Assembly (NCBI GenBank): GCA_044229315.1 | Contig: JBGATG010000007.1 | Coordinates: 4,903-68,902, forward strand | Origin: Bacteroidia bacterium | Lineage (GTDB): Bacteria > Bacteroidota > Bacteroidia > B-17B0 > Aurantibacillaceae | DNA length: 64,000 nt | Direction of reading: 5' to 3' | Part shown: positions 1 through 64,000 of the stretch, one piece after another | How positions within the stretch are numbered: the first letter of the stretch is position 1 | Layout of the letters: each line of letters starts with the position of its first letter | Notes under the pieces: model-generated | Told to the model about the DNA's origin: nothing | Databases searched by the model: none | The model's input: the letters and a program-made list of their open reading frames with translations, nothing else | Position numbers and translations under genes: made by a program

Positions 1-980
1 ATCGTTAATGAGTGCTTGCCAGCATATATTATTTCTAAGCGACCCTTTAAGTCCCTTAGACCAGTGCCTGTGCCCTCCTTTATTGGTAATTGTTTCTTTT
101 CGTTTTCAATTTCAAATCTAATTGAATCGTTTCTACTCAAGTCAAATATAATATTAATGCTAGACTTTGCTTCGGGTTCAGTTCCGTGCTTAAAGGCATT
201 TTCAACCAAAGAAATAAAAATACCGGGCTCTACCAACTGGTTTTCATTATCGCCATATTGTTCGAAATTAACCTGTACTTCGTTATCAGCATATTTCAGT
301 TGATTTAATTCGATAAAACTTTTAATAAACTCTATTTCCTTGCTAATGGGAACCCTTTCATTCTTGGATTCTTCAATAACATATCGCAATAATTGCGATA
401 ACTTCTGTATGGTTAATGCCAGTTGTGGCGTTTGTTTTTGATCCACCATCGCCAATAAATTGTTTAAAGCATTAAACAAAAAGTGAGGTTGCAGCTGACT
501 TCTCAAAAGGGCCAATTCGGATTGCTTTTTCTCAAGAACAAGCATACTGTTAATCCTGTCATTTTGAATAACCATTCTAATCATAGCGTACATTAGAGTG
601 GCAATGTAGTAAAACAACGTGATCCCAAAACAAAGTACAACAGACACTTTACTTCTGCTTCCGATAGCGCTAAATATCATCCATTCCAGGCCAAAGGCTA
701 GTATAAATGAAATTAAGGTAAGAATAAAAAAACGAAACCTGTTTTGATCGAAAAGTGTTTTTCGCAAAAACAGAAAGCAAACCCAAAACAAAACTGCACA
801 AACGGCAATAATGATCATTAAAGCAGTTTGGACATCTTGATTTCGGGTAATTTTGACGCTTAATTTCCCATTTACTTCAACCTCATCAACGCCCGTTACC
901 GAAAAGCTTTGAACTATAAACCAACCAGTGACTAGCCAAAAGGCAGTCATTCCCAATATTTCAATTAGCCTTTTATTCAT
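1..980 (-). CDS. LytS/YehU-type membrane sensor histidine kinase, 3' end truncated by the window edge
   Basis: Missing from the ORF track because it has no stop in the window. Open from ATG at 980 (MNKRLIEILG...) to the edge. Hydrophobic N-terminal helices, then LLRSQLQPHFLFNALNN, LSQLLRY, LVENAFKHG and GTGTGLK motifs typical of His_kinase (PF06580)/HATPase. Confidence 0.88.
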   Translation of the reverse strand, partial: MNKRLIEILGMTAFWLVTGWFIVQSFSVTGVDEVEVNGKLSVKITRNQDVQTALMIIIAVCAVLFWVCFLFLRKTLFDQNRFRFFILTLISFILAFGLEWMIFSAIGSRSKVSVVLCFGITLFYYIATLMYAMIRMVIQNDRINSMLVLEKKQSELALLRSQLQPHFLFNALNNLLAMVDQKQTPQLALTIQKLSQLLRYVIEESKNERVPISKEIEFIKSFIELNQLKYADNEVQVNFEQYGDNENQLVEPGIFISLVENAFKHGTEPEAKSSINIIFDLSRNDSIRFEIENEKKQLPIKEGTGTGLRDLKGRLEIIYAGKHSLT

Positions 981-984
981 TACT

Positions 985-1051
985 CAAAGCTAGAATATTT
1001 ACATGTAATCTTCTCTTAAATTGGTATAAAACTGCTGAATTATGTTACAAA
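985..1051 (-). promoter_or_regulatory. Putative LytTR-type operator plus -7 box for the kinase gene
   Basis: Minus strand: TTTGTAACA (1051-1043), N12, TTTATACCA (1030-1022), then TAGCTTTG (992-985) matching the Bacteroidota TAnnTTTG element, 4 nt before the ATG. Confidence 0.7.
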
Positions 1052-1058
1052 ATGTGGA

Positions 1059-1123
1059 TTCATAACAAGAAACGGTGGGTTTGTAACATAAATCCTCTAA
1101 CAAGTCTGTTAAAGCTAATTTTG
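1059..1123 (+). promoter_or_regulatory. Putative LytTR-type operator plus -7 box for the first serine hydrolase
   Basis: TTCATAACA (1059-1067), N12, TTTGTAACA (1080-1088), then TAATTTTG (1116-1123). Confidence 0.7.
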
Positions 1124-1149
1124 ATTTACAAATAATTAAGATAGTAGAA

Positions 1150-2652
1150 ATGGTCAATCTAATAAAGTACATCATTTGCGATTTACAATATCAAATAAAA
1201 AAACTCATCTTAGGTATACTACTTTTATTTTCAGCTAATTTGGGACACTCTCAAGGTAAAGAAGCTCAAATTGATTCCATGTTGAGTTTATTTGTGGATC
1301 ACAAACACTTCAATGGTTCTATTCTTGTTGCAGAACATGGATCAGTTGTATATAAAAAAGGCTTTGGCTTCGCAAATATGGAATGGCAAATACCAAATAC
1401 AACGAATACCCGTTTTAAAATTGCTTCATTGGGCAAGCAGTTTACCGCGTTGATGATATTACAGCTTGTTCAGGAAGGAAAACTAGCACTTGAGGGTAAA
1501 ATATGTGATTACATACCGGAATACCCAAAAGAGAGCGGAAAAATAATCACCATTCACCAGTTGCTTACTCACACGTCAGGCATCCCAAACTATCATATTA
1601 TTCCAGATCAGGATGCAAATCAAAACCTTTCATATACACGTGAGGAATACATGGCCCTATTTAGTAGTAAGAAGCTAATGTTTAATCCAGGAACACACTA
1701 TTACTACTCCAACTTAGGGTATTATGTATTGGGATGCATATTGGAAAGGGTTAGTGGAAAATCATATATGCAATTAATAAAAGAAAAAATATTTGAACCT
1801 TCGGGGATGAATAACAGTTGTACCGAAGAAGAGAAATTGGTTATCCCAAATTTGGCTAGCGGTTACGAATTTATCTATTCCGGATATAAACCAGCCAGAC
1901 ATAGAAATTCTTCTCAAGTCTTCGGTGCAGGACATGTAATCACAACAGTGGAAGATTTTTTTAAGTATGACAAGGCATTACATAATAACATTTTACTATC
2001 TGATAAATACCAGAAACTAATAAATACACCTTTTATTAATAATTATGGCTACGGTTGGAATATTGAATATTATCCAAGGTCCAACATTGATTCAGTTACA
2101 TTAGCCAGTCACGATGGGGGCACATACGGATTTTCATCGGTAGCATATCGTTTTATTGAAGATAACAAGCTCATTGTGGCGCTCAGCAATACCTCTCCTT
2201 ATGACATGCACGGTATTGCAAGTTCAATCGGAAGAATCCTTTATGATCGAGAAAAAATATTCCCAAAGAAATCATACGTAGAAAGATTCGCCATTACCCT
2301 AAATGGCTTTGGTGTCGACTCGGCAATTAACCAGTATTATTATCTCAAAAAAAATGAGTCGGAACTATATGAATTGGACGGAGTGGAATTTAACCTTCTT
2401 GGCTATAATTATCTCAGGAACAAACAACTTAAGGAAGCCATGGCAGTCTTTAAAATTAATGTAGAAGCTTTTCCTAATGTTGGAGATCCCTACGACAGCT
2501 TAGCAGAAGCATATATGTTAATGAACGAAAAAGATTTAGCTATTTTGAACTATAATAAGGCCCTCAAACTTGATCCCAATAATTCTAACGCAAAAGTAAT
2601 GCTTAAGAAGCTTCAAGAGAAGGCACCGAAACCACCAACCAAGACCAATTGA
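1150..2652 (+). CDS. Serine hydrolase (AmpC/beta-lactamase-related family) with C-terminal TPR
   Basis: Signal-peptide-like N-terminus, SLGK (SxxK), LLTHTSG, YSN and HDGG motifs; C-terminal TPR (FPNVGDPYDSLAEAY...ALKLDPNN). Confidence 0.88.
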   Translation: MVNLIKYIICDLQYQIKKLILGILLLFSANLGHSQGKEAQIDSMLSLFVDHKHFNGSILVAEHGSVVYKKGFGFANMEWQIPNTTNTRFKIASLGKQFTALMILQLVQEGKLALEGKICDYIPEYPKESGKIITIHQLLTHTSGIPNYHIIPDQDANQNLSYTREEYMALFSSKKLMFNPGTHYYYSNLGYYVLGCILERVSGKSYMQLIKEKIFEPSGMNNSCTEEEKLVIPNLASGYEFIYSGYKPARHRNSSQVFGAGHVITTVEDFFKYDKALHNNILLSDKYQKLINTPFINNYGYGWNIEYYPRSNIDSVTLASHDGGTYGFSSVAYRFIEDNKLIVALSNTSPYDMHGIASSIGRILYDREKIFPKKSYVERFAITLNGFGVDSAINQYYYLKKNESELYELDGVEFNLLGYNYLRNKQLKEAMAVFKINVEAFPNVGDPYDSLAEAYMLMNEKDLAILNYNKALKLDPNNSNAKVMLKKLQEKAPKPPTKTN

Positions 2653-2717
2653 GGTTCAAATCTATCAAAAGTAGCGCCAAATAAATATATGCATTAAAGT
2701 CATATTAACAAGAAATT

Positions 2718-4162
2718 ATGAAGATCATTTTAGTTGCGCTCAATCTTTTATTAATTATTGCACATTCGTGTTCTCAGACATCTTCAGAGCAAAAGCAAGT
2801 ATTCTCTAAGGAAGAACTAAGACTAGACTTCAACATATTTCGTACGTCGTTAGAGGAGGGCCACCCTGCTTTGTACCATTACAAAACAAAGATAACGATG
2901 GATTCAATCTTCAACTCAAACATGGAGTCTATTAAAAGCGTAATGACTGATAGAGAATTTCTAATAATGCTAAGCAAGATTGTAAATCAGATCGGAGATG
3001 GACATTTGCGTGTTATTCTTCCCAAATTCCACAAGGATAAATTGGATATCGGCTCTACCGCTCTCCCGGTTTCACTGATTTACAGAAATAATAATTTATA
3101 TGTAGCTAGAAATCTATCACCTTACCCAGATAACGATTTGATAGGTGCACAAGTAGTTTCAATAAACGACAAAACTGTTTCTGAATTTCTTGTCAAATAT
3201 CTGGAGCTCTTTTCATCAGATGGCTCAAACGTTACTGCTAAATTTAAGCTCTATCGCGATTGCGAATAATTCCTAGATATTATAATATTCTTTATGGCTT
3301 TACGGAACAGTATAAGTTAACGTACATTCCATTTGGTGACGTTACCGCAAAGACCATTAATTTTAAAGGTATAACATACGATGAGTATTTTGAAGTGCTA
3401 TATAAGCGATATCCACCGCGCCCGGCATTGGAATTCATCCTGAAAAAGGATAGCAATTACGCTTATATGAAAATTAAGACCTTTGATAAAGATCAGTTAA
3501 AAGAAGAGAAGGCAAACTATGAGAAGTTTCTGCAAAATTCTTTCACTGCACTTCAAAAGAATAATATTGAAAATTTAGTACTTGATCTACGCGGAAATGG
3601 AGGTGGGACAGATGAATATGGCAAAATTCTCTTTTCCTATTTCACTGAGAAGCCATTTGAATATTACTCATCGATAACCATGAACAAAGAAAGTTTTGAT
3701 TTTTTCAAGTTCACAAGTAATCCCAACATTAAAGCACCAAACGGTATGTTAAAACCTAACACCCAAGGCACGTTTGATAATGTTAAACATCCAAATATTG
3801 GAAGGCAAAAACCTGGTGCACCTATTTTTAAAGGTAAAATTTACGTTCTTATCGACGGGGGTTGTTTTTCTACCACAAGTGAATTTTTATCTGTTCTTCA
3901 TTATAATACCCAGGCTATTTTCGTAGGCGAGGAAAGTGGCGGAGGATATTATGGCAATTGCTCTGGTCCAACGCCTGAGTTTGTTTTGCCTAATACGAAA
4001 GTCAGCGTGGCTATTCCTTTAATGAGATACAATATGGCAGTCGGCGGATACTTGCCGCATGACCGAGGAATAATACCAAACTACATAAAGGAATCCACAA
4101 TACTTGACATCATTGAAAATAACGATGTAGAGTTCAATTTTACAAAAAGTTTGATAAAATAA
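2718..4162 (+). pseudogene. S41-family peptidase (lipoprotein-like) split by a -1 frameshift near 3248-3268
   Basis: ORF 2718-3269 carries the S41 N-terminus (DFNIFRTSLEEGHPALY, GDGHL). ORF 3260-4162 carries LDLRGNGGG, GGCFST and VGEESGGG. They overlap by 10 bp in adjacent frames and join to about 480 aa. True pseudogene versus sequencing indel cannot be distinguished here. Confidence 0.75.
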
Positions 4163-4199
4163 ACTGAGCTAATCTATGATTCTTTTTAGATCCTGCCTG

Positions 4200-4265
4200 T
4201 TCATACCAATTCTATACGGTTTCATACCATTCTTCAGATCATCAGTTTTCTATATTTTAATTTTG
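4200..4265 (+). promoter_or_regulatory. Putative LytTR-type operator plus -7 box for the second transcription unit
   Basis: Perfect direct repeat TTCATACCA (4200-4208, 4221-4229) with a 12-bp spacer, then TAATTTTG (4258-4265) before the GTG at 4271. Confidence 0.72.
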
Positions 4266-4270
4266 CTTTA

Positions 4271-5395
4271 GTGAAATCTCAACTGGCATATTATATTATA
4301 CTACCAATGTACACTTTACTTTCCTGCCAGCAGGAAAGTAACAACAGTCATCAAGGGAAGTCGAATGAATCTGAGAATAAAATACTTGCATTTGTTGCTA
4401 GTCTTGATTCAACACTAAAGTCACATTATTTTAACGGAAGTGTACTCGTTCGAAAGGATGGCAAAACAATAATGAAGAGGAGTTATGGACTCTCAAATGT
4501 TGAGTTAAAAACACCTTTCACCGATTCCACATTTGCATGTATGGGTTCAATAACCAAGCACTTCACAACCATATTGGCCCTAAGATATCTGGATGAAGGA
4601 AAACTTAAATTAACAGACAGCTTAGGCAAGTATTTTCAAAATGTGCCTGATGACAAGAAAGGCATCACAATTCACCACTTGCTTTCTCATAGTTCCGGTT
4701 TGCCCGACTTTTTTGAGAATGATGGTGGAGATTACCTAAATATCGACAAACAAACCTTCCTTAAAAAATTACTCGGGGTAAGATTAAATTATGATCCGGG
4801 TGAAACAGCGGTCTACTCAAACATAGGTATGACGCTTATGGCCGCCATAATAGAAGAAGTATCCGGAGTTGAATTTGAGAGATGCATTACCAATGAACTT
4901 TTCAAGAACAACGGAATTGCGATCTCGTACAGCGATACCACATCGATGCAACAAATTGCTCAGGCATATAGAAACGGCAAACATTGGGGTACACTATTTG
5001 ATCAATACAAAATTAACTCGGGAGGACCGTTTTGGAATCTAATTGGAAATGGTGGCTTATATTGCTCAATTAACGAAATAGAGAAATGGTCAAACTTGAT
5101 TTGGCACAATAAAATTATTTCCCGAGAAACACTAAACTTGATGCATCAGCCAAAGGTAAGCGAACATGGCTCAAATAACGAATCATTCTTTGGTTATGGG
5201 TGTTTGATTGAACCAATTTCTTCGGGTGACACCATCATTAGCAATAATGGCAGTAATCAGGCTTATTACGCAACTTATAAGCGAATACCTACAAAGCAAA
5301 TAGAATTTTTCCTGATCACAAATCATTTCAGTAAGGGAATGATGGCAACTTATGAAGAACTGGCTTCAACTGCAGTAATGAGTTTAACAAAATGA
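4271..5395 (+). CDS. Serine hydrolase (beta-lactamase-related family), lipoprotein
   Basis: Lipobox-like LLSC, SITK (SxxK), LLSHSSG and YSN motifs. Confidence 0.87.
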   Translation: MKSQLAYYIILPMYTLLSCQQESNNSHQGKSNESENKILAFVASLDSTLKSHYFNGSVLVRKDGKTIMKRSYGLSNVELKTPFTDSTFACMGSITKHFTTILALRYLDEGKLKLTDSLGKYFQNVPDDKKGITIHHLLSHSSGLPDFFENDGGDYLNIDKQTFLKKLLGVRLNYDPGETAVYSNIGMTLMAAIIEEVSGVEFERCITNELFKNNGIAISYSDTTSMQQIAQAYRNGKHWGTLFDQYKINSGGPFWNLIGNGGLYCSINEIEKWSNLIWHNKIISRETLNLMHQPKVSEHGSNNESFFGYGCLIEPISSGDTIISNNGSNQAYYATYKRIPTKQIEFFLITNHFSKGMMATYEELASTAVMSLTK

Positions 5396-6810
5396 GATCT
5401 CATATCATTTTAATTTTGATACTAGTTGTTTTAAATCCGTTGAATTCCAGTGGTCAACTCGGCGATTCTATCAGCTCCAAAATTGACTCGTTACTTCATC
5501 AATTAGAAAAAGATGATGTCTTTTCGGGTAGTGTTCTTATTGGATATAATGGCTCCATCGTGTATTCAAAACATCTAGGGTATTCAACTAAAGAAAAACA
5601 CCTAAGGAATACTTCAAACACAAAATTTTACATCGGTTCGATTACAAAACTGTATACTAAAATTTTGATTTATCAACTCGTTGAAGAGAAAAAAATTAAG
5701 TTAAATGACAAGGTAGCTAAATACCTCAGCGGATTCAATAAAAACGTAGCTAATCATGTTACAGTGCAACACCTTCTAAATCATACCTCGGGCCTTGGTC
5801 AATACTACGATCATCCCGAATTTGAAAGCAGAAAAAAGAACATCTCATCAATAGATGACATTCTCTACTTTGTTAAAACGGAAGAGTTAATGTTTAAACC
5901 CGGTACTGAAGTAGAATATTCAAATTCGGGTTATGTTGTACTAGGTGCTATTATTGAAAAGGTGACCAATTTAACTTATGGAGAGGCTTTAAAGTCATAT
6001 ATCTTTCAAAAGATCGACGCTCGTAATTCATCGTATTCTATAATTAATACAGCAATGGATTCAACCGCCCAGGGTTACCTCACCAACCTATTAACAGGGG
6101 CTACAAATGCAGATCTTTTTCTCACCGGTGCTTCAGATGGTGGTATCATCACCACCGCTTACGACTTATTCAAACTCGACTCCGCCATCTTCCAAAGTGA
6201 TATTGTTCTAAATGAGAAAAGTAGGCTTCAGATTTTTAACCAGCGGGGAAACAATGAGCTAATTGCAACTTCTAAAAATGTGAAATTTGCAATTGCCGGA
6301 GGCGATCCAGGTTTAAGCACAATATACTCACGCAATATAGTGAAAGGATATACAATCATTGTGTTAAGCAACTATGATGAACCCGTTTCCGCTGAGGTTC
6401 TAAGGTCAGTCGTTAATATACTAAACGGAAATGCCCCTTCCAAGGTCATAGGTTCCATTGCTCGCCATTTAAGGAAATACATGAACGAACACGGAGGTGC
6501 AAGTTTTAAAACCTATTTGGATCAGAATATAGATGATCAACTCGTTGCGTTAAGGCAAAATGATATGCCTTTACTCTACTTAGGGAAATACCTAATCGAA
6601 AATGAAAGGCTATTTGATGCGCAATGTTTGTACGAAATATACACGAAGCACTTTCCAAAAATTGTTATTGCTTGGGAAGAACTGGCTTTGGTGTATACGC
6701 AACTCAACAAAACAAGTGATGCTAACTTCATTTATTTAAAACTTCAGGAACGTTTTCCTGAAAACGAAGAATACCGTCAAAATATAATAAAACCAAAAAC
6801 CAAAAATTAA
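5392..6810 (+). CDS. Serine hydrolase (beta-lactamase-related family) with C-terminal TPR-like region
   Basis: ATGA overlap with the previous gene, signal peptide, SITK, LLNHTSG, YSN; helical TPR-like tail. Confidence 0.87.
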   Translation: MRSHIILILILVVLNPLNSSGQLGDSISSKIDSLLHQLEKDDVFSGSVLIGYNGSIVYSKHLGYSTKEKHLRNTSNTKFYIGSITKLYTKILIYQLVEEKKIKLNDKVAKYLSGFNKNVANHVTVQHLLNHTSGLGQYYDHPEFESRKKNISSIDDILYFVKTEELMFKPGTEVEYSNSGYVVLGAIIEKVTNLTYGEALKSYIFQKIDARNSSYSIINTAMDSTAQGYLTNLLTGATNADLFLTGASDGGIITTAYDLFKLDSAIFQSDIVLNEKSRLQIFNQRGNNELIATSKNVKFAIAGGDPGLSTIYSRNIVKGYTIIVLSNYDEPVSAEVLRSVVNILNGNAPSKVIGSIARHLRKYMNEHGGASFKTYLDQNIDDQLVALRQNDMPLLYLGKYLIENERLFDAQCLYEIYTKHFPKIVIAWEELALVYTQLNKTSDANFIYLKLQERFPENEEYRQNIIKPKTKN

Positions 6811-6834
6811 ACCAAAAATTAAACCAAAAATTAT
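6792..6834 (+). repeat. 12-bp tandem repeat ACCAAAAATTAA x3 plus a partial copy
   Basis: Copies at 6799-6810, 6811-6822 and 6823-6834 (the last ends AT, the start of the next ATG); partial ACCAAAA at 6792-6798. Confidence 0.85.
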
Positions 6835-7264
6835 GAAAACAAAATTCATTAAAAGTCTTATTCTAGCACTGCTAGTTTTCAATTCGAACTCAATTTTTAG
6901 TCAAACTAAGTTCGTTACTCAAGAGGCGAATTTCATTTATGACTATGTTAAGTCAAAAGGTTCGGCCACTTTTGATAAAGAATTTGAGAAAACCTTTAAA
7001 GAAAAAGGCTTTGTTATTGATGATGACATGATATTCATTAACGTAGCAGAGGCTTTAAAAGAGGAGAAACTTGCTAATGAAGCAATTTCGGTATTTAAGG
7101 TTGGCACTAAGCATTTCCCTAAGATTATCATGTTGTGGAACGGCCTTGGCGAAGCTTATCTCATAAATCAAAATAAAAAGGACGCTAAGATATGCTTTGA
7201 AAAAGTACTTAAACTTAAACCGGGTAACCCCCGTGCACAAGAAGGGTTGAAAAAATGCGAGTAA
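6833..7264 (+). CDS. Exported tetratricopeptide-repeat protein
   Basis: Signal peptide followed by TPR (LWNGLGEAY...FEKVLKLKPGNPRA). Confidence 0.8.
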   Translation: MKTKFIKSLILALLVFNSNSIFSQTKFVTQEANFIYDYVKSKGSATFDKEFEKTFKEKGFVIDDDMIFINVAEALKEEKLANEAISVFKVGTKHFPKIIMLWNGLGEAYLINQNKKDAKICFEKVLKLKPGNPRAQEGLKKCE

Positions 7265-7326
7265 GCGTTCGATTATTTATTACGGCGATTATTTTTAGTT
7301 CTAAAGTAATTCACAGAGTAGTAAGA

Positions 7327-9498
7327 ATGAGTTTGTCGCTTGGACTTTGTTTGATATATTTATTAGCCTCCTGCAATTCTAATTCAAACGACAAAGATTC
7401 ACTATGCAGTAGCGGCAATCCTGGTGATCTTATGTTAAATTCAACTACACCTTCTGGATTAGTTTTTGAAACATTTTATCTGAAGCTCAGTACTGGCATA
7501 TTATGCACTTTGCTTTTTAGTTCAATAACATTAGTTCTCAAAGAAAATGCTTGGAAAAAGTTGCTTGCATTACCAATTTACGGGGCTTCAATGTTCGCTA
7601 ATTTATTCGTAAACAATACGCCAATTAACTCCTTCGGCAATATAGGCAAGTTTCATTATGAACTACCAAAAACTGAATGGAGGAAGGATTTAGAATATTT
7701 AAAAGTAGAGTTGCCTAAGCATCATCCTAATCTTTTTATGTATATGGAGAAGGATGAATTTTTGAGTGCAATTCAGCACCTGGAGGAAAGATTAAGCTTA
7801 CTTGATGATCAGCAAATAACTTTTGAAATATGTCGAATTGTATCTATGATCAAAGATGGCCACACGCAAATTGTATCAATACCGTTTGGAACTCCTCCTT
7901 TTGTCAACAGTCAATTATATCCGTTACGAGTATACTTCTTTGCAGATGGATTGTATGTGATAGATGGTGGACGAGATCATAAGGACTTGGTAGGGAAGAG
8001 AATCGATAAAATTGACAAAACACCAATCAAAGAGGTTGTAGAACGAATTAGTCAGTATGCACCTGGCGAAAACTCTTTCTACAAGATGCAATGGTCTTTC
8101 CCATACCTACTCAATGCCTCTTTGCTAGAGCATTTAAAAATTGCTAACAGTGTTAACGAGATTCAACTTACTTTAAGCGACGTATCAGGAGTTCAAGTAT
8201 CAAAAACTTTAAAGCCTTTTCATTCCACTCTTTATCTTAAATGGTATGAAGAAACAAAGGACTTGGATGATTTGTCAAGAAAAGGCAAACTAGAGAAAAA
8301 CTATTGGTATAAATATAATGAAGCAACCAACGATCTATACTTTCAGATCAATCAGGTTAAAGATCAACCTGGCGAAAAATCTATAAAGGAATTCGCATCG
8401 GAACTTACACAAATTATTAAAGAACGCGAAATTAATAAGCTAATTATCGATGCAAGAAATTGTAATGGTGGAGACAATACTTTAGTACACTACTTAATTG
8501 ATGCTATATCCGCCTCTGAAAAAGTAAATAAGTATGGTAAATTGTTTACCCTAATTGGAAGAAATACATTTTCAGGCGGCGTCTCATTTGTTTCCGCAAT
8601 TGAAAGAAATACTCCAGTGATCTTTGTTGGAGAACCTTCAGGAAGCGGGCCAAATCAATGTGGAGATGTTCAAACATTTACATTGCCGCATTCTCAACTT
8701 CGTTTAAAAGTATCTTCCAAATTTCATCAGCAGAGCCACTATAAAGACAATAGATTACAAATCACTCCCCATATCCGGGTAAATTACGACTACAATTCTT
8801 GGAAGAATAACATTGATCCTGCTATACTGACTGTCCTGTCATTCACCGACCAAATTCAAAAGCGTGACACTTTAAAGCTACCTTTTTACAAACCATATCT
8901 TGGTACATATAACTTTGATACGGAAAAGATCTTAAAAATTAGCAGTAGTAATTCTAGATTAGTATTTACAATTAGCGATTATCAAGTTTTCTCAAACGGT
9001 GATCTCTTCAGTTTAGGAACTGATTCTTTTATTGGTAACAACGGAAGTGTTAAGTTGAGATTCACTAATTGCAAAGATAGTTTCTTTCAGAGTATAATTA
9101 TCAATTATGGTAATGCGGTTGACACACTTCATAGACTACCAACTGACTTCCAATTACCATATCAATTATTGGCGCTGGCGAGGTTAAATGAAGTTTCTAA
9201 GATTTATCGCAAAGCAATTTCATATGGTATTACATTGCCTGCTTCAACTGAAGAACTAATAAATTATTACGCGTACAAATTTATGGTGGATAAAAATATC
9301 GATAGAGCTATGCTTCTATTCAGACTTAATACTGAACTCTTTCCTTTCTCGGCAAATGCTTGGGACAGGCTAGCCGAAGCCTGTCTAACAAACGGCCTTA
9401 AGGAGGAAGCAAAACTAAATTACCAGAAGGCATTGAGCATTGATCCGGATTATGGTAAAGCTATGCATGCGAAGTCAATAATTGAAAAAATAAAATAG
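7327..9498 (+). CDS. S41-family peptidase with N-terminal hydrophobic segments and C-terminal TPR
   Basis: WRKDLEYLKVELPKHHPNLF, IKDGHT, IIDARNCNGGD, GRNTFSG and VGEPSGS motifs; TPR tail. Start moved from 7255 to the ATG at 7327 (LLASC lipobox-like); start uncertain. Confidence 0.82.
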   Translation: MSLSLGLCLIYLLASCNSNSNDKDSLCSSGNPGDLMLNSTTPSGLVFETFYLKLSTGILCTLLFSSITLVLKENAWKKLLALPIYGASMFANLFVNNTPINSFGNIGKFHYELPKTEWRKDLEYLKVELPKHHPNLFMYMEKDEFLSAIQHLEERLSLLDDQQITFEICRIVSMIKDGHTQIVSIPFGTPPFVNSQLYPLRVYFFADGLYVIDGGRDHKDLVGKRIDKIDKTPIKEVVERISQYAPGENSFYKMQWSFPYLLNASLLEHLKIANSVNEIQLTLSDVSGVQVSKTLKPFHSTLYLKWYEETKDLDDLSRKGKLEKNYWYKYNEATNDLYFQINQVKDQPGEKSIKEFASELTQIIKEREINKLIIDARNCNGGDNTLVHYLIDAISASEKVNKYGKLFTLIGRNTFSGGVSFVSAIERNTPVIFVGEPSGSGPNQCGDVQTFTLPHSQLRLKVSSKFHQQSHYKDNRLQITPHIRVNYDYNSWKNNIDPAILTVLSFTDQIQKRDTLKLPFYKPYLGTYNFDTEKILKISSSNSRLVFTISDYQVFSNGDLFSLGTDSFIGNNGSVKLRFTNCKDSFFQSIIINYGNAVDTLHRLPTDFQLPYQLLALARLNEVSKIYRKAISYGITLPASTEELINYYAYKFMVDKNIDRAMLLFRLNTELFPFSANAWDRLAEACLTNGLKEEAKLNYQKALSIDPDYGKAMHAKSIIEKIK

Positions 9499-9551
9499 TT
9501 CGATAATTAAATTAGAGATCTGAATCCATAATACTTTAAAAGAAATAAACT

Positions 9552-10754
9552 ATGAAATACACAAAAACAATCTTGGTAGGTGCATTTTTACTCTTTGTAA
9601 AGCTCATCAATGCACAATGGATAACCCAGACTAGCGGCACAACCGAAACCCTTTTGGGCATTTCTGGTGTCAGCCCATACAATGCTTATGCTGTCGGAAC
9701 AAACGGCACGATTAAGCACACCAACAACGCCGGTACAACTTGGGTCAGTCAAGCCAGTGGGACAACAAGTTTTTTAAGAGATATATTCTTCTCTGATTCG
9801 CTCAATGGGTGCGTTGTTGGCCAAATGGGTTTAGTATTAACTACAACCAATACGGGAACAACATGGTCGAATAATGCAAGCGGAACAATTGAACACCTTG
9901 TGCATGTTCATTTTGCAAATTCCTCTATCGGTATGGCAGGTGGTCAGAACGGTGTACTCATAAAAACCAATAATTCTGGCGTAAACTGGTCTACAATGAC
10001 AAGTGGCGTTAGTGTTGAGCTTGCGGGAATTTACATGTGCAACAGCAATATAGCCTATGCTGTTGGATTCAATGGAACAATATTGAAAACAATAAATGGT
10101 GGTATTACCTGGACACCACAAACAAGTGGTACCTCCAACGATTTAAGAAGCGTGGCATTTGTTGGATTAGATACTGGTGTTGTGGTGGGCATTAATGGTA
10201 CAATTCTCAGAACAACGGATGGTGGAACAAATTGGCAAACCTTAACAAGTGGCGTGTCATCAAATCTTTATGGAATTGAGATGATTAGCACTTTCACTAA
10301 TAATGCAGCCGGTACCGGAAAAATACTTAGAAGTATCAATAGCGGAACAACATGGCCGCAACAAGCCATTGGTACTTATACAAATGATCTGTACGATATT
10401 GATTTTGTCAATAATACTGTTGGTTGGGCTGTTGGTCAAATTGGTAAGATATTTTATACGAGTAATGGAGGAATTGCAACTCGTATTAACGATGAAGAGG
10501 CTATGGATAATATCCTTAAGGTTTATCCTAATCCCACCGGTGGGATTGTTTATATAGTCGAAGAAAAGGAATGTTTGCCAACTTCTTATGAAGTGACCGA
10601 TTGCACAGGTACACTATTCTATAAAGGGACACTTCTTGCAGATCAGCATTGCATAGATATCTGTTCAATACCTCAAGGAATATATTTACTAAAAGTTCTT
10701 TATAAGTATAGGCCCCCAAGAACCTGTAAGGTGATAGTTCAACAGAAAGATTGA
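9552..10754 (+). CDS. YCF48/BNR-like beta-propeller protein with T9SS C-terminal sorting domain
   Basis: Repeated VG.NGTILKT.NGG.TW..QTSG units; C-terminal VYPNP...GIYLLKV. Confidence 0.85.
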   Translation: MKYTKTILVGAFLLFVKLINAQWITQTSGTTETLLGISGVSPYNAYAVGTNGTIKHTNNAGTTWVSQASGTTSFLRDIFFSDSLNGCVVGQMGLVLTTTNTGTTWSNNASGTIEHLVHVHFANSSIGMAGGQNGVLIKTNNSGVNWSTMTSGVSVELAGIYMCNSNIAYAVGFNGTILKTINGGITWTPQTSGTSNDLRSVAFVGLDTGVVVGINGTILRTTDGGTNWQTLTSGVSSNLYGIEMISTFTNNAAGTGKILRSINSGTTWPQQAIGTYTNDLYDIDFVNNTVGWAVGQIGKIFYTSNGGIATRINDEEAMDNILKVYPNPTGGIVYIVEEKECLPTSYEVTDCTGTLFYKGTLLADQHCIDICSIPQGIYLLKVLYKYRPPRTCKVIVQQKD

Positions 10755-10978
10755 TACAACCCAATAATTATAGCTTTTTTTGAATAAAGTTTTGAACTTT
10801 ATTGGAATTCCTTAGATTTTAAGCCTCGCTACCGCCCAGGCATACCTGGCAAAGTCTTCCAAGGCTAATAGGTCTTTCTCGAGTCGGTTCAGGATTGCCA
10901 TTCTTTGTGCTATATTTGTGTCTGAGGGGCACAAAGATCGGGTAAATGTCGTCGCAAATGATGATATTTTGCCTACCA

Positions 10979-11006
10979 AAAAAACCTCAGGATACTGGGG
11001 TTTTTT
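10979..11006. terminator. Bidirectional intrinsic-terminator-like hairpin
   Basis: AAAAAACCTCAG-GATA-CTGGGGTTTTTT. Confidence 0.65.
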
Positions 11007-11012
11007 CATTTC

Positions 11013-11288
11013 ATGGAATTTGTTGTCTACATAATGTATTCAAATAGTAGTAAGCGTAATTATACTGGTTACACGTCTAATCTGATAGAGCGATTTCGTT
11101 CACATAATATTTACGGAAAAGATAGTACAAGACTTTACAGACCTTGGACAGTAGTGCATGTTGAATTTTTTCGAACCAAAGAAGAGGCGATGAAACGAGA
11201 AAAGTACTTTAAGGCCGGGCGTGGATCAATTTTGAAGAATTCAATTGTCTCTGAATTCATGGCTCGTTGGGCTCATACCCTTCCCTAA
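11013..11288 (+). CDS. Small stand-alone GIY-YIG nuclease family protein
   Basis: VYIMYS...YTGYT...RFRSHN...EAMKREK (GIY-YIG, Arg and Glu motifs). The C-terminal ARWAHT is translated tRNA sequence. Confidence 0.85.
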   Translation: MEFVVYIMYSNSSKRNYTGYTSNLIERFRSHNIYGKDSTRLYRPWTVVHVEFFRTKEEAMKREKYFKAGRGSILKNSIVSEFMARWAHTLP

Positions 11289-11326
11289 AGGGAAGGGCGG
11301 AAGTTCGAATCTTCCTCCCGCTACCA
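11262..11326 (+). pseudogene. 3' fragment of tRNA-fMet (CAT) with an inserted hairpin
   Basis: GCTCGTTGGG-CTCATA-CCC (GGG/CCC initiator anticodon stem), insert TTCCCTAAAGGGAA, perfect T-arm GGAAG-TTCGAAT-CTTCC, acceptor 3' strand TCCCGCT-A-CCA. No D-arm or 5' acceptor strand upstream. Confidence 0.8.
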
Positions 11327-11354
11327 AAAAAACCACCTGAAATGGTGGTTTTTT
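11327..11354 (+). terminator. Intrinsic terminator after the tRNA fragment
   Basis: AAAAAACCACC-TGAAAT-GGTGGTTTTTT. Confidence 0.7.
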
Positions 11355-11468
11355 ATTTTGTTTTCGGTCATCTACTCATTCCTACTAAACACTCGCTCAG
11401 TTCCCCGGAATTAAATTTGGTTTGGATACGTCGTAAAAAGTACTTTCATACACGTAAAACTTTATGTT

Positions 11469-13682
11469 ATGAAATTATCCTCTTCTTCGATCTCAAAAAT
11501 AACGTTGGCACTCTGTTTGATCCTCGCCGGTTTTACCGCGAAGGCCCAAGTGACAAAAACATTCACGATCATTCCATTTGCAGATACAAACAATAACTGC
11601 GTTTATGATTTTGGTGAAGACACGCTTGTGAGTTTCAAGATACAAGCGGTAGATCCCATGAATTTTTATGGAACCGCCGGAGTAACAAATGCAAATGGAA
11701 GACTAGCTCTTTCATTACCGGTTCCTGCCGCAAGTAATAGTTATTCAATCGCGCTGCTATCCGGGCTTATAGAACCTTGTGCGGTTTCTGCAGCAACAGC
11801 CGTTCCATACTATTCATTATATTATCTGCCTATCAAACCTGTGATCCTAAATGCGCCGGTAGGTTATGGAAGTACTTTTTTTTGGGGACAAACTGCACAA
11901 GGCAAACTTTTCAAATATGCCCCAATGGACACGCTAAGGAATTGTAGCGCTCCTCTTTATTCCGGAAACTTCAATTGTTTTTTTGAGTTACATAACAATG
12001 TGAATTCAATGCCGGGGTTTTATACCGGTACAATGACAGTTAAATTGGATGCGGCAACGGTTGATACTTACTCTTTCGGTTTTGTCAACACATCAACCTC
12101 ATTCACTTCGGCAAGTTCAACAGGCACGATATTGTCAAATCAAAATGATCAAGCTCTAATGGTCATGTATAATTTGCCGAATACTCTGGTAACCGCGGGT
12201 ATCCACACATTGTCGGTGATCTTTACACCATTTACAGGATATTCACAAAATTCAGTAATGAATATAATATTGAGCGCTGATAGTTGCGGAAGCATAAATG
12301 GTCAAGCGTACATGGACTGTAATAATAACTGCGCGTTTGATGCCTGGGAAACCTATGGAGGCAACAACATTAGCGCCGTGGTTGTTACGAATGCCACAAA
12401 TACGCTTTCCTGTTATCCGAGCGCAAATGGTTCTTATAATTTAAGCGCGCCGGTTGGAATTTATACGGTTACTGCAGTTGGAACAAATAGCAGCTATTCA
12501 GTTTGCCCGGTTACTTCATTCACAACAAATATTTCTTATCTTTCTTCTTACACCTTGAATTATGGTGTACAAGAACTTAATCCAAATTCGGTTGATTACA
12601 AAACATTCTTAAACATGAGCGGAGCAAATCCTGGTCCGGGTGCTGTGCCGGGTGGAACCTTGGCGATCAATGCATACAACATTAAAACCGGTGGTCCATT
12701 ATGTACAGTGAATCCAACTTTAGTTCCAACTGCTTTAAAAATCGTGTTGCCAATTGAAATGACCTATTCATATGTTATCGGTACAACGCCGCTTCCTTCG
12801 TCGGTTATTCCATGCGCAACAGGGGATACTATTGTTTGGAATTATCCGGGGGCAAACGCCTTGCATCAAATTGGAGTGTTCACTGCAACTAACGCTACTA
12901 TTGGAAATTCTTATTGCATTAAAAGCATTGTGAATCCACAAAACGATAATGACCCAAGCAATAACATTTATACACGATGTACCACATTTGGTGGACCTTT
13001 TGATCCAAACGAGAAAACTGCGGAGGCGCTGAACATGTTCCCTAACGGAAATATCTTGCCGGGCACACAGGATATTACTTACACTATTGAATTCCAAAAT
13101 TTGGGCAACGGTCAAGCTGTGAATATAAATATCAACGATACTATTAGTTCTTATTTGGATCTTTCTTCACTACAGGTGATCTCGTCAAGTTTCCCGGTTC
13201 AAACAATTGTGAATGCCGGTACCAGAGTTGTTGATTTTAAATTCAAAGGAATTAATTTACCTGCTTCAAGTGTTAACGAGCCTGCCAGTCATGGCTACGT
13301 GAGATATAAGCTCAACTTAAATCCAAGTTTACCTTTGGGCACAAGTATTAAGAACAGAGCGCACATCTATTTTGATTATAATTCAGCGGTGTCAACTAAC
13401 CAAACTATAAATACAATAGCTTTAACTACCGGCATCAATCAAAATGCATTAAATAGCATGGTGATCATGTATCCTAACCCTACAAAAGATAATGTGAATA
13501 TTAATTCTTCAGTTATTATTTCGAGAATTGAGGTGATGAATTTAGTAGGCCAGGTGATCACGGCGAAAGATGTAAATTCCTTTAATACGAATATTGATCT
13601 TAGCATGTTGAATAAAGGAGTGTATTTGGTTCAGATGCATACAGCATCCGGCCCGATCATTAAAAAACTGGTAAAAGAGTAG
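11469..13682 (+). CDS. T9SS-secreted surface protein with DUF7619/DUF11-like domain
   Basis: Signal peptide; PFDPNEK...YTIEFQNLG...HGYVRYK...RAHIYFDYN; C-terminal MYPNP...GVYLVQ...IKKLVKE sorting domain. Confidence 0.85.
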   Translation: MKLSSSSISKITLALCLILAGFTAKAQVTKTFTIIPFADTNNNCVYDFGEDTLVSFKIQAVDPMNFYGTAGVTNANGRLALSLPVPAASNSYSIALLSGLIEPCAVSAATAVPYYSLYYLPIKPVILNAPVGYGSTFFWGQTAQGKLFKYAPMDTLRNCSAPLYSGNFNCFFELHNNVNSMPGFYTGTMTVKLDAATVDTYSFGFVNTSTSFTSASSTGTILSNQNDQALMVMYNLPNTLVTAGIHTLSVIFTPFTGYSQNSVMNIILSADSCGSINGQAYMDCNNNCAFDAWETYGGNNISAVVVTNATNTLSCYPSANGSYNLSAPVGIYTVTAVGTNSSYSVCPVTSFTTNISYLSSYTLNYGVQELNPNSVDYKTFLNMSGANPGPGAVPGGTLAINAYNIKTGGPLCTVNPTLVPTALKIVLPIEMTYSYVIGTTPLPSSVIPCATGDTIVWNYPGANALHQIGVFTATNATIGNSYCIKSIVNPQNDNDPSNNIYTRCTTFGGPFDPNEKTAEALNMFPNGNILPGTQDITYTIEFQNLGNGQAVNININDTISSYLDLSSLQVISSSFPVQTIVNAGTRVVDFKFKGINLPASSVNEPASHGYVRYKLNLNPSLPLGTSIKNRAHIYFDYNSAVSTNQTINTIALTTGINQNALNSMVIMYPNPTKDNVNINSSVIISRIEVMNLVGQVITAKDVNSFNTNIDLSMLNKGVYLVQMHTASGPIIKKLVKE

Positions 13683-13700
13683 TAATTAGGTTTGAAAATG

Positions 13701-13730
13701 AAGACCCCGCTTCGGCGGGGTTTTTTGTTT
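13701..13730 (+). terminator. Intrinsic terminator
   Basis: ACCCCGC-TTCG-GCGGGGT followed by a T-tract, between convergent genes. Confidence 0.85.
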
Positions 13731-14595
13731 AACGATGTTCCTTGCTAAATGCCAGGGGTGTTATGCCCTCCTGTTTTTTGAAGAAGCGAATGAAGTAGGA
13801 GGGATCACTGAAGCCAAGCTCATCTGAGATCTCAGTAATATTCAACTTGGAACTTAGTAAGAGTCGTTTTGCTTCAAGAGTAACGCGTTCTGCAATCAAT
13901 TGTGAACTTGTTTTATTAACGCACGAACGAGTGATCCGATTCAAATGCTTTTCAGTAATATGCAATTTTGAAGCGTATTCGCTTGGATACTTCAGCGTTT
14001 TATAATGGTGTTCAACGAGATCTTCAAAATTTTGTACCTGGTTCAAGTAAGTTTCATTTTCCGGATCGGCAACAGGTGTGTGAACGCGTGAGAGTTCTAT
14101 GTAGGCAATATTTACCAGGGAATGGATCTTTTGTGCAGAATTTAATTTTTTTTGTTTGAATTCATCCTTGATCTCCCGCATGAGCGACTGGATCCTAATG
14201 AGAACTGTTGAACTAAGTTGAGTGAGAACGGCGCTGCCGAATGAACTAAAGAATGGAAAGTTCTTTAGTTTCTCATTCGTAAAACTTTCTTCGTAAAAAC
14301 TCTTCGAATGAAAGAATACGTAACCGTCAGTATCATTTGATAAATTCCAACTATGCATTTGTCCGGGTTTTAATGTGAACAATGAACCGGGTTTAACTTT
14401 GTATTTGGTAAAATCTACTTCATGTGTGCCACTTCCCTTTGTAAAAAGTACAGTGAGGTAAAAATTATGCTTATGCGGATGATTCGTGAATTGATGCTCC
14501 TTTAAATGGGTAGGAAGGTCGTTGGCGTAAAAATGATCGCTGGGATTTTCTTGTTTAAAATCCAGTATCCGATATATGGGTAGGTTTTTAGCCAC
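13729..14595 (-). CDS. AraC-family transcriptional regulator
   Basis: Cupin-like HPHKHNFY N-domain; C-terminal HTH (ITEISDELGFSDPSYFIRFFKK). Confidence 0.92.
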   Translation of the reverse strand: MAKNLPIYRILDFKQENPSDHFYANDLPTHLKEHQFTNHPHKHNFYLTVLFTKGSGTHEVDFTKYKVKPGSLFTLKPGQMHSWNLSNDTDGYVFFHSKSFYEESFTNEKLKNFPFFSSFGSAVLTQLSSTVLIRIQSLMREIKDEFKQKKLNSAQKIHSLVNIAYIELSRVHTPVADPENETYLNQVQNFEDLVEHHYKTLKYPSEYASKLHITEKHLNRITRSCVNKTSSQLIAERVTLEAKRLLLSSKLNITEISDELGFSDPSYFIRFFKKQEGITPLAFSKEHR

Positions 14596-14685
14596 TGGTC
14601 AAAGGTAGTAAAAATGTCCGAATTGTGCTATTTTAAGGGTAATTGGTGAATCGCTAGGTGAAGAGACTTGTCGTACCTTCGGTAT

Positions 14686-15063
14686 ATGGAAGATCTAAAA
14701 CTCGCACAAAGCAAGAAGAGTTCAATGATGAGAAGTATTCTTGGAGAAAAATGTCCTAATTGTGGTCAAAGCCATGTGTTCGAGCCTTCAAAGAAGATCT
14801 TTGCTATGCCGGTGATGAAAGATAAATGTGAAACTTGTAACTACGCATTTGATCGCGAGCCGGGATACTTTATCGGCGCTTTATATATCAGCTATGGATT
14901 GGCTGTTGCACAAGCGATAGCGACATTCTTGCTGTGTTATTTTTTATTTCCGGCGATGGAAACATTTTGGATCCCGATCATGATCTTGGGCGTTTTATGT
15001 TTACTGGCAAAAAAGAACTACAAATTAGCGAGGATCATTTACATCCATATTTTCCCCTGGTAG
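14686..15063 (+). CDS. DUF983-like Cys-motif membrane protein
   Basis: CPNCG...CETC, REPGYFIGALYISY; start reassigned to the ATG at 14686. Confidence 0.75.
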   Translation: MEDLKLAQSKKSSMMRSILGEKCPNCGQSHVFEPSKKIFAMPVMKDKCETCNYAFDREPGYFIGALYISYGLAVAQAIATFLLCYFLFPAMETFWIPIMILGVLCLLAKKNYKLARIIYIHIFPW

Positions 15064-15064
15064 A

Positions 15065-16267
15065 TCAGGCTAGTTTAGCCTTATTCGTGAAGAATCTCAC
15101 AGGATAAAGCGCGGCAAAAAATCCAATGAGCATAATGAGTAAAAAGATCCAAACAAAATCCTTGAACTGTAACTCCATTGGCCAGTAAGGGATGATGTAT
15201 TCATCTCCAAATTTTACCAGGTGAAATTGGATCTGTAACCAACACACAAATAATCCGATCGCTAATCCAAGCGTTGCGCCCACGGCAGTGATCAAAAATC
15301 CTTCTCGCATAAAAATATTTCTTACCAAGGCAAGATCAGCACCCAAACTAAATAAGGTCTTGATGTCTTTTTTCTTTTCAATGATCAACATGGTTAATGC
15401 TCCAATGATATTGAAGGTTGCAATGATCAAAATAAAGGCCAGGATAATGAAAGTGGCTAATTTTTCTGTTTCGAGCGTTTTAAATAATACGTCATTCAGC
15501 TGATTGCGATTCTTTACCGTGTAATCATCACCAAACGCGGCTATTAGTTTTTCCTGCACCTGTTCAACGTTTCTACATTTTATTTCTAAAGAACTTACGC
15601 GGGTACTATCTCCAAATAATTCGCGTGCTGTTCTTAAACTTACAAATACCAATTGAAAATCAAGATCATCATTTCCGGCAAATACTCCGTTTGGAGTTAA
15701 AAATAGTTGGGTGAAATTATCTTCGGCATTTAAACTTGTGGTCTTCCCTTTGGTTGGACTCAATAAGCTTAATTCACTGGAGATCTCCATGATATTCACG
15801 CCAAGGGTATTCGCAACGCCGCGACCAAGCACGATGTATTTCTTTTTATCAGATATACTGAATCCACCCTCAACTATGGAAGAATCGATATTTGTAACCT
15901 TTAAAAAATTATCGTCAACGCCTTTAACCGAAACAAGCGTTTGTTTTTCATTGTTTTTGATCAAAGCCTTATCAAAATAGGTTTCAGAAACACTTTCTAT
16001 TTCAGGAATACTTTTAATAAGAGTGTATAGCGTTGAGTTTGGTTCAAACGTTTTTCCCTTCGCGGCATTGATCTTAAGATCGGGTTCGAATGTATTATAC
16101 AAACTTGCAATGGCCCCGGTTAATCCATTCATTGCTGAAAGGATCACAATAAGCGCGCCGGTTGTAATGGCAATGGCAATAATGCTTATCCAACTGATAA
16201 CATTAATAGCATTGCTGGATTTTTTTGAGATAAGGTAACGGCGTGCTATGAAAAAACTAAGATTCAA
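15065..16267 (-). CDS. LolC/E (FtsX-like) ABC transporter permease
   Basis: FFIARRYL, SAMNG and IIEKKKDIKTLFSLGA motifs with four TM segments. Confidence 0.88.
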   Translation of the reverse strand: MNLSFFIARRYLISKKSSNAINVISWISIIAIAITTGALIVILSAMNGLTGAIASLYNTFEPDLKINAAKGKTFEPNSTLYTLIKSIPEIESVSETYFDKALIKNNEKQTLVSVKGVDDNFLKVTNIDSSIVEGGFSISDKKKYIVLGRGVANTLGVNIMEISSELSLLSPTKGKTTSLNAEDNFTQLFLTPNGVFAGNDDLDFQLVFVSLRTARELFGDSTRVSSLEIKCRNVEQVQEKLIAAFGDDYTVKNRNQLNDVLFKTLETEKLATFIILAFILIIATFNIIGALTMLIIEKKKDIKTLFSLGADLALVRNIFMREGFLITAVGATLGLAIGLFVCWLQIQFHLVKFGDEYIIPYWPMELQFKDFVWIFLLIMLIGFFAALYPVRFFTNKAKLA

Positions 16268-16269
16268 TT

Positions 16270-16608
16270 TTATTTTTTTAACAGGCTGTCAATTTTCATG
16301 GCGTAATCCAAAGAATCATCCAGATAAAACTGCAGATCGGGCACAACGCGTAACTGCTTTCCTACAGCAATTCCCAAACGTTTACGAATAGGCGCGGTTT
16401 GATCACCAACCAATCTAAATATAGCATCCCTGTCTTTTGTGGCCATGATACTGATATACACTTTCGCTAGGCCCAGATCCGGACTCACTCTTACCTGCGT
16501 AACGGTGATAAAAGCCCCGCCAAAAAGGTTGCGCGACTCGCTTCTGAAGATCTCGGCCAGTTCTTTTTGTACCAATTTGTTTATTTTCTGCTGTCTAACG
16601 CTTTCCAT
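16270..16608 (-). CDS. rbfA: 30S ribosome-binding factor A
   Basis: RQQKINKLVQKELAEI, VRVSPDL, LRVVPDLQFYLD. Confidence 0.96.
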   Translation of the reverse strand: MESVRQQKINKLVQKELAEIFRSESRNLFGGAFITVTQVRVSPDLGLAKVYISIMATKDRDAIFRLVGDQTAPIRKRLGIAVGKQLRVVPDLQFYLDDSLDYAMKIDSLLKK

Positions 16609-16704
16609 GGGCTAAAGGTAAGCATTTTCAACATAATAATAGGGATAATATGGCGTTGTATAAGGCCTCGCTAAGGCATATTAATTAGTATATTCGTCCA
16701 GGCA

Positions 16705-18546
16705 ATGCGTAAGCTTTTCTCCGCTTTAAAATACATTAAGAATTATAAGGGAAATACAACCCTTAATATCCTATTCAATATCCTTTTTGCCGTTTTCAAT
16801 GCGGCAGTGTTCGCGCTTATTTCGCCTTTCCTGGATCTTTTATTTAAGAACGATTCTCTAAAGGTTCACGATATCATTTTAAAAGGGGAACCACATTTCT
16901 CTTTCTCTTCTTCGTATTTCTCGGAGGTGACCAACTATCATTTGGCGAGTTTGGTAATGATAAAGGGAAAGGTGGGAGCGCTCATCACCATTTGTTTTTT
17001 GGTGGTACTTGTTACTTTATTCAAGAATATTTGCCGTTACATGGCTATGTTCTTTATTGCACCCATTCGCAATGGTGTAGTTCGCGATCTAAGAAATAAA
17101 ATGCATAAAAAAGCATTGGATCTTCCACTGAGCTATTATAGCGAAGAGAAAAAGGGGGATCTCATGAGCAGGATGACAACAGATGTGATGGAGATCGAAT
17201 GGAGCATCATGCAAACACTGGAGATGATCTTCAGAGAACCTTTAACGGTTGTGATCATTTTTACAGTGATGTTGTTGATCAGTGTGAAGCTTACGCTTTA
17301 TATTTTACTACTTCTTCCCATTGCGGCTCTGTTCATCGTATTAATTTCAAAGAGTCTGAAGAATTCTGCAAGGAAAGCTAAAGAAACGCTTGGGAGTTTA
17401 ATTAGTTTGATAGAAGAGACCTTGGGAAGTATTAAAGTGATCAAGGCCTTTAATGCCGAGAAACATTTACAAGATAAATTTGAGGCAACTAATGAGAAGT
17501 TCTATAAGCAATCAGTAAAAGTATATCGTCAAACCGATCTTGGTTCTCCGCTTACCGAAACAATTGTTACCGCTATTTTAATGTTGGTGTTGTTCATTGG
17601 TGGAGGAATGGTATTTAGAAAAGAACTTGAGCCGGCATTATTTATTACTTATTTTGGATTGGCTTCACAATTAGTACCACCGATCAAACAGATCACACAA
17701 TCCTATAATAATATTCAAAAAGGAATTGCCAGCGAAGAGCGTATTGATAAAATTATTGGTGCTAGTTTAGAGATCCACGATGCTCCAAACGCAAAAGAGA
17801 TCAAGAGCTTGGATTCTACCATTGAATATAAAAATGTGTCGTTCATGTATCATAAAGGCGGCGCAGGTTATGTGCTGAAAGACGTGAATTTGAAAATTGC
17901 GAAGGGCAAAACCGTTGCGCTGGTAGGGCAGAGCGGAAGCGGAAAAACAACTATGGCGGATATGCTGCCGCGTTTTTATGATACGGATAAAGGCGAGATC
18001 CAGATCGATGGAGTGAATATCAAAGAAGTAAGTACAAAATCATTAAGAAATATTATTGGTGTTGTTACTCAGGAAAGTATTTTGTTCAATGATTCCATTT
18101 ATAATAACATTGTATTTGGTATTGAAGGAAAAACCGAAGCCGACGTGATCAATGCCGCTAAAATTGCGAATGCGCATAGCTTTATTGCTGAAATGCCTCA
18201 GGGATATCACACTAATATTGGCGATAGAGGAAGTAGGTTAAGTGGTGGACAAAGACAACGTATTAACATTGCCCGTGCAGTATTGAAAAATCCTGATATT
18301 TTAATTTTGGATGAAGCAACCTCTGCTTTAGATACAGAAAGCGAAAAATTAGTTCAGGAAGCTTTACAAAAGCTAATGCACAGTAGAACCAGTATCGTGA
18401 TCGCTCACCGTTTATCTACTATTATGAGCGCCGATGAGATCATTGTTTTAAATAAAGGGGAAATTGTTGAGCGCGGTAATCACCAACAGTTATTGGCTCT
18501 TAATGGCCAGTATAAAAAGCTGTGTGATATGCAGAATATTGCTTAA
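16705..18546 (+). CDS. ABC exporter, fused permease/ATPase (MsbA-like)
   Basis: TM domain plus GQSGSGKT, LSGGQRQR and LILDEATSALD. Confidence 0.92.
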   Translation: MRKLFSALKYIKNYKGNTTLNILFNILFAVFNAAVFALISPFLDLLFKNDSLKVHDIILKGEPHFSFSSSYFSEVTNYHLASLVMIKGKVGALITICFLVVLVTLFKNICRYMAMFFIAPIRNGVVRDLRNKMHKKALDLPLSYYSEEKKGDLMSRMTTDVMEIEWSIMQTLEMIFREPLTVVIIFTVMLLISVKLTLYILLLLPIAALFIVLISKSLKNSARKAKETLGSLISLIEETLGSIKVIKAFNAEKHLQDKFEATNEKFYKQSVKVYRQTDLGSPLTETIVTAILMLVLFIGGGMVFRKELEPALFITYFGLASQLVPPIKQITQSYNNIQKGIASEERIDKIIGASLEIHDAPNAKEIKSLDSTIEYKNVSFMYHKGGAGYVLKDVNLKIAKGKTVALVGQSGSGKTTMADMLPRFYDTDKGEIQIDGVNIKEVSTKSLRNIIGVVTQESILFNDSIYNNIVFGIEGKTEADVINAAKIANAHSFIAEMPQGYHTNIGDRGSRLSGGQRQRINIARAVLKNPDILILDEATSALDTESEKLVQEALQKLMHSRTSIVIAHRLSTIMSADEIIVLNKGEIVERGNHQQLLALNGQYKKLCDMQNIA

Positions 18547-18590
18547 CTTTTTTTGGGACAATAGATCTTTATTGTTGCCGTTGATTTAGC

Positions 18591-18785
18591 ATGAGAGTAT
18601 TCTTAATTTTGGTTGGATCTTTAATATTACTTTCCTGTAAAAAGGACCATGTTTGCGAGTGCACGGTTGAGATCGGTAGCAGCGCCCCAACAAAGGCCGT
18701 TATTCACGATACAAAAAGGAAAGCAAAGGAACAATGCTCTGGGAAAATGACATTTGTTACGGAGCATTGCGAAATCAAGAATTGA
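18591..18785 (+). CDS. Small Cys-rich lipoprotein
   Basis: Lipobox LLSC-KK followed by CxC...C...C. Confidence 0.7.
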   Translation: MRVFLILVGSLILLSCKKDHVCECTVEIGSSAPTKAVIHDTKRKAKEQCSGKMTFVTEHCEIKN

Positions 18786-18815
18786 ACCGGGTTTTAATTC
18801 CAATGATAGCAATCG

Positions 18816-19544
18816 GATTAAATCGAACTGCTCTAAGTGTCACCCTGAGCGAAGTCGAAGGGTGCAGCGTTAAGTTGTGTAATTTTTAAACATCGCACAC
18901 AGGTTTCGACTCCGCTCAACCTGACACGCCAAACAGAAGGCTGATCTCGCTCAAGGGCAATGCCGTGATTAAATCGAACTGCTATGCGTGTCACCCTGAG
19001 CGGAGTCGAAGGGTGCGGTAGTAAGTCTGGGGATAGCGCTGGTATCATTCATGCACTTTGAAAATTCTTTTAATTTATCCCACTCACCATTAATAAGCGC
19101 TTCCTTTTTTCTTCTCGTCCAGCCTTTAATACGTTTTTCCCATTCGATCGCTTTTAAATATTCAGTGAACATTTCACAATACACCAACTTTACGGGTTTT
19201 CGGTGACAAGTATAAGAATCGGTTACCGTTCCGCTGTTATGCTGCGCGACGCGCAATTCGATATTATTTGTTAAACCTGTATAATAAGAATCGTCCGAAC
19301 ATTTTAAAATGTATACATATAATACTTTTGATCGCGATAAATAAGTTTCAGAAAAAGCCATGATACAAAACTACATTTGGGTTGAAAAAATCCTTGCTAC
19401 AAATTGTAGTAATTTTAGATTTCGCCACAGGCTTCGACTTCGCTCAGCCTGACACGGCCGACAGAAGGCTGATTACGTCAAAATAAGATACGTAAAGTAA
19501 AACCCTGTTGCTAGGCGTGTCACCCTGAGCGGAGTAGAAGGGTG
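18816..19544. mobile_element. REP-like palindrome array enclosing a GIY-YIG nuclease gene (REPtron-like)
   Basis: TGTCACCCTGAGCG(G/A)AGT(C/A)GAAGGGTG-type copies at 18838-18864(+), 18904-18926(-), 18989-19015(+), 19432-19454(-) and 19518-19544(+), with longer flanking direct repeats. Confidence 0.7.
18969..19361 (-). CDS. Small stand-alone GIY-YIG nuclease family protein
   Basis: YVYILKCSDDSYYTGLTNNIELRVAQHNSG...AIEWEKRIKGWTRRKKEALI; TAGTTTTG -7-like box at 19373-19366. Confidence 0.9.
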   Translation of the reverse strand: MAFSETYLSRSKVLYVYILKCSDDSYYTGLTNNIELRVAQHNSGTVTDSYTCHRKPVKLVYCEMFTEYLKAIEWEKRIKGWTRRKKEALINGEWDKLKEFSKCMNDTSAIPRLTTAPFDSAQGDTHSSSI

Positions 19545-19588
19545 ATGCGCAAATTCGTGTAATCTGTGGCATTGAGCGCGGTATTAGT

Positions 19589-20203
19589 TTACTTCCAATG
19601 ATAACACTTCGACGTATTTCTCTTCCTCTTCCAAATATCCCAACCTCCAACATAAAAGATCCTTTTCAATTGTTTATGAAAGGCAGTATGTTTTTTGCGT
19701 TTACCTTTCCAGTGTTTCGTTGTAGAATAACGTTTTATAACGTAGGAGGACCCGGAACGTCCCATCTTTTGCTCACTCAAAATGAGTTCTCCCGGTTCAT
19801 ATTTAATTTTTCCCAGAACATCCTCACCTTCGGCAATATTTATTCTCATCAGATCATCCGAGCTTACTCCGCCAAATTTTGATTGGTTGATTGGATTTAG
19901 AATGGTGTGTGCAATAGAATTGTGGTGCTTGTTCCCTAAAGCATCGTCACTCACGCCAACAAATTTTTTGTCATCGTTCAACTTGATCTCTTTATTATTG
20001 TTTACGGCGCTATTTTGTGCCAACAATTGCTTGTATTCCTCTTCTGCCTGCTGTTGGTATTTATGACAAGGACATTTCGGATTTCTCGGATCATTGATCG
20101 GATATTCACCTTGTGCTTTTGCAGAGGTAACAAAAAGGAAAATAAGAGCGATCAAAAGACCGCCCTTATTCCCCTTGTGTTTATTTACTCTGCTAAGGTT
20201 CAA
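19589..20203 (-). CDS. Hypothetical exported protein
   Basis: Hydrophobic signal-like segment, DPRNPKCPCHKY motif, basic C-terminus; abuts the macroglobulin stop. Start uncertain. Confidence 0.6.
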   Translation of the reverse strand: MNLSRVNKHKGNKGGLLIALIFLFVTSAKAQGEYPINDPRNPKCPCHKYQQQAEEEYKQLLAQNSAVNNNKEIKLNDDKKFVGVSDDALGNKHHNSIAHTILNPINQSKFGGVSSDDLMRINIAEGEDVLGKIKYEPGELILSEQKMGRSGSSYVIKRYSTTKHWKGKRKKHTAFHKQLKRIFYVGGWDIWKRKRNTSKCYHWK

Positions 20204-23200
20204 TTAGGATGCTTTTTTAATAGTGATCTTATTTAATCCACACCATGTTTTGAATTCATTTGTGTAATATAAGTATGCTGTAGAAGCAGGAGCATCGTAT
20301 TCGCCTGGCATTTCTGCTTTAAGATCCAAATTGATCTCTTTCACAGCTTTTGAAGCCATGCCGCGGTAATATACAGCCAGGTTATTTCCTTTGATCTCGT
20401 AGTAATCAAATACTCCTTTTTCTTGCAATTCTTTTAATTGCCAAGGTTGAATAGAGAAACCTGCCGGTACGCCTATGATAGCCATTGTACTTGGAACTTC
20501 CTCATTTTTTTTGTTTGAGATGGTTGCGGTTAAACGAACCGTTTCGCCCACATTTGCTGTTGTGCTTGCGATCTTCGTCTTAAGATCAATATTACACTCT
20601 GCATCACTTTGAGGTAGTGAAGTACTCCAATTAACAGCAATAGAGTAAGGGAGAGGCGTTTTTACACCAACGTATTTTACTTTTACCGTGTGTTTTCCTT
20701 CACCTTTAATAAATTCCTCTAAACCTTCGACGGTGATCGCGTTTTTATCTCCTGCTTTGTATTCTTTCTCAATTACTTTTTTACCGTCAACATAAATTGC
20801 TATTGTTCCGTCTTCGCTGGTTTTTTTGCTTGCTTTAGCATATTCTGTTAAAGCTTTTAATGCTAAGATCGTGCCTTGAGTTGAACTGAACACACCTGAA
20901 CCCTGACGCGTACTTACTAAGTATTGTACGGCTTTTGTCAATTCCCCTGCTTGTTTTCCTGATTTCAACATGGCCATAATTCCTAAGGATGTTGTTTCGA
21001 TCAACAGCGATTGTCCTTGCGAATAAGTGATCGAATGAGTTAGTCCTTTAAAGCTTCCGTCTTTTTCTTGTTTGCTCATCAAAACTTTCATCGCTTCATC
21101 ACCTTTGCCGGTTTCTTTTAGAGAATATGCAGCGTTTGCCATCATCGCTAACATGTATGGATCTTTACTGTCCATTGCTTTTTCAAATGAGGTAGTAAAC
21201 TCTTTTTTGAAATCGCTGTATCCACCTTCTGCTAAAGCATACACAATGTAAGCGTTCAAAATATCATCACTAATTCTTCCAAAGTCATGGTATGCGTGTT
21301 TCTCTCTTGCAAAACCACCTTTTCCGTCTTTATGACTCAATAACCAGTTCGATGTACGGGCCAACATCGTTGCATCTACATCTTGTCCGGCTTTTTTCAT
21401 ATCATTGAACTCCATCAAGCCGTAAGCAGTTAAACCTTCATGACCAGGATTCGATCCAAACCACTCGTAACCTTTTTGCGAAGCTTCAAAACCGATCAAA
21501 CGTTTGTAACCTCTTTCTAAAAGATCTGTAGCGCGAGCTAAAGTTTTTGTGTCTTTGCTATCTGTTGTTTTCAAATAATCCAACACCATCGCGTTTGGAT
21601 AAGCTGTACATGAAGTTTGCTCAAAACAACCGTAAGGCTCTTGTAAAATTCCTTCAACACCTTTCATTAAGTCGTTTACAACATTCGGATATGCATTGAA
21701 CGTTGCTTTCAGTGAACCATTCACCATTTTATTGATCTCAAATTCGTATTCCTTTTCAACCTCCTGTGCCGAGAACGAAGCCTCAACCGGGAAACCTTTA
21801 GGAACAATACGAATAGTTTGAGTGAATGCATCAGATAAACCGCAGGCTTTAAAACTGATAGTGAAATCGCCATATCCAATTTTGTCAAGCACTTTGTAAT
21901 CCAAATAGATCACTTTTGCTTTGCCCGGCATCACGGTTTGTACCATTGGAATTTGAGCAACTTCTTTCAATCCATCGGGAGCAATAATGGAGATCACGCC
22001 GCCTAAAGGACCGTCAGTATTATTCTTTAACGTCAAAGGAATCGAAACAAAATCTTCTGTTGCCACTTCTACCGGAATTTTGGTACTCATGGCAAAAGGT
22101 AATTGCGAGAAGAAATTCTTTTCTGTTCTTCCGATGCTACCATCAGTTCCAATTCCTTCTAAGGTTGTGCGGAATGAAGTGATATCATCCGACGCGTAGA
22201 ATTCGATGGTTTTCTTTCCGCTGTAACCAACTTCTACATTCGGATTCCAATAAATGGTATTACGGAAATCGGTGCGATTCTCAACTGCTTCTTGCTTTTC
22301 ATACTTTGGAGCATAATACGTACGGGCGCGATAGTAAACATTGTGCGCGATATTCGGTTGATCGAAGCCACCATCAAAGTCACCCATCTCATCATCCATA
22401 GCAAATCCGTTTGCTCGGCGATCTTCTGCTCTAGCCATTTTCTTTTTGCCTGCTATGGAAGCTTGCGCTTTTTCTTCTTTTTGTTCTGCCTTAACAACAG
22501 CTTTAATATCGGCAACTTTAGGACCATTGGCCTTTACCCCTAGTTCTACTTTACTTTTATCTCTTTCAGCATCTTTGCTTTTTACGTTGTTGTTCGCTAA
22601 AGCCGGTTTATCTTCTTTAGCTTTTACAGCTTTGAACATAGGGGCTTTTTCGTTCACCATTTTACCTTCTCCACCGCCCATGCCGGCTGAGGCTGGAATA
22701 GCCATGTCGGCTTCTGCAAAATTTCCTCCGGCCTTTGAACGATTTGAACCTTTGTTATAGCCATAATAGTTATTATGCATCTTGTAAAGATAGATCACCA
22801 TATTTTGGTTATAGTCTCTTACATACTGTACCTGTGGATAATATCCTTCAGCAAGAAATTGCAAATTCACTTGATCAACAAGGTCTAGTTTTTTGAACGT
22901 GAATTTTCCGCTCTCGTCAGTTGTGATCTCTGTTCCGTTATTTGCTTTGATCTTTACGTCATTAAACGGTTTTCCGGTTTCGGAATTATAAACTACACCC
23001 GAAACGATCGCCTTTTCTCCAAAATAAGTGATCACTGGCATTTCTTCTTCAATGATCTTCTCCCAAGTAAAACGTCTCCAACCTGAGGTCATTAATACAT
23101 AATCCAAAGCTTTATCAGCTTTTTCTTCTTTCTTATTGAAATAAAACGCCGGTTCTTCCACTTTTCCGTGAATGTCTTGCTCCAATAGCATTTGAGATAA

Positions 23201-24703
23201 GATATTTCCGGATTTATCATCAGCAAAACTTAAGAACTGATCATTTACAACAGCCATTGATAAATTTGCAGGCATTGGTAGACCACGCTCGTCTTTTACC
23301 GAGATCGTCATTTTTACTTTCTCACGTGGTAAATATTTTTCTTTTTCTGTTTCCACAGAGATGGTCATTTGTTTGTCTTTATTCACAAAAGCTAAACGCT
23401 CGCAACGCGCAATTCCTTTAGCATCAAACAAAGTAATTTGCGAAACACCAATTGGAAAATCTTCGGTGTTAAACGTGATCTTATTGCTTCCCGGCTTGGT
23501 ATTCATCACTGTTGTGTAATAAATTTTACCACGAACTTGTGCAACTAAGCTCAATTCTTCTTTTTCCGTTGTATTCACACAAACGTCAACTTCGTTCTTC
23601 TTGTTTTGCTCTACATGTAAAGCATAACCGCGCTCAAATGGCTCAGGTAACTTATAGGTTTCTTTAATACCTTCAGGTTTTGTGATCTTCACCACATAAT
23701 TCTCTCCCGTTTGAGGAATGATCTTGAATGATCCCATCCCTTGATGAAAGCTGCTGAATGAAGCTACTTTACTACCTTTTTCAGTTAACACAACACCTTC
23801 AATATCGGCTGGTTTTCCAAATTCGTTCAACGCCTTAAATGCAACCGTATTCTCAACATTATTCAACATGTCTCCACCCTCAGGGAAAAGTGTCATCCCG
23901 ATCTTATTTAATACAATTGGAATGGAACGGGAGATACTTTCTGTACTTCCGTTATAATCGATCATTACGTTCAATAATCCATCATTTGTTTTTAATTCTT
24001 TTGGAAGAGAGAACTTAATGTATTTCAAACCTTCTTCGTCGGTTACTTCCGTAAGGTCTAACAATTTCGCTCCATCTAAGTTTGCTACACATTTTATTTT
24101 GTAATTCGCTAATGGTTTATTTTCGTTTGTATTCAATTCTAGCTTCGCGATCACTTCATCGCCGGCGCCAAATGCTTTGCGTTCAAAATCCAATTTCATT
24201 TTTAAATTAGGAAGGATCACCTCTTGCACCTGAAGATCTTTTTCAAACGCGTTATCCTTACTTTCATTCTTCATCCATTTGGTGTAAGCACGAATTTTGT
24301 ACAAACCACCAAGCGCTTCTTTGTCTAGATTAAAATCCCCGGCTGCCTTGCCGTTCTTGGCGATCAAACTAATTTTCTTTTCTACTGTTCCTTTTGGATT
24401 GATCAATTCAACATGAATGATGTCACTTTTATCGGATGGTTTTAAACTTATTCCGTCTCTTATATACGCGGCGATCCAAATATCATCACCCGGTTCATAC
24501 ATGGGTTTATCTAATTGTAAATACACGCGATCTTCCGGCGCGGTCTTATTATAAAGCGCTATCTTTTCTTTAAGCCCTTTTATAAAATCATTTTCCATGG
24601 CAGCCTGGTAGTAGCTGTTTGGAGTAAGATACGCCAGCGTACTAATGCCCATGGCACCTACAACCGACAAATACGATAATTTCCTGTTAATTTTCCTTTC
24701 CAT
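20204..24703 (-). CDS. Alpha-2-macroglobulin family protein with thioester motif
   Basis: MG-domain motifs (VYLQLDKPMYEPGD), FRNTIYWNP, PYGCFEQTS (CxEQ), GYEWFG, receptor-binding-like C-terminus. Start reassigned to the ATG at 24703 because the upstream extension is repeat-derived. Confidence 0.9.
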   Translation of the reverse strand: MERKINRKLSYLSVVGAMGISTLAYLTPNSYYQAAMENDFIKGLKEKIALYNKTAPEDRVYLQLDKPMYEPGDDIWIAAYIRDGISLKPSDKSDIIHVELINPKGTVEKKISLIAKNGKAAGDFNLDKEALGGLYKIRAYTKWMKNESKDNAFEKDLQVQEVILPNLKMKLDFERKAFGAGDEVIAKLELNTNENKPLANYKIKCVANLDGAKLLDLTEVTDEEGLKYIKFSLPKELKTNDGLLNVMIDYNGSTESISRSIPIVLNKIGMTLFPEGGDMLNNVENTVAFKALNEFGKPADIEGVVLTEKGSKVASFSSFHQGMGSFKIIPQTGENYVVKITKPEGIKETYKLPEPFERGYALHVEQNKKNEVDVCVNTTEKEELSLVAQVRGKIYYTTVMNTKPGSNKITFNTEDFPIGVSQITLFDAKGIARCERLAFVNKDKQMTISVETEKEKYLPREKVKMTISVKDERGLPMPANLSMAVVNDQFLSFADDKSGNILSQMLLEQDIHGKVEEPAFYFNKKEEKADKALDYVLMTSGWRRFTWEKIIEEEMPVITYFGEKAIVSGVVYNSETGKPFNDVKIKANNGTEITTDESGKFTFKKLDLVDQVNLQFLAEGYYPQVQYVRDYNQNMVIYLYKMHNNYYGYNKGSNRSKAGGNFAEADMAIPASAGMGGGEGKMVNEKAPMFKAVKAKEDKPALANNNVKSKDAERDKSKVELGVKANGPKVADIKAVVKAEQKEEKAQASIAGKKKMARAEDRRANGFAMDDEMGDFDGGFDQPNIAHNVYYRARTYYAPKYEKQEAVENRTDFRNTIYWNPNVEVGYSGKKTIEFYASDDITSFRTTLEGIGTDGSIGRTEKNFFSQLPFAMSTKIPVEVATEDFVSIPLTLKNNTDGPLGGVISIIAPDGLKEVAQIPMVQTVMPGKAKVIYLDYKVLDKIGYGDFTISFKACGLSDAFTQTIRIVPKGFPVEASFSAQEVEKEYEFEINKMVNGSLKATFNAYPNVVNDLMKGVEGILQEPYGCFEQTSCTAYPNAMVLDYLKTTDSKDTKTLARATDLLERGYKRLIGFEASQKGYEWFGSNPGHEGLTAYGLMEFNDMKKAGQDVDATMLARTSNWLLSHKDGKGGFAREKHAYHDFGRISDDILNAYIVYALAEGGYSDFKKEFTTSFEKAMDSKDPYMLAMMANAAYSLKETGKGDEAMKVLMSKQEKDGSFKGLTHSITYSQGQSLLIETTSLGIMAMLKSGKQAGELTKAVQYLVSTRQGSGVFSSTQGTILALKALTEYAKASKKTSEDGTIAIYVDGKKVIEKEYKAGDKNAITVEGLEEFIKGEGKHTVKVKYVGVKTPLPYSIAVNWSTSLPQSDAECNIDLKTKIASTTANVGETVRLTATISNKKNEEVPSTMAIIGVPAGFSIQPWQLKELQEKGVFDYYEIKGNNLAVYYRGMASKAVKEINLDLKAEMPGEYDAPASTAYLYYTNEFKTWCGLNKITIKKAS

Positions 24704-24784
24704 GACAGTGGTTTTCTTTTTAGATGCGGAAAGGTTTGGGATTCCATAAACAGAACTGGAATTGTTAAAATTATTTGGGCGCCC

Positions 24785-24888
24785 GCCCTTCGCCGGTGGA
24801 GATCGGAGCTCAGGGCGCCGGGCTTTTCGCTGCAAGTCCTCGCACCATGAACGGTGGAAGCTGCGGGCTTTCCGCTGCAATCCCTGGC
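24785..24888. repeat. GC-rich composite repeat: REP variant plus two CGGGCTTTYCGCTGCAA copies
   Basis: 24785-24817 reverse complement is CGCCCTGAGCT[CCGATCTCCACCGG]CGAAGGGC; direct copies CGGGCTTTTCGCTGCAAGTCCTCGC (24819-24843) and CGGGCTTTCCGCTGCAATCCCTGGC (24864-24888). Confidence 0.65.
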
Positions 24889-24992
24889 GCGGCAGGTTGG
24901 AAAGTTGGAGTGTAAATGAGTTTTAAACGGGACATTTTGTCTCGCACCGAAATAAAAAAGCAGGACTAAAAACTCGTCTGCGTACTTTGCGG

Positions 24993-26330
24993 TTAAATGG
25001 GAAGATGCTTTCTGTATAAATATCGGAATCTAAAAAATAGGGCTACTCCAACGGAAACAAGACCGATAAGCAATCCTATCCAAACGCCGATCACCTCCAT
25101 TTTCAAGTAGAATGCAAGTAAATAACAAACACCTAAAGTAATTAGCCAATAACCCACAAAGGTTACATAAGTAGAAACTTTTACATCTTCGAGTCCTCTC
25201 AGTATTCCTATAACCGTTACTTGCAATCCATCAAATAACTGGAACAAAGCAGCAATCAATAATAACTGCGATGCTAATTCAACGACGGCCTTTTCGCTGC
25301 TGAAGATCAACGGTAAGTAATTGTTGAGTAGTAAAAATACTAAACCACATGCTCCCATAGTGATCAGTACGAGTTTAATGGACGTGAGTCCGGCGTTTTT
25401 AACTTCTGCCCAATTGTTTTGCGCTTTATATATTCCAACGCGAATTGTTGCGGCACTAGCAATCCCACTCCCAAACATATAAGTGAAAGCGGCAAGATGC
25501 AAGGATACCCCATGCGCGTCAATCTGCTCTTTTCCAAACGACCCTGCCATTAAACCCGCCACAACAAATGCCGCAACTTCAAACGTGAACTGCATGGCTG
25601 AATTGAAACCTATCTTAGCTAATTCGCGCAAGTGTTTCAAGTTCACTTTTGCTTTTTTGTAAACGGTAAATATGGCATTAAGAGCCGGAGTTTTGTACAT
25701 GAGGTATAAAAATCCAAACCCCATGAAGCATCGCGCAATGAATGTGGCCCAGGCCGAACCCAGGTATCCCATTTTTGGCAGCCCGCAGTATCCATTAATG
25801 AGTAAATAATTTAAAACTATATTCAAAAGGTTTCCGCTGATGCTTATAATAAGAGCGGCACGGGTGTTGCTCAAACCTTCGCAATATTGTTTACAAACAA
25901 AAAACAAAGAGAGTGGAAGTAATGAGAAGATCAGAACTTCATAGAACGGAATGGCCAGCGTAACAACTTCATCAGGTTGCTGAAGGTGTTTTAGCAAGGG
26001 AGCAGAGAAAAATAAAATGAGGAACAAAATGATCGAGGTGCCAAAATTCAAGAATAAAGAATTTTTAAAAAGCGCGGCTTTTGTTTCAAGATTGTTATTT
26101 TCATTTGCTGTTGTTACTAAAGGTGTGGTGGCGTAACTCAATCCAATTCCAAACACAAGTAGTAATACGTAAATATTGTTCGCGAAAATACCTGCTGCTT
26201 GTTCAGCAACGCCTATCTGCCCCAAAAAAATGGTATCCACCATCCCGGTAATGATATGACCAACCTGAGTTAGTATTAAAGGCCAGGCAAGATCGAACGT
26301 TTCTTTATAATGTTGTTTAGAACTCAGCAT
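24993..26330 (-). CDS. MATE-family efflux transporter
   Basis: LAWPLILTQ...MVDTIFLG, about 12 TM segments, FQLFDGLQV; start at ATG 26330, preceded by a TATCTTTG box. Confidence 0.92.
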   Translation of the reverse strand: MLSSKQHYKETFDLAWPLILTQVGHIITGMVDTIFLGQIGVAEQAAGIFANNIYVLLLVFGIGLSYATTPLVTTANENNNLETKAALFKNSLFLNFGTSIILFLILFFSAPLLKHLQQPDEVVTLAIPFYEVLIFSLLPLSLFFVCKQYCEGLSNTRAALIISISGNLLNIVLNYLLINGYCGLPKMGYLGSAWATFIARCFMGFGFLYLMYKTPALNAIFTVYKKAKVNLKHLRELAKIGFNSAMQFTFEVAAFVVAGLMAGSFGKEQIDAHGVSLHLAAFTYMFGSGIASAATIRVGIYKAQNNWAEVKNAGLTSIKLVLITMGACGLVFLLLNNYLPLIFSSEKAVVELASQLLLIAALFQLFDGLQVTVIGILRGLEDVKVSTYVTFVGYWLITLGVCYLLAFYLKMEVIGVWIGLLIGLVSVGVALFFRFRYLYRKHLPI

Positions 26331-26380
26331 TTGCGGCTGCAAAGATACTCTTTTAGTCGTAAGTCGAAAGAGGAGAGTCG

Positions 26381-27598
26381 TTAGTCCCGATGATTTATAA
26401 CGATCTTTTTGTTCATAATACAATTCTTAGTGAAAATACTAAGTGTGTAAACACCAGAAGGGAAATCAGAAACAGTTATCTGTTTGCTGTTACTCTCTGA
26501 AACTACTTTTCCGAGCGGGCAGCGCATGATTGCTTTGATCAATTCATCTTCAGTTTCGATGTTTAGCTCATTGGAAGCGGGATTCGGATAAATTTTTATT
26601 TCTATTTCGGTAACCGAATTTTCTTTTACTCCAATAAAGGCGTCATTTTTCCAGGTTTCTTTGGTGCGTGCCGGGGAAGAGTCGACTCCTGTTGTGATGT
26701 AAAAAATATTATTTAAGGAAAATGCCATTTCTCCCTTACGACCCAAAGCCGGAATTCCGGGATAAACCGTTACGGTTCCGGTAACTGGATCGAATAGTCT
26801 CACATCATTTGTTATTTGAGTGGTGGAGTCTTGTCCCCCATAAAAAAATGCCTTACCACTTGTAACTCCGCAACCAACATAATTGCGCGCAGGTAAACTC
26901 ACATTTGGAATTTGTGTCCATTGATCATTCAATTGGTCATATTGATAAATATAGCGGTTGAAGTTATTGCCGTTAGTTAATCCATAAGCAATATAACCAA
27001 CTCCATTGATCACAAATGCCGAGCCGCGGAACATTCCCGCAAAGGGTAAGTTGTTTTTTTGTGTCCAGGTTGAGCTTGTGATATCATATTCCCACACATC
27101 ACTAAAAACTGTTCCTCCAACGCCAACCGATCTTCCGCTAATAATGTACGCTTTGTTTCCCAAAACAAAATTACACGGACCTTGTCGAGGATTTCCCGGA
27201 AAATTCGCGAGTGCGCTCCATGTGTTTGTGGCACTGTTGTACATATACATGTCGTTCAAACAAACATTGACGCAATTGATACCGCACAACACATAGCCGG
27301 TGTTTGAATAGGAGAACGCAGTAGCATATTGTCGTTCAGTTCCGGCAGGCATGCCGGCCATATTTCCCCAAATGTTGGTCACGCCATCATAAACGTAGCC
27401 GTCTAGCGCGCAGCCGCTGGTACTTAGTCCGCTAAAGCAATAGGCGCTATTTCCAATTGCGAATACACTCCCGTCATCGCGGGCAGTTCCGGGGAAATTA
27501 GCGACCTGAATCCAGGATTGAGCCTTTAGAACATAGGAGAAAATAAATAAACTATAAAGTAAATGTTTGATGAATGCAGAACGTACAAATGCCCCCAT
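26381..27598 (-). CDS. Kelch-repeat protein with T9SS sorting domain
   Basis: Repeated FPG.AR...F......Y..GG units; IYPNP...GVYTLSI...KKIVI. Confidence 0.85.
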   Translation of the reverse strand: MGAFVRSAFIKHLLYSLFIFSYVLKAQSWIQVANFPGTARDDGSVFAIGNSAYCFSGLSTSGCALDGYVYDGVTNIWGNMAGMPAGTERQYATAFSYSNTGYVLCGINCVNVCLNDMYMYNSATNTWSALANFPGNPRQGPCNFVLGNKAYIISGRSVGVGGTVFSDVWEYDITSSTWTQKNNLPFAGMFRGSAFVINGVGYIAYGLTNGNNFNRYIYQYDQLNDQWTQIPNVSLPARNYVGCGVTSGKAFFYGGQDSTTQITNDVRLFDPVTGTVTVYPGIPALGRKGEMAFSLNNIFYITTGVDSSPARTKETWKNDAFIGVKENSVTEIEIKIYPNPASNELNIETEDELIKAIMRCPLGKVVSESNSKQITVSDFPSGVYTLSIFTKNCIMNKKIVINHRD

Positions 27599-28518
27599 TA
27601 TTGCACTTCTTTTTTCAATCTTTTTATGAGATCATCCGTTTCCTCTATTTTTATCCACTCTATCTCCACGCCGTGTTTTTCCATTCGCCTGAACCAGGTC
27701 ATTTGACGCTTAGCAAACTGATGGATAGCGGTGCTTAATAGGGTGTAAAGTTCTTTTTTAGTGATCTGTTTTAAAAGATAAAATGAAATGAACTTATATT
27801 CGAGCCCTAAGAACTGCAAGCGCTCATGGGTGATCCCTTTTTTTAATAAGCCTTCCACTTCTTCAATTAAACCATGTTCCAAACGGTATTTTAAACGCGC
27901 GTCAATTTTTTTATTTCGCTCTTCCTTATCAATTTTAATTCCAATATATTTTGGGCGGTAACTTAATTCCCGCTTTTCCGGCGGAGGATTATCTTTTAAA
28001 TAATCTAATATTTCTAGTCCTCGTATAATTCTCTTTTTTGATGTAGGATCAATGAGTTTTACGTTTGGTCCTTTGATGTTGTAGATCAATTTTACCAATT
28101 CGGTATGCGATGCCTTTTGTAGTTTGTCCCGCAAGGCATGGTTTTCCGGAACCAAGGTCATGCTGTGATCCTTTTCCAAAGCTTCCAAATACAATCCAGT
28201 TCCCCCACAAATAATTGGTAAGTGACCGCGACCAGTGATCTCATCAAAGCTTTGTTTTAGCAAACGGATAAAATCGTGTAAATAAAATTGCTCATCGGGT
28301 TCGTTCACGTCGATCAAATGATAGTTGATCTTCTTGTTCTTTACCTTGTATTCATCCAGATCTTTTCCCGCGCCAATATTCAATCCTTTATAAACTTGTC
28401 GTGAATCAGCACTTATGATCTCTCCTTTTAAAGAATAGGCCAGTTGGCAAGCTAAATGCGTCTTACCGCTAGCGGTTGGACCAAGTACTACCAAACAATT
28501 ATGACTCGGTTTTATCAA
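27598..28518 (-). CDS. miaA: tRNA dimethylallyltransferase
   Basis: LGPTASGKT, ISADSRQVY, GGTGLY, FAKRQMTWFR. Confidence 0.93.
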   Translation of the reverse strand: MIKPSHNCLVVLGPTASGKTHLACQLAYSLKGEIISADSRQVYKGLNIGAGKDLDEYKVKNKKINYHLIDVNEPDEQFYLHDFIRLLKQSFDEITGRGHLPIICGGTGLYLEALEKDHSMTLVPENHALRDKLQKASHTELVKLIYNIKGPNVKLIDPTSKKRIIRGLEILDYLKDNPPPEKRELSYRPKYIGIKIDKEERNKKIDARLKYRLEHGLIEEVEGLLKKGITHERLQFLGLEYKFISFYLLKQITKKELYTLLSTAIHQFAKRQMTWFRRMEKHGVEIEWIKIEETDDLIKRLKKEVQ

Positions 28519-29306
28519 ATGCTGTAAACGAGTTTAATATTCCCTCCGTTCTGCGTCAAATAAAATTTTCTAGGATCGTAAGTTTCGCCTTTAAAATAAC
28601 TACGCTCAAAGGTTTTTTTGTCTACTAAGAATTCTTGCTTTTTGGTTTCACCGATTGATTTAAACCCACATTTTAAATAACCCGTGCCGTAGCTCCATTG
28701 CTTGTCAACGTAGGTCATTACATCACCAGGCTCTTTTTCCGAAATGAAATGTTTTAATAATTTGGAAAGGCCCCCGGTAACGGTTGTTCCTTCCTTGCAG
28801 CAGAAACGAACTAATTCAAACGAACGCTTGTGGGCAGGTAAACGGTCCATTTTTCTACCTTTTGAAAAAGCAGCTACCGCAATGAGTTCTTCATTTATAA
28901 AAAGTCCGTAATGAAACGCGGCTGTTGCGTATTCCATTAAATGATGAGCATCTAAAAAAAGTTTCGCGTAAGGTGCGTTGATCTTCTTCACCTCACATTT
29001 TCTGGCGAACACCTTACAGTTAAGTTGTAATTTCGAACGAATAATAGAGAACATCTGATGTTCTCTTCTTACTATTTGATCCAGGGCAACGCTGATGCTA
29101 ATGTCTGATAATTTATCGTCGGCCTCAATGCAGGATGTTGAATTGTATAATTCAAAGGTATTCTCTTTAAAAATGCCGATCTTCAAATGTTCTTTTGCAG
29201 TGCTAATATCCAGGATGTGCTTCTTATAAGACAGTTTTAATTCGTTATTAAAATGTCGTTGTAAGTTTTCTGTAAAGCGTGCAATTATTTTTTCGGGGGA
29301 ATTCAA
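28515..29306 (-). CDS. Uncharacterised protein with Mom-like/GNAT-like C-terminal domain
   Basis: FARKC...FLDAHHL...YGLF...ELVRFC...[13 protein letters not shown]...TYVD...GYLKCGF pattern; ATGA overlaps with obgE and miaA. Confidence 0.6.
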
Positions 29307-30319
29307 AAATCATAATGGTTTAATTTTTCCCACAATAGATCTTTTAATTGCATGATATTCTTATTAGCCACCGCCGAGATAAAAATGAAAGGAACTTTAT
29401 TTTTCCCTTTTAACCCCTTTGTTACTTCTTTTGTAAGTTCTGCTTCCAATTCCTCATCTAACATATCAGATTTAGTAATAGCTAAAACACGTTCCTTTTT
29501 TAGAAGTTCGGGATTGTAGGATTTAACTTCGTTAACCAAAATATTGTATTCTTCAATAATGTCTTTACTATCGCAGCTTACCATGAATAACAGAAGCGAG
29601 TTGCGCTCAATATGACGTAGGAAACGTAAGCCCAAACCTTTTCCTTCGCTTGCGCCTTCGATAATTCCGGGGATATCGGCCATCACAAAACTTTTGTAAT
29701 TGCGGTATTCTACAATTCCCAAATTCGGAACCAAAGTTGTAAAAGGATAATTGGCGATCTCCGGTTTTGCGGCGCTAACTACAGAAAGCAAAGTAGATTT
29801 TCCAGCGTTTGGAAAACCAACTAAACCAACATCAGCTAACACTTTTAATTCAAGGATCTTCCATTCGCTTTTTCCATCCTCGCCAGGTTGTGCATGACGC
29901 GGCGTTTGCATGGTGGATGATTTGAAATGTGTATTTCCCAAGCCACCACGACCACCGGCCACAATAATATGTTCTTCTCCGTCTTCTTTTATTTCAAAAA
30001 GTACTTCGCCGGTTTCCGCATCTTTTGCAATAGTACCAAGAGGAACTTCCAGATATTCATCTTTGCCTTGTTTTCCGCTGGAATTTGAACTTCCTCCGCT
30101 TTCACCTTCGGTGGCGATTACATGTTTACGATATTTTAAATGGATCAAGGTCCAAAGTTGTTTATTGCCACGCACAATGACGTGTCCGCCACGACCACCA
30201 TCACCACCGTCAGGCCCGCCCTTGGCCGTAAATACATCACGGTGCAAATGCCTTGAGCCGGGTCCGCCTTTTCCGCTTCTGCAGCAGATCTTTACATAAT
30301 CAACAAAGTTTGAGTCCAC
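29303..30319 (-). CDS. obgE: GTPase ObgE
   Basis: [33 protein letters not shown]. Confidence 0.97.
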
Positions 30320-30335
30320 AGTTTTTTAAAATAGA

Positions 30336-30360
30336 AAAGCCTGCGCACAAGGCACAGGCT
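30336..30360 (-). terminator. Terminator-like hairpin after adk
   Basis: Minus strand AGCCTGTGC-CTTGT-GCGCAGGCT followed by TTTT. Confidence 0.6.
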
Positions 30361-30375
30361 TATATGATCAATAAT

Positions 30376-31452
30376 TTATTTACGTTTTTTAGAAGATTTT
30401 TTGGCTGCTTTCTTGGCAACTTTTTTCTTCACTACTTTTTTAGTTGCTTTCTTTTTAGCAACCGATTTTTTCTTGGCAACTTTTTTTACCACTTTCTTCT
30501 TAGCTGGTTTTTTTGCAACCTTCTTTTTAGTGGCAGGTTTTTTCTTAGCTACTTTTTTAGCAGGCTTCGCTTTCTTCTTTTTGGTAGCCGAGCTTGTCGA
30601 AGCTTTTGCTTTCTTCACAGCAGTATTTTTCTTAATATTCGCCGCTTTCTTTTCACCGTGAGCGTGACCATTGCTTTTGGAATGATCTTTAGTAACTGTT
30701 GCTAAAGTTGATACCGCAGTTTTTCTTTCTTCTTCCTCTTCTGCTTCTACACGTTTGATCGCGTCGATCTCCAATAACAAATGCGGTTCAATTTCATCTG
30801 CAACCTCAAAATCATTTACAGTAAGATCTAAATGCTCAAGATCTGTTTCCAATTGCGTCAAGTCAACTTCCGCTTTAATAAAAGTGATGCGATCTACTAA
30901 ACTTTGGAAGATCTGATCAATGGTTCCGATACCATGAATGGAATGGAATTTCCCTTGCTCGCTATAGTAATTTTTTAAAGGAAGCGTTTTGTTATTGTAC
31001 TCGGCAATACGATTGCGAATTATCCCTTCGTTCTTATCATCTTCACGTCCGCTGTCTTGTCCGCGAAGCAGTAAACGCTTGGTCAATTCTTCATCGTCAA
31101 CTTCCAAAGCTAACATGGCGTGAATAGCTGTGCCTTTCTTTTGTAAAAGATCATCCAATGCCACCGCTTGCGCAGCAGTGCGTGGAAAACCATCAAAAAT
31201 AAATCCTTTAACGTTTGGATTCGCATCTAATTTTGATTCGATCATTCCAATAACGATCTCATCGCTAACAAGATCTCCGCGATCCATAATGGCTTTCGCT
31301 TGCAAACCAAGCTCTGTTCCTCTTGCAATTTCAGAGCGTAGTAAGTCGCCTGTGCTCAAATGCACTAATCCGTATTTATTGATCAGGTTCTCTGATTGAG
31401 TTCCTTTTCCTGCGCCCGGAGGACCAAATAAAACTAAATTCAATGTTTCCAT
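30376..31452 (-). CDS. adk: Adenylate kinase with acidic linker and histone-H1-like Lys/Ala-rich tail
   Basis: GPPGAGKGTQ, LSTGDLLR, FDGFPRT, short-LID GREDD; about 165 extra C-terminal residues in frame. Confidence 0.93.
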   Translation of the reverse strand: METLNLVLFGPPGAGKGTQSENLINKYGLVHLSTGDLLRSEIARGTELGLQAKAIMDRGDLVSDEIVIGMIESKLDANPNVKGFIFDGFPRTAAQAVALDDLLQKKGTAIHAMLALEVDDEELTKRLLLRGQDSGREDDKNEGIIRNRIAEYNNKTLPLKNYYSEQGKFHSIHGIGTIDQIFQSLVDRITFIKAEVDLTQLETDLEHLDLTVNDFEVADEIEPHLLLEIDAIKRVEAEEEEERKTAVSTLATVTKDHSKSNGHAHGEKKAANIKKNTAVKKAKASTSSATKKKKAKPAKKVAKKKPATKKKVAKKPAKKKVVKKVAKKKSVAKKKATKKVVKKKVAKKAAKKSSKKRK

Positions 31453-31468
31453 AGGTAGTGTTTTAATG

Positions 31469-31999
31469 TTATGCTAAAATGTATATATCTTTTAAATTTC
31501 TTCCCTGTCCGTTGTAATCCAAACCATAACCTATCACAAATTCATTCTTGATGGTCAATCCTACATAATCAACGCTATGCTTTTTTTTGTAGGCTTCCGG
31601 TTTAAACAACGCGGCGGCAACTTTTATTTTTTTTGTTTTGCTCAAAGAATCCATCAACTTTTCAAGCGTATTTCCCGAATCAACAATGTCCTCCACAATA
31701 ACAACAGTTCTTCCGCTTAGATCTTCGTTTAATCCTATAAGTTCGGAGACGGTTCCGCTGCTGGATGTTCCACTATAACTTGAAAGTTTAATAAAGGAGA
31801 TCTCACACGGAATGGTCACTTCTCTTAAAAGATCGGCGGCAAACATAAAAGAGCCATTTAAAACTACTAAAAATAATGGAAATTCATTGTTGAGTTCCGC
31901 ATTTATTTTTTGGGCAATATTTTTTACACCTTCGTGGATGGCCGCAGCGCTGATGTAGGGCTTGAACTGCTTGTCGTTTATAGTGATCAACTGGTTCAT
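31469..31999 (-). CDS. hpt: Hypoxanthine phosphoribosyltransferase
   Basis: VLNGSFMFAADL, VIVEDIVDSGNT, FVIGYGLDY. Confidence 0.94.
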   Translation of the reverse strand: MNQLITINDKQFKPYISAAAIHEGVKNIAQKINAELNNEFPLFLVVLNGSFMFAADLLREVTIPCEISFIKLSSYSGTSSSGTVSELIGLNEDLSGRTVVIVEDIVDSGNTLEKLMDSLSKTKKIKVAAALFKPEAYKKKHSVDYVGLTIKNEFVIGYGLDYNGQGRNLKDIYILA

Positions 32000-32009
32000 T
32001 ATGAGGGGG

Positions 32010-32037
32010 CAAATATACGGGTTTTAGCGTATATTTG
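32010..32037. promoter_or_regulatory. Back-to-back Bacteroidota -7 promoter boxes
   Basis: TATATTTG on the minus strand (32017-32010) for hpt and on the plus strand (32030-32037) for tsaC. Confidence 0.7.
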
Positions 32038-32042
32038 CGGCC

Positions 32043-33008
32043 TTGGCCACCATAGGAAAAGACATAATTAGAGCGAAAGACCTGCTTCAAAATGCCCAAT
32101 TGGTGGCTATTCCCACGGAAACAGTGTATGGATTGGGTGCTAACGCGCTTGATACCGCCGCTGTTTTGAAAGTTTATGAGGTAAAACAACGTCCGTTTTT
32201 CGACCCCTTGATCATTCATGTGGCAAGCATTTCTGACGCTGAAAAATATGCTTCTTTAAGTGAAACAAGGCTTCAAAAGCTCGCTAAAAAATTCTGGCCT
32301 GGGCCATTGACGCTTCTATTGCCAAAAAAAAGTAATGTTCCCGATCTTGTGACTTCGGGTTTGCCGCAAGTTGCTGTTCGTGTACCAAAAAATGATCTGA
32401 CTTTGGACCTGCTAAAGCAATTGGATTTTCCTTTGGCCGCGCCGAGTGCGAATCCATTTGGATATGTAAGTCCAACAGAACCGGAACATGTGAACAAGCA
32501 ACTAGGAGATAAGATCGGTTATATTTTGGATGGTGGAAAATGTGCGGTTGGAATTGAATCTACTATTGTAGGAATTGAAGATGATCAGGTGTGTGTTTAT
32601 CGTTTGGGTGGATTAGCAATTGAAGAAATAGAAAAGGAAATTGGAAAGGTAATTTTGCGGATCAATAACTCAAGCGATCCAAAGGCGCCGGGACAATTGA
32701 AGAATCACTACGCACCAAATAAACCGCTTTATATTGGGGATCTGGATCAACTGGCAGTGAAATTCAGTGGTAAAAAGATCGCAGCAATTTGTTATGGGAA
32801 GATTTCTTTGGATAAGAAGAACGTCACACTTTTTAATCTGTCTTCACGTGAAAACTTAGAACATGCTGCCTTGAATTTGTTCTCTTATTTGAGAGAAGCA
32901 GGGGAGGGTGATTTTGAAATTATTATTGCGCAAACCTTGCCCAACGAAGGATTAGGAAGAGCTATAAATGATCGATTAAGACGGGCTGAAGTAAAAACAA
33001 ACATTTAG
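32043..33008 (+). CDS. tsaC: L-threonylcarbamoyladenylate synthase (Sua5 type)
   Basis: AIPTETVYGLGA, KQRPFFDPLIIH, AAPSANPFG, APGQLKNHYAP, AINDRLRRA. Confidence 0.93.
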   Translation: MATIGKDIIRAKDLLQNAQLVAIPTETVYGLGANALDTAAVLKVYEVKQRPFFDPLIIHVASISDAEKYASLSETRLQKLAKKFWPGPLTLLLPKKSNVPDLVTSGLPQVAVRVPKNDLTLDLLKQLDFPLAAPSANPFGYVSPTEPEHVNKQLGDKIGYILDGGKCAVGIESTIVGIEDDQVCVYRLGGLAIEEIEKEIGKVILRINNSSDPKAPGQLKNHYAPNKPLYIGDLDQLAVKFSGKKIAAICYGKISLDKKNVTLFNLSSRENLEHAALNLFSYLREAGEGDFEIIIAQTLPNEGLGRAINDRLRRAEVKTNI

Positions 33009-33012
33009 TTGA

Positions 33013-33086
33013 ATTACGATTTACGAGTGACGAAGTACGATTCTGCGTTTAGATTCGTCAATCGTCAATCGTATTTCGTCAATCAT
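33013..33086. repeat. Inverted heptamer arrays between convergent genes
   Basis: ATTACGA-TTTACGA-GTGACGA-AGTACGA, then TCGTCAA-TCGTCAA-TCGTATT-TCGTCAA. Confidence 0.8.
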
Positions 33087-34445
33087 TTAGTAATTCACCC
33101 TCGCAATCTCGTTGTCAGCCTTCACATAAACCCATTCCAAAAATTTTAATTCAGAGATCTTTGTGGGAAAACTTTCGGGCGTATCGTCGTGCAACAATTC
33201 ATTGATAGGATACGCGTCATCAATTTTGGTTTTTCCTCTTGTTTTTGGCTTTAGATAGAAGCGATTGTTCATGCGTTCGTCCGAAAATTCTACCAGGTAA
33301 ACCGTTGTATCGCCGTCAAAAAATAGTTTGTCGCTTACTTTCACGGTTACATTTTTATGAAGAAATCCTTTTTTAGAGTTGATAGGACTTATCTCTATCA
33401 TTTGCCCCATTTTTGCTGTAAGAAAATATTCGTGTGAATTCTCGCCACGAATTTTAATGTCGATCAGATTAAATAAACTAAAATCCTCGTCGTTATTTTT
33501 TGTGATATAGAAAGGAAGTTTGAAGCCAAGAGTTTGGTAGAAATTCTTATAGATCTTAAATCGGCTGACTCGCAAGATCACAAGTGTAAATAAAAATCCG
33601 TTGCTGAATATCGCCGTGAAAGAATCGGACAAGGCGAACATAAATCCGTGGGTGTAAGTTTTGTAAAAGATGCCAATTACCATGGTGAAAAAGTACCAAA
33701 GCATCAATCTGTAAAAGATGCTACCGGAGTAATGGATCTTAGAATAATTGAAATAAGGGGAGAAGTTTACTGCGTTATTGAGCATGGTGATCCAGAAATT
33801 GATTCCGATCAAGTACACAACGATCACCAACAAAGGCGCAATATAGCGGAAGGTTGGATTCATGATAAAGTAGTCGAACAAGCCATGGGAGCAAATAGCA
33901 GTGATAAATGCCACAAGTGTATTGGTAAATTGATTCCCGCGTTTAAAGATCCTGAAACGACAATAGCCGTAGGTAATAATGCTGGTATTGATTATGTGTT
34001 CTAAAACGGAATAAAATGAACGGTCGGTAATAATGTCAATACCATAACGTCCAATGTACATGGTGTTTTCTACAAGAGCAAAACCCAAAGCAACCATTCC
34101 CGCATAGATCAAAAAATCTACCGATTCATTTACTTGCTTTTTGAGCAATTGAAACACAATGATCACTCCAACGATCTTACTGAGTTCTTCGGTTAATCCG
34201 ATTCCAAGAATAGAATATATAAGATCGTTCACAGGTTCGCCATTCAACGCAAATTGAATGGTATCATGAAGGTCATAAATAAGAATGCTTAAATAAGGTG
34301 TGCCGCAACCTATAAGGAGTGCGATAAATAAATAACGGATCCTTTCTGGTTCAAATACATCAATACGACGAAAATAATCGATCCAAACAATTACCGAAAC
34401 CAGTGCGGATAAGATAATGGCGGTTATGAGGACAACTGGACCCAT
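33087..34445 (-). CDS. PrsW-family intramembrane metalloprotease with C-terminal soluble domain
   Basis: GLTEELSK, GFALVEN, HIINT and HGLFD motifs. Confidence 0.87.
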   Translation of the reverse strand: MGPVVLITAIILSALVSVIVWIDYFRRIDVFEPERIRYLFIALLIGCGTPYLSILIYDLHDTIQFALNGEPVNDLIYSILGIGLTEELSKIVGVIIVFQLLKKQVNESVDFLIYAGMVALGFALVENTMYIGRYGIDIITDRSFYSVLEHIINTSIITYGYCRFRIFKRGNQFTNTLVAFITAICSHGLFDYFIMNPTFRYIAPLLVIVVYLIGINFWITMLNNAVNFSPYFNYSKIHYSGSIFYRLMLWYFFTMVIGIFYKTYTHGFMFALSDSFTAIFSNGFLFTLVILRVSRFKIYKNFYQTLGFKLPFYITKNNDEDFSLFNLIDIKIRGENSHEYFLTAKMGQMIEISPINSKKGFLHKNVTVKVSDKLFFDGDTTVYLVEFSDERMNNRFYLKPKTRGKTKIDDAYPINELLHDDTPESFPTKISELKFLEWVYVKADNEIARVNY

Positions 34446-34476
34446 TAAACAAATATATTGAAATTAGTTCAGATGG

Positions 34477-34539
34477 GTCCCTGAGCTCGTCGAAGGGTCT
34501 TTCCAAACTGTTAGAAACGCTTCGGCGAGCTCAGCGTCC
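34477..34539. repeat. Inverted pair of REP-like variants
   Basis: GTCCCTGAGCTCGTCGAAGGG (34477-34497,+) and CTTCGGCGAGCTCAGCGTCC (34520-34539,-). Confidence 0.7.
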
Positions 34540-34545
34540 AGGTTC

Positions 34546-35820
34546 TTACATTCTAATGGTCTGCGTTCTATCCGGTCCAACAGAAACAATTGAAATTGGA
34601 GTTTCCGTTGCCTTCTCAATGAATTTAATGTAATCTACTAATTCCTGAGGTAATTTGCCTTTTTCGGTAACGCCGGTAAGATCCACTTTCCAACCTTTTA
34701 CAGTGGTATAAACCGGTTGCAGATATGCAGGATCGATATTGTACGGAAGATAATCAATGGTTTTTCCGTTCAATGTGTAATGTGTACAGATCTTTAATTC
34801 ATCAAAGTCACTTAACACATCCGCTTTCATCATCATTAATTCCGTTGTACCGTTAATAGTGATGGCGTATTTCAATGCAGGAATATCTAACCAACCTGTG
34901 CGACGCGCGCGACCGGTCGTACTTCCAAATTCCCTCCCTATTTGACGGATCTTTTCTCCCGTTTCATCATTCAATTCAGTAGGGAATGGCCCGCTACCAA
35001 CGCGAGTGCAATAGGCTTTGAAAATTCCAATTACATTTCCAATTTTATTTGGTGCAATTCCTAATCCGTTGCACGCACCCGCACAAATAGTGTTTGAAGA
35101 AGTAACAAAAGGATACGAACCAAAATCAATATCCAGCAATGACCCTTGCGCGCCCTCCGCTAGAATTTTCTTTCCGTTTTTGATCGCGGTATTCACATAA
35201 TGTTCTGTATCTACAAACTGCAATTGCTTTAATTGTTCAATAGCCGCAAACCAAGCCGGCTCTAATTCAGCCAGGTTGTATTCAAAATTATGATACGCTA
35301 AAAGTTGTTTGTGTTTTTCTACAAGTGTATTATATTTTTCTTTGAATTCTTTTGTTTCAATATCGCCGATACGCAAGCCATTACGTCCGGTTTTATCCAT
35401 GTACGTTGGGCCAATACCTTTTAAAGTAGACCCAATTTTATTTTTTCCTTTAGCCGCTTCACTTGCCGCGTCTAATAAACGGTGTGTTGGTAAGATCAAA
35501 TGCGCGCGCTTGCTGATGATCAATTTACTTTTGTAATCTACTTTTAAAGCATCTAAAGCGTCCAGTTCTTTTTTAAAGATCACAGGATCGATCACAACAC
35601 CATTTCCAACTACGTTAATGGCAGTAGGATGAAAAATTCCACTCGGAATAGTGTGCAAAACGTGCTTTATTCCATTGAATTCAAGGGTATGTCCCGCGTT
35701 TGGTCCGCCCTGAAAACGGGCAATAATATCGTAAGCAGGGGTTAAAACGTCAACAATTTTCCCTTTTCCTTCGTCGCCCCACTGTAGGCCTAATAATACG
35801 TCAGCTTTATTCATTTTCAA
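34546..35820 (-). CDS. purA: Adenylosuccinate synthetase
   Basis: GLQWGDEGKGK, FQGGPNAGHT, GSTTGRARRTGW. Confidence 0.98.
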   Translation of the reverse strand: MKMNKADVLLGLQWGDEGKGKIVDVLTPAYDIIARFQGGPNAGHTLEFNGIKHVLHTIPSGIFHPTAINVVGNGVVIDPVIFKKELDALDALKVDYKSKLIISKRAHLILPTHRLLDAASEAAKGKNKIGSTLKGIGPTYMDKTGRNGLRIGDIETKEFKEKYNTLVEKHKQLLAYHNFEYNLAELEPAWFAAIEQLKQLQFVDTEHYVNTAIKNGKKILAEGAQGSLLDIDFGSYPFVTSSNTICAGACNGLGIAPNKIGNVIGIFKAYCTRVGSGPFPTELNDETGEKIRQIGREFGSTTGRARRTGWLDIPALKYAITINGTTELMMMKADVLSDFDELKICTHYTLNGKTIDYLPYNIDPAYLQPVYTTVKGWKVDLTGVTEKGKLPQELVDYIKFIEKATETPISIVSVGPDRTQTIRM

Positions 35821-35949
35821 TTAAAAGTAAAGGGCAAATATATCATTATTAGGATAGGAACTATGAGCATTTTATTAACTATTTAGACCCTTTTTTATAT
35901 TGGAAAATTATCAAATAAAACCCTAAATTAGCACCTCTTAAATCATATT

Positions 35950-37338
35950 ATGCAATACGATATCATAGTTATAGGCAGCGGTCCCGGAGGATATGTAACT
36001 GCCATTCGCGCGTCGCAATTGGGCTTTAAAACAGCAGTTGTTGAAAAGGAAAGTTTAGGTGGTGTGTGTTTGAACTGGGGTTGTATCCCAACCAAAGCGC
36101 TTTTAAAAAGTGCGCAAGTGTTCGAATATTTGAACCATGCGAAAGATTATGGAATTAGCGCGGATAATGTGAAAGCGGATTTTAGCGCTGTTGTAAAACG
36201 TAGTCGCGATGTTGCTGAAGGAATGAGCAAAGGTGTTCAATTCTTAATGAAGAAGAACAAGATCGACGTGATCATGGGAACTGCAAAAGTAAAAGCAGGG
36301 AAAAAGATCAGCGTAACAAATGCCGAAGGAAAAACGGAAGAACATTCAGCTAATCATATCATCATTGCAACTGGTGCGCGCTCGCGTGCATTACCGAATT
36401 TGCCACAAGACGGTAAAAAAATTATTGGTTACCGTGAAGCAATGGTGTTACCAAAATTACCAAAGACGATGGTAGTTGTTGGAAGCGGAGCTATTGGCGT
36501 GGAGTTCGCGTATTTTTATGCAACGATGGGAACAAAAGTTACCGTGGTTGAATTTTTACCGAACATTGTTCCGGTGGAAGATGAAGAAGTAAGTAAGCAG
36601 TTAGAAAAATCGTTCAAGAAAATTGGAATTGACGTGATGGTTGATTCTTCAGTTGAAAGCGTAGATACAAAGGGAACTGATTGCAAAGTGAACATTAAAA
36701 CCAAAACAGGAAATGTTACTTTAGATGCTGAGATCGTATTATCTGCGGTGGGAATTGAAGCGAACATTACGGGATTAGGTTTAGAAGAGGTTGGGATTAA
36801 AACCGACAAAGGAAAAATTGTTACAGATAAATTCTACGCGACAAATATTGCAGGATATTACGCTATAGGCGATTGTGTAGGCGGACAAGCCTTAGCTCAC
36901 GTAGCAAGCGCTGAGGGAATAACTTGCGTTGAGAAAATTAAAGGAACTCACGCTGAGCCTTTAGACTATAACAACATTCCTGGCTGTACCTATTGTCAAC
37001 CTGAAATTGCTTCTGTTGGATTTACTGAGAAGAAAGCGAAAGAAGCTGGTTATACTGTAAAAGTTGGGAAATTCCCTTTCACTGCATCGGGAAAAGCGAA
37101 AGCAGCCGGCGCAAGTGATGGATTCATTAAACTAATTTTTGACGCGAAATACGGAGAAGTATTAGGTGCTCACATGATCGGCGCGAACGTTACTGAAATG
37201 ATCGCTGAGATCGTAGCAATTCGTAAGCTGGAAACTACGGGACATGAATTGATCAAAACCGTTCACCCACATCCAACCATGAGCGAGGCAATTATGGAAG
37301 CTGCCGCTGCTGCGTATGGAGAGGTGATCCATTTGTAA
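35950..37338 (+). CDS. lpdA: Dihydrolipoyl dehydrogenase
   Basis: GSGPGGY, GGVCLNWGCIPTK, HPHPTMSE. Confidence 0.96.
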   Translation: MQYDIIVIGSGPGGYVTAIRASQLGFKTAVVEKESLGGVCLNWGCIPTKALLKSAQVFEYLNHAKDYGISADNVKADFSAVVKRSRDVAEGMSKGVQFLMKKNKIDVIMGTAKVKAGKKISVTNAEGKTEEHSANHIIIATGARSRALPNLPQDGKKIIGYREAMVLPKLPKTMVVVGSGAIGVEFAYFYATMGTKVTVVEFLPNIVPVEDEEVSKQLEKSFKKIGIDVMVDSSVESVDTKGTDCKVNIKTKTGNVTLDAEIVLSAVGIEANITGLGLEEVGIKTDKGKIVTDKFYATNIAGYYAIGDCVGGQALAHVASAEGITCVEKIKGTHAEPLDYNNIPGCTYCQPEIASVGFTEKKAKEAGYTVKVGKFPFTASGKAKAAGASDGFIKLIFDAKYGEVLGAHMIGANVTEMIAEIVAIRKLETTGHELIKTVHPHPTMSEAIMEAAAAAYGEVIHL

Positions 37339-37343
37339 CACCG

Positions 37344-37370
37344 CGTCACCCTGAGCGGAGTCGAAGGGTG
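37344..37370 (+). repeat. Single REP-like copy
   Basis: CGTCACCCTGAGCGGAGTCGAAGGGTG, identical over 26 of 27 nt to the copy at 18989. Confidence 0.85.
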
Positions 37371-37389
37371 TGGCGATAATATTGTAAGT

Positions 37390-37425
37390 AAAAAACCCCG
37401 ATCGTTTCGATCGGGGTTTCTTTTT
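37390..37425. terminator. Bidirectional terminator between lpdA and clpC
   Basis: AAAAAACCCCGATCG-TTT-CGATCGGGGTTTCTTTT. Confidence 0.85.
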
Positions 37426-37438
37426 GGAGTGTTTTATA

Positions 37439-39985
37439 TTAAGATTTATCCTCTTTCTTACTTTTCTTGCTGGCCTTAGGTTTTATCGTATTTACAACGA
37501 TCTCACCTTTTTCCTTATTGTAGTCAACTTCTATCTCGTCGCCTTCAGTGAGGTTGTTCTTGATCATTTCCTCAGCCATTGGATCTTCAAGATATTTTTG
37601 GATAGCGCGTTTTAATGGACGTGCACCATAATTCTCATCATATCCTTTTTCTACAATGAAGTCTTTAGCGGCATCGGTGATCTTGATCGCGAATCCTAAT
37701 TTTTGGATACGACTGAACAAGCTGCCCAATTCGATGTCGATGATCTTGTGGATATTGTCTTTTGATAAAGAGTTGAACATGATCACATCGTCAATACGAT
37801 TCAAGAACTCTGGAGCAAATGCTTTCTTCAAAGCATTCTCAATTACTCCTTTTGAGTGATCTTCGGCACCTTCTACTTTGGTAGAAGTTCCAAAACCAAC
37901 ACCTTGTCCAAAATCTTTTAACTGACGCGCACCAATATTAGAGGTCATAATAATGATCGTATTCTTGAAATCGATCTTACGACCTAAGCTATCAGTTAAC
38001 TGACCATCATCTAATACTTGTAACAACATATTAAATACGTCAGGATGCGCTTTTTCGATCTCATCTAAAAGAACAACCGCGTAAGGACGACGACGAACTT
38101 TTTCAGTTAATTGTCCACCTTCTTCGTATCCAACATATCCCGGAGGCGCTCCGATCAAACGAGTGATCGCGAATTTCTCCATGTATTCACTCATATCAAT
38201 GCGGATCAAAGCATCGTCGTTATCAAACAAATGACGGGCAAGGATCTTCGCTAATTGCGTTTTACCAACACCGGTAGGACCAAGGAATATAAATGAACCA
38301 ATTGGTTTATTAGGGTCTTTTAAACCGGCACGGTTACGTTGGATGGCTTTCACCACTTTTGCAACGGCAGGATCCTGACCAATAACTTTTCCTTTAAGCA
38401 ATTCGCCCATTTTCACAAGCTTATCGCTTTCATTTTGATTCACACGTTGAACAGGAACTCCACTCATCATACTTACAACTTCCGCAACATTTTCTTCGGT
38501 AACAGTAACACGATTTGCTTTTGTTTGTTCTTCCCATGCTTTTTTAGCAGTCTCTAATTCCGACTGCAAAGTTTTTTCGGTATCGCGTAAACGAGCAGCC
38601 TCTTCATATTTTTGACTGCGAACAACCTGATTCTTCAATTCTTTGATGTCTTCAATTTTCTTTTCGATATCAAGGATATTTTGAGGAACGTGAATGTTTG
38701 TAATGTGTACGCGACTTCCTGCCTCATCTAAAGCGTCAATAGCTTTATCCGGTAAGTGACGATCAGTAATGTAACGCGCTGTTAAGGTTACGCAAGCTTT
38801 TAAAGCTTCAGGCGTATAGGTTACATTATGATGATCTTCGTATTTTCCTTTAATATTATTCAAGATCTGCAATGATTCATCTTCGGTTGCAGGTTCTATT
38901 ATTACTTTTTGGAAACGACGCTCTAAAGCTCCGTCTTTTTCAATATACTGACGGTACTCATCCAAGGTAGTTGCACCAATACATTGTATCTCACCACGCG
39001 CTAAAGCCGGTTTGAACATATTGCTGGCATCCAAACTTCCACTAGCGCCACCGGCACCAATGATCGTGTGGATCTCGTCAATAAATAAAATAACATCGGG
39101 ACTCTTTTCCAATTCATTCATTACCGCTTTCATGCGTTCCTCAAACTGTCCACGGTATTTTGTTCCTGCTACTAAACTTGCAAGGTCCAACGTAACAACG
39201 CGTTTGTTGTAAAGAACACGGCTAACTTTTCTTTCTACAATACGTAAAGCTAAACCTTCGGCAATACTTGACTTACCTACACCAGGCTCACCAATTAAAA
39301 TTGGATTGTTCTTTTTACGGCGAGATAAGATCTGTGATACACGCTCAATTTCTTTTTCGCGTCCCACAACAGGATCCAATTTTCCATCTTCAGCCATTTT
39401 GGTAAGGTCGCGACCGAAATTATCTAATACCGGCGTTTTGCTCTTGTTCTCACCTTGTTTTTTCTGAGGAGAACTTGTTCCACCAAATGATGCTTCATCA
39501 TCCGCGTCGTCGTCATTTCCTGTAGCTGAATTCTCAATTTTATCAGGATTATCTACAAATCCTTCCAATTCTGCACGCACGGCATCGTAATCAACGCCAA
39601 AGCGCAATAAACTTTTTGTAACGATATTATCTGGGTCTTTTAAAACGCAAAGCAATAAATGTTCAGTTCCAATTTGAACTGATTTAAATGTCTTTGCTTC
39701 GAGGTAAGTTAATTTCAAAGTTTTTTCCGCTTGTTTTACCAAGGGAATATTGGCAAGATTATTGGATTTTTTCAATCCAGGGGTCAATCCTTGCTCTATC
39801 ATTTTACGTAGCTCTGCCGAATCCACACCAAGGTTCTTTAAGAGGCGCATTCCAACACCTTCACCATCTCGGATCATTCCAAGCATGAGGTGTTCTATGC
39901 CAATGTAGTCATGTCCTAAGCGCATGGCTTCTTCACGACTGTAAGTAATTACGTCCTTTACTCTGGGCGAGAATTTTGCTTCCAT
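37439..39985 (-). CDS. clpC: ATP-dependent Clp protease ATP-binding subunit (ClpC type)
   Basis: Clp_N domain, GEPGVGKS, short UVR coil ([11 protein letters not shown]), [15 protein letters not shown]. Confidence 0.93.
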
Positions 39986-40255
39986 ATCTGTACTGTTTCT
40001 AAATGGTTAAATTACACATACTGTGCCACAATCAAAAATATTATTTATAAACCGCCATTCCCAGTGTAACATTGGTAATTTTTAACAAAAAATTTGTTGA
40101 AAAGTTTTGATTCAATCTGCTGATTTTTCGGTACTTTCAGTCTCTGTTGCTTTTGTAAGGTTATACGAGGGAAATGAGCCATAGGTTTGTTTTTTTCACG
40201 TCAAAAAGCATAACAGTAAAAGACAAAAAGACAGATAAAATTATAACGAAGAACT

Positions 40256-42802
40256 ATGAATGAAGGAGAAAAAATAATTCCGATCAACATTGAGGATGAA
40301 ATGAAAACGGCTTATATCGATTATTCGATGTCGGTTATCGTATCCAGAGCATTGCCCGACGTTAGAGATGGTTTGAAACCTGTACACCGCCGTGTGCTTT
40401 ACGGGATGTTAGATCTAGGGGTATTGCACAATAGGCCTTACAAGAAATCAGCGCGTATTGTTGGGGAAGTATTAGGAAAGTATCACCCGCACGGAGATTC
40501 ATCCGTATACGACACTATGGTGCGTATGGCGCAGGATTGGAGTTTAAGGTATATGTTGGTAGACGGGCAGGGTAATTATGGTAGTATGGACGGAGATCCG
40601 CCTGCTGCGATGCGTTATACAGAGGCGCGTTTGCGTAAGATCACAGAGGAGATGTTAGCTGACATTGAAAAGGACACTGTAGATTTTCGTCCAAATTTTG
40701 ATGACTCTTTGACAGAGCCAACTGTACTTCCGTCACGTATTCCGAATTTGATCATTAATGGATCTTCCGGAATTGCGGTAGGTATGGCCACAAATATGGC
40801 ACCGCACAATTTACGCGAAACGGTGGATGCAACTATAGCTTACATTGATAACCGCGAAATTGATATCGCAGGATTAATGAAATTGATCAAAGCTCCCGAT
40901 TTCCCAACCGGAGGAATTATTTACGGTTATGAAGGAGTTCGCGAAGCATTTGAAACAGGACGTGGTCGCGTAGTGATGCGCGCAAAAGCGGTGATCGAAC
41001 AAGTGGGTGATCGCGAAAGAATTGTTGTAACAGAAGTTCCGTATCAGATCAACAAAGCGGAGATGATCAAGCGTCAATGGGAACTTTGCAACGAGAAAAA
41101 AATTGAAGGTATCTCCGAAATTCGCGACGAAAGTAATCGTGAAGGAATTCGTGTAGTTTACGAATTGAGAAGAGATGCGATCAGTAATGTTGTGTTGAAC
41201 AATCTTTACAAATTCACTTCATTGCAAACATCGTTCTCTATCAATAACGTTGTTCTTGTAAACGGACGTCCGGAGATATTGAACATCAAACAACAGATCC
41301 ATTATTTTGTTGAACATAGACACGAAGTAATTGTTCGTCGTACCAAATTTGAATTAGCGCAAGCAGAAAAGCGCGCGCATATCTTAGAAGGATTATTGAT
41401 CGCGATCGATAATCTTGACGCGGTGATCAAGATCATTCGTGAAAGCGAAACTCCTGATACGGCTCGCGAAGAGTTGATGAGCAAATTCCAGTTATCGGAT
41501 ATTCAGTCGCGCGCGATCTTAGACATGCGTTTAAGAGCGTTAACCGGACTTGAACGTGATAAATTAAAAGCGGAATACGATGAGTTAATGAATACCATTG
41601 CTCATTTGAAAGATATATTAAGTAATGAAGTTTTACGTTATAAGATCATTAAAGATGAATTGATCGAGATTCGGGAAAAATATGGCGATGAGCGCAGAAG
41701 CGAGATCGTTTATGTTGGAGATGACTTTAAAATGGAAGATATGATCGCTGATGAGAATGTAGTGATCACTATTTCTCACATGGGATATATTAAACGTACA
41801 GCACTAGATGAATACCGTGCGCAAGGGCGTGGTGGAAAAGGAAGTAAAGGATCATCAACTCGTGATGAAGACTTTATAGAGCACATGTTCATTGCATCTA
41901 CGCACAACTATTTATTATTGTTCACCGAAAAAGGACAATGTTATTGGTTACGTGCTTACGAAGTTCCTGAAGGAAACAAAACCAGCAAAGGAAGAGCCAT
42001 TCAGAATTTATTGAGTATTTCACCTGACGATAAAGTAAAAGCGTTCATTAACGTGAAAAATTTATCGGAAGAAGAGTACATCAATAATAACTTCATTGTG
42101 TTGTGTACTAAAAATGGTATCATTAAGAAGACCACGTTGGAAGCGTATTCTCGTCCAAGAGCAAACGGTATCAACGCCGTAACAATTCGCGAAGGCGATG
42201 TGTTGTTAGAAGCAGTTCTAACCAATGGTAAGAACGAGATCATGATTGCTACCAAAATGGGTAAGGTGTGTCGTTTCAATGAAGAAAAAGTTCGTCCGAT
42301 GGGAAGAAATGCTTCAGGTGTGATCGGCGTTGATCTTGCAGACGAAGAGGGTGGAAACAATGAAGTGATCGGAATGATCTGTATTGATAATCCAACCATG
42401 AACGTATTGGTTGTATCTGAGAAAGGATATGGCAAACGTAGTGATGTGGACGAATACCGTATCACCAATCGCGGTGGAAAAGGAGTGAAGACCATCAATA
42501 TCACTGATAAAACAGGCCACTTAGTTGCTATCAAATCTGTAACGGATGATAATGATCTTATGATCATGACCAAAGGCGGAATTACTATTCGTATCAAAGT
42601 TGCTGATCTTCGCGTTATGGGAAGAGCTACGCAAGGTGTGCGTTTGATCAATGTAGCGGATACTGATGCAATTGCGGCAGTAACCAAAGTAGATCACGAT
42701 GACGCGGAGGAAAGCGTTGCGCCGAGTGAACAAGCTGAAGGCGGATCAACTGACGCTTCTGAAGGTGATACAACCACGAATACCGACGAAACAAAAGAGT
42801 AA
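40256..42802 (+). CDS. gyrA: DNA gyrase subunit A
   Basis: [23 protein letters not shown], GyrA-box-like QGRGGKG, beta-pinwheel repeats. Confidence 0.97.
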
Positions 42803-42875
42803 AAATTGTTAAATAAAAGTATATGGCATGCAATTTGAAAAAATGCGTGTCATATACTCAACTAAAAGAACCCCT

Positions 42876-44228
42876 ATGAGATCACTAAGAATTATTGCAC
42901 TTGCAGCATTGCCTTTGTTCGGTATGTCGCAAAAAATGAAAGTTCAAACTGCCTGGAGAGCATTGAACGATTATGAATCAACTTTAAAAGACGGAAAACC
43001 GGATATCGCGTATTTGAATAAAGCGAAAGAAGCTATTGATATGGCTTTAACTAACGAGGATACAAAAAAACAAGGGAAAACCTGGGCTTACAAGGCGCGT
43101 ATCCATTACAACTATTATAACGCAGCGTTCATGGCGGAAGCTAAAAAACTGGAACCTACTGTAGCCGACAAAAAGGAACGTAATGATCTTGCATATGGTA
43201 ACACGCCAACAACAGAGTTTGAATTAGCAAACGAAGCTGTTGACAAGATCAAGGATGTGGATCCAAAATATATGGAAACGATCCAGGATGGTTTTACTAA
43301 AGGAACTTCTGAGTTAAGTGAGGATGATATAAAATTCACTTTGGTTGCAACGCAAATGAAAATGGAAGCGGGGAATATCGCTGCCGGAAAATACAAAGCA
43401 AAAAAATATGATGAGGCCGCGGATTATTTTTACAAGAACGCGTATTTGAATATGGCCATGACACGTAAAAAGGATACAGCTAATTTTTATAACGCCTGCG
43501 TTGCAGCGGGAAAATCAAAAATACCTGCAAAGATCCTTGAATACAATAAGAAAATGATAGATCTTAAGATATCTACACCGTACAACTTCCAATCGATGTA
43601 CAATGCTAATCTCTCAAAAGGAGATACAACTGCCGCAATGGAAATATTGAAGAAGGGACGTAGCACTTTCCCTCAGGATATGGATCTGTTGAATACAGAA
43701 ACAAACATCTTTCTTGCAAAAGGAAAACAACAGGAAGCTATCGGGAACTTGAGCGCATCAATTGACAAAGACCCAACGAATGCATTATTTTATTTGGTTC
43801 GTGGTAACATCTTTGATAACATGGCAAATCCAAAAGATCCTGCTACCGGAAAAGACAAAGACAAACCCGCTAATTTTGACGAACTATTTGTCAAAGCAGA
43901 AACCGATTACAAGAAAGTAATTGAACTGAATCCTGCTAATAAAGAGCATTTATATAACTCTTTATATAACCTTGGAGCTATGTACAATAATCTTGGTGGC
44001 TATTACCAGACAAAAGCAAGTAGCTTACCTTTAACTGAAGCGAAAACAAAAGGCAAAGAACTGGAAACAAAATCGCAGGACAATTACAAGAAAGCGATCC
44101 CGCATTTGGAACAAGCTTTAACCATTAAACCGGAAGATAAGGCAACCATGAGTGCTTTACGTAAGCTTTATATGCTTACCGGCGACCAGGCAAAAGCTAC
44201 AGAAATGAATAACAGAATGAAGAAGTAA
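42876..44228 (+). CDS. Tetratricopeptide-repeat protein
   Basis: Signal peptide at M17 (42876) and multiple TPR helices; follows gyrA as often seen in Bacteroidota. Confidence 0.82.
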   Translation: MRSLRIIALAALPLFGMSQKMKVQTAWRALNDYESTLKDGKPDIAYLNKAKEAIDMALTNEDTKKQGKTWAYKARIHYNYYNAAFMAEAKKLEPTVADKKERNDLAYGNTPTTEFELANEAVDKIKDVDPKYMETIQDGFTKGTSELSEDDIKFTLVATQMKMEAGNIAAGKYKAKKYDEAADYFYKNAYLNMAMTRKKDTANFYNACVAAGKSKIPAKILEYNKKMIDLKISTPYNFQSMYNANLSKGDTTAAMEILKKGRSTFPQDMDLLNTETNIFLAKGKQQEAIGNLSASIDKDPTNALFYLVRGNIFDNMANPKDPATGKDKDKPANFDELFVKAETDYKKVIELNPANKEHLYNSLYNLGAMYNNLGGYYQTKASSLPLTEAKTKGKELETKSQDNYKKAIPHLEQALTIKPEDKATMSALRKLYMLTGDQAKATEMNNRMKK

Positions 44229-44249
44229 TTTCTGATCGAAATAGTATCT

Positions 44250-44280
44250 AAGCCCTCTCTTTTAGAGGGCTTTTTTATTT
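44250..44280 (+). terminator. Intrinsic terminator
   Basis: AAGCCCTCT-CTTTT-AGAGGGCTT followed by TTTT. Confidence 0.8.
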
Positions 44281-44290
44281 CTCATAGGTT

Positions 44291-44412
44291 CAACATGACC
44301 ACCCCTAAAGGGGTTCGACAATTTTTTTAGTTTGGTTCTTATCAACATGTTGTCCCTACGGGACAATTGAATTCAAACTATTTTTATGTCCCGTAGGGAC
44401 ATAATATTGGTA
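44291..44412. repeat. Second REP-like family: inverted pair plus a variant
   Basis: TATCAACATGTTGTCCCTACGGGACA (44340-44365) and inverted TGTCCCGTAGGGACATAATATTGGTA (44387-44412) match 22/26; variant CAACATGACCACCCCTAAAGGGGT at 44291. Confidence 0.75.
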
Positions 44413-44446
44413 TATTCCGTAAATTAGTGGTCCAAAATTTTAGAAG

Positions 44447-46141
44447 ATGTCAGCAACACCAGAAGGAAGACAGATCATTTTTAGCATGGTGAATGTATCT
44501 AAGATACATCCTCCACAAAAGCAGGTTTTAAAAGATATTTACCTCTCATTTTATTACGGCGCCAAAATTGGCGTACTCGGTTTAAATGGATCGGGTAAAT
44601 CATCACTCTTAAGAATTATCGCGGGAGTTGATAAAGATTATATTGGCGAAGTGCATTTTTCTCCGGGATATTCTATTGGAATGTTGGAGCAAGAACCTCA
44701 AATGGACGAGAACAAGACTGTGATTGAGGTGGTGCGTGAAGGGGTGAAGCAATTCACAGATATTTTAAATGAGTTTGAAGAAGTAAATAATAAATTTGGT
44801 GACGAAGAGATCTTGAATGATCCTGATAAAATGGATAAATTAATTTCTCGTCAGGCACAATTACAAGAATTAATTGATCAACATGATCTTTGGAATTTAG
44901 ATAGTCGCCTGGAAAGAGCAATGGATGCATTGCGTTGCCCTGAAAGTAATGCTTCCGTAAAAGTATTATCAGGTGGTGAAAGACGTCGTGTAGCTTTATG
45001 CCGTTTGTTATTGCAAGAACCGGATGTATTATTATTAGATGAGCCAACCAACCACTTGGATGCGGAGAGCGTTGATTGGTTAGAACAACATTTGAAACAA
45101 TATAAAGGAACTATTATCGCCGTAACCCACGATCGCTATTTCTTAGATAACGTTGCCGGATGGATCTTAGAATTGGATAGAGGTGAAGGTATTCCTTGGA
45201 AAGGGAATTATTCTTCATGGCTGGAGCAAAAAGGTGCGCGTTTGAAACAAGAAGAGAAAACAGAAAGTAAACGTCAGAAAACTTTAGCGCGAGAGTTAGA
45301 GTGGGTGAGGAAAGGTCCGAAAGGCCGTAACGTGAAACAAAAGGCACGTATGGCAAATTACGAGAAGATGTTGCAGGAAGATGTGAAATCTAAGGAAGAG
45401 AACTTAGAGATCTTCATTCCAAATGGTCCGCGTTTGGGTAATGATGTTATTGAAGCGATCGATGTTTCGAAAGCGTACGGAGAAAGATTATTGTACGAAC
45501 ATTTAAATTTCAAGTTGCCTCCTGCAGGAATTGTTGGGATCATCGGTCCTAACGGTGCGGGTAAAACGACCTTATTCAAAATGATATTGAATCAAGAAAA
45601 ACCAACAAGTGGTGAATTTAAAGTTGGGCCAACGGTGAAGATCAGCTACGTTGATCAAACACACAAGGATATTGATCCAAATAAAACAGTTTACGATGTG
45701 ATCAGTGGAGGTTTGGATAATTTATTGGTGGAAGGACGTTCGTTGAATTCACGCGCATACATTTCGCGTTTCAATTTCAATGGAAGTGATCAGGGAAAAA
45801 AATGTTCTGTATTATCAGGTGGAGAGAGGAATCGTTTGCACTTAGCGTTGGCATTAAAAGAAGGCGGTAACGTGTTGTTGTTAGATGAGCCTACCAACGA
45901 TTTGGATGTAAACACACTTCGTGCCCTGGAAGAAGGTTTGGAAAGTTTTGCGGGTTGTGCCGTAATCATTTCCCACGACCGTTGGTTTCTCGACCGTGTG
46001 TGTACGCACATTCTGGCATTTGAAGGAGATAGTTCGGTGTATTGGTTCGAAGGCGGATACAGCGAATACGAAGAGAATCGCAAAAAACGTTTGGGTAATG
46101 TTGAACCAAAACGTCCGCGTTATAAAAAATTGGCTGTTTAG
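44447..46141 (+). CDS. ettA: Energy-dependent translational throttle protein (ABC-F)
   Basis: SFYYGAKIGVLGLNGSGKS, two ABC domains, GEGIPWKGNYSSWL. Confidence 0.94.
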   Translation: MSATPEGRQIIFSMVNVSKIHPPQKQVLKDIYLSFYYGAKIGVLGLNGSGKSSLLRIIAGVDKDYIGEVHFSPGYSIGMLEQEPQMDENKTVIEVVREGVKQFTDILNEFEEVNNKFGDEEILNDPDKMDKLISRQAQLQELIDQHDLWNLDSRLERAMDALRCPESNASVKVLSGGERRRVALCRLLLQEPDVLLLDEPTNHLDAESVDWLEQHLKQYKGTIIAVTHDRYFLDNVAGWILELDRGEGIPWKGNYSSWLEQKGARLKQEEKTESKRQKTLARELEWVRKGPKGRNVKQKARMANYEKMLQEDVKSKEENLEIFIPNGPRLGNDVIEAIDVSKAYGERLLYEHLNFKLPPAGIVGIIGPNGAGKTTLFKMILNQEKPTSGEFKVGPTVKISYVDQTHKDIDPNKTVYDVISGGLDNLLVEGRSLNSRAYISRFNFNGSDQGKKCSVLSGGERNRLHLALALKEGGNVLLLDEPTNDLDVNTLRALEEGLESFAGCAVIISHDRWFLDRVCTHILAFEGDSSVYWFEGGYSEYEENRKKRLGNVEPKRPRYKKLAV

Positions 46142-46148
46142 TCAAAGT

Positions 46149-46175
46149 AAAGGCACTCGAAAGAGTGCCTTTTTT
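46149..46175 (+). terminator. Intrinsic terminator
   Basis: AAAGGCACTC-GAAA-GAGTGCCTTT followed by TTT. Confidence 0.85.
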
Positions 46176-46196
46176 GTTACTTTTACTTATAGAGAT

Positions 46197-47015
46197 ATGA
46201 GACAGCTGTTTTTTATTCTTGCCTTGATTTGTTTTACCTCGTGTAATTCTCAAACAAGTCAATTAAGTATTCCGAGCGGAACAACTATTTCTTCGCGCTT
46301 TAATACGCCCGATGGTTTTATTCGTATGCCCGAAAATGGATATTCCTTTTCCACCTTTTTAGGAAAATTTCCTTTAAAAAAAGCGGGAACAAAAGTTTTG
46401 TTGTACAATGGAAACGAAAAAAACAGACAAGATGTTCACGAAGCAATTTTGGATATTGACGTTGGAACAAAGGATCTTCAGCAATGTGCCGATGCCGTGA
46501 TGCGTTTGCGTGCGGAATATCTCTATAAAACAAAACAGTACGATAAATTGCATTTTAATTTTACCAATGGATTTAACGCCGAGTTCAGCAAATGGGTAAA
46601 AGGATATCGCGTCAAAATAAAAGGGAATAGTACAACCTGGTATTTGGGCGCCAAACCTTCCGATGATGAAAAAGCATTTAAATCCTATTTGGAAATTGTT
46701 TTTTCTTATGCGGGAACGCTATCTCTTTCAAAAGAATTAAAAAAGAAATCAATTAAAGATATTGCAGCCGGCGATGTGTTTTTGGTTGGCGGATCTCCCG
46801 GTCACGCTGTAATTGTAGTAGATGTTGCGATGAATGTTGCGGGAACCGAACGCATATTCTGCGTGGCACAAAGTTATATGCCCGCACAAAATATTCATGT
46901 GCTTAAAAATCCAAACAACGCAAAGAATTCTCCTTGGTACAATTTAAAAGAAGGCGAAACGTTAGAAACTCCCGAATGGGATTTTCCACCAAACTCGCTT
47001 TACACATTCGATTGA
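46197..47015 (+). CDS. DUF4846-like lipoprotein
   Basis: Lipobox FTSC from ATG 46197; DLQQCADAVMRLRAEY, FSYAGTLSL, GGSPGHA, QSYMPAQ. Confidence 0.78.
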   Translation: MRQLFFILALICFTSCNSQTSQLSIPSGTTISSRFNTPDGFIRMPENGYSFSTFLGKFPLKKAGTKVLLYNGNEKNRQDVHEAILDIDVGTKDLQQCADAVMRLRAEYLYKTKQYDKLHFNFTNGFNAEFSKWVKGYRVKIKGNSTTWYLGAKPSDDEKAFKSYLEIVFSYAGTLSLSKELKKKSIKDIAAGDVFLVGGSPGHAVIVVDVAMNVAGTERIFCVAQSYMPAQNIHVLKNPNNAKNSPWYNLKEGETLETPEWDFPPNSLYTFD

Positions 47016-47824
47016 GGACGTTGAAGAAATGACGAATAATTTCCAAGATCGAAACTTGGTTCGGTTTTAAAGATCCCAAATACCGCGCTTCCGCTTCCAC
47101 TCATGCTCGCGTAAATAGCACCGTTTAAATACATTTTATCCTTCAACGCTTTTACTTGCGGTAAATTTTTAAATACTGTAGTCTCAAAATCATTTACCAA
47201 AACATCTTTCCATTTTTCGATGGCCACCGTTTCAATAATGGTTTTAATGTTTTGCTGAGGTATTTTTGGAATCACACCTTGATACGCAAGCCTGGTATCA
47301 CTGTGAACATTGGGGTGAACGATCAAAATAAAATAATTCGAAAGATCTATCTTCACCGGTTCAAACACATCTCCTTTTTCTCTGGCAAATACAGGTTGGT
47401 TCTTCACAAAGAACGCGCAATCGCTTCCAAGTACTTTCGCGTAATCGATCTTTTTAGCTTGAGGAATTTTCAGATTAAATTTTTTATCCATCAGCTCCAT
47501 AAAACTCACGGCGTTCGCACTTCCGCCGCCCAGCCCGGCTCCCATAGGTATGTTTTTATGCAAGTGTACTTTTACCGGCGGTACCGAACGATCTTTAGCG
47601 AGAAAACTGTAAGCCTTTGCTATGATATTGTCGGCCGAAGGACCTGAAATCGCAAGACCTGAAAAATCGAATCTAACACCGTGATTATCAATTGATTCTA
47701 ATACCTCAATGGCATCATTCCACTGAATGGGGTAAAAAACGGTTTCTATGTTGTGAAAACCGTCACTTCTTTTCTCTATGATATTGAGCCCTAGATTGAT
47801 CTTAGACCCACTGAATACTAGCAT
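47000..47824 (-). CDS. ispE: 4-diphosphocytidyl-2-C-methyl-D-erythritol kinase
   Basis: KINLGL, IPMGAGLGGGS, MSGSGSAVF. Confidence 0.94.
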   Translation of the reverse strand: MLVFSGSKINLGLNIIEKRSDGFHNIETVFYPIQWNDAIEVLESIDNHGVRFDFSGLAISGPSADNIIAKAYSFLAKDRSVPPVKVHLHKNIPMGAGLGGGSANAVSFMELMDKKFNLKIPQAKKIDYAKVLGSDCAFFVKNQPVFAREKGDVFEPVKIDLSNYFILIVHPNVHSDTRLAYQGVIPKIPQQNIKTIIETVAIEKWKDVLVNDFETTVFKNLPQVKALKDKMYLNGAIYASMSGSGSAVFGIFKTEPSFDLGNYSSFLQRPQSNV

Positions 47825-47889
47825 TTTAACGTTTTTTTGTAGAATCCCGAATTTTTTCTAAATTGCATCAATATTAATCTAAAAGATCT

Positions 47890-48948
47890 ATGAAAATGAA
47901 AAAATTTGCTACAAAATTTTCAGCAGTAGCTTTGGTCGCTTTAGCGTTGACTTCGTGTAAGAAAACAGCGAACACTCCGCCAGAGCAAGACAAGGAATTT
48001 CAAAGTTCCATTGACGCGTCTGCTGCAACATCTATTGCTTTTGATATAGATATGATGGTAGCACAATCAAGTGAATATGCAAACATGCAATTTTACGAAG
48101 AGTCGAGTTCAACCACTAACAATACAGTTACTGTGAACGATCTTCCTGCTTCTAAAATGCGTTATATTTATTTCAACAAGGCTCGTTGTTTAGATGGCGT
48201 TGTTAGAAATGGTACAATTGTGATCAATTACCAAGAATGTTCAACCGGTACACTTACGGCACCTGGTCAAGAGTTCATCCGTAATCCGACCCACAAGTCA
48301 GTTGTAACTTTCATCAATTTCTCTGTAGGGAAATACGTAGTGAAATCATCCGCTGCGCCTAACGATTCAAGTATCATCACTATCAAGAATACAACACCTG
48401 CTGGTTATACACGTTCAGTTACTCCATTAAGCTGGAGCATTGCAGGACATTTATATCTTGCTGATACAACTGATGCTGCTGGAAGTAAATCTGCGGACAT
48501 TCACTGGGATGGTCAATTCACAAAAACTTTAACCAACTCTACAAGTTCAACCATCCATCCATCGGCTACATTGCCTATCAAATGGATCACTGGTGTTGCC
48601 GGAATCCCAACGTCTTCAACTCAAGTTTCTTCAAACAAAGCACTTAATCCAAACGGTATCAACGGTATCATTAAATACACAGGTAGCGCAAAAGGTTTTG
48701 TTCCTGCCGGAGATTTCAAGTATGATGTTGTTTCTACAAACCCATTGTATCGTGATTTTGGTTGTTCTCCTGACTTCTATATCAGTCCTGAGCAACATCC
48801 TATCAACAGAGGAAAAGCAAGCTTTAAGATCGGTGATAAATCAACACGCATGATCTATTATGGCGATCAACAAGATAATCCTTATTGCGATAACAGCGGT
48901 ATTGTGTATATCAATAGTATCAGCTATAACATCGATTTCTGGAAATAA
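47890..48948 (+). CDS. Hypothetical lipoprotein
   Basis: Lipobox LTSC-KK; long ORF with host-like codon use, followed by a terminator. Confidence 0.75.
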   Translation: MKMKKFATKFSAVALVALALTSCKKTANTPPEQDKEFQSSIDASAATSIAFDIDMMVAQSSEYANMQFYEESSSTTNNTVTVNDLPASKMRYIYFNKARCLDGVVRNGTIVINYQECSTGTLTAPGQEFIRNPTHKSVVTFINFSVGKYVVKSSAAPNDSSIITIKNTTPAGYTRSVTPLSWSIAGHLYLADTTDAAGSKSADIHWDGQFTKTLTNSTSSTIHPSATLPIKWITGVAGIPTSSTQVSSNKALNPNGINGIIKYTGSAKGFVPAGDFKYDVVSTNPLYRDFGCSPDFYISPEQHPINRGKASFKIGDKSTRMIYYGDQQDNPYCDNSGIVYINSISYNIDFWK

Positions 48949-48965
48949 GATATTTTCAAAAAACG

Positions 48966-48997
48966 AAAAAACCCTTCCAATTCGGAAGGGTTTTTTT
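48966..48997. terminator. Bidirectional terminator
   Basis: AAAAAACCCTTCC-AATTC-GGAAGGGTTTTTTT. Confidence 0.85.
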
Positions 48998-49011
48998 ATT
49001 TGGTGTAATTT

Positions 49012-50526
49012 TTAATCTTCTAGTTTTTGAAATGCTCTGCCCAGCTTTCCTATAACATCTGTAGCTAATAAACTTTCTTTACTGATCTTCTTGATGGCAA
49101 GATCTGCAGCGAAACCGTGAACATATACGCCTATCAAAGCGGCTTGAGGCGCTCTGTAACCTCGCGCTAGTAAACCGGTAATGATTCCGGTTAAAGCATC
49201 GCCGCTGCCGCCTTTAGCAAGTCCTGAATTTCCCGTGCTATTAAAATAACGCGAACCATCCGGCATGCAAACGCAGGTGTAAGTTCCTTTAAGAACAACG
49301 ATCACTTTATGTTTGATAGCGAATTGAACCGCTGTAGACCAACGATCCATATCATGTTCGTGTTTCTCGGTTAAACGATCAAACTCTTTTGGATGCGGCG
49401 TTAAAATTGTTTCCGGAGGTAAAAAACTCAACCAGGTTTTGTTCTCCGCTAAAATATTCAAACCGTCGGCATCTACGATCAATGAACTTGAGTTGTAATT
49501 CAATAATTTTTTCAGCACATCGGCGGTTTCCTGTTCGGTACCAATACCCGGACCAAAGGCGATCACATTATATTTTTTAAGATCGGGTAATTCGCAAATA
49601 AATTCGGCATTAGAATCAATACTGCTCATAGCTTCAGGCAAGTGATGCATAAGCGTGTGAATTGTGTTTTCTACCGAATGCACGGTTAGTAAACCTGCAC
49701 CACTCTTTAAACATGCCATCGCCGTAATACTTGCTGCCCCACGCATGGAATTACTTCCAGCGATCAACAACGCATGACCAAAATCGCCTTTGTGCGCAAA
49801 TTTCGGACGTAGCTTAAGAAGAGGTTTGATATCATTTCCTTCAAGAAAGAAACTTCTTGCTTTGATGAGATGTTGGAGGTGCGGATGTAAACCAATATTC
49901 AAAACTTCAAACTCCGGAACGGCCCATTTGTTTTGCGCGGCCAGGAAAGAAAGTTTGGGATATTGAAACGTCAATGTTATTCCTGAATGGATCACACGGT
50001 CATCCGTATCGTTTGCTTTATCAATATATAAACCGCTTGGGCAATCAATACTTATGACTTGTGTAAAATTCTTATTTACAAATTCAACAACTTCACGCAA
50101 AAGCCCATCTAACGGTTTATTCAGTCCGGTTCCCAATAACGCATCAACTAAAACTCCCAGAGAAGTGAAGCGAGTAGATTCAAGATCTTTTTCCGAATTA
50201 ATTTCATAGATCGCTTCCGGTTTAATCTCTTTTAAACGCTCGTAATTTATTTTACAGTCGGTTGAGAATTCCGCCTTGTAATTAACCAATACTGCCGTAC
50301 AATTATAAGAGCGATCCAACAACATGCGCGCTATAGCAAAACCATCGCCTCCGTTATTCCCTTTTCCGCACAATACAAAAATAGGTGTGCTATCGTCAAC
50401 GCGTTTGATAATGTGCATCACGCAAGCGCGTGCCGCCCGTTCCATAAGATCTATTGAAGCAATGGGTTCATGTTGAATGGTGTATTCATCGGCGAACTTT
50501 ATTTCTTCTCTATTCAGAATTTGCAT
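49012..50526 (-). CDS. nnr: Bifunctional NAD(P)H-hydrate epimerase/dehydratase
   Basis: LMERAA, GKGNNGGDG, DCPSG, AHKGDFG, TPHPKEF, KGGSGD; start at MQIL (50526). Confidence 0.92.
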   Translation of the reverse strand: MQILNREEIKFADEYTIQHEPIASIDLMERAARACVMHIIKRVDDSTPIFVLCGKGNNGGDGFAIARMLLDRSYNCTAVLVNYKAEFSTDCKINYERLKEIKPEAIYEINSEKDLESTRFTSLGVLVDALLGTGLNKPLDGLLREVVEFVNKNFTQVISIDCPSGLYIDKANDTDDRVIHSGITLTFQYPKLSFLAAQNKWAVPEFEVLNIGLHPHLQHLIKARSFFLEGNDIKPLLKLRPKFAHKGDFGHALLIAGSNSMRGAASITAMACLKSGAGLLTVHSVENTIHTLMHHLPEAMSSIDSNAEFICELPDLKKYNVIAFGPGIGTEQETADVLKKLLNYNSSSLIVDADGLNILAENKTWLSFLPPETILTPHPKEFDRLTEKHEHDMDRWSTAVQFAIKHKVIVVLKGTYTCVCMPDGSRYFNSTGNSGLAKGGSGDALTGIITGLLARGYRAPQAALIGVYVHGFAADLAIKKISKESLLATDVIGKLGRAFQKLED

Positions 50527-50531
50527 AGCTT

Positions 50532-50651
50532 CTAATGGCAAGAACAATCATCGACGCAATCTGCTTTTGCCTTGGGTTTAAAGAAGAATTTCTTTGCGAG
50601 AAAAAAAACCGCACCAAGTAATAAAATTATCGCGATAATGTATTGGATCAC
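50532..50651 (-). CDS. Small Cys-rich membrane protein (FeoB-associated-like)
   Basis: Manual translation from GTG 50651: VIQYIIAIILLLGAVFFLAKKFFFKPKAKADCVDDCSCH*. One TM helix, a basic patch and a CxxxCxC tail; below the ORF-track cutoff. Confidence 0.7.
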   Translation of the reverse strand: MIQYIIAIILLLGAVFFLAKKFFFKPKAKADCVDDCSCH

Positions 50652-50670
50652 GATATAAAATTACGCTTTT

Positions 50671-52539
50671 TTACTTGATAACAGGTAGTTCTATATAAGA
50701 AGAATTGATCCGATCGTGATAGATCCAGATCTCGGAAGTGCGGAAATCGGTATCGTTACAGGTGTAAGGATTTACGAATTCCTGCGGATTGCGATCAAAT
50801 AGTGGGAACCAGCTGCTTTGGATCTGAACCATGATGCGATGCCCTTTTTGAAAGGTGTGCGCTACATCAGGTAATTCAAAATTCACATCTTCCACTTTCA
50901 TTGGGGTAAAGGCTTCAGGGAATTCAAAGTTTTTTCTATAACGCCCTCGCATGATCTCGCCACGCACTAACATTTGATAGCCCCCCATGGGTTGGTCAAA
51001 ATCTTCCTCCTTGCAGCAATATGTAGAGTCATACTTGAAGTCGTCAGGGAACACGTCAATTAATTTTACGACAAAATCCGCGTCGGTGGTAGAGATCGCT
51101 GTTTTAAGAAAGGCTTTTAGAACGCCACCGACCTTTACATCTTCGGTTAGAATTTCTGTTTGGAATGTAATAACGTCGGTTCTGCGAGACGCAAAACGTT
51201 GATCGTCGGTCATGTATTCTTTAGTTCTTCCCAAATGCACGCCGTCGGCATATGGAACAGGTTTGTTTGGATCGCTGATGTATTTGGTAAATGACTTGTC
51301 TCGAGTGGATCTATTAAGCGACAAACTTCCGCTTTCTCCAAGGTAAAATTGTTTTGGAGTTGAGGCCGGCGGCCAACTATTAAATGTATACCATTTATTT
51401 TCTCCCGAGAAAAAGACATTTGCAACTGCAAGATCATTAACGCTGCCTTTATTCTTCAAATAAAAATTAAAGAACTTCATCTCAATATTTTTTTGATACC
51501 ACTCCGAGTGTTTTGACCCAAATAAGATATTTCCAAGATTAGCGCCGGTTGCTCTGCCACCCCAACCGCCGTGCGACCAAGGACCGACTACTAAACGGCT
51601 ATTGGTTTGCGGTGACTGATCTTTTAAAGCTTTATACAAATTCCAGGCACCATAACAATCTTCGGCGTCAAATAAACCGCCAACTACCATCATCGCGGGT
51701 TTTACATTGTAACAGCCCGAGCGTGCGTTGCGGTCCTTCCAAAATTTATCGTAGTTAGGATGTTTGCTGAGCTCTCCCCAAAAGCGAATACTGTCGGTAA
51801 ATAATTTTTCGTAATTCTTGAAAGCTCCCATTCTCAAATGGAATGCGTAGTTATCTTCTATTGGAAATTTGTAACCCGGACTTCCAACTTTCGTGGGTTT
51901 AGGATGCGGCATTCCAAATGAATAATAAAAACCAAAAGCATCCATGATAGCCAAAGCACCATTGTGATGAAAATCATCTCCTAAGAACCATTCAGTAACC
52001 GGCGCTTGCGGACTTACCGCTTTTATAGCGGGATGATTACTTAACGCAGCTTCGGTAGCATAAAAGCCGGGGTATGAAATTCCGAACACACCCACATTTC
52101 CGTTATTGTTCTTCGTATTCTTTACCAACCAATCAACAGCATCATAAGTATCCGACGCTTCATCAATTTCTTTTCCTTTTTTTGCTTTATTAAAAGGGCG
52201 CACATCTTCAAACACGCCTTCACTCATCCAACGTCCGCGAACGTCCTGGATCACAAAAATGTAACCTTCTTTTAAGTATCCGAGTAAATACGTTTTCCAT
52301 AAACGCGTAGAGTATTCCTGTAAACCATAAGGGCTACAAGAGTAGGGTGTACGGATCATTAAAATAGGATGCTTTTCGTTTTGATCTTTTGGTTCGTAAA
52401 CAGCGGTAAACAAATTAATGCCATCACGCATTTTAATGTTCACTTCCTTTTTTGTGTAGTTATTGTAAAACCATACACTGTCGGCATTTTGTGCCGCAAC
52501 ACTAAAGGAAATAAAAATAAAAGCTACTAATAATCTCAT
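50671..52539 (-). CDS. CocE/NonD-family hydrolase
   Basis: IRTPY, QDVRGRWMSEG, GISYPG nucleophile motif, GPWSHG, VQIQSSWFP. Confidence 0.9.
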   Translation of the reverse strand: MRLLVAFIFISFSVAAQNADSVWFYNNYTKKEVNIKMRDGINLFTAVYEPKDQNEKHPILMIRTPYSCSPYGLQEYSTRLWKTYLLGYLKEGYIFVIQDVRGRWMSEGVFEDVRPFNKAKKGKEIDEASDTYDAVDWLVKNTKNNNGNVGVFGISYPGFYATEAALSNHPAIKAVSPQAPVTEWFLGDDFHHNGALAIMDAFGFYYSFGMPHPKPTKVGSPGYKFPIEDNYAFHLRMGAFKNYEKLFTDSIRFWGELSKHPNYDKFWKDRNARSGCYNVKPAMMVVGGLFDAEDCYGAWNLYKALKDQSPQTNSRLVVGPWSHGGWGGRATGANLGNILFGSKHSEWYQKNIEMKFFNFYLKNKGSVNDLAVANVFFSGENKWYTFNSWPPASTPKQFYLGESGSLSLNRSTRDKSFTKYISDPNKPVPYADGVHLGRTKEYMTDDQRFASRRTDVITFQTEILTEDVKVGGVLKAFLKTAISTTDADFVVKLIDVFPDDFKYDSTYCCKEEDFDQPMGGYQMLVRGEIMRGRYRKNFEFPEAFTPMKVEDVNFELPDVAHTFQKGHRIMVQIQSSWFPLFDRNPQEFVNPYTCNDTDFRTSEIWIYHDRINSSYIELPVIK

Positions 52540-52542
52540 AAA

Positions 52543-54120
52543 TTAAAACGGATCTTCGATATCGTTACGGGCAATATCAGATGAAGTATCATCCACATTA
52601 TTCCAATTCTTTGATTGTACGGTTTTTGTTCCATCCGCACCAAGGAAACCTTCATTTTGCGGCAACGCATTTGAATTACTTCCGCCTGATGTATAAATAC
52701 TATCGGCACCTTCGGTATAATCAAGATCAGCAAATTTAGCGTATTGACCAATGAAGCGAAGTTTTACAGTTTCTAAAGCACCATGACGGTTCTTGGCAAT
52801 GATGATCTCAGCTTTGTTACGCGTTGGTTCATTTTGCTCGTCAAATTCAATTCCATAATATTCCGGACGGTAAATGAACATTACCATATCCGCGTCCTGC
52901 TCAATTGCTCCCGATTCGCGGAGGTCACTTAATTGCGGACGTTTACTGCCACCCGGACGATTTTCTACCTGACGACTTAACTGCGATAGCGCGATGATTG
53001 GGATCTCTAATTCTTTTGATAAACTCTTTAATCCACGAGAGATATTACTGATCTCCTGTTCACGATTTCCTTTACTGTCTGGTCCGCCGCTCATTAATTG
53101 CAAATAATCGATAATGATCAGGGACACATTTTGATTTTCTTTTAAACGACGTGCTTTCGCGCGTAATTCAAAAATGGAAAGCGCAGGTGTATCATCAATA
53201 AATAAAGGCGCGGTGGCTAATTTTTTGATACGCTCGTGTAATTGCACGAATTCGTGATTATCTAAATTTCCTTTTAAGATCTTGTCTTGAGCAATTTCTG
53301 TTTCGCTGGAGATCAAACGTTTTACCAATTGCAAACTGCTCATCTCTAAAGAAAAGATGGCAACCGGTTTATTGAATTCAACTGCCGCGTTCTTTGCCAT
53401 GGTAACAACAAATGCCGTTTTACCCATACCCGGACGAGCAGCTAAAATAAGAAGATCTGATTTTTGCCAACCGCCGGTGATGCGATCCAAAGAAGTAAAT
53501 CCACTTGGTACACCTAACAATCCATCAGTTTTGTTAGCAGCGGTCTCAATTTCTTCAATAGCTTTTGAGATCAAGGTACTCATACGGTCGTGTTGTTTAC
53601 GAACGTTGCTATCTAGGATCTCGAAAATATTTTTGGTGGTCTCATCCAGCAATTCAAAAACGTCAGTACTGTCTTCGTATGCTGTTTTGATGGTATCCGT
53701 ACTAATGCGAATAAGCTCGCGTTGCAAATATTTTTGCGCAACAATACGGGCGTGAAACTCAATGTTAGCCGACGACGCAATTCGGTTCGTTAGTGAAGAA
53801 ACATAATAAGCGCCACCAACAAATTCCAGTTCTCCTGTGCGTTTTAATTCTTGCGTTACGGTAAGAATATCTACAGGCTCCGAACGGTTAAATAAAGCGA
53901 TCATCGCGCCAAATACTTTACCATTTTGTTCTTTGTAAAAAGCGTCGGGACTTAAAAGGTCAATAACTGTACTAAGTGCATCCTTTTCAAGCAACATGGC
54001 CCCTAGAACAGCTTCTTCGAGGTCAACCGCTTGTGGTTGGATCTTTCCTATATCTTGGTTACTTCCGGTTTGTAAGTTGTAAAGTCTTTTCTTGGTTTTA
54101 TTTTGATTGTCCTGGTTCAT
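52543..54120 (-). CDS. dnaB: Replicative DNA helicase
   Basis: PQAVDLEEAVLG, AARPGMGKT, IIIDYLQLM, DLRESGAIEQDAD. Confidence 0.97.
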   Translation of the reverse strand: MNQDNQNKTKKRLYNLQTGSNQDIGKIQPQAVDLEEAVLGAMLLEKDALSTVIDLLSPDAFYKEQNGKVFGAMIALFNRSEPVDILTVTQELKRTGELEFVGGAYYVSSLTNRIASSANIEFHARIVAQKYLQRELIRISTDTIKTAYEDSTDVFELLDETTKNIFEILDSNVRKQHDRMSTLISKAIEEIETAANKTDGLLGVPSGFTSLDRITGGWQKSDLLILAARPGMGKTAFVVTMAKNAAVEFNKPVAIFSLEMSSLQLVKRLISSETEIAQDKILKGNLDNHEFVQLHERIKKLATAPLFIDDTPALSIFELRAKARRLKENQNVSLIIIDYLQLMSGGPDSKGNREQEISNISRGLKSLSKELEIPIIALSQLSRQVENRPGGSKRPQLSDLRESGAIEQDADMVMFIYRPEYYGIEFDEQNEPTRNKAEIIIAKNRHGALETVKLRFIGQYAKFADLDYTEGADSIYTSGGSNSNALPQNEGFLGADGTKTVQSKNWNNVDDTSSDIARNDIEDPF

Positions 54121-54198
54121 AAAAATTTAAGGGACGATAAAAGTGCGATAATTTTGGCTTCTATTAAATTTACGAAATCGTACTTATGCTTTAAAAGA

Positions 54199-54307
54199 TG
54201 TGCATAACAATAATTGGTTCACGCTGTCAGGACTTTAGCTGATCCCGGGTGTTAATAACTGCCTTGGTCAATTGTTAACACACTACTTGTTGGGGAATTG
54301 TTAATTA
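54199..54307. promoter_or_regulatory. Cluster of DnaA-box-like motifs upstream of dnaB
   Basis: TGTGCATAA (54199-54207, reverse complement TTATGCACA), TGTTAATAA (54250), TGTTAACA (54273), TGTTAATTA (54299). Confidence 0.35.
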
Positions 54308-54569
54308 CATAATAAGCTTAAGGCTCAGGCGATTGATATTAAAAAAGAATTTTGGTATTGTTTATTTGTTTTTTTGTTGTACCCAATGTACATATATTTT
54401 TGTTCAAAGATGCGAAGTGATTTTTTGCCAAGACGATGAATAAAAACTCTTGCGTATAGGTTGTTACGGAAGAGTTTTTTGAAGAAGTATTGGCGAAAAA
54501 GAACGAGCATACTGGACCAAAATATACGTACATTTGGTACTCCCATGTTGGGAAAATTTTTAGATCTCA

Positions 54570-55511
54570 ATGAGAGTGCTGCTTGCAGATAGTAATCACC
54601 CTGTTTTACACGAAACCTTAATTGCGAATGGAATTGAGTGTGATCAGTTCTGGGATAAAACGAAGGAGGAGCTTGTTTCAATTCTCCCAAATTACCAGGC
54701 CATTGTTTTGCGTAGCAAATTTAAGATCAGTAAAGAGATCATAGATACTTGCCCGAATTTAAAATGCATTGGTAGAGTGGGCGCGGGCATGGAAAATATT
54801 GATGTTGCGTATGCGCAAAGCAAAGGAATTACGTGTGTTCATGCACCCGAAGGAAATATGGATGCGGTTGGAGAACAAACTTTGGGAATGTTGCTGATGC
54901 TTTTGAATAATTTAAAGAAAGCGGATGCTGAGGTGAGAAAAGGAATTTGGCTGCGTGCCGAAAATCGTGGGCGAGAATTAAAGCATATGTGTGTTGGAAT
55001 TATCGGCTACGGAAATATGGGTTCTTCGTTTGCGCAAAAACTCTCCGGAATGGGTTGCGAGATCTTAGCGTACGATAGATATAAGACCGGCTTCGGAAAT
55101 TCTTTAGTAAAAGAAGTGCAGATGAAAGATCTGTACGAAAAAGCAGATGTTGTGAGTTTGCATGTGCCGCTTACTGATGAAACTGCCTATATGGTGAATG
55201 CGGGATTCATTTCTAAATTCAAAAAACCAATTTACATAGTGAATACCGCGCGCGGGAAATGTTTAAATACGCATGACCTTGTAGAAGGAATGAAAACTGG
55301 AAAGGTATTAGGCGTGTGTTTAGATGTGCTGGAGTATGAAGCGGTTTCTTTTGAGGCATTAGATCACACAAAACTTCCTGAACCTTTTAAATACTTAATT
55401 GAAAGCGATAGAACTATTCTTACACCACATATTGCAGGATGGACGCATGACAGCAATTATAAAATGAGTAAGCTCATTGCTGAAAAAATGATAAACGTAT
55501 TGCTTAAGTGA
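54570..55511 (+). CDS. D-2-hydroxyacid dehydrogenase (phosphoglycerate dehydrogenase-like)
   Basis: GRVGAGMENID, GIIGYGNMG, NTARG, TPHIAG. Confidence 0.88.
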   Translation: MRVLLADSNHPVLHETLIANGIECDQFWDKTKEELVSILPNYQAIVLRSKFKISKEIIDTCPNLKCIGRVGAGMENIDVAYAQSKGITCVHAPEGNMDAVGEQTLGMLLMLLNNLKKADAEVRKGIWLRAENRGRELKHMCVGIIGYGNMGSSFAQKLSGMGCEILAYDRYKTGFGNSLVKEVQMKDLYEKADVVSLHVPLTDETAYMVNAGFISKFKKPIYIVNTARGKCLNTHDLVEGMKTGKVLGVCLDVLEYEAVSFEALDHTKLPEPFKYLIESDRTILTPHIAGWTHDSNYKMSKLIAEKMINVLLK

Positions 55512-56015
55512 TTACGGAGCGTAGATCTCGTCCGTCATAACCTCTTCGGTCTTATTTCCTTTTTGATCTACCATGTAGATCTTGTATTTGAAGTTCTTAT
55601 ACTTCGCGTCACTTCTCCATCCAACTAATGAAATAGTGATCTGGCCTTTGATAGATTGATCTTTTGAAAGTTCGCTTGGTCGGTATACAGTATAAGCGAG
55701 TGGTTGGTGATTATAAACAACCGTGTCAGGCGTGTATTTAGTGGGAAAATGCACCTCAGTTAAACCCGGCTTATAGGATCCATCAGTGTCTTTATAATAG
55801 AACCATGCGAAGAAATTATTGTCCTTAGTCTCTTTTTCCGCAAAAATATCGCCATCCCCATCAGTGTAATTAATAGTGAGGTAACCAATGTTCTCGTCCT
55901 GCGCAATAAAATTCTCATAAGAGATGGTTGGTACCGGATCGGTACTTTTGCGCTTTACACATCCAAATAACATCGCACTCAATCCTAAAAATAATATGGT
56001 CTTGTTAAACCTCAT
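55512..56015 (-). CDS. Hypothetical lipoprotein
   Basis: Lipobox LFGC; YTDGDGD motif. Confidence 0.7.
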   Translation of the reverse strand: MRFNKTILFLGLSAMLFGCVKRKSTDPVPTISYENFIAQDENIGYLTINYTDGDGDIFAEKETKDNNFFAWFYYKDTDGSYKPGLTEVHFPTKYTPDTVVYNHQPLAYTVYRPSELSKDQSIKGQITISLVGWRSDAKYKNFKYKIYMVDQKGNKTEEVMTDEIYAP

Positions 56016-56059
56016 TCCAATTAATACCTAAATTTACAAAATAAAACCTTTGTTCTAAA

Positions 56060-57043
56060 ATGTTTAAGGATATAACGGATATTTTTAAAATTAATTGTGA
56101 AGAGGACCTTATAAAAATGGCACTCAGCACCTTCCGTTATCAATTTCATAATAATCCTGTTTATAAGGCTTGGGCATCGGCTTTTGTTAAATCGGAAAGC
56201 GATGTTACAACATTAGAGCAAATACCGTTTCTCCCAATAGAATTCTTTAAAAGCCAAGACGTTATTTGTGAAGGAAATACACACGATGAGGTCTTTAGCA
56301 GCAGTTCAACAACGGGGCAAACACCGTCCAAACATTATGTAAAGGATCTTAGAGTTTATGAATCATCATTTTTAAAAAGCTTTCAATTGCTTTTTGGAGA
56401 ACCTAAAGATTATTGTGTTTTAGCACTTTTACCCGGGTATTTGGATAGAAAAGGCTCGTCGTTAGTTTACATGTGTAATAAACTTATTGAACTTTCGGCA
56501 CACGAAAAAAGTGGATTTTATTTACGAAACCTCGATGAGTTAGTTGAAGTGATCAAACAACTCAAAGGGCAAAAACAAAAAACAATTTTGATCGGCGTAT
56601 CGTATGCGTTAATGGATCTGGCCGAAAAAAACATTGAATTGGATCAAAACTTCCAAGTGATAGAAACCGGCGGAATGAAAGGGACGCGTAAAGAATTGTT
56701 GAAGGAAGAATTGCACGCGATTCTAAAACAGAAATTTAGGATCGATTCTATCGCGAGCGAGTACGGAATGACCGAACTATTGAGTCAAGCTTACGCACTT
56801 AAAGAAGGAAAATTCAAAAGTCCACCCTGGATGAAATTCATGATCAGAGACGTCAACGATCCGTTCACGTATTTGAAACAAAATAAAACAGGGGGTATTA
56901 ATGTCATCGATCTTGCCAATATTTATTCTTGTAGTTTTATTGCCACGCAAGATCTTGGTCAGTTGAATGAGCATGGCGAGTTAAAATTAATGGGACGTTT
57001 TGATAACAGTGACATTAGGGGATGCAATTTGCTGGTAAGTTAA
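56060..57043 (+). CDS. LuxE/PaaK-like acyl-protein synthetase family protein
   Basis: IPFLPIEFFK, FSSSSTTG, ETGGMKG, SEYGMTELLSQAY, GRFDNSDIRGC. Confidence 0.82.
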   Translation: MFKDITDIFKINCEEDLIKMALSTFRYQFHNNPVYKAWASAFVKSESDVTTLEQIPFLPIEFFKSQDVICEGNTHDEVFSSSSTTGQTPSKHYVKDLRVYESSFLKSFQLLFGEPKDYCVLALLPGYLDRKGSSLVYMCNKLIELSAHEKSGFYLRNLDELVEVIKQLKGQKQKTILIGVSYALMDLAEKNIELDQNFQVIETGGMKGTRKELLKEELHAILKQKFRIDSIASEYGMTELLSQAYALKEGKFKSPPWMKFMIRDVNDPFTYLKQNKTGGINVIDLANIYSCSFIATQDLGQLNEHGELKLMGRFDNSDIRGCNLLVS

Positions 57044-57051
57044 ACTAATTG

Positions 57052-57125
57052 TGAATGATGATTTACGAATGATGAATTGAGATCAGCATTTTTTATAGAT
57101 CATCAATCATAACTCATAATTATAA
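57052..57125. repeat. Degenerate inverted heptamer arrays
   Basis: GAATGAT-GATTTAC-GAATGAT-GAATTGA ... TCATCAA-TCATAAC-TCATAAT. Confidence 0.55.
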
Positions 57126-57127
57126 AC

Positions 57128-57475
57128 ATGGCGGAAAGAAAACTGGATAAAGACTTTTTTCAAATGGTTTACCAGGTTGCCAGGCTAATTCCTAAGGGGA
57201 GAGTAACTTCTTATGGCGCTATTGCAAAATATTTGGGTGCACCCGGAGCGGCACGTATTGTAGGTTATGCCATGAATGGCGCGCATTCTCAAAAGAAGAA
57301 AGTGCCCGCACATCGTGTGGTGAACAGTAAAGGTATTTTAAGCGGTAAGCATCATTTTGAAACGCCTTTTCAAATGCAAGCTCTGCTTGAAAAGGAAGGT
57401 ATCAAAGTAAAGAAGGATACGATCATTGATTTCGACGAATACTTTTGGGACCCCAGAACAGAATTGAAAATTTGA
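57128..57475 (+). CDS. Alkyltransferase-like (ATL/MGMT family) DNA base-flipping protein
   Basis: IPKGRVTSYGAIA...ARIVG...VPAHRVV; Ala in place of the catalytic Cys. Confidence 0.85.
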   Translation: MAERKLDKDFFQMVYQVARLIPKGRVTSYGAIAKYLGAPGAARIVGYAMNGAHSQKKKVPAHRVVNSKGILSGKHHFETPFQMQALLEKEGIKVKKDTIIDFDEYFWDPRTELKI

Positions 57476-57501
57476 ACTATATTTAATCCAAAATTAGCCA
57501 A

Positions 57502-57909
57502 ATGAAATCGAAAATTCGCGAACACTTAAATTTGAAAAATAAACACGTGAGCAAAAAAGTACTAATTGGGGCTATTGTGCTAGCCAATGTGTTTTTAGCC
57601 TGTAAGAAAGAAGACAGAACATGTACGTGTACTGTTTCTAAGATCGGAACTTCAACCACTAGAGCTGCGCTGACCTTTTCAATACCTATTGTGGGTAACG
57701 TTCCGGTGATCGACACCTCGTTTGTTACAACGGTGAGCGATGTATTCACTTATGATCGCGTAATAAAAAAGGTGACCAAGAAACAAGGCGAATACAACTG
57801 TTACAGTTATACCGAACCCTATAAGAACATCACAACTAACGATGCTCCGCCTTTAACCTTGATCACAACTGAGGAAGGAACCAAATCTTACGACTGCAAG
57901 CTAAAATAG
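57502..57909 (+). CDS. Cys-containing lipoprotein
   Basis: FLAC-KKEDRTCTC...C...C; start uncertain. Confidence 0.65.
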   Translation: MKSKIREHLNLKNKHVSKKVLIGAIVLANVFLACKKEDRTCTCTVSKIGTSTTRAALTFSIPIVGNVPVIDTSFVTTVSDVFTYDRVIKKVTKKQGEYNCYSYTEPYKNITTNDAPPLTLITTEEGTKSYDCKLK

Positions 57910-57961
57910 CACGGACGTAACGTTTTGTCTGTCAGTATATTACAAACTCTCTTATTGGGGC

Positions 57962-57992
57962 TTTGTGAGTCCCGATTTTATTTATATCTTTG
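57962..57992 (+). promoter_or_regulatory. Bacteroidota sigma-70-type promoter for rpmI-rplT
   Basis: TTTG (57962-57965), N19, TATCTTTG (57985-57992). Confidence 0.78.
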
Positions 57993-58017
57993 CCATCCTT
58001 AAAAAAACAAGTACACG

Positions 58018-58218
58018 ATGCCAAAAATGAAGACAAATTCCAGCGCTAAGAAACGCTTCAAGGTGACTGGAACAGGTAAGATCAAAAGAAAAAAGGCCTT
58101 TAAACGTCACATTTTAACGAAGAAGGAAAAAGATCGTAAACGCGCACTAGCAAAATCAGGCTTGGTGAGCAAGGAAGATCTTGGAAACGTTAAGATGTTA
58201 CTCTCAATAGGAAAATAA
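58018..58218 (+). CDS. rpmI: 50S ribosomal protein L35
   Basis: [21 protein letters not shown]...HILTKK. Confidence 0.97.
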
Positions 58219-58313
58219 ACCAAGAAATTACCGGTAGAAAAACAAATGTTTAACCAGAGCTTCAGCCAAAAAGATTCCTAAGGGAACGCTGAAGATCAAA
58301 AACGAAAAAAGAA

Positions 58314-58658
58314 ATGCCAAGATCAGTCAATCACGTAGCCAGTAAGGCTCGCAGAAAAAAGATCCTAAGACTTACAAAAGGTTATTGGGGAGCAAGAGGT
58401 AACGTACTTACCATTGCAAAGAACACATTAGAAAAAGGTTTAATTTACGCGTACCGCGATCGTAAGAACAAAAAACGCAATATGCGTGCTCTTTGGATTC
58501 AACGTATCAACGCGAGTGTTCGCGAAGAAGGATTAAGCTATTCTGAATTCATGGGTAAATTGAACGCTAAAGGTTTAAAATTGAACCGCAAAGTATTAGC
58601 GGATCTTGCTATGAATCATCCGGAAGCTTTTAAAGCTGTAATTAATCAGGTGAAATAA
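58314..58658 (+). CDS. rplT: 50S ribosomal protein L20
   Basis: [10 protein letters not shown]...[10 protein letters not shown]...LWIQRINA...[10 protein letters not shown]. Confidence 0.98.
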
Positions 58659-58678
58659 ATAGTATTTAAATAAGAATG

Positions 58679-58710
58679 AAGCCTCGCTAAAAAGCGGGGC
58701 TTTTTTATTT
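58679..58710 (+). terminator. Intrinsic terminator
   Basis: AAGCCTCGC-TAAAAA-GCGGGGCTT followed by TTTT. Confidence 0.8.
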
Positions 58711-58826
58711 ATTCCTTGTTAAAATGCAAATAATTTACCACTGAATAAACCAATGGGCTCATTTGCTCAACAAGAGCCCATTTTATGACAAAATTTTACT
58801 AAATTAGTGGGTCTTTTTACGGGCCA

Positions 58827-59816
58827 ATGTTAAAGAAAACGTATATCGCGTTAGGATTATTTTTGAGTCTGGGTTTAGTTGCCCAGGACAAAGTAAAATA
58901 CTTTACGCTTGAATACACCGGAGGAAAGGTTACCAATAGCCTGTTCAGCAACTTAAAATTTATCGATTCGCGTGAGGATACCAGTTGCTTTGGCTCAGTG
59001 CGTTTAGGCTTGTTGGACAAAGAAGCTAAGGTTGTTTCGGAAGGGAGTTTTGAAATGCAGTTAGGGGTGCTCCTCACAAAATTAAATGGCGAGAAGGTAG
59101 CGAACAATCAATTGATCTTTCAATTACGTCGCTTGAAATTCGTTGAGAAAGCCGATGCAGGAACTCAGTACGGCTATTGTTTTTTCAGAGCTAATATTTT
59201 TACACCGTACGGTACGGATTTTAAATTGGTATCGAGTATTGATACATTTATGGTGGTTGAATCTAAAAAAGAAGTTACCAAACAGATCATCAATAGCGCA
59301 AATGAATGCGTGATCAGTTTTTTAAAGAATGCGCTAAGTAAAAATGTTGGCTACGGTTTGAGTTTATCATATAATGATATGGTAAAGATCGATAGTATCG
59401 AGAAATCAAGAATTAAAGTTTATACAACTACAGAATATGTGAATGGTATTTATCGTTCATTTGAATCATTCAAAGAACAAACGCCCGAGTATTCTTTGTT
59501 CTCTATTACGTTTGAAGATGGTGAGATCACCGAGATCAAAGCGAAGAACGATAAAGGACGTTTAAGGAAGATCAACTCCGAAGAAGTTTACGCCATTGTG
59601 AATAACGGTAAACCTTACATCTCTGCCGAATTTGGATATTATCCTTTGGTGAAGAATAACAATGATTTCTATTTTATTGGAGATGATAAAGTAAATTATA
59701 TTAAAGGACAGGTTGTGAAGCAGTACGTTTATACACCGGTTCCTATCACCTCTCAATTTGAGATCAAGATCGACCACATGAACGGGCGTTTCATGCGTGT
59801 GAAAGAAATTAAATAG
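58827..59816 (+). CDS. Hypothetical exported protein
   Basis: Signal peptide and a 329-aa ORF with host-like codon use; no motif recognised. Confidence 0.7.
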   Translation: MLKKTYIALGLFLSLGLVAQDKVKYFTLEYTGGKVTNSLFSNLKFIDSREDTSCFGSVRLGLLDKEAKVVSEGSFEMQLGVLLTKLNGEKVANNQLIFQLRRLKFVEKADAGTQYGYCFFRANIFTPYGTDFKLVSSIDTFMVVESKKEVTKQIINSANECVISFLKNALSKNVGYGLSLSYNDMVKIDSIEKSRIKVYTTTEYVNGIYRSFESFKEQTPEYSLFSITFEDGEITEIKAKNDKGRLRKINSEEVYAIVNNGKPYISAEFGYYPLVKNNNDFYFIGDDKVNYIKGQVVKQYVYTPVPITSQFEIKIDHMNGRFMRVKEIK

Positions 59817-59991
59817 GATTCACACACCTTTTACTACACTTTTTTCACTTCACAACCCTAACTGTTAATTTAGAATTCCGTGGACTGTTAAATCCTGTTT
59901 TTTTTCCACAGTTTACCTTACAAAATCCTCATATAATTTCTCAAATCACGCTTCATTTTGGCTTATATTTGCGACACAAAAGGAATTAACC

Positions 59992-61920
59992 ATGAAGAAA
60001 ATCTTTACTCTTATCTTATCAATTTTTACAGGGATTAGCGCCATCAACGCGCAAACTGTATTATTAAATGAAACATTCATTTCTCCATCAACACTGCCAG
60101 GATGGTATATCCAAAATAATTCTAACCCTGTTGGTGGCACAAGTTGGGGGCAGGGAACTGGAACAGTTTTCCCTGCACTGAGTGGTGGCCCTAACGATTA
60201 TGCGGCTACGGGATTTAATGCTACCGGCGCTAATGGTGACATCAACTGTTTTTTAGTAACACCAACATTGAACTTAACTAATGGTGGCGTATTTCAATTT
60301 GCTACCCGCACGTACAGTAGCCCTACCGGGTATGCCGATCATCTTGAAGTGCGATTAGGTATTACAAGTTTATCTACAACTATTCTCTCTGGTACAACCG
60401 CGGTTGGGGCGTTTACTACTGTTTTGCATGACATTAATCCGGGTTTAACTTCAACCGGATATCCTGCTACGTGGACAATCTACACAACTACGCTAAGCAA
60501 CATTACCGGTACCCAAGTGGGACGTTTTGCATTTAGATACGTGGTACCCGATGGAGGTCTCAATGGAAACAATAGCGAATACATTGGAATTGATGATGTG
60601 AAATACACAACTCCTAATTGCCCTACCGCACCGGTTGTTATTAGTCCTGCATCAACTACAGTTTGTGCGGGTGGTTCTGTAACATTTACAGGTAGTGGTG
60701 CAACAACTTATACCTGGACGGGTGGACCTCAAGCTTCAACATATAGCGTGGCTCCGTCTGCTACTACAGTTTATACTTTATCAGGAACTAATCCGGGCGG
60801 ATGTCCGGGTGTTGCAACTTGTACAGTTGTGATCGGTCCTCCACCAAACGTTTCTGTTACAAACGCAACTGTGTGTGCTCAGCAAATGGCAACCATTACT
60901 GCGAGCGGCGCAAGTACCTATAGCTGGAGCAATGGTGGCACAAACGCTTCTATTGTTGTTCCGTCTCCTGTTGGATCAACTGTGGTTTATACTGTAACCG
61001 GATATAACGGACCAACATGTTCAAATACCAAAACAGTTTCAATTTATTCAAATACATTTTTAACTGTTCCAAACAACAGTGTCACAACTTGTCCTAATCA
61101 ATTGATCCTTCTTGGAGCAAATGGTGCAACATCATATTCATGGAGCTCCGGTCAATTAACGCAATCTATCGCTATCACACCAACAGCTAGCGGAATTTAT
61201 GTTGTTTATGGAACACAGGGTTCTTGTACAGAGTCGCAAATGATCACATTGACCATCGATCCGGATCTTGTTGCTCCAAGTTTGACGGTTTGTGCCGGAA
61301 TTTCGGCAACATTAGTTGCTACAGGCGCGCAAACATATAGCTGGAGTAATGGTGCAACAACATCTATCACCGTTGTGAGTCCAACAACAACTACCGTGTA
61401 TAATATTATGGGAACAAGCGGAGCTTGTAACGTAACAAAACAAGTTACAGTTACTATTGGAAATAATTTGTCTGTTGGCGCGTTACAAAAATGTATTGGC
61501 TTGTCAACCCTTCTTCAAGGTTACGGAGCAAATTCATATACTTGGCAACCGATCAATGATTTCAATCCAAGTGTATTGGTAAATCCTACCGGCCCAACTG
61601 TGTATACCTTAACCGGTGTTTCAGGAACTTGTACAGGAACTCGCACATTGCAAGTAACCTGGTGTGCGGGCTTACCTAACAATGGATCTATTAATGAGTC
61701 GGTGAGAGTGTATCCAAATCCATTTGGAACAGCTGTAACTATTAAAGATGCAATTGGCGATGTGAAAATTGTGAACGCTTTAGGACAAGTTGTACTTTCA
61801 ACTAAAGTGGACGGAACAACAACCATCAATACTGAAACATTTGAAAACGGGATCTATTTCATCATTATTACTGATCCTCAAAGCTCGAATAGAAAAGTTG
61901 TACGAGTGATCAAAAATTAA
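59992..61920 (+). CDS. T9SS-secreted protein with cleaved-adhesin (choice-of-anchor J)-like N-domain and Thr/Ser-rich Ig-like repeats
   Basis: GWYIQNNS...FLVTPTL...RFAFRY...IGIDDV; repeated C.G...TL.A.GA.TYSWS units; VYPNP...GIYF...RVIKN. Confidence 0.83.
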   Translation: MKKIFTLILSIFTGISAINAQTVLLNETFISPSTLPGWYIQNNSNPVGGTSWGQGTGTVFPALSGGPNDYAATGFNATGANGDINCFLVTPTLNLTNGGVFQFATRTYSSPTGYADHLEVRLGITSLSTTILSGTTAVGAFTTVLHDINPGLTSTGYPATWTIYTTTLSNITGTQVGRFAFRYVVPDGGLNGNNSEYIGIDDVKYTTPNCPTAPVVISPASTTVCAGGSVTFTGSGATTYTWTGGPQASTYSVAPSATTVYTLSGTNPGGCPGVATCTVVIGPPPNVSVTNATVCAQQMATITASGASTYSWSNGGTNASIVVPSPVGSTVVYTVTGYNGPTCSNTKTVSIYSNTFLTVPNNSVTTCPNQLILLGANGATSYSWSSGQLTQSIAITPTASGIYVVYGTQGSCTESQMITLTIDPDLVAPSLTVCAGISATLVATGAQTYSWSNGATTSITVVSPTTTTVYNIMGTSGACNVTKQVTVTIGNNLSVGALQKCIGLSTLLQGYGANSYTWQPINDFNPSVLVNPTGPTVYTLTGVSGTCTGTRTLQVTWCAGLPNNGSINESVRVYPNPFGTAVTIKDAIGDVKIVNALGQVVLSTKVDGTTTINTETFENGIYFIIITDPQSSNRKVVRVIKN

Positions 61921-61939
61921 TCGATTTTTTAAATAGTTT

Positions 61940-61972
61940 AAAAAGACCCTCCGAGATGAGGGTCTTTTTTTT
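61940..61972. terminator. Intrinsic terminator
   Basis: AAAAAGACCCTC-CGAGAT-GAGGGTCTTTTT. Confidence 0.85.
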
Positions 61973-62123
61973 GGCACTAAAATCTCACGCTTCAAAGTAC
62001 AAAGCAATTATTCAACAATTTATTAATGTTGCAGCGCTTCATTTCATGCGTATCCACAACAAAGATCTAAGGCAGAATGTACCGTAAAAGATGAAAAATC
62101 GGCGCAAGCGCGATCGGCAACTC

Positions 62124-63158
62124 CTAAACGGAAAATTGATCGGAATTAAGATCAGAGAATTTTTTCACACCTTTTATAAAGTGTGCGTAAACAATGCTAT
62201 TCTTGTACGTGTTTGAGAAACGCAATTGATATCCCGGCAATTGTTGGAGCGCTTTTCTTTTTTGTTTGATACTTCCTAATTGCGAGTAATACGAAAAATG
62301 CGCCCGTAAAATGGCCCAAATATGATTGAATTGCAAAGTAAAAAGCAATTTGATACCGGCTACTCCATCCAATATCAAACGCAAAAAGATCTTAGTGAAT
62401 AAACCGTTTGAGGGATGATTTTTTGTGAGTGTGATCAAGCTGTTTCTGAAATTCAAATATGTTTTTCGCGCGCTCTGTTTGTTCAGTGTTCCTCCGCCAA
62501 CGTGAAATACCTTGCTCGCGGGATTCACTACCACTTTGTGACCAAGATTTTGCATTCTCCAGCAAAGATCGATCTCTTCCATGTGCGCGAAATAGTCCGC
62601 GTCAAATCCGCCCACCTGCCAAAATACTTTTGAGCGCACAAGCAAACAAGCGCCACTCACCCAGAATACTTCGCGTACATCGTTGTATTGCCCTTTATCT
62701 TCTTCAATAAAGTCAAAGATCCTACCTCTGCAAAAAGGATAGCCATACGCATCCATAAATCCACCCGATGCGCCGGCGTATTCAAAAAGTGATCTATTCT
62801 TGTGATCAATTAATTTTGGTTGACTCGCAGCAATTTTTTCGTCCGACTCCATCAACTCCACTAAAGGTTGCAACCAGTTACTGCCAACTTCTACATCGTT
62901 GTTCAGCAACATGTAGTAGTTTGCTTCAACTTTTTTTAAGGCTTCATTATAACCTCCCGCGTAACCAAGGTTCTCCGAGTTCTGAATGAGTTTTACATTG
63001 GGAAAATTGGCCTTCAAATAAGCGATGGAATCATCCGTGCTGGCATTATCAGCAACAATAACTTCGTGAGGCGCGGAAGAGGTGATAACACCTGCCAGAA
63101 ATTGCTCTAAAAAACGTTTTCCGTTATAATTTAAAATTACGACCGCTAATGTTTGCAT
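62124..63158 (-). CDS. Glycosyltransferase family 2
   Basis: VVILNYNG, DNASTD, LLNNDVE, HMEEIDLCWR; start reassigned to the ATG at 63158. Confidence 0.9.
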   Translation of the reverse strand: MQTLAVVILNYNGKRFLEQFLAGVITSSAPHEVIVADNASTDDSIAYLKANFPNVKLIQNSENLGYAGGYNEALKKVEANYYMLLNNDVEVGSNWLQPLVELMESDEKIAASQPKLIDHKNRSLFEYAGASGGFMDAYGYPFCRGRIFDFIEEDKGQYNDVREVFWVSGACLLVRSKVFWQVGGFDADYFAHMEEIDLCWRMQNLGHKVVVNPASKVFHVGGGTLNKQSARKTYLNFRNSLITLTKNHPSNGLFTKIFLRLILDGVAGIKLLFTLQFNHIWAILRAHFSYYSQLGSIKQKRKALQQLPGYQLRFSNTYKNSIVYAHFIKGVKKFSDLNSDQFSV

Positions 63159-63159
63159 A

Positions 63160-64000
63160 TTATCTCGGACTGTTGAACAGATCGTCCGCTTGCTTACTTG
63201 AATTGTTGGGTGAGTTATTGTCGGAATTTTGAATGCCTTGAGTGTCATGCTTGGATACCTCGTATTGCCAGCGTGGATTATTAACCTCACCCTTCATGTC
63301 GCTGTGTTCTATTTTATAGCAATCGTCGGCAATATTCTTGTTCACAAAAATAAATTTACGGTTCGTGAAGAATTGCCCGTTGGTTTTATCAGTGATGCGA
63401 TAATATTGCCAGATCTCATACGGATAGGTATTTGGTTCATTCAATACTTGGCTGCGTTGATTTGGTTTCCCATATTGTAAATACACGCGCCCTCTGTCTG
63501 TGTAATAACCTTTTTGCTTTCCGCATTTGAACAATACTGCTACTTCATTCACACTCTTCAAATAGTCCATCCATAATTTCATTGGATTCACCGAGTCGCC
63601 CGCCAGATCTTTCCAGTATTTTATAAGGTAATTTCGCATCACGCTTGTATCACCCTTCAGTGAATGATTGATCTGGAATTCGCGCTCCTTCATATTGGAT
63701 ATTGGCCATAAGCATTCCAAATAGATCTTCAACGTGTCCTTACTTTTTACATGCTCAAAATAATTTTCTATAGAACCGATCTTATAATTTCCTGAATTGA
63801 ATGTGGTTGGAAGTGAATTCTTGCGCTGAAAAAAAACTTTTTCCTGGAGTTGGATGATGTTTTTGTCGTCGCGGATCTCTACCACTAAATTATAATTCCC
63901 CGACGGAAGATCAGTAATGTCTATCTGTGCAAGCAAAGGATTTACAGCCGCGGTTTGTAGTTTTTTGAAACCCGCGTAAGGATCAACCGGTTTTAAATTA
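63160..64000 (-). CDS. GWxTD-domain-like protein, 5' end truncated
   Basis: GYYTDRGRVYLQYGKP...YEIWQY; the frame stays open to the window edge. Confidence 0.78.
   Translation of the reverse strand, partial: NLKPVDPYAGFKKLQTAAVNPLLAQIDITDLPSGNYNLVVEIRDDKNIIQLQEKVFFQRKNSLPTTFNSGNYKIGSIENYFEHVKSKDTLKIYLECLWPISNMKEREFQINHSLKGDTSVMRNYLIKYWKDLAGDSVNPMKLWMDYLKSVNEVAVLFKCGKQKGYYTDRGRVYLQYGKPNQRSQVLNEPNTYPYEIWQYYRITDKTNGQFFTNRKFIFVNKNIADDCYKIEHSDMKGEVNNPRWQYEVSKHDTQGIQNSDNNSPNNSSKQADDLFNSPR

What the first reader, a model, noticed from the sequence alone, without database searches (positions are those of the whole stretch)
18816..19544. GIY-YIG nuclease embedded in a five-copy REP-like array: a REPtron-like system with a non-HUH enzyme
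Seen: alternating copies +,-,+,[gene],-,+ of a ~27-nt imperfect hairpin (CACCCT...AGGGTG) with a TGTC/CGTC foot. The array has unit structure: 18816-18865 repeats at 18967-19016 (151-bp period), and about 18875-18945 repeats at about 19404-19473, so an empty 151-bp unit sits next to a gene-containing unit. A near-identical solo copy lies 18 kb away at 37344. Established: REP elements are classically mobilised by HUH (RAYT) transposases flanked by their REPs. Inference: here a small GIY-YIG endonuclease takes that role and may nick or cut at the hairpins to spread them. No RAYT gene is in the window.
Basis: partly seen in the sequence, partly recalled or inferred. Interest (0 to 1): 0.82.

Follow-up and report, generated by a model that had tools for sequence, protein, structure and literature searches.

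The report
Small nuclease gene nested in hairpin repeats
A tiny GIY-YIG nuclease gene sits between inverted copies of a hairpin repeat scattered through this Bacteroidota genome; the pairing is real and conserved across the phylum, but it fits the Ssn nuclease/hairpin-repeat systems described in 2025 rather than being a new kind of system.

Summary
Five 27-nt hairpins (TGTCA tag, 6-bp stem, loop GAGCGNAGTCGA) lie at 18838-19544 in the order +,-,+,[gene],-,+, and a sixth lies at 37344. The 130-aa ORF on the minus strand (19361..18969) is a single-domain GIY-YIG nuclease. The genome holds 44 such hairpins. They are almost all extragenic, and their stems covary.

In 80 loci of homologous genes from other genomes, the same hairpin is 37-fold enriched within 300 bp of the gene, typically one copy upstream and an inverted copy at the 3' end. 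The genome's three RAYT-like genes carry a different repeat. Two hairpin-rich Bacteroidota genomes have no Y1 transposase gene at all, so RAYTs are not needed.

This architecture is already published. Ssn nucleases (Chenal et al. 2025) are small GIY-YIG proteins flanked by YGTCA-tagged hairpin repeats, and they cut single-stranded DNA just 5' of the hairpin. The window's protein is 36-40% identical to proteins flanked by the canonical repeat, but it falls in a separate clade, and its hairpins escape the published search motif.

Verdict: a new member, with its own hairpin class, of a known kind. Whether the nuclease spreads the repeats remains untested.

The parts
18793..18811 (.). Left copy of a 19-bp direct repeat (TTTAATTCCAATGATAGCA) that brackets the whole array
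   Evidence: family D3, 17/19 identical to 19588-19606. The right copy is the 3' end of the ORF 19589-20203 (-). Unexplained: possibly a duplication made when the array arrived.
18816..18949 (+). Unit 1: gene-less doublet, made of left end, a short spacer and right end
   Evidence: left 52 nt are 90% identical and right 53 nt are 83% identical to the ends of unit 2; the spacer also matches. Folds as one long imperfect hairpin, -19.8 kcal/mol, z = -2.3.
18838..18864 (+). Hairpin A1: TGTCACCCT-GAGCGAAGTCGA-AGGGTG
18900..18926 (-). Hairpin B1: TGTCAGGTT-GAGCGGAGTCGA-AACCTG, with a compensatory stem
18967..19477 (+). Unit 2: the same two ends enclosing the nuclease gene
   Evidence: Equals unit 1 plus a 382-bp insert at 19019-19400.
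18989..19015 (+). Hairpin A2, at the 3' end of the gene; its complement encodes the ORF tail PFDSAQGDT
   Evidence: The same hairpin-coded tails occur in many homologues.
18969..19361 (-). GIY-YIG nuclease gene, 130 aa. The conserved core is about residues 13-105; the last ~25 residues are read from the spacer and hairpin A2.
   Evidence: PF01541 E = 1.7e-17, single domain. Catalytic-type residues Y17, Y27, G29, R37, H41 and E75 are invariant in 40 homologues. Closest solved structures are UPF0213 proteins 1zg2 and 1ywl. 36-40% identical to NTS-flanked Ssn-type proteins.
19428..19454 (-). Hairpin B2, upstream of the gene and on the gene's strand: TGTCAGGCT-GAGCGAAGTCGA-AGCCTG
19496..19575 (+). 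Unit 3: left end only (hairpin A3 at 19518-19544, loop with one mismatch GAGCGGAGTAGA) plus part of the spacer
   Evidence: family D1, third copy at 68%; the spacer motif AAATTCGTGTAAT is shared with unit 1.
19588..19606 (.). Right copy of the 19-bp direct repeat
   Evidence: family D3
37344..37370 (+). Solo hairpin CGTCACCCT-GAGCGGAGTCGA-AGGGTG with an extended outer stem
   Evidence: The most stable single copy, -7.6 kcal/mol.

Best explanation
The locus is an Ssn-type module. It consists of a small single-domain GIY-YIG nuclease gene bracketed by inverted copies of its probable cognate DNA hairpin. The hairpin has a YGTCA tag, a short stem that is free to vary as long as it pairs, and a conserved apical sequence GAGCGNAGTCGA. 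Next to the gene-containing unit lie a gene-less doublet with the same two ends and a half unit. About 40 further copies are scattered between genes.

By analogy with the characterised Ssn nucleases, the protein most likely binds the folded hairpin when the DNA is single-stranded, for example during replication, repair, conjugation or DNA uptake. It would then cut that strand a few nucleotides 5' of the tag. Because the two flanking hairpins are inverted with their tags outward, the predicted cuts fall on opposite strands at the two outer borders of the unit.

Shown here:
- the gene-repeat pairing and its conservation
- stem covariation
- extragenic dispersal
- independence from RAYTs
- homology to Ssn-type proteins flanked by the canonical repeat

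Inferred:
- binding and single-strand cutting at this particular hairpin
- the biological role

I rate two roles as about equally likely. One is selfish upkeep or spread of the repeats and of the gene cassette, as in REPIN/RAYT systems. The other is repeat-directed cutting of single-stranded DNA that modulates recombination or incoming DNA, as in Neisseria.
For: - Anatomy.
- Protein: GIY-YIG domain with conserved catalytic residues.
- Repeat in this genome: 44 exact loops. The inner four pairs are paired in 42-44 of 44 without any stem filter. The TGTCA tag is present in 39 of 44. Only 11 of 44 loops lie in ORFs of at least 120 aa, which cover 91.5% of the genome, p = 1e-26.
- Local association across genomes: in 80 homologous loci the hairpin lies within 300 bp of the gene in 39, at 1.78 per kb against 0.048 per kb in the outer flanks. 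Most of the remaining loci carry related hairpins with the 11-nt loop GAGCYTGTCGA or other variants.
- Unbiased genome sample: the gene is flanked by + and - hairpins in G123, G147, G219, G027, G079 and G263.
- Co-variation of protein and repeat: the hairpin type is clustered on the protein tree, 7 changes against 30.9 for shuffled labels.
- Genome-level association: 34 of 44 hairpin-rich genomes have a GIY-YIG hit, against 129 of 257 others.
- Known system: Ssn nucleases and their flanking NTS/SRM hairpins, ssDNA-specific cutting 5' of the hairpin, and the authors' own IS200/RAYT analogy (PMC11893778).
- Homology to that system: genes flanked on both sides by canonical NTS in Burkholderiales encode proteins 36-40% identical to the window's protein, tblastn E = 1e-10 to 1e-15.
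- Signs of decay and turnover: a second copy in this genome carries an internal TAG and degenerate flanking hairpins, and several homologues elsewhere carry stops.
Against: - The published SRM search motif finds none of these hairpins: 2 hits in the genome against 7 in the reversed control.
- The protein falls outside the clade flanked by canonical NTS. It is at least as similar to UPF0213 proteins such as BH0048, E = 4.6e-14. Membership of cd10448 could not be checked.
- The conservation logic is the reverse of NTS. Here the loop is constant and the stem is free. In Neisseria the stem sequence matters and the loop does not.
- Single hairpins are weak as DNA.
- Ten hairpin-rich genomes, for example G235 with 40 copies and G012 with 22, have no GIY-YIG hit at E <= 1e-12. 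About half of the genomes with a close homologue show few hairpins of the two searched types.
- No empty-site polymorphism was found. The nearest relative, 82% identical in the neighbouring gene, carries a different gene at this spot.
Confidence: 0.7

Rival explanations
1. The hairpins are ordinary REPs moved by the genome's RAYT-like HUH transposases, and the GIY-YIG gene is a bystander that happens to sit in a REP cluster.
For: The genome has three Y1_Tnp genes. Their flanking REPs also begin with TGTCACCC. 28 of 32 genomes rich in the 12-nt-loop hairpin have some Y1_Tnp match.
Against: - The RAYT-like genes are flanked by a different repeat with a short GC stem and a 4-nt loop (TGTCACCCC-TTCG-GGGGT, GGTCCC-TTTA-GGGACC). 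None has the GAGCGNAGTCGA hairpin within 1.8 kb.
- Y1_Tnp occurs in 220 of 301 Bacteroidota genomes whether or not they carry hairpins.
- G055 (64 hairpins) and G187 (36 hairpins) have no Y1_Tnp match, yet their GIY-YIG genes are flanked by hairpins.
- A bystander would not show 37-fold local enrichment across 80 loci from many families.
Confidence: 0.05
2. The GIY-YIG gene is a free-standing homing endonuclease gene whose target is the hairpin doublet. It invades existing doublets, so unit 1 is the empty site and unit 2 the occupied site. The hairpins themselves spread by some other means.
For: Unit 2 equals unit 1 plus one clean 382-bp insert placed directly after hairpin A. GIY-YIG homing endonucleases exist (established knowledge: I-TevI, Seg proteins). 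Paralogues within one genome differ by about 24% in DNA, yet each sits between hairpins.
Against: The protein has no DNA-binding domain besides the ~90-aa GIY-YIG core, unlike known GIY-YIG homing enzymes. Characterised relatives cut only single-stranded DNA. This reading leaves the origin of more than 40 gene-less copies unexplained.
Confidence: 0.12
3. The hairpins are host regulatory or structural elements, such as terminators, mRNA stabilisers or insulators, that act at the RNA or DNA level. The nuclease gene merely shares this regulation.
For: The copies are extragenic and often lie between convergent genes, as this array does. REP elements in other bacteria have such side roles (established knowledge).
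Against: There is no T-run after the stem; the consensus 3' flank is GTGGCGAAAAG. The stem has 6 bp with a 12-nt loop and low stability. There is no Rfam match. A 12-nt loop and a TGTCA tag conserved across a phylum with free stems point to recognition by a protein. This reading does not explain why one gene family is bracketed by the repeat.
Confidence: 0.08

Closest known systems
Ssn nucleases with NTS/SRM hairpin repeats (SsnA of Neisseria meningitidis and homologues; Chenal et al., Nat Commun 2025, PMC11893778)
   Same: - A single-domain GIY-YIG protein of about 95-130 aa.
- The gene is bracketed by inverted hairpin repeats that start with a YGTCA tag.
- The same repeat is dispersed between genes in tens to hundreds of copies.
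- The proteins are homologous, 36-40% identical to proteins flanked by canonical NTS.
- The authors also noted the resemblance to an IS and to REP/RAYT systems.
   Different: - The hairpin body differs. Here there are 4-6 variable, covarying base pairs and a conserved 12-nt apical sequence. In NTS there is a conserved 8-9-bp stem with a 4-nt loop of little importance.
- The published SRM search motif misses every copy.
- The protein belongs to a separate clade.
- Copy number is lower, about 44 against hundreds.
- Bacteroidota are not named in the paper's main text.
- No biochemistry exists for this clade.
REP/REPIN elements with RAYT genes ('REPtrons'; E. coli, Pseudomonas)
   Same: Short extragenic palindromes, often in inverted doublets, with one or a few enzyme genes flanked by inverted copies of the repeat. 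A conserved tag lies 5' of the hairpin. Action on single-stranded DNA is likely.
   Different: The enzyme is a hydrolytic GIY-YIG nuclease, not an HUH/Y1 transposase that forms a covalent 5'-phosphotyrosine link and can rejoin DNA. No strand-transfer chemistry is known for GIY-YIG enzymes. This genome's own RAYT-like genes carry another repeat.
UPF0213 / YhbQ family (bacterial Slx1-like GIY-YIG proteins; solved structures 1zg2 and 1ywl)
   Same: These are the closest solved structures by sequence, E = 4.6e-14. They have the same size and the same single-domain build.
   Different: No repeat partnership is described for them as far as I could find (one search returned no paper). E. coli YhbQ sits on a long branch in the tree.
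CGTC-tagged REP superfamily (Di Nocera et al. 2013, PMC3733652)
   Same: Palindromic repeats with a terminal CGTC or TGTC tag, reported in Bacteroidetes among five phyla and stated to lack a dedicated transposase.
   Different: Those families have 8-9-bp stems and 4-5-nt loops. They resemble the repeat that flanks this genome's RAYT-like genes more than they resemble the GAGCGNAGTCGA hairpin.

Membership tests
Ssn nuclease / SRM repeat system | Small protein consisting of a single GIY-YIG domain | tested here: met
   130-aa ORF with only PF01541, residues 15-86. Homologues are 101-130 aa.
Ssn nuclease / SRM repeat system | Catalytic residues of the GIY-YIG fold retained (Tyr of GIY, Tyr of YIG, Arg, metal-binding Glu) | tested here: met
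   Y17, Y27, G29, R37, H41 and E75 are invariant in 40 homologues. The paper inactivated SsnA with Y6A, Y17A and E64A.
Ssn nuclease / SRM repeat system | [quoted passage not shown] | not testable with these tools
   No CDD search was available. The Pfam model is superfamily-wide.
Ssn nuclease / SRM repeat system | Sequence homology to Ssn proteins flanked by canonical NTS/SRM (the paper used tblastn E < 1e-10) | tested here: met
   tblastn E = 1e-10 to 1e-15 and 36-40% identity to NTS-flanked genes in Burkholderiales (L100-L104, L108). N. meningitidis SsnA itself was not compared.
Ssn nuclease / SRM repeat system | Falls inside the clade of repeat-flanked Ssn proteins | tested here: inconclusive
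   The NTS-flanked proteins form their own clade (97/82), apart from the 82-row clade that holds this protein. The tree rests on 107 columns, and deep forks are unresolved.
Ssn nuclease / SRM repeat system | Gene flanked on both sides by inverted hairpin repeats carrying a 5' HGTCW tag | tested here: met
   Hairpins B2 (upstream) and A2 (3' end), both with TGTCA tags facing outward. The same layout occurs in 39 of 80 loci and in G055 and G187.
Ssn nuclease / SRM repeat system | Repeats match the published SRM search sequence HGTCWYN(0-2)YYVSBRHN(0-5)WNVSBRGN(0-2)RNCYNB | tested here: not met
   2 hits in the whole genome against 7 in the reversed control, and none at the hairpins. The motif does find canonical NTS in the Burkholderiales loci.
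Ssn nuclease / SRM repeat system | Same repeat dispersed, mostly between genes | tested here: met
   44 copies in 4.01 Mb. 33 of 44 lie outside ORFs of at least 120 aa.
Ssn nuclease / SRM repeat system | Cuts only single-stranded DNA, a few nucleotides 5' of the hairpin | not testable with these tools
   Needs purified protein and oligonucleotide substrates.
REP/REPIN-RAYT (REPtron) | An HUH/Y1 (RAYT) gene flanked by the repeat | tested here: not met
   Three Y1_Tnp genes exist on other contigs and are flanked by a different REP. None lies within 1.8 kb of the GAGCGNAGTCGA hairpin.
REP/REPIN-RAYT (REPtron) | Short extragenic palindromes that also occur as inverted doublets | tested here: met
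   Doublets at 18838/18900 in the window and at five further sites in the genome.
GIY-YIG homing endonucleases (I-TevI, Seg type) | A separate DNA-binding domain joined to the GIY-YIG domain | tested here: not met
   There is no second domain. The C-terminal tail is read from the hairpin and varies among homologues.
UPF0213 / YhbQ | Sequence similarity to family members with solved structures | tested here: met
   1zg2 E = 4.6e-14 and 1ywl E = 1.1e-10. This does not separate UPF0213 from Ssn.
Intrinsic terminator | Stable GC-rich stem followed by a T-run | tested here: not met
   6-bp stem, 12-nt loop, -4 to -7.6 kcal/mol. The 3' flank consensus is GTGGCGAAAAG.

The most novel reading that the evidence does not exclude
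The TGTCA-stem-GAGC(N2-3)GTCGA-stem hairpins and their own GIY-YIG clade form a distinct Ssn-like lineage. The lineage is spread over Bacteroidota and reaches Ignavibacteriota, Nitrospinota and Pseudomonadota. In it the enzyme would read the tag and the apical loop rather than the stem. The hairpin-gene-hairpin unit and the gene-less doublet would be an autonomous/non-autonomous pair that still moves by nuclease-made single-strand cuts plus host repair. That would make it a bacterial mobile element driven by a GIY-YIG enzyme, and a candidate answer to which enzyme serves tagged REP families that have no known transposase.
Probability: 0.2. Interest if true: 0.8.

Novelty: new member of a known kind. 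Interest (0 to 1): 0.42.

Why it matters
The finding extends the Ssn nuclease/hairpin partnership to Bacteroidota with a hairpin class that the published search motif cannot see. The family's true spread and its range of specificities are therefore probably underestimated.

The reversed conservation pattern, with a constant loop and a free stem, gives a clear biochemical prediction. It could yield a single-strand-specific nuclease with a new recognition rule.

The side-by-side gene-less and gene-containing units give a concrete substrate for testing whether such modules move.

The finding also has a practical use for annotation. The hairpins add spurious tails to ORFs, such as PFDSAQGD, SRLRSK and PPSTSSG.

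Tried and rejected
- **Rfam.** A scan of 18300-20000 at E <= 1 found nothing.
- **Literature.** Searches for GIY-YIG with REP, REPIN, RAYT or YhbQ returned nothing relevant.
- **Published SRM motif.** It finds no hairpin of this type.
- **Empty site in relatives.** The nearest genome, G313, is only 82% identical in the neighbouring gene and carries an unrelated small gene at this spot. No clean empty site could be defined.
- **Hairpin pair 542 bp apart (C1:936839/937381).** It holds no nuclease remnant.
- **Folding energy.** It is not informative for single hairpins.
- This was a mis-specified pattern of the same length as. It only repeated that search, although it shows that relaxing three loop positions adds almost no hits.
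- **First classifier of flanking hairpins.** It under-called the 11-nt-loop type. One search showed that most 'unlabelled' loci do carry related flanking repeats.
- **NCBIfam scan.** It failed on a wrong frame for the second protein and was not repeated.
- **Plasmids and phages.** Homologues are nearly absent from plasmids (3 of 72,556 records) and rare in phages (13 records). Carriage on such elements is therefore not the explanation.

Full report
**What is in the sequence**

Between two convergent genes lies a 776-bp array. On the left is a small lipoprotein-like ORF that ends at 18785. On the right is the ORF 19589-20203 on the minus strand.

The array holds five copies of one 27-nt element at 18838 (+), 18900 (-), 18989 (+), 19428 (-) and 19518 (+). 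A sixth copy lies at 37344 (+).

Each copy reads TGTCA (CGTCA in the solo copy), then a stem, then GAGCGRAGTCGA, then the complementary stem. The plus-strand copies use CACCCT/AGGGTG. The minus-strand copies use CAGGTT/AACCTG and CAGGCT/AGCCTG, so pairing is kept through changes on both sides.

The core pattern occurs 8 times in the window against 1.7 expected, and none of 100 shuffles reached 8.

The ORF 19361..18969 on the minus strand has 130 codons and matches Pfam GIY-YIG with E = 1.7e-17. No other domain is present. Its last residues, PFDSAQGDT, are simply the complement of hairpin A2.

**Unit structure**

Unit 1 (18816-18949) has no gene. Unit 2 (18967-19477) holds the gene. A left half of a third unit follows.
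- The two ends of unit 1 match the ends of unit 2 at 47/52 and 44/53.
- The spacer of unit 1 (18872-18899) matches the stretch just upstream of the gene's start codon (19401-19429) at 23/30. Only 1 of 500 shuffles scored as well.
- Unit 2 is therefore unit 1 plus one 382-bp insert (19019-19400) placed directly after the left hairpin.

In both units the two hairpins are inverted, with their TGTCA tags facing outward.

A 19-bp direct repeat (18793-18811 and 19588-19606, 17/19 identical) brackets the whole array. I cannot explain it.

**The repeat in the whole genome**

The assembly has 4.01 Mb in 7 contigs. It holds 44 exact matches to the 12-nt loop.
- Without any filter for pairing, the four base pairs next to the loop are paired in 42-44 of 44 copies, with several pair types at positions 3 and 4.
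- TGTCA precedes 39 of 44 copies.
- Only 11 of 44 loops lie inside ORFs of at least 120 codons, although such ORFs cover 91.5% of the genome (p = 1e-26).
- As single-stranded DNA the individual hairpins are weak, -4 to -7.6 kcal/mol and no better than shuffles. The whole gene-less doublet folds into one long imperfect hairpin of -19.8 kcal/mol with z = -2.3.

The evidence for structure is therefore covariation, not stability.

**The gene-repeat link elsewhere**

The protein has more than 1,300 relatives in public data, mostly from Bacteroidota. Many of them end in peptides that are translations of the same hairpin, such as PFDSAQGD, LLDSARS, SRLRSK and PPSTSSG.

In 80 genomic loci that encode relatives:
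- The GAGCGNAGTCGA hairpin lies within 300 bp of the gene in 39 loci. Its density is 1.78 per kb there against 0.048 per kb in the rest of the 5-kb flanks, a 37-fold difference.
- The usual layout is one copy on the gene's strand 40-150 bp upstream and an inverted copy at or just past the 3' end, as in the window.
- Stems differ widely between genomes: 27 different inner stems among 126 loops. The loop and the tag stay constant.
- Most loci without this hairpin carry a sister form with an 11-nt loop (TGTCA-stem-GAGCYTGTCGA-stem) or other variants. These include loci from Nitrospinota, Ignavibacteriota and Pseudomonadota.
- On a protein tree the hairpin type is clustered, needing 7 changes against 30.9 for shuffled labels. 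Taxonomy is a confounder here.

In an even sample of 301 Bacteroidota genomes:
- The 12-nt-loop hairpin occurs in 54 genomes and the 11-nt form in 78. Reversed-pattern controls are near zero.
- 44 genomes have at least four copies of either type. Of these, 34 have a GIY-YIG hit to the family profile, against 129 of the other 257. The odds ratio is about 3.4 and is not corrected for phylogeny.
- In G123, G147, G219, G027, G079 and G263, the hairpin and gene coordinates from independent searches show the gene sitting between a + and a - hairpin.

This genome also has a decayed second copy. It is a paralogue on another contig with a TAG inside the YIG motif, again between two degenerate hairpins.

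**Are RAYTs involved?**

The genome has three Y1_Tnp genes of about 150 codons.

Each of the three genes is flanked by a different palindrome with a short GC stem and a 4-nt loop: TGTCACCCC-TTCG-GGGGT, GGTCCC-TTTA-GGGACC or CCGCCCC-TTTA-GGGGCGG. No GAGCGNAGTCGA hairpin lies closer than 1.8 kb to any of them.

Across the 301 genomes, Y1_Tnp is found in 220, with or without hairpins. G055 (64 hairpins, a closed 2.6-Mb genome) and G187 (36 hairpins) have no Y1_Tnp match at all. Both nevertheless have GIY-YIG genes flanked by hairpins. RAYTs are therefore neither necessary for this repeat nor associated with it.

**Comparison with what is known**

I found no Rfam family and no paper that links GIY-YIG with REP or RAYT terms.

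That paper describes the following:
- Ssn proteins are single-domain GIY-YIG proteins of about 94 aa (CDD cd10448).
- Their genes are flanked, often on both sides, by hairpin repeats called NTS or SRM. The N. meningitidis consensus is CGTCATTCCCGCGMAVGCGGGAATCYRG.
- The repeats are present in up to hundreds of copies per genome.
- Four purified homologues cut only single-stranded DNA, a few nucleotides 5' of their own hairpin.
- In N. meningitidis the enzyme lowers transformation by DNA that carries NTS.
- The authors themselves note that NTS-ssnA-NTS looks like an insertion sequence and compare it with IS200/IS605, REP and BIME elements.

**Is the window's system a member of that family?**

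I found canonical NTS in 71 of 301 genomes of the order around an Acidovorax locus. I then searched the ten richest of these with the family profile.

Several of the genes found are flanked on both sides by canonical NTS. One example is L102, with NTS at 1449 (+) and 1808 (-) around a gene at 1480-1782. Their products are 36-40% identical to the window's protein, with tblastn E = 1e-10 to 1e-15. They share the motif REKQIKxWxRxxKxxLI.

Three results set the window's system apart:
- The NTS-flanked proteins form a separate clade (97/82) from the 82-row clade that contains the window's protein.
- The closest solved structures are UPF0213 proteins.
- The published SRM search motif finds none of the hairpins here: 2 hits against 7 in a reversed control.

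The conservation logic also differs. In NTS the stem sequence matters and the loop does not. Here the stem is free and the 12-nt apical sequence is fixed.

I therefore file the locus as a new member of the Ssn kind with its own hairpin class. Its assignment to cd10448 is left open.

**Mechanism**

Most likely, the protein recognises the tag and apical part of the folded hairpin in single-stranded DNA and cuts 5' of the tag. With tags outward, the two flanking hairpins would direct cuts on opposite strands at the unit's outer borders. This rests on homology, and I give it about 60%.

The purpose is open. Several features look like a selfish element with non-autonomous derivatives:
- the gene-less doublet with identical ends
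- the half unit
- paralogues and decayed copies
- a patchy distribution
- near-absence from plasmids and scarcity in phages

However, GIY-YIG enzymes have no known rejoining chemistry. The demonstrated role of Ssn in Neisseria is restriction of incoming single-stranded DNA.

I give the spreading role about 35-40%.

**Verdict**

In novelty, this is a new member of a known kind.

Noticed in passing
window 11034-11288 (+) (G000:C2:15936-16190): A second, shorter GIY-YIG gene (PF01541 E = 1.9e-14) of a different subfamily. An earlier first-reader note says it is fused to a tRNA-fMet 3' half. In my tree it sits on a very long branch next to the clade flanked by canonical NTS.
   Followed up: partly
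L001 750-960; L002 806-979 and 1500-1574; L003 1111-1180 and 1719-1857 (G000:C5:76542, C1:475987, C1:1440949): Three RAYT-like Y1_Tnp genes are each flanked by TGTC-tagged short palindromes (TGTCACCCC-TTCG-GGGGT, GGTCCC-TTTA-GGGACC, CCGCCCC-TTTA-GGGGCGG). Di Nocera et al. 2013 stated that CGTC/TGTC-tagged REPs lack a dedicated transposase. Here such REPs sit around RAYT-like genes.
   Followed up: partly
window 18793-18811 and 19588-19606: A 19-bp direct repeat (17/19 identical) brackets the whole hairpin array. The right copy is the 3' end of the neighbouring ORF, and the closest relative G313 has only one copy. It could be a duplication made when the array was inserted. Neither Ssn-type nor HUH-type mechanisms are expected to produce one.
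   Followed up: partly
G000:C5:121336-121614 (-) (locus L004): A decayed paralogue of the nuclease gene, with a TAG inside the YIG motif. It is flanked by degenerate hairpins GTCGCT-GAGTTCATCGA-AGCG and GGTCCCT-GAGGTTCTCGA-AGGGTC.
   Followed up: partly
L015 about 6155 (-) and L082 about 773 (+): Canonical Neisseria-type NTS sequences (CGTCATTCCCGCGTAGGCGGGAATCTAC and TGTCATTTCAGCGTAGGCTGGAATCCAG) occur in two Bacteroidota loci (Maribellus, Aquimarina). The classic repeat therefore also exists in this phylum.
   Followed up: no
L069 (Acidovorax), L060, L075 and many proteins: The 11-nt-loop hairpin GTCACCCTGAGCTTGTCGAAGGGTG and its relatives are translated into recurring peptide tails (PRLRQAQPER, QPELVEG, PSTSSG, SRLRSK). 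In L069 they fuse the nuclease ORF to the next gene, giving a 496-codon open frame. This is a source of annotation artefacts.
   Followed up: no
L004 1873-1938 and 2335-2379 (G000:C5, about 122170-122680): Two inverted arrays of a 7-8-nt AT-rich tandem repeat (ATGAATT/ATGATTT) lie about 400 bp apart, near the decayed nuclease gene.
   Followed up: no
Genomes G235, G012, G275 (Bacteroidota sample): These genomes carry 22-42 hairpins of this family but have no GIY-YIG hit at E <= 1e-12. They may hold orphan repeat populations or a partner too divergent for the profile.
   Followed up: no

Follow-up and report, generated by a model that had tools for sequence, protein, structure and literature searches.

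The momL gene (Mom-like gene) is a conserved gene of Bacteroidota and encodes a relative of phage Mu Mom. It was analysed in a window of 64,000 nucleotides, which is the whole stretch of DNA under consideration here. The C-terminal half of the momL protein has a GNAT fold and is a member of the Mom superfamily, and the adjoining gene encodes MiaA2, a paralogue of the tRNA dimethylallyltransferase MiaA. The two genes may work together as a module for modifying N6 of adenine in a nucleic acid, with tRNA as the probable target, a proposal which falls only slightly short of an even chance of being right. The locus represents a cellular branch of the Mom family, apparently without nuclease function or DNA-binding insertion, that co-occurrence and operon structure tie to a dedicated MiaA paralogue. 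It could reveal a new modification of tRNA or DNA, as well as the role of Mom-type domains outside phage Mu. In this analysis, such domains make up a far larger set, of over 16,000 sequence clusters.

The momL gene and its Mom-family domain

The features of the locus are given below.

27598..28518, minus strand: miaA2, a divergent second IPPT paralogue of 306 aa with a TTG start overlapping the momL stop (Pfam IPPT)
28515..28518, minus strand: TTGA overlap of the momL stop and the miaA2 start (direct sequence reading)
28515..29306, minus strand: momL, 263 aa, TTG start, TGA stop (ORF list)
28518..29012, minus strand: GNAT domain of the Mom family at the C-terminus, about residues 99-263 (PHROG, Foldseek, VIA, hhalign)
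29013..29306, minus strand: N-terminal domain, about residues 1-98, variable, with a restriction-endonuclease/Vsr-like fold (alignments, domain model, VIA)
29303..29306, minus strand: TTGA overlap of the obg stop and the momL start (direct sequence reading)
29303..30319, minus strand: obg, the GTPase Obg/CgtA, upstream of momL (GTP1_OBG 1e-54, MMR_HSR1 9.5e-24)

The open reading frame proposed in the first-pass annotation matches momL exactly and is a real gene, and every C-terminal motif quoted there is found in the translation. Both 4-nt overlaps with the neighbouring genes had been read as ATGA; on the coding strand they are TTGA, with a TTG start lying across a TGA stop. TTG starts recur among the momL orthologues located behind obg. 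The gene occurs as a single copy in the genome. The encoded protein is basic (pI 9.3), its AF2 model has a pLDDT of 92, and an alignment of 30 orthologues (43-87% identity) contains 38 invariant columns. Homologues are abundant: a length-limited word search retrieved 228 at E<=1e-3 among 666 candidates scored, and an exhaustive search with the same cut-off found 16,634 representative clusters, 743 of them at <=1e-30. Searches of NCBIfam gave no meaningful match for the protein. Plasmid-borne or mobile copies were considered and rejected, as none was found in PLSDB. An anti-phage defence system was likewise rejected, with PADLOC giving no defence-system match for momL, DegT or DUF7738 and only a P-loop-level match (0.005) for MiaA2.

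Several profile and structure comparisons place the C-terminal domain in the Mom superfamily. Among PHROG profiles, the momL protein matches phrog_3339 (4.8e-39), phrog_559 (1.6e-32), phrog_29804 (1e-22) and the Mom-like phrog_1384 (1.1e-7). Comparison with Mom and GNAT structures, which the first-pass annotation had suggested as a check, put Mu Mom (8bv8) at the top of the Foldseek matches (5.6e-7). In VIA, the same structure aligns over 156 residues at Z 13.9, tied with other GNATs, many of which reach Z 13-14. Additionally, hhalign of the momL family against the Mom family gave a probability of 94% and an E of 1.4e-7 over 127 columns, covering residues 101-229. This method became informative only when both families were represented by larger profiles; a 30-sequence momL alignment against a lone Mom sequence returned an uninformative 1%. 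In Pfam, relatives of momL match the Mom family PF25680 at 2e-6 to 1e-5, and four of the five tested score 25-28 bits against a cut-off of 27.1 bits. The window protein itself had no Mom match at E<=1 and no Acetyltransf match. A sequence search of the PDB with momL alone found only glyphosate N-acetyltransferase (E 0.17), and the family profile retrieved nothing. The GNAT fold is supported by the VIA score of about 14 and the Foldseek ranking, and a place in the Mom superfamily by the PHROG, hhalign and Pfam matches.

The description of Mom as simply a GNAT-fold adenine-modifying enzyme is out of date, as the mechanism was solved only in 2026 and the donor is Gly-tRNA(Gly), from which a glycyl group is transferred to adenine N6 in dsDNA (PMC13219725). 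Momylation requires H58, R111, S124, D149 and R151 as well as an HTH-like insertion (PMC13219725). Part of this catalytic set is conserved in momL. H122, equivalent to Mom H58, is kept in 251 of 252 family members, R167 (R111) in 243 and D201 (D149) in 245; taken with G178 and G179, these residues are retained in 243-252 of the 252. An aromatic residue is also present at the position of Y159, and a basic character is common to both proteins. However, the two proteins are only about 15% identical and Y59 is lost. The position of R151 is occupied by Q203 and by Gln, Asp or Glu across the family, with Arg not kept. The equivalent of S124 is ambiguous, since S124 pairs with T177 (T in 137, V in 64 and S in 23 of 252) and a better-conserved S/T181 lies four residues further on. 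Moreover, the HTH-like insertion (Mom residues about 175-209) is absent from momL: the hhalign alignment stops at residue 168 of the Mom record, in VIA the 156 model residues span 187 Mom residues, and beyond the GF motif momL has about 25-30 fewer residues than Mom. The missing insertion implies that the acceptor, and perhaps the donor, differ from those of Mom. The loop between strand 4 and helix 3 reads T-V-T-G-G-L-S, in which GG is invariant (252/252); it fits Q/R-x-x-G-x-G/A, the pyrophosphate-binding motif of acetyl-CoA-dependent GNAT acetyltransferases, inexactly, which does not exclude CoA binding. The momL protein is a putative enzyme, its C-terminal half being read as an intact acyl/aminoacyl-transferase domain, with a donor that may or may not be shared with Mom. 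Two further differences are that momL carries an extra N-terminal nuclease-like domain and that Mom is a phage late gene with a Com-type regulator, whereas momL is cellular and chromosomal and has no such regulator.

The N-terminal domain and the phage Hef-like endonucleases

By sequence, momL is closest not to Mom itself but to the Mom-type tails that Hef-like homing endonucleases of phages carry (4.8e-39). With tblastn, momL finds 370 phage records, and Campylobacter phages carry matches at 9-11 places each. Residues 4-247 of momL align to residues 231-481 of the Hef-like protein of Acinetobacter phage 133 (Acj133p179), which has a weak Vsr match at 229-282 and 230 extra N-terminal residues compared with momL. 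Hef-like endonucleases (phrog_3339, phrog_559) share with momL a layout in which a Vsr/REase-like domain precedes the Mom-type GNAT domain. They are about 500-600 aa long, whereas the 263 aa of momL lack their N-terminal DNA-binding head (NUMOD, zinc-ribbon or repeat modules) and the conserved nuclease catalytic set (Vsr/EDxHD type). Furthermore, they are multi-copy and mobile in phages, whereas momL is single-copy, vertically inherited and paired with a MiaA paralogue. The momL protein can thus be seen as a 'headless' relative of these endonucleases that is cellular and encoded in a single copy.

The N-terminal part had been described as degenerate, which agrees with its roughly 100 variable residues and with a catalytic constellation that is not conserved. 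In a 25-sequence alignment of the domain, D76 is the only nearly invariant position apart from the start residue, and it is D in 231 of 252 family members. The 30-sequence alignment of the whole protein has D76, S91 and L93 as the only conserved columns before residue 100. Since D76 is a lone conserved acidic residue, a multi-residue nuclease active site cannot be conserved. The domain model has a pLDDT of 77. In the wide VIA comparison it resembles the Bax1 nuclease (Z 7.9), the endonuclease-like 3hrl (7.6), McrC (6.5) and the catalytic domain of I-Bth0305I (Z 6.0 over 85 of 98 residues), and Foldseek with the domain alone gave nothing below E 1e-3. It is best described as a degenerate and probably nuclease-dead REase/Vsr-type domain. 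The earlier description of the gene as domesticated is fair, because there is one copy per genome, it is present in 66 of 75 genomes of its own genus, mostly at the same place, and the nuclease active site is gone.

A kinship of this type could also mean that momL is a decayed selfish element, that is, a Hef-like remnant once inserted beside MiaA2 and having either no enzymatic role or a structural or regulatory one towards MiaA2. Such an origin is consistent with the homology to Hef-like genes across residues 4-247, with the loss of the DNA-binding head and nuclease residues, and with the typical location of free-standing homing endonuclease genes between conserved genes (PMC2988022). It is, however, very improbable as an account of the present gene. 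The GNAT half is strongly constrained, as seen in its invariant columns and in the near-complete retention of catalytic-type residues. Additionally, each genome has one copy, and momL is retained across two families in many unlinked arrangements.

The same relatives bear on the possibility that the pair acts on DNA of the cell itself and marks its adenines, through a momylation-like and/or prenyl-type N6 adduct with an epigenetic or protective role, the nuclease-like N-terminal domain serving as a DNA-binding module. All characterised or predicted relatives act on DNA, including Mom and the Mom-REase fusions that occur in jumbo phages (PMC7824862), and the closest ones by sequence are DNA endonucleases. 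The REase-like fold of the N-terminal domain and the basic nature of the protein point the same way. We nonetheless consider a DNA target unlikely. The protein lacks the HTH-like DNA-binding insertion of Mom and has another residue in place of R151, neither a restriction partner nor a defence-system signature lies nearby, and no plasmid copies were found in PLSDB. Moreover, momL is chromosomal, single-copy and, in this window, translationally coupled to obg, and its partner MiaA2 is a full-length tRNA-type IPPT.

MiaA2 and the genomic context of momL

The gene downstream of momL had been identified as miaA. It is indeed an IPPT gene, matching Pfam PF01715 at 176.5 bits (9.9e-52; cut-off 23.6 bits), but a divergent paralogue and not the housekeeping copy. 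The best IPPT match of the genome, at 279 bits, is the canonical miaA at G000:C1:1421473-1422192, to whose product MiaA2 is 28% identical. MiaA2 is therefore a paralogue and not the single orthologous miaA of the genome, and the housekeeping gene was rejected as the partner of momL. The protein has the length and the family motifs of MiaA (P-loop, DSxQVY, GGTGLY and KRQxTWF), in the form GPTASGKT, DSRQVY, GGTGLY and AKRQMTWF. It also aligns full length to the solved MiaA structures 3d3q and 2qgn, and its matches to MiaA structures reach 5e-37. Unlike MiaA, it is a second copy and, in the two families examined, is restricted to momL carriers except for two genomes of the genus of the window.

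Within this genus, 67 genomes have both genes, two have MiaA2 only, none has momL only and seven have neither. In at least one of the two MiaA2-only genomes, the match breaks off 54 residues into MiaA2, as it would where a contig ends. Of the seven genomes with neither gene, the five complete ones each have a single IPPT. Similarly, the nine other genera without momL have at most one IPPT match per genome and no MiaA2-type match. A second Bacteroidota family (81 genomes) includes 34 genomes with both genes, three with momL only, none with MiaA2 only and 44 with neither; one of its genera has a single genome of each kind. Genomes within one clade are not independent, and hence these counts rest on a limited number of gain and loss events. 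In some further families of Bacteroidota, two IPPT genes occur in the absence of momL. As momL and MiaA2 are gained and lost together, they look like a two-gene module, and the fact that MiaA2 tracks momL changes the functional argument.

The two genes are on the same strand and adjacent in 53 of 80 genome loci, with flanks that vary by genus, and so they are in 35 of 52 divergent metagenome loci with enough sequence on the downstream side. In about a third of loci, no MiaA2 lies beside momL. The first-pass annotation had placed the gene between obg and miaA and suggested examining how far this neighbourhood is conserved. Obg is indeed the upstream neighbour, but the obg-momL adjacency is confined to the sub-clade of the window (about 10 of 80 genome loci), and obg was rejected as a functional partner on this ground. 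What persists among differing flanks is the pairing with MiaA2. The idea that MiaA2 arose in a phage, beside a Mom-like gene, was also rejected: the best 'phage' record, the unverified faecal contig MT837446, has a MiaA2-type gene with 41.5% identity and no momL within 4 kb on either side.

Other neighbours raise the question of whether momL acts on sugars, as a glycan or amino-sugar N-acyltransferase that (amino)acylates an amino sugar supplied by neighbouring sugar enzymes, with the MiaA2 link being incidental. The commonest upstream neighbour of momL is DegT, a DegT/DnrJ/EryC1 aminotransferase found in most loci of the genus. Some loci lacking an adjoining MiaA2 sit among glycan genes, with a family-8 glycosyltransferase (GT8), a TylF methyltransferase, a Wzx-type flippase and a split transketolase as neighbours of momL. 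In several Sphingobacteriaceae-like genomes, a GFO/IDH/MocA oxidoreductase lies inside the module, between momL and MiaA2. An oxidoreductase, an aminotransferase and an N-acyltransferase make up the classical amino-sugar route (e.g. WbpB/WbpE/WbpD). However, a DegT orthologue occurs in 168 of 185 genomes of the family with or without momL and is unlinked to momL in the genome of the window. Being core in this way, its adjacency amounts to synteny, and DegT was rejected as a co-occurring partner. Furthermore, the flanks change between genera while the momL-MiaA2 pair persists, the presence of momL follows MiaA2 and no glycan gene, and the sequence family is that of Mom and Hef, not one known for N-acetylating sugars. 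A sugar acceptor is improbable.

Candidate function of the momL-MiaA2 pair

For MiaA2, a role outside RNA can be conceived as well. In a nucleoside or nucleotide small-molecule pathway, MiaA2 would prenylate a free adenine nucleotide, and further tailoring of the nucleoside would fall to the GNAT, aided by the oxidoreductase in modules that have one. The IPT superfamily includes adenylate isopentenyltransferases, to which MiaA2 has a weak PF01745 match and a match to 3a8t at 4.8e-11, and some modules contain the accessory oxidoreductase. Aminonucleoside pathways such as that of puromycin combine an NAD-dependent dehydrogenase, a DegT-type aminotransferase, aminoacylation and N6 alkylation, which fits such a scheme. 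On the other side, the full-length alignment of MiaA2 with tRNA-type MiaA includes the tRNA-clamping insertion region and the C-terminal KRQxTWF helix, and the pair is not accompanied by LOG, transporter or other secondary-metabolite genes. We hold a pathway of this kind to be quite improbable. If true, either a sugar or a nucleotide target would widen the acceptor range known for the Mom branch of GNATs.

Modification of a tRNA adenosine is the likeliest function of the pair, because the exocyclic N6 of adenine in a nucleic acid is the site of action of both enzyme families and the tRNA-IPT architecture is complete in MiaA2. Here the momL protein would be an active enzyme with RNA as its target, and the two proteins would cooperate on one substrate, building or altering a modified adenosine at position 37 or next to it. 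The part of MiaA2 would be to bind the anticodon loop and attach a prenyl group, and that of the momL enzyme to attach an acyl or aminoacyl group, for which an aminoacyl-tRNA may be the donor, as it is for Mu Mom. A mechanistic analogy may also exist with the aminoacyl-tRNA-dependent GNATs (FemX, L/F-transferase, MprF, PacB), which use an aminoacyl-tRNA ester donor as in Mom; no specific sequence relationship between these proteins and momL was found. In its most specific form, the proposal is that the pair installs an unknown hypermodified tRNA adenosine, with the prenyl group added by MiaA2 and the (amino)acyl group by momL from a charged tRNA. We regard this version as doubtful though conceivable. 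If true, it would be the first cellular, non-phage case of Mom-type tRNA-dependent chemistry, acting on RNA and not on DNA. No publication on the momL-MiaA2 pairing was found in the literature. A cultured carrier of momL is Olivibacter ginsenosidimutans JCM 18200.

Genes around momL

The Mom-like gene under study (momL) lies within a run of minus-strand genes:

30376-31452, minus: adenylate kinase gene (adk), 358 aa, upstream of obg
30337-30361, minus: strong terminator-like hairpin between adk and obg (10-pair stem with six G-C pairs, followed by a T-rich tail)
upstream of momL, minus: obg (GTP1_OBG match, 1e-54)
28515-29306, minus: momL, 263-aa ORF with TTG start and TGA stop
27598-28518, minus: miaA2, IPPT-family gene downstream of momL (IPPT match, 9.9e-52)
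26381-27598, minus: 405-aa gene whose start overlaps the MiaA2 stop (TAATG)

Both momL junctions are 4-nt overlaps reading TTGA on the coding strand, a TTG start over a TGA stop, and not ATGA as given in the first-pass annotation. The TTG start at the obg stop recurs in other momL orthologues located behind obg. The hairpin points to a separate transcription unit for obg, momL, miaA2 and the gene after them; together with the TTGA overlaps and the TAATG junction, it makes the four appear closely packed into one unit. The 405-aa gene is kept in its downstream position in the closest relatives (loci L007, L008, L040 and L041); judged by eye, its product has the appearance of a secreted repeat protein. 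The window's Adk is a normal Adk followed by a very Lys/Ala-rich tail of ~130 residues (KKKxAKK repeats), resembling a histone H1 or ribosome-binding tail. The terminator scan also picked up, on both strands, an inverted repeat with a 9-bp stem at 29046-29066 (AGAGAACAT-C/T/G-ATGTTCTCT), inside the momL ORF near the boundary of its two domains.

The order obgE-gene-miaA described earlier is right for obg upstream and an IPPT-family gene downstream, but the latter is a paralogue, MiaA2, rather than miaA. The housekeeping miaA is ruled out as the neighbour, since a better IPPT match (279 bits, against 176 bits for MiaA2) lies on a different contig of the window's genome (G000:C1:1421473-1422192) and the two copies share 28% identity. 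MiaA2 aligns over its full length to solved MiaA structures and keeps the P-loop, DSRQVY, GGTGLY and AKRQMTWF motifs. Across the window's family, the Pfam IPPT search gave two matches per genome in the window's genus and at most one in each of the other genera. A MiaA2-type protein, closer to MiaA2 (41.5% identity) than canonical MiaA is, is also encoded on an unverified 11-kb 'phage' contig from human faeces (L160, MT837446.1, 'Bacteriophage sp.'); the 4 kb to each side of it contain no Mom-like gene.

Domains of the momL protein

The momL gene is real and constrained. It is present once in the 4.0-Mb genome. In an alignment of 30 orthologues (43-87% identity), 38 columns are invariant, and all but one of these lie beyond residue 100. 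The N-terminal part had been described as degenerate, and indeed its first ~95 residues are free to vary, with D76, S91 and L93 the only conserved positions before residue 100. Of 666 length-matched candidates scored in a word-based search, 228 were relatives at E<=1e-3, nearly all of them unnamed proteins from Bacteroidota MAGs; an exhaustive search gave 16,634 representative clusters at the same threshold (743 at <=1e-30). The nearest clusters in the ESM Atlas are Bacteroidota hypothetical proteins. Neither Pfam nor NCBIfam assigned the window protein to a family, and its branch has no name in either.

Every C-terminal motif quoted in the first-pass annotation is present in the translation, and the Mom/GNAT family that it had named is supported by comparison. 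Residues 80-239 match four PHROGs: phrog_3339 "homing endonuclease" (4.8e-39), phrog_559 (1.6e-32), phrog_29804 (1e-22) and phrog_1384 "Mom-like DNA modification protein" (1.1e-7). Pfam PF25680 (Mom) is hit by four of five tested relatives, with E-values of 2e-6 to 1e-5 and scores close to the gathering cut-off. With the AlphaFold2 model (pLDDT 92), Foldseek ranked Mu Mom (8bv8) best at 5.6e-7, ordinary GNATs following; in VIA-align all GNATs tied at Z 13-14, Mom having the most residues aligned (156). Moreover, a profile of 252 family members matched one of seven phage Mom proteins with 94% probability (E 1.4e-7, 127 columns), pairing momL residues 101-229 with residues 27-168 of the Mom record.

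Mom takes glycine from Gly-tRNA(Gly) and attaches it to the N6 of adenine in dsDNA; it cannot do without R111, S124 and R151, nor without an HTH-like insertion spanning residues 175-209 (PMC13219725, whose numbering, the GenBank record plus ten, is used for Mom residues). Common to both proteins are H58 (H122 in momL, kept in 251 of 252 members), R111 (R167, 243/252) and D149 (D201, 245/252), and Y159 corresponds to Y/F210, aromatic in the family. Y59 (L123) and R151 (Q203; Q, D or E in the family) are not kept, and the HTH-like insertion has no momL counterpart in either the profile-profile or the VIA alignment. The equivalence of S124 is ambiguous: T177 is T in 137 members, V in 64 and S in 23, and S/T181, four residues on, is better conserved. 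The momL protein therefore belongs to the Mom superfamily with part of the catalytic set kept, and probably acts on a different acceptor.

Modelled alone (pLDDT 77), the N-terminal 100 residues gave no Foldseek match below 1e-3. The top rows of an exhaustive VIA search were restriction-endonuclease-fold nucleases, including Bax1 (Z 7.9), endonuclease-like 3hrl (Z 7.6), McrC (Z 6.5) and the I-Bth0305I catalytic domain (Z 6.0, alignment over 85 of 98 residues). The last is the prototype of the Vsr-like family in which Hef has been placed (PMC3239194). As these Z values are modest, a restriction-endonuclease-type fold is probable but unproven. An active nuclease site is unlikely, because D76 is the sole conserved acidic residue.

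A tblastn search against phages hit 370 records, mostly annotated "Hef-like homing endonuclease", at 9-11 places per Campylobacter phage genome. In Acinetobacter phage 133, residues 231-481 of Acj133p179 (505 aa) align to momL residues 4-247, and residues 229-282 match Vsr weakly. Phage fusions of Mom domains to REase-fold nucleases have been published with a cut-and-protect idea (PMC7824862). Unlike the phage Hef-like proteins, momL is short, cellular and single-copy, without the DNA-binding head or the nuclease residues. That it is a decayed selfish gene is quite improbable; phage kinship and missing nuclease residues stand beside a constrained C-terminal domain. In genome G414 of the own family (genus g151), a weak Mom-like match (C156:3920-4414, E 2e-24) lies within a 468-aa open frame, which may be a different fusion form; that genome has no IPPT match.

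Pairing of momL and MiaA2

The co-occurrence pattern is the same in two families, although related genomes are non-independent and the counts overstate the number of events. Counting the window's genome with 75 others of its genus, 67 have both genes, two MiaA2 only, none momL only and seven neither. Of the two MiaA2-only matches, at least one is truncated 54 residues into MiaA2, as if by a contig end, and each of the five complete genomes that lack both genes has one IPPT gene. Nine of ten other genera of the family have no MiaA2-type match and, apart from that one weak match, no momL; genus g152 has both. The second family contains Olivibacter and is thus Sphingobacteriaceae-like. Among its 81 sampled genomes, 34 have both, none MiaA2 only, three momL only (one contig edge and one genus) and 44 neither, and one genus has both genes in one genome and neither in another. 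Besides the window's, three genomes in a phylum-wide sample of 301 carry momL, all with two IPPT genes; two IPPT genes also occur without momL in several other Bacteroidota families (e.g. f30, f39 and f21).

Neighbourhood conservation, proposed earlier as a check, holds for the pair itself: momL has MiaA2 behind it on the same strand, mostly no more than 20 nt away, in 53 of 80 genome loci, and nearly every locus of the own genus has this order. Of the 52 divergent metagenome loci with at least 1.2 kb of downstream sequence, 35 have it too. It does not extend to adk-obg-momL-miaA2, which is confined to the window's sub-clade. The commonest arrangement is DUF7738-DegT-momL-miaA2. Elsewhere momL lies in TylF-unknown-GT8-momL-transketolase or beside Wzx, with MiaA2 elsewhere in the genome, and in the second family the pair has unrelated flanks. 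DegT was rejected as a partner: its orthologue belongs to the core genome (168 of 185 genomes), occurs whether or not momL is there and is unlinked to momL in the window's genome, so the adjacency is synteny.

A candidate tRNA modification module

Both families have known members that attack adenine N6 in nucleic acid, and their genes are kept as a pair across contexts, gain and loss. MiaA2 has a tRNA-enzyme architecture, momL encodes a basic protein (pI 9.3) with a nucleic-acid-type N-terminal domain, translation of the pair is coupled to that of obg in the window's genome, and no defence-system signature or plasmid copy was found. On these grounds we tentatively favour a tRNA adenine modification module, the target and the cooperation of the two proteins being what we infer. 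The group moved by the GNAT domain would be an acyl or aminoacyl one, and aminoacyl-tRNA is a plausible donor by analogy with Mom. Modification of DNA, the substrate of Mom itself, is unlikely given the same lack of defence and plasmid signals. A nucleoside small-molecule pathway is more doubtful. Earlier work already covers the Mom family, its GNAT assignment and Mom-nuclease fusions; a full-text literature search returned no paper connecting Mom-family proteins to MiaA or to IPPT paralogues.

Amino-sugar acylation by the GNAT domain, also unlikely beside the tRNA reading, draws on the glycan-type neighbours and on an inserted oxidoreductase. In several second-family genomes and four metagenome loci, a GFO/IDH/MocA-family NAD(P) oxidoreductase gene lies between momL and miaA2, as in Olivibacter ginsenosidimutans (L112 4845-6002) and at L141, L142, L144-L146, L148, L207, L216 and L234, the insertion being seen in several genera. 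In Olivibacter this gene and the start of miaA2 overlap, and the oxidoreductase is possibly a third component of the module.

What the first reader, a model, noticed from the sequence alone, without database searches (positions are those of the whole stretch)
30376..31452. Adenylate kinase fused to an acidic linker and a histone-H1-like tail
Seen: after the ~190-aa kinase the frame continues with no stop or Met through an Asp/Glu-rich segment, then a 91-aa tail with 45 Lys in repeats such as AKKVAKKK and PAKKK (30376-30651). A terminator follows. Established: such K/A/P repeats characterise histone H1-like bacterial nucleoid proteins (Hc2, AlgP, HupB tails). Inference: the kinase is tethered to DNA, RNA or polyphosphate, possibly with intramolecular masking by the acidic linker, linking energy charge to the nucleoid.
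Basis: partly seen in the sequence, partly recalled or inferred. Interest (0 to 1): 0.66.

Follow-up and report, generated by a model that had tools for sequence, protein, structure and literature searches.

The report
Adenylate kinase with acidic helix, lysine tail
The cell's only adenylate kinase is made as one protein with a strictly conserved acidic helical stalk and a floppy, half-lysine tail, which most likely tethers this energy-balancing enzyme to DNA, RNA or polyphosphate; the tail type is common but unstudied, and the stalk appears to be undescribed.

Summary
There is one 358-aa ORF (30376-31452, minus strand). It holds a short-type adenylate kinase, an acidic segment and a 91-aa tail with 45 Lys, followed by a terminator-like hairpin.

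It is not an artefact. This is the genome's only adk, in the conserved hpt-adk-obg block. The extended frame is open in 138 of 185 genomes of its order, which consists of uncultured Bacteroidia.

The "acidic linker" is not a linker. Residues 191-244 are the most constrained part of the protein (dN/dS about 0, against 0.03-0.04 for the kinase). AlphaFold predicts them with high confidence as a continuation of the kinase's last helix. They carry four heptads with hydrophobic a/d positions and invariant acidic e/g positions, like a Fos or E-coil strand.

The tail varies in sequence and length but keeps its composition (about 39% Lys, ending KKRK). Its codons avoid long A runs.

Lys-rich Adk tails without the stalk occur in at least four other Bacteroidia families. 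This scan has already noted such tails on Adk in 18 or more other genomes. I found no paper on them.

Tethering to a polyanion is inferred, not shown, and the polyanion is unknown.

The parts
30376..31452 (-). adk gene, 358 codons plus stop codon TAA (30376-30378); the only adenylate kinase of the genome
   Evidence: one match in G000; NCBIfam adk equivalog NF001381 scores 234.5 bits against a cut-off of 187
30883..31452 (-). Kinase domain, residues 1-190, short-LID type. P-loop GPPGAGKGT is at residues 10-18 (31399-31425). The catalytic Arg and Asp residues are invariant in the 49-sequence alignment.
   Evidence: pLDDT about 90; aligns over 6-184 with the short bacterial Adk structures 3cm0 and 1p4s
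30721..30882 (-). Conserved acidic helical stalk, residues 191-244 (FIKAEVDLTQLETDLEHLDLTVNDFEVADEIEPHLLLEIDAIKRVEAEEEEERK). Four heptads have hydrophobic a/d positions and invariant acidic e/g positions.
   Evidence: invariant F191 A194 E195 L198 T199 L201 E202 D204 E206 H207 L208 D209 T211 D214; dN/dS about 0; single helix, pLDDT above 90; the only such window in the genome; no Pfam, PDB or other-protein match
30652..30720 (-). Variable neutral spacer, residues 245-267
   Evidence: net charge 0; not conserved among orthologues
30379..30651 (-). Polycationic Lys/Ala/Val/Pro tail, residues 268-358 (45 K of 91, net +46), ending KKRK. Predicted disordered. Encoded by degenerate 12-72-bp tandem repeats.
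   Evidence: median Lys fraction 0.39 in 83 orthologues; dN/dS 0.10-0.34; long A runs avoided
30327..30361 (-). Terminator-like hairpin AAGCCTGTGC-CTTGT-GCGCAGGCTT plus T-rich run. It lies 15 nt after the adk stop and ends within about 10 nt of the obg start.
   Evidence: sequence
31469..31999 (-). hpt (hypoxanthine phosphoribosyltransferase), upstream neighbour
   Evidence: hpt-adk-obg order found in 92 of 114 fetched loci
29303..30319 (-). obg (GTPase ObgE), downstream neighbour

Best explanation
This is the cell's housekeeping adenylate kinase, translated as one 358-residue chain with three functional parts. (1) A normal, catalytically complete short-LID kinase. (2) A rigid acidic alpha-helical stalk that extends the kinase's C-terminal helix by about 55-65 residues. 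Its heptad pattern (hydrophobic a/d, acidic e/g) is that of a coiled-coil strand that should pair poorly with itself and prefer a basic partner. (3) A disordered, histone-H1-like polycationic tail (+46) that holds the enzyme on a cellular polyanion. Nucleoid DNA or ribosomal and other RNA are the most likely polyanions; polyphosphate is possible. The likely effect is that AMP/ADP/ATP interconversion is concentrated where nucleotides are consumed. The stalk would act as spacer and docking or assembly element, as the helix and zipper of PhaF do between its cargo and its H1-like DNA-binding tail. Shown: the gene structure, its conservation, the selection pattern, and the predicted helix and disorder. 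Inferred: polyanion binding, the identity of the polyanion, and the stalk's partner.
For: The ORF is single and is the only adk, in the conserved hpt-adk-obg block. The stalk is found in 138 of 185 genomes of the order, always once per genome, in open frames of 158-503 aa; the shortest frames lie on small contigs. Of the loci fetched, 83 complete orthologues are 270-493 aa with tail Lys fraction about 0.39. dN/dS in unsaturated pairs is 0.03-0.04 for the kinase, about 0 for the stalk and 0.10-0.34 for the tail. AlphaFold gives kinase pLDDT about 90 and tail below 50. The segment 177-263 folds as one helix with pLDDT above 90 as far as about residue 245. Heptad a/d positions are 100% hydrophobic and e/g positions 100% acidic in 70 sequences. 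This pattern is unique in the genome. Tail codons avoid long A runs: longest run 7, against 10.1 in synonymous shuffles, P=0.0014; 70 of 72 orthologues lie below the null mean. That fits a tail that is translated in frame. Lys-rich tails arose on Adk in at least four other Bacteroidia families. Eight other proteins of this genome carry them, including the DNA or ribosome proteins TopA, SWIB and RsfS. Precedents: AlgP's KPAA tail sits on polyphosphate granules and binds DNA (PMC9239181). PhaF combines an amphipathic helix, a zipper and an H1-like DNA-binding tail (PMC3574117). Lysine repeats stabilise the Streptomyces TopA-DNA complex (PMC5714199).
Against: There is no binding, localisation or expression data, and every carrier is an uncultured MAG. 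Read-level support could not be obtained. AlphaFold monomer models cannot show oligomers or partners. A Pro at 223 sits inside the predicted helix, and the full-length model gives only pLDDT about 55 for residues 210-250. No basic coiled-coil partner was found in the genome by a heptad scan. A sister genus (g19) manages with a plain 192-aa Adk while keeping Lys tails on RsfS, Bcp and HemD, so the tail is not indispensable.
Confidence: 0.55

Rival explanations
1. Polyphosphate-specific tether. The tail docks Adk on polyphosphate granules so that PPK1 and Adk together regenerate ADP and ATP from AMP and polyphosphate.
For: AlgP, with a similar tail, localises to polyphosphate granules (PMC9239181). 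PPK1 is encoded in this genome. The PPK-plus-Adk polyP:AMP phosphotransferase idea is established knowledge recalled from memory (Ishige and Noguchi 2000, not read here). Many carriers come from activated sludge and freshwater.
Against: PPK1 is present in 128 of 128 genomes of the order, including the genus with plain Adk, so there is no co-variation. No PPK2 or PAP was found. Similar tails sit on TopA, SWIB, RsfS, a DksA-like protein, HemD and Bcp, which have no polyphosphate logic.
Confidence: 0.12
2. Self-association or masking is the main function. The acidic helix and the basic tail bind each other. In cis this would be auto-inhibition relieved by polyanions. In trans it would be head-to-tail assembly or a condensate. 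Adk would then behave as a block polyampholyte rather than a simple tethered enzyme.
For: The acidic e/g heptad strand is expected to avoid homodimers and seek a basic partner (inference from Fos/Jun and E-coil/K-coil behaviour). A +46 tail sits in the same chain. A DksA-like protein of the same genome also pairs basic and acidic blocks.
Against: AlphaFold shows no fold-back, and the tail is unstructured with Pro residues. The tail sequence is not conserved while the helix is nearly invariant, which fits poorly with a specific helix-tail interface. Tails without the helix exist in several families.
Confidence: 0.13
3. The tail is released by proteolysis, or made separately, as a small H1-like nucleoid protein, with Adk merely the carrier gene.
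For: An earlier scan note on another genome (e1-3795118) reports an internal ribosome-binding site and ATG before an Adk tail (not checked here).
Against: Here there is no in-frame ATG after codon 113. No conserved cleavage motif is evident in the variable spacer. The stalk between kinase and tail is under the strongest constraint, which suggests the parts work together.
Confidence: 0.05
4. The tail is a tolerated low-complexity expansion with no specific function, arising from replication slippage in an AT-rich genome or giving a generic solubility or 'entropic bristle' effect.
For: Degenerate tandem DNA repeats underlie the tail, and its length varies about 7-fold. Tails are gained and lost per protein in a mosaic way. 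One genus has plain Adk.
Against: Composition is held tightly (Lys fraction interquartile range 0.37-0.41) and the KKRK-type end is kept across 83 species. dN/dS is below 0.35 and the frame is always open. Codon arrangement suppresses long A runs. Tails were acquired repeatedly on the same enzyme in several families.
Confidence: 0.1
5. Assembly or annotation artefact: a missed stop or frameshift joins adk to a separate lysine-rich gene.
For: None found; read-level checking was not possible.
Against: The same uninterrupted frame occurs in more than 130 independently assembled genomes, several of them single-contig.
Confidence: 0.01

Closest known systems
PhaF (and AlgP) of Pseudomonas: helical head, short zipper and histone-H1-like KPAA/AAKP C-terminal domain
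   Same: Same layout: a functional head, then an alpha-helical coiled-coil-type segment, then a disordered Lys/Ala/Pro tail that binds a polyanion (DNA for PhaF; DNA and polyphosphate granules for AlgP) (PMC3574117; PMC9239181).
   Different: The head here is an essential metabolic enzyme, not a phasin or regulator. The helix is strongly acidic at e/g rather than a leucine zipper shown to tetramerise. The tail repeats are KKxAKK or PAKKK, not KPAA. No homology was demonstrated and no binding was tested.
Short-LID bacterial adenylate kinases (for example PDB 3cm0 from Thermus, 1p4s/2cdn from M. tuberculosis)
   Same: The kinase domain aligns end to end (residues 6-184, E 1e-44 to 3e-39). It passes the Pfam and NCBIfam adk thresholds.
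   Different: The solved enzymes end at about 181-186 residues. This one continues for a further 168 residues.
Lysine-tailed adenylate kinases of other lineages
   Same: Adk followed by a long basic tail. NF010381 is a 335-position profile that aligns to residues 5-357. Tails without the stalk occur in Bacteroidia families f22, f45, f39 and f5, and in genera g18 and g26 of f1.
   Different: The score of 205.5 is far below the NF010381 cut-off of 426, so this protein is not a member. None of the other forms examined here carries the conserved acidic heptad stalk.
Actinobacterial topoisomerase I with C-terminal lysine repeats
   Same: A housekeeping enzyme whose Lys-repeat tail raises affinity for a polyanionic substrate (PMC5714199). 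This genome's own TopA also ends in such a tail.
   Different: TopA's substrate is DNA itself. Adk has no nucleic-acid substrate, so here the tail can only serve localisation or assembly.
Acidic coiled-coil strands (Fos leucine zipper; designed E-coil/K-coil pairs)
   Same: Hydrophobic a/d positions with acidic e/g positions over four heptads.
   Different: This resemblance is recalled from general knowledge. No partner was identified, and there is additional hydrophobicity at f positions and a Pro at 223.

Membership tests
Adenylate kinase (EC 2.7.4.3), short-LID type | Matches the curated family models above their thresholds | tested here: met
   Pfam PF00406 scores 174.5 bits against 26.8. 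NCBIfam equivalog NF001381 scores 234.5 against 187.
Adenylate kinase (EC 2.7.4.3), short-LID type | P-loop GxPGxGKGT and the substrate-binding and catalytic Arg/Asp residues (R39, R91, R130, R136, D138, D139, R148) | tested here: met
   All are present and invariant in 49 long-form sequences.
Adenylate kinase (EC 2.7.4.3), short-LID type | Short LID without a Cys4 or His-Ser-Asp-Thr insertion | tested here: met
   The LID region is RGQDSGREDDKNE with no CxxC. The full-length alignment is to short Adks 3cm0 and 1p4s, whereas long-LID structures align only to residues 4-130.
Adenylate kinase (EC 2.7.4.3), short-LID type | Housekeeping orthologue (single copy, conserved context) | tested here: met
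   One match in G000. The hpt-adk-obg order is kept in long-form and plain-form genomes.
Adenylate kinase (EC 2.7.4.3), short-LID type | AMP + ATP = 2 ADP activity | not testable with these tools
   Needs an enzyme assay.
Histone-H1-like Lys/Ala/Pro tails (AlgP, PhaF, Hc2, TopA type) | Very high Lys content with Ala, Pro and Val, and no acidic residues | tested here: met
   45 K, 18 A, 10 V, 3 P and 0 D/E in 91 aa. Median Lys fraction is 0.39 in 83 orthologues.
Histone-H1-like Lys/Ala/Pro tails (AlgP, PhaF, Hc2, TopA type) | Intrinsic disorder | tested here: met
   pLDDT is below 50 and no secondary structure is predicted for residues 254-358.
Histone-H1-like Lys/Ala/Pro tails (AlgP, PhaF, Hc2, TopA type) | Built from short degenerate repeats | tested here: met
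   Tandem repeat periods of 12, 15, 57 and 72 bp at 75-83% match.
Histone-H1-like Lys/Ala/Pro tails (AlgP, PhaF, Hc2, TopA type) | Binds DNA or another polyanion | not testable with these tools
   Needs EMSA or fluorescence anisotropy with DNA, RNA and polyphosphate.
NCBIfam NF010381 (PRK13808) long adenylate kinase | Score above the curated cut-off | tested here: not met
   205.5 bits against a cut-off of 426, although the alignment spans residues 5-357.
Coiled-coil strand of the acidic (Fos/E-coil-like) kind | At least four heptads with hydrophobic a/d positions in a predicted helix | tested here: met
   Positions 191, A194, 198, 201, 205, 208, 212 and 215 are conserved in 70 sequences. One helix spans 178-259 with pLDDT above 90.
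Coiled-coil strand of the acidic (Fos/E-coil-like) kind | Acidic residues at e/g positions | tested here: met
   E195, D197, E202, D204, D209 and E216 are 100% acidic. It is the only such window in the genome.
Coiled-coil strand of the acidic (Fos/E-coil-like) kind | Forms an oligomer or pairs with a basic helix | not testable with these tools
   Only monomer folding was available. The heptad scan found no basic counterpart.
Tetratricopeptide repeat (TPR) | Matches TPR family models and has the full 34-residue helix-turn-helix consensus | tested here: not met
   No Pfam hit at E up to 10. TPR proteins hit only profile positions 13-37 through the A20/F24/A27/P32-like pattern. AlphaFold gives one straight helix.

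The most novel reading that the evidence does not exclude
The invariant acidic heptad helix is a dedicated docking strand that captures lysine-rich tails. These could be its own tail, the tail of another Adk molecule, or the tails of the eight or more other Lys-tailed proteins of the cell (TopA, SWIB, RsfS, a DksA-like protein, Bcp, HemD and others). Adk would then nucleate a charge-patterned assembly or condensate on the nucleoid or ribosomes. That would be a membrane-less compartment for nucleotide homeostasis, built from a block-polyampholyte enzyme.
Probability: 0.1. Interest if true: 0.8.

Novelty: new variant of a known kind. Interest (0 to 1): 0.5.

Why it matters
Adenylate kinase is a standard model for enzyme dynamics and sets cellular energy charge. 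It is normally treated as a freely diffusing monomer.

Here a whole family of widespread freshwater, groundwater and wastewater Bacteroidia has kept a 168-residue appendage on its only copy. The part under the strongest selection is neither the active site nor the lysine tail. It is an acidic helix of unknown partner.

If the tail tethers the enzyme, adenine-nucleotide equilibration in these cells is spatially organised. That idea is familiar from eukaryotic flagella and muscle but not from bacteria.

Lys tails also appear on Adk repeatedly and independently, in other Bacteroidia families examined here and, according to earlier notes of this scan, in Gammaproteobacteria. That points to a general selective reason for placing this particular enzyme on a polyanion. 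The question is directly testable with recombinant protein.

Tried and rejected

2. Stalk homologues:
- tblastn in the own genome found only the Adk gene itself.
- Pfam found nothing at E up to 10.
- The PDB profile search gave only chance hits at E of 1 or more.
- A profile search of 1.84 billion representatives returned only Adk fragments plus spurious TPR-repeat proteins.
- The stalk is therefore exclusive to Adk. The TPR reading is rejected.

3. Polyphosphate link by co-occurrence: PPK1 is universal in the order, including the plain-Adk genus, and PPK2 is absent, so this is uninformative.

4. 'Genome-wide tail syndrome': rejected. The plain-Adk genus keeps tails on RsfS, Bcp and HemD. One genome with a tailed Adk lacks them on RsfS and Bcp.

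5. Search for a basic coiled-coil partner by heptad scan of all six-frame ORFs: none found.

6. Beta-strand reading of the alternating h-acid-h pattern (LDLTV, FEV): set aside, because AlphaFold predicts a confident helix.

7. Naming the organism: the records are all MAGs labelled Bacteroidia, Sphingobacteriaceae or Bacteroidota bacterium, and some are obviously mislabelled. No cultured carrier was found.

8. Literature: five searches found no paper on lysine-tailed or stalk-bearing adenylate kinases.

9. Single origin of the stalk: the kinase-domain tree is compatible with it but does not resolve it, because forks are open and the g19 branch is long.

Full report

The minus strand carries one uninterrupted ORF from 31452 to 30376, encoding 358 aa.
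- Pfam places an adenylate-kinase domain at residues 8-167 (E 2e-51).
- NCBI's adk equivalog NF001381 is passed: 234.5 bits against a cut-off of 187.
- The kinase is the short-LID kind. The LID reads RGQDSGREDDKNE and has no zinc-finger cysteines.
- It aligns end to end with the 181-186-residue enzymes 3cm0 and 1p4s.

- There is no Met after M113.
- Residues 191-244 have 19 Asp/Glu (net -14).
- Residues 268-358 are 91 aa with 45 Lys, 1 Arg and no acidic residue (net +46).
- AKKVAKKK and PAKKK are both present.
- A hairpin of 10 pairs followed by a T-rich run lies at 30361-30337.

**It is real and it is the housekeeping gene**
- The genome (4.01 Mb, 99.99% complete) has a single Adk match.
- hpt lies upstream and obg downstream. 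That order recurs in 92 of 114 fetched loci, in genomes with long Adk and with plain Adk alike.
- All 24 same-genus genomes sampled first have open frames of 350-430 aa without stops, apart from contig-end fragments.
- From 93 loci with an Adk ORF I extracted 83 complete stalk-bearing ORFs of 270-493 aa. The shortest one contains ambiguous bases.
- Their tail Lys fraction has a median of 0.39 (interquartile range 0.37-0.41). Nearly all end in KKRK, KKKK or KKKR.

**The "acidic linker" is the most conserved part of the protein**

Across homologues down to about 50% overall identity, the segment reads F-x2-A-E-x2-L-T-x-L-E-x-D-x-E-H-L-D-L-T-x2-D-F. It has 16 invariant positions in 70 sequences.

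Nei-Gojobori estimates for pairs whose synonymous sites are not saturated:

| Region | dN/dS |
|---|---|
| Kinase | 0.033 and 0.038 |
| Stalk segment | 0 and 0 |
| Tail | 0.10 and 0.34 |

The segment has no second copy in the genome. It has no Pfam family and no relative among PDB sequences. In a profile search of 1.84 billion representative proteins, the only real hits were fragments of the same Adk. The remaining hits were TPR-repeat proteins that matched a short A/F/A/P-spaced pattern.

**Structure of the segment**
- With the full protein, AlphaFold gives the kinase at pLDDT about 90. It draws one helix from residue 178 to 255 whose confidence decays to about 55. Everything after 254 is below 50.
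- With residues 177-263 alone and 70 aligned sequences, it predicts a single helix. pLDDT is above 90 to about residue 245.
- The helix carries four canonical heptads. The a/d positions 191, 194 (Ala), 198, 201, 205, 208, 212 and 215 are hydrophobic in every sequence.
- The e/g positions 195, 197, 202, 204, 209 and 216 are acidic in every sequence.
- In a scan of all six-frame ORFs of the genome this was the only 28-residue window with that pattern. No basic mirror image was found.
- By analogy with Fos and with designed E-coil/K-coil pairs (general knowledge, not tested here), such a strand should self-pair poorly and prefer a basic partner.
- Caveats: Pro223 lies inside the predicted helix. 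Some f positions are hydrophobic as well. Monomer models cannot reveal partners.

**The tail**
- It is predicted disordered.
- It is encoded by degenerate tandem repeats of 12-72 bp.
- It is free to change in sequence and length, but not in composition or reading frame.
- Its codon order suppresses long A runs. The longest run is 7, against a mean of 10.1 in synonymous shuffles (P=0.0014). In 70 of 72 distinct orthologues the longest run is below the shuffle mean, and it never exceeds 9.
- That is what selection against slippage on a translated poly-Lys sequence would produce. The orthologues are related, so the count overstates independence.

**Distribution**

The order contains one family with 11 genera.

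| Genus | Genomes with the stalk |
|---|---|
| g1 | 69/75 |
| g22 | 1/1 |
| g24 | 14/15 |
| g25 | 1/1 |
| g27 | 52/53 |
| g18, g19, g20, g21, g23, g26 | 0/39 |

- Among the stalk-less genera, g18 and g26 still have a Lys tail on Adk. g19 has a plain 192-aa enzyme on a long branch.
- In a 401-genome sample of the class, Lys/Arg-rich Adk tails without the stalk also occur in families f22, f45, f39 and f5. Families f33 and f43 are plain.
- NCBI already curates a 335-position 'long adenylate kinase' model, NF010381. This protein aligns to it along its whole length but scores far below its cut-off.
- Earlier notes of this scan list Lys-tailed Adk in at least 18 other genomes, mostly Gammaproteobacteria. 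One Bacteroidia relative is noted with an 'acidic helical linker'. I did not re-check the Gammaproteobacteria cases.
- The tail on Adk is therefore recurrent and probably convergent. The stalk is specific to this clade.
- The kinase tree is compatible with one origin of the stalk but does not prove it.

**Genome context of the tails**
- Eight other proteins of this genome carry similar tails. TopA has one at its C-terminus. Bcp peroxiredoxin, a VOC/glyoxalase protein, SWIB, a DksA/TraR zinc-finger protein, a START-like protein, RsfS and HemD have them at the N-terminus.
- The tails are not gained or lost together. The plain-Adk genus g19 keeps them on RsfS, Bcp and HemD. One g18 genome with a tailed Adk lacks them on RsfS and Bcp.

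**Mechanism**

The best-supported reading has three parts: an active kinase, a rigid acidic helical stalk, and a polycationic tail that holds the enzyme on a polyanion.

Precedents:
- AlgP's KPAA domain binds DNA and sits on polyphosphate granules (PMC9239181).
- PhaF joins a cargo-binding helix, a short zipper and an H1-like DNA-binding tail (PMC3574117).
- Lysine repeats stabilise the Streptomyces TopA-DNA complex (PMC5714199).
- Lys-rich low-complexity regions are enriched in DNA- and RNA-binding proteins of prokaryotes (PMC6821194).

Which polyanion is involved remains open.
- PPK1 is present but universal in the order, with or without a tailed Adk. PPK2 is absent. So nothing favours polyphosphate specifically.
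The e/g pattern makes it more concrete.
- Against it: AlphaFold shows no fold-back, and the tail sequence is unconstrained while the helix is nearly invariant. That points to a different, conserved partner or assembly.

**Limits**
- Every carrier is an uncultured MAG.
- No expression, processing, binding or localisation data exist.
- Five literature searches found no study of Adk tails or of this helix.

**Verdict**

This is a genuine, strongly selected three-part adenylate kinase. The lysine tail is a new member of a recurrent but unstudied pattern. The invariant acidic heptad stalk is, as far as I could find, undescribed, and it is the most interesting part.

Noticed in passing
window 30320-30375 (between adk stop and obg start): The terminator-like hairpin and its T run end within about 10 nt of the obg GTG start at 30319, which leaves no room for a promoter. 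obg must therefore be transcribed by read-through or from a promoter inside the adk tail. The hairpin may act as an attenuator or RNA-stability element rather than a full stop.
   Followed up: no
G000 contigs outside the window: C7(-)188276, C7(+)122358, C4(+)153415, C6(-)299302, C5(+)140419, C1(+)503221, C1(-)1051534, C3(+)92248 (offsets on the named strand): Eight further proteins carry AKKP-type lysine tails: Bcp peroxiredoxin, a VOC/glyoxalase protein, SWIB, a DksA/TraR zinc-finger protein, a START-like protein, RsfS, TopA (C-terminal) and HemD. Several are enzymes with no obvious nucleic-acid role.
   Followed up: partly
G000 C6(-)299302 (DksA/TraR-type protein, 321 aa): This protein also combines a basic Lys/Ala/Pro block with a long Asp/Glu block (KGEDEDEEDVDV...PDDDDEEEP) ahead of its zinc finger. 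It is a second acidic-plus-basic block design in the same genome.
   Followed up: no
L112 (G030:C44:35900-38200), another Bacteroidia family: Here Adk is fused in frame to a C-terminal region of about 325 aa that is neither lysine-rich nor low in complexity (515 aa in total). Its identity is unknown.
   Followed up: no
L101 (G146, genus g26 of the same family): The stalk-less Adk of g26 has, between kinase and tail, the stretch TVTVADISVEDEPAMHL. It faintly resembles the stalk's TVNDFEVADEIEPHLL and may be a decayed or ancestral form of the stalk.
   Followed up: no
L096, L097 (genus g19): The plain 192-aa Adk of g19 sits on a very long branch (2.7 substitutions per site) relative to all other Adks of the family, although hpt-adk-obg synteny is kept. 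This means either very fast evolution or replacement in place.
   Followed up: partly
Record titles of L017, L022, L025, L056, L070, L082: Several public MAG records that carry this Bacteroidia-type adk locus are labelled 'uncultured Akkermansia sp.' or 'Hydrocarboniphaga daqingensis'. These are evidently taxonomic mislabels in the source records.
   Followed up: no
NCBIfam NF011492 (PRK14900 valine--tRNA ligase): The Adk tail weakly matches the last ~115 positions of a curated ValRS model. So at least one aminoacyl-tRNA synthetase family also has a lysine-rich C-terminal tail built into its reference profile.
   Followed up: no
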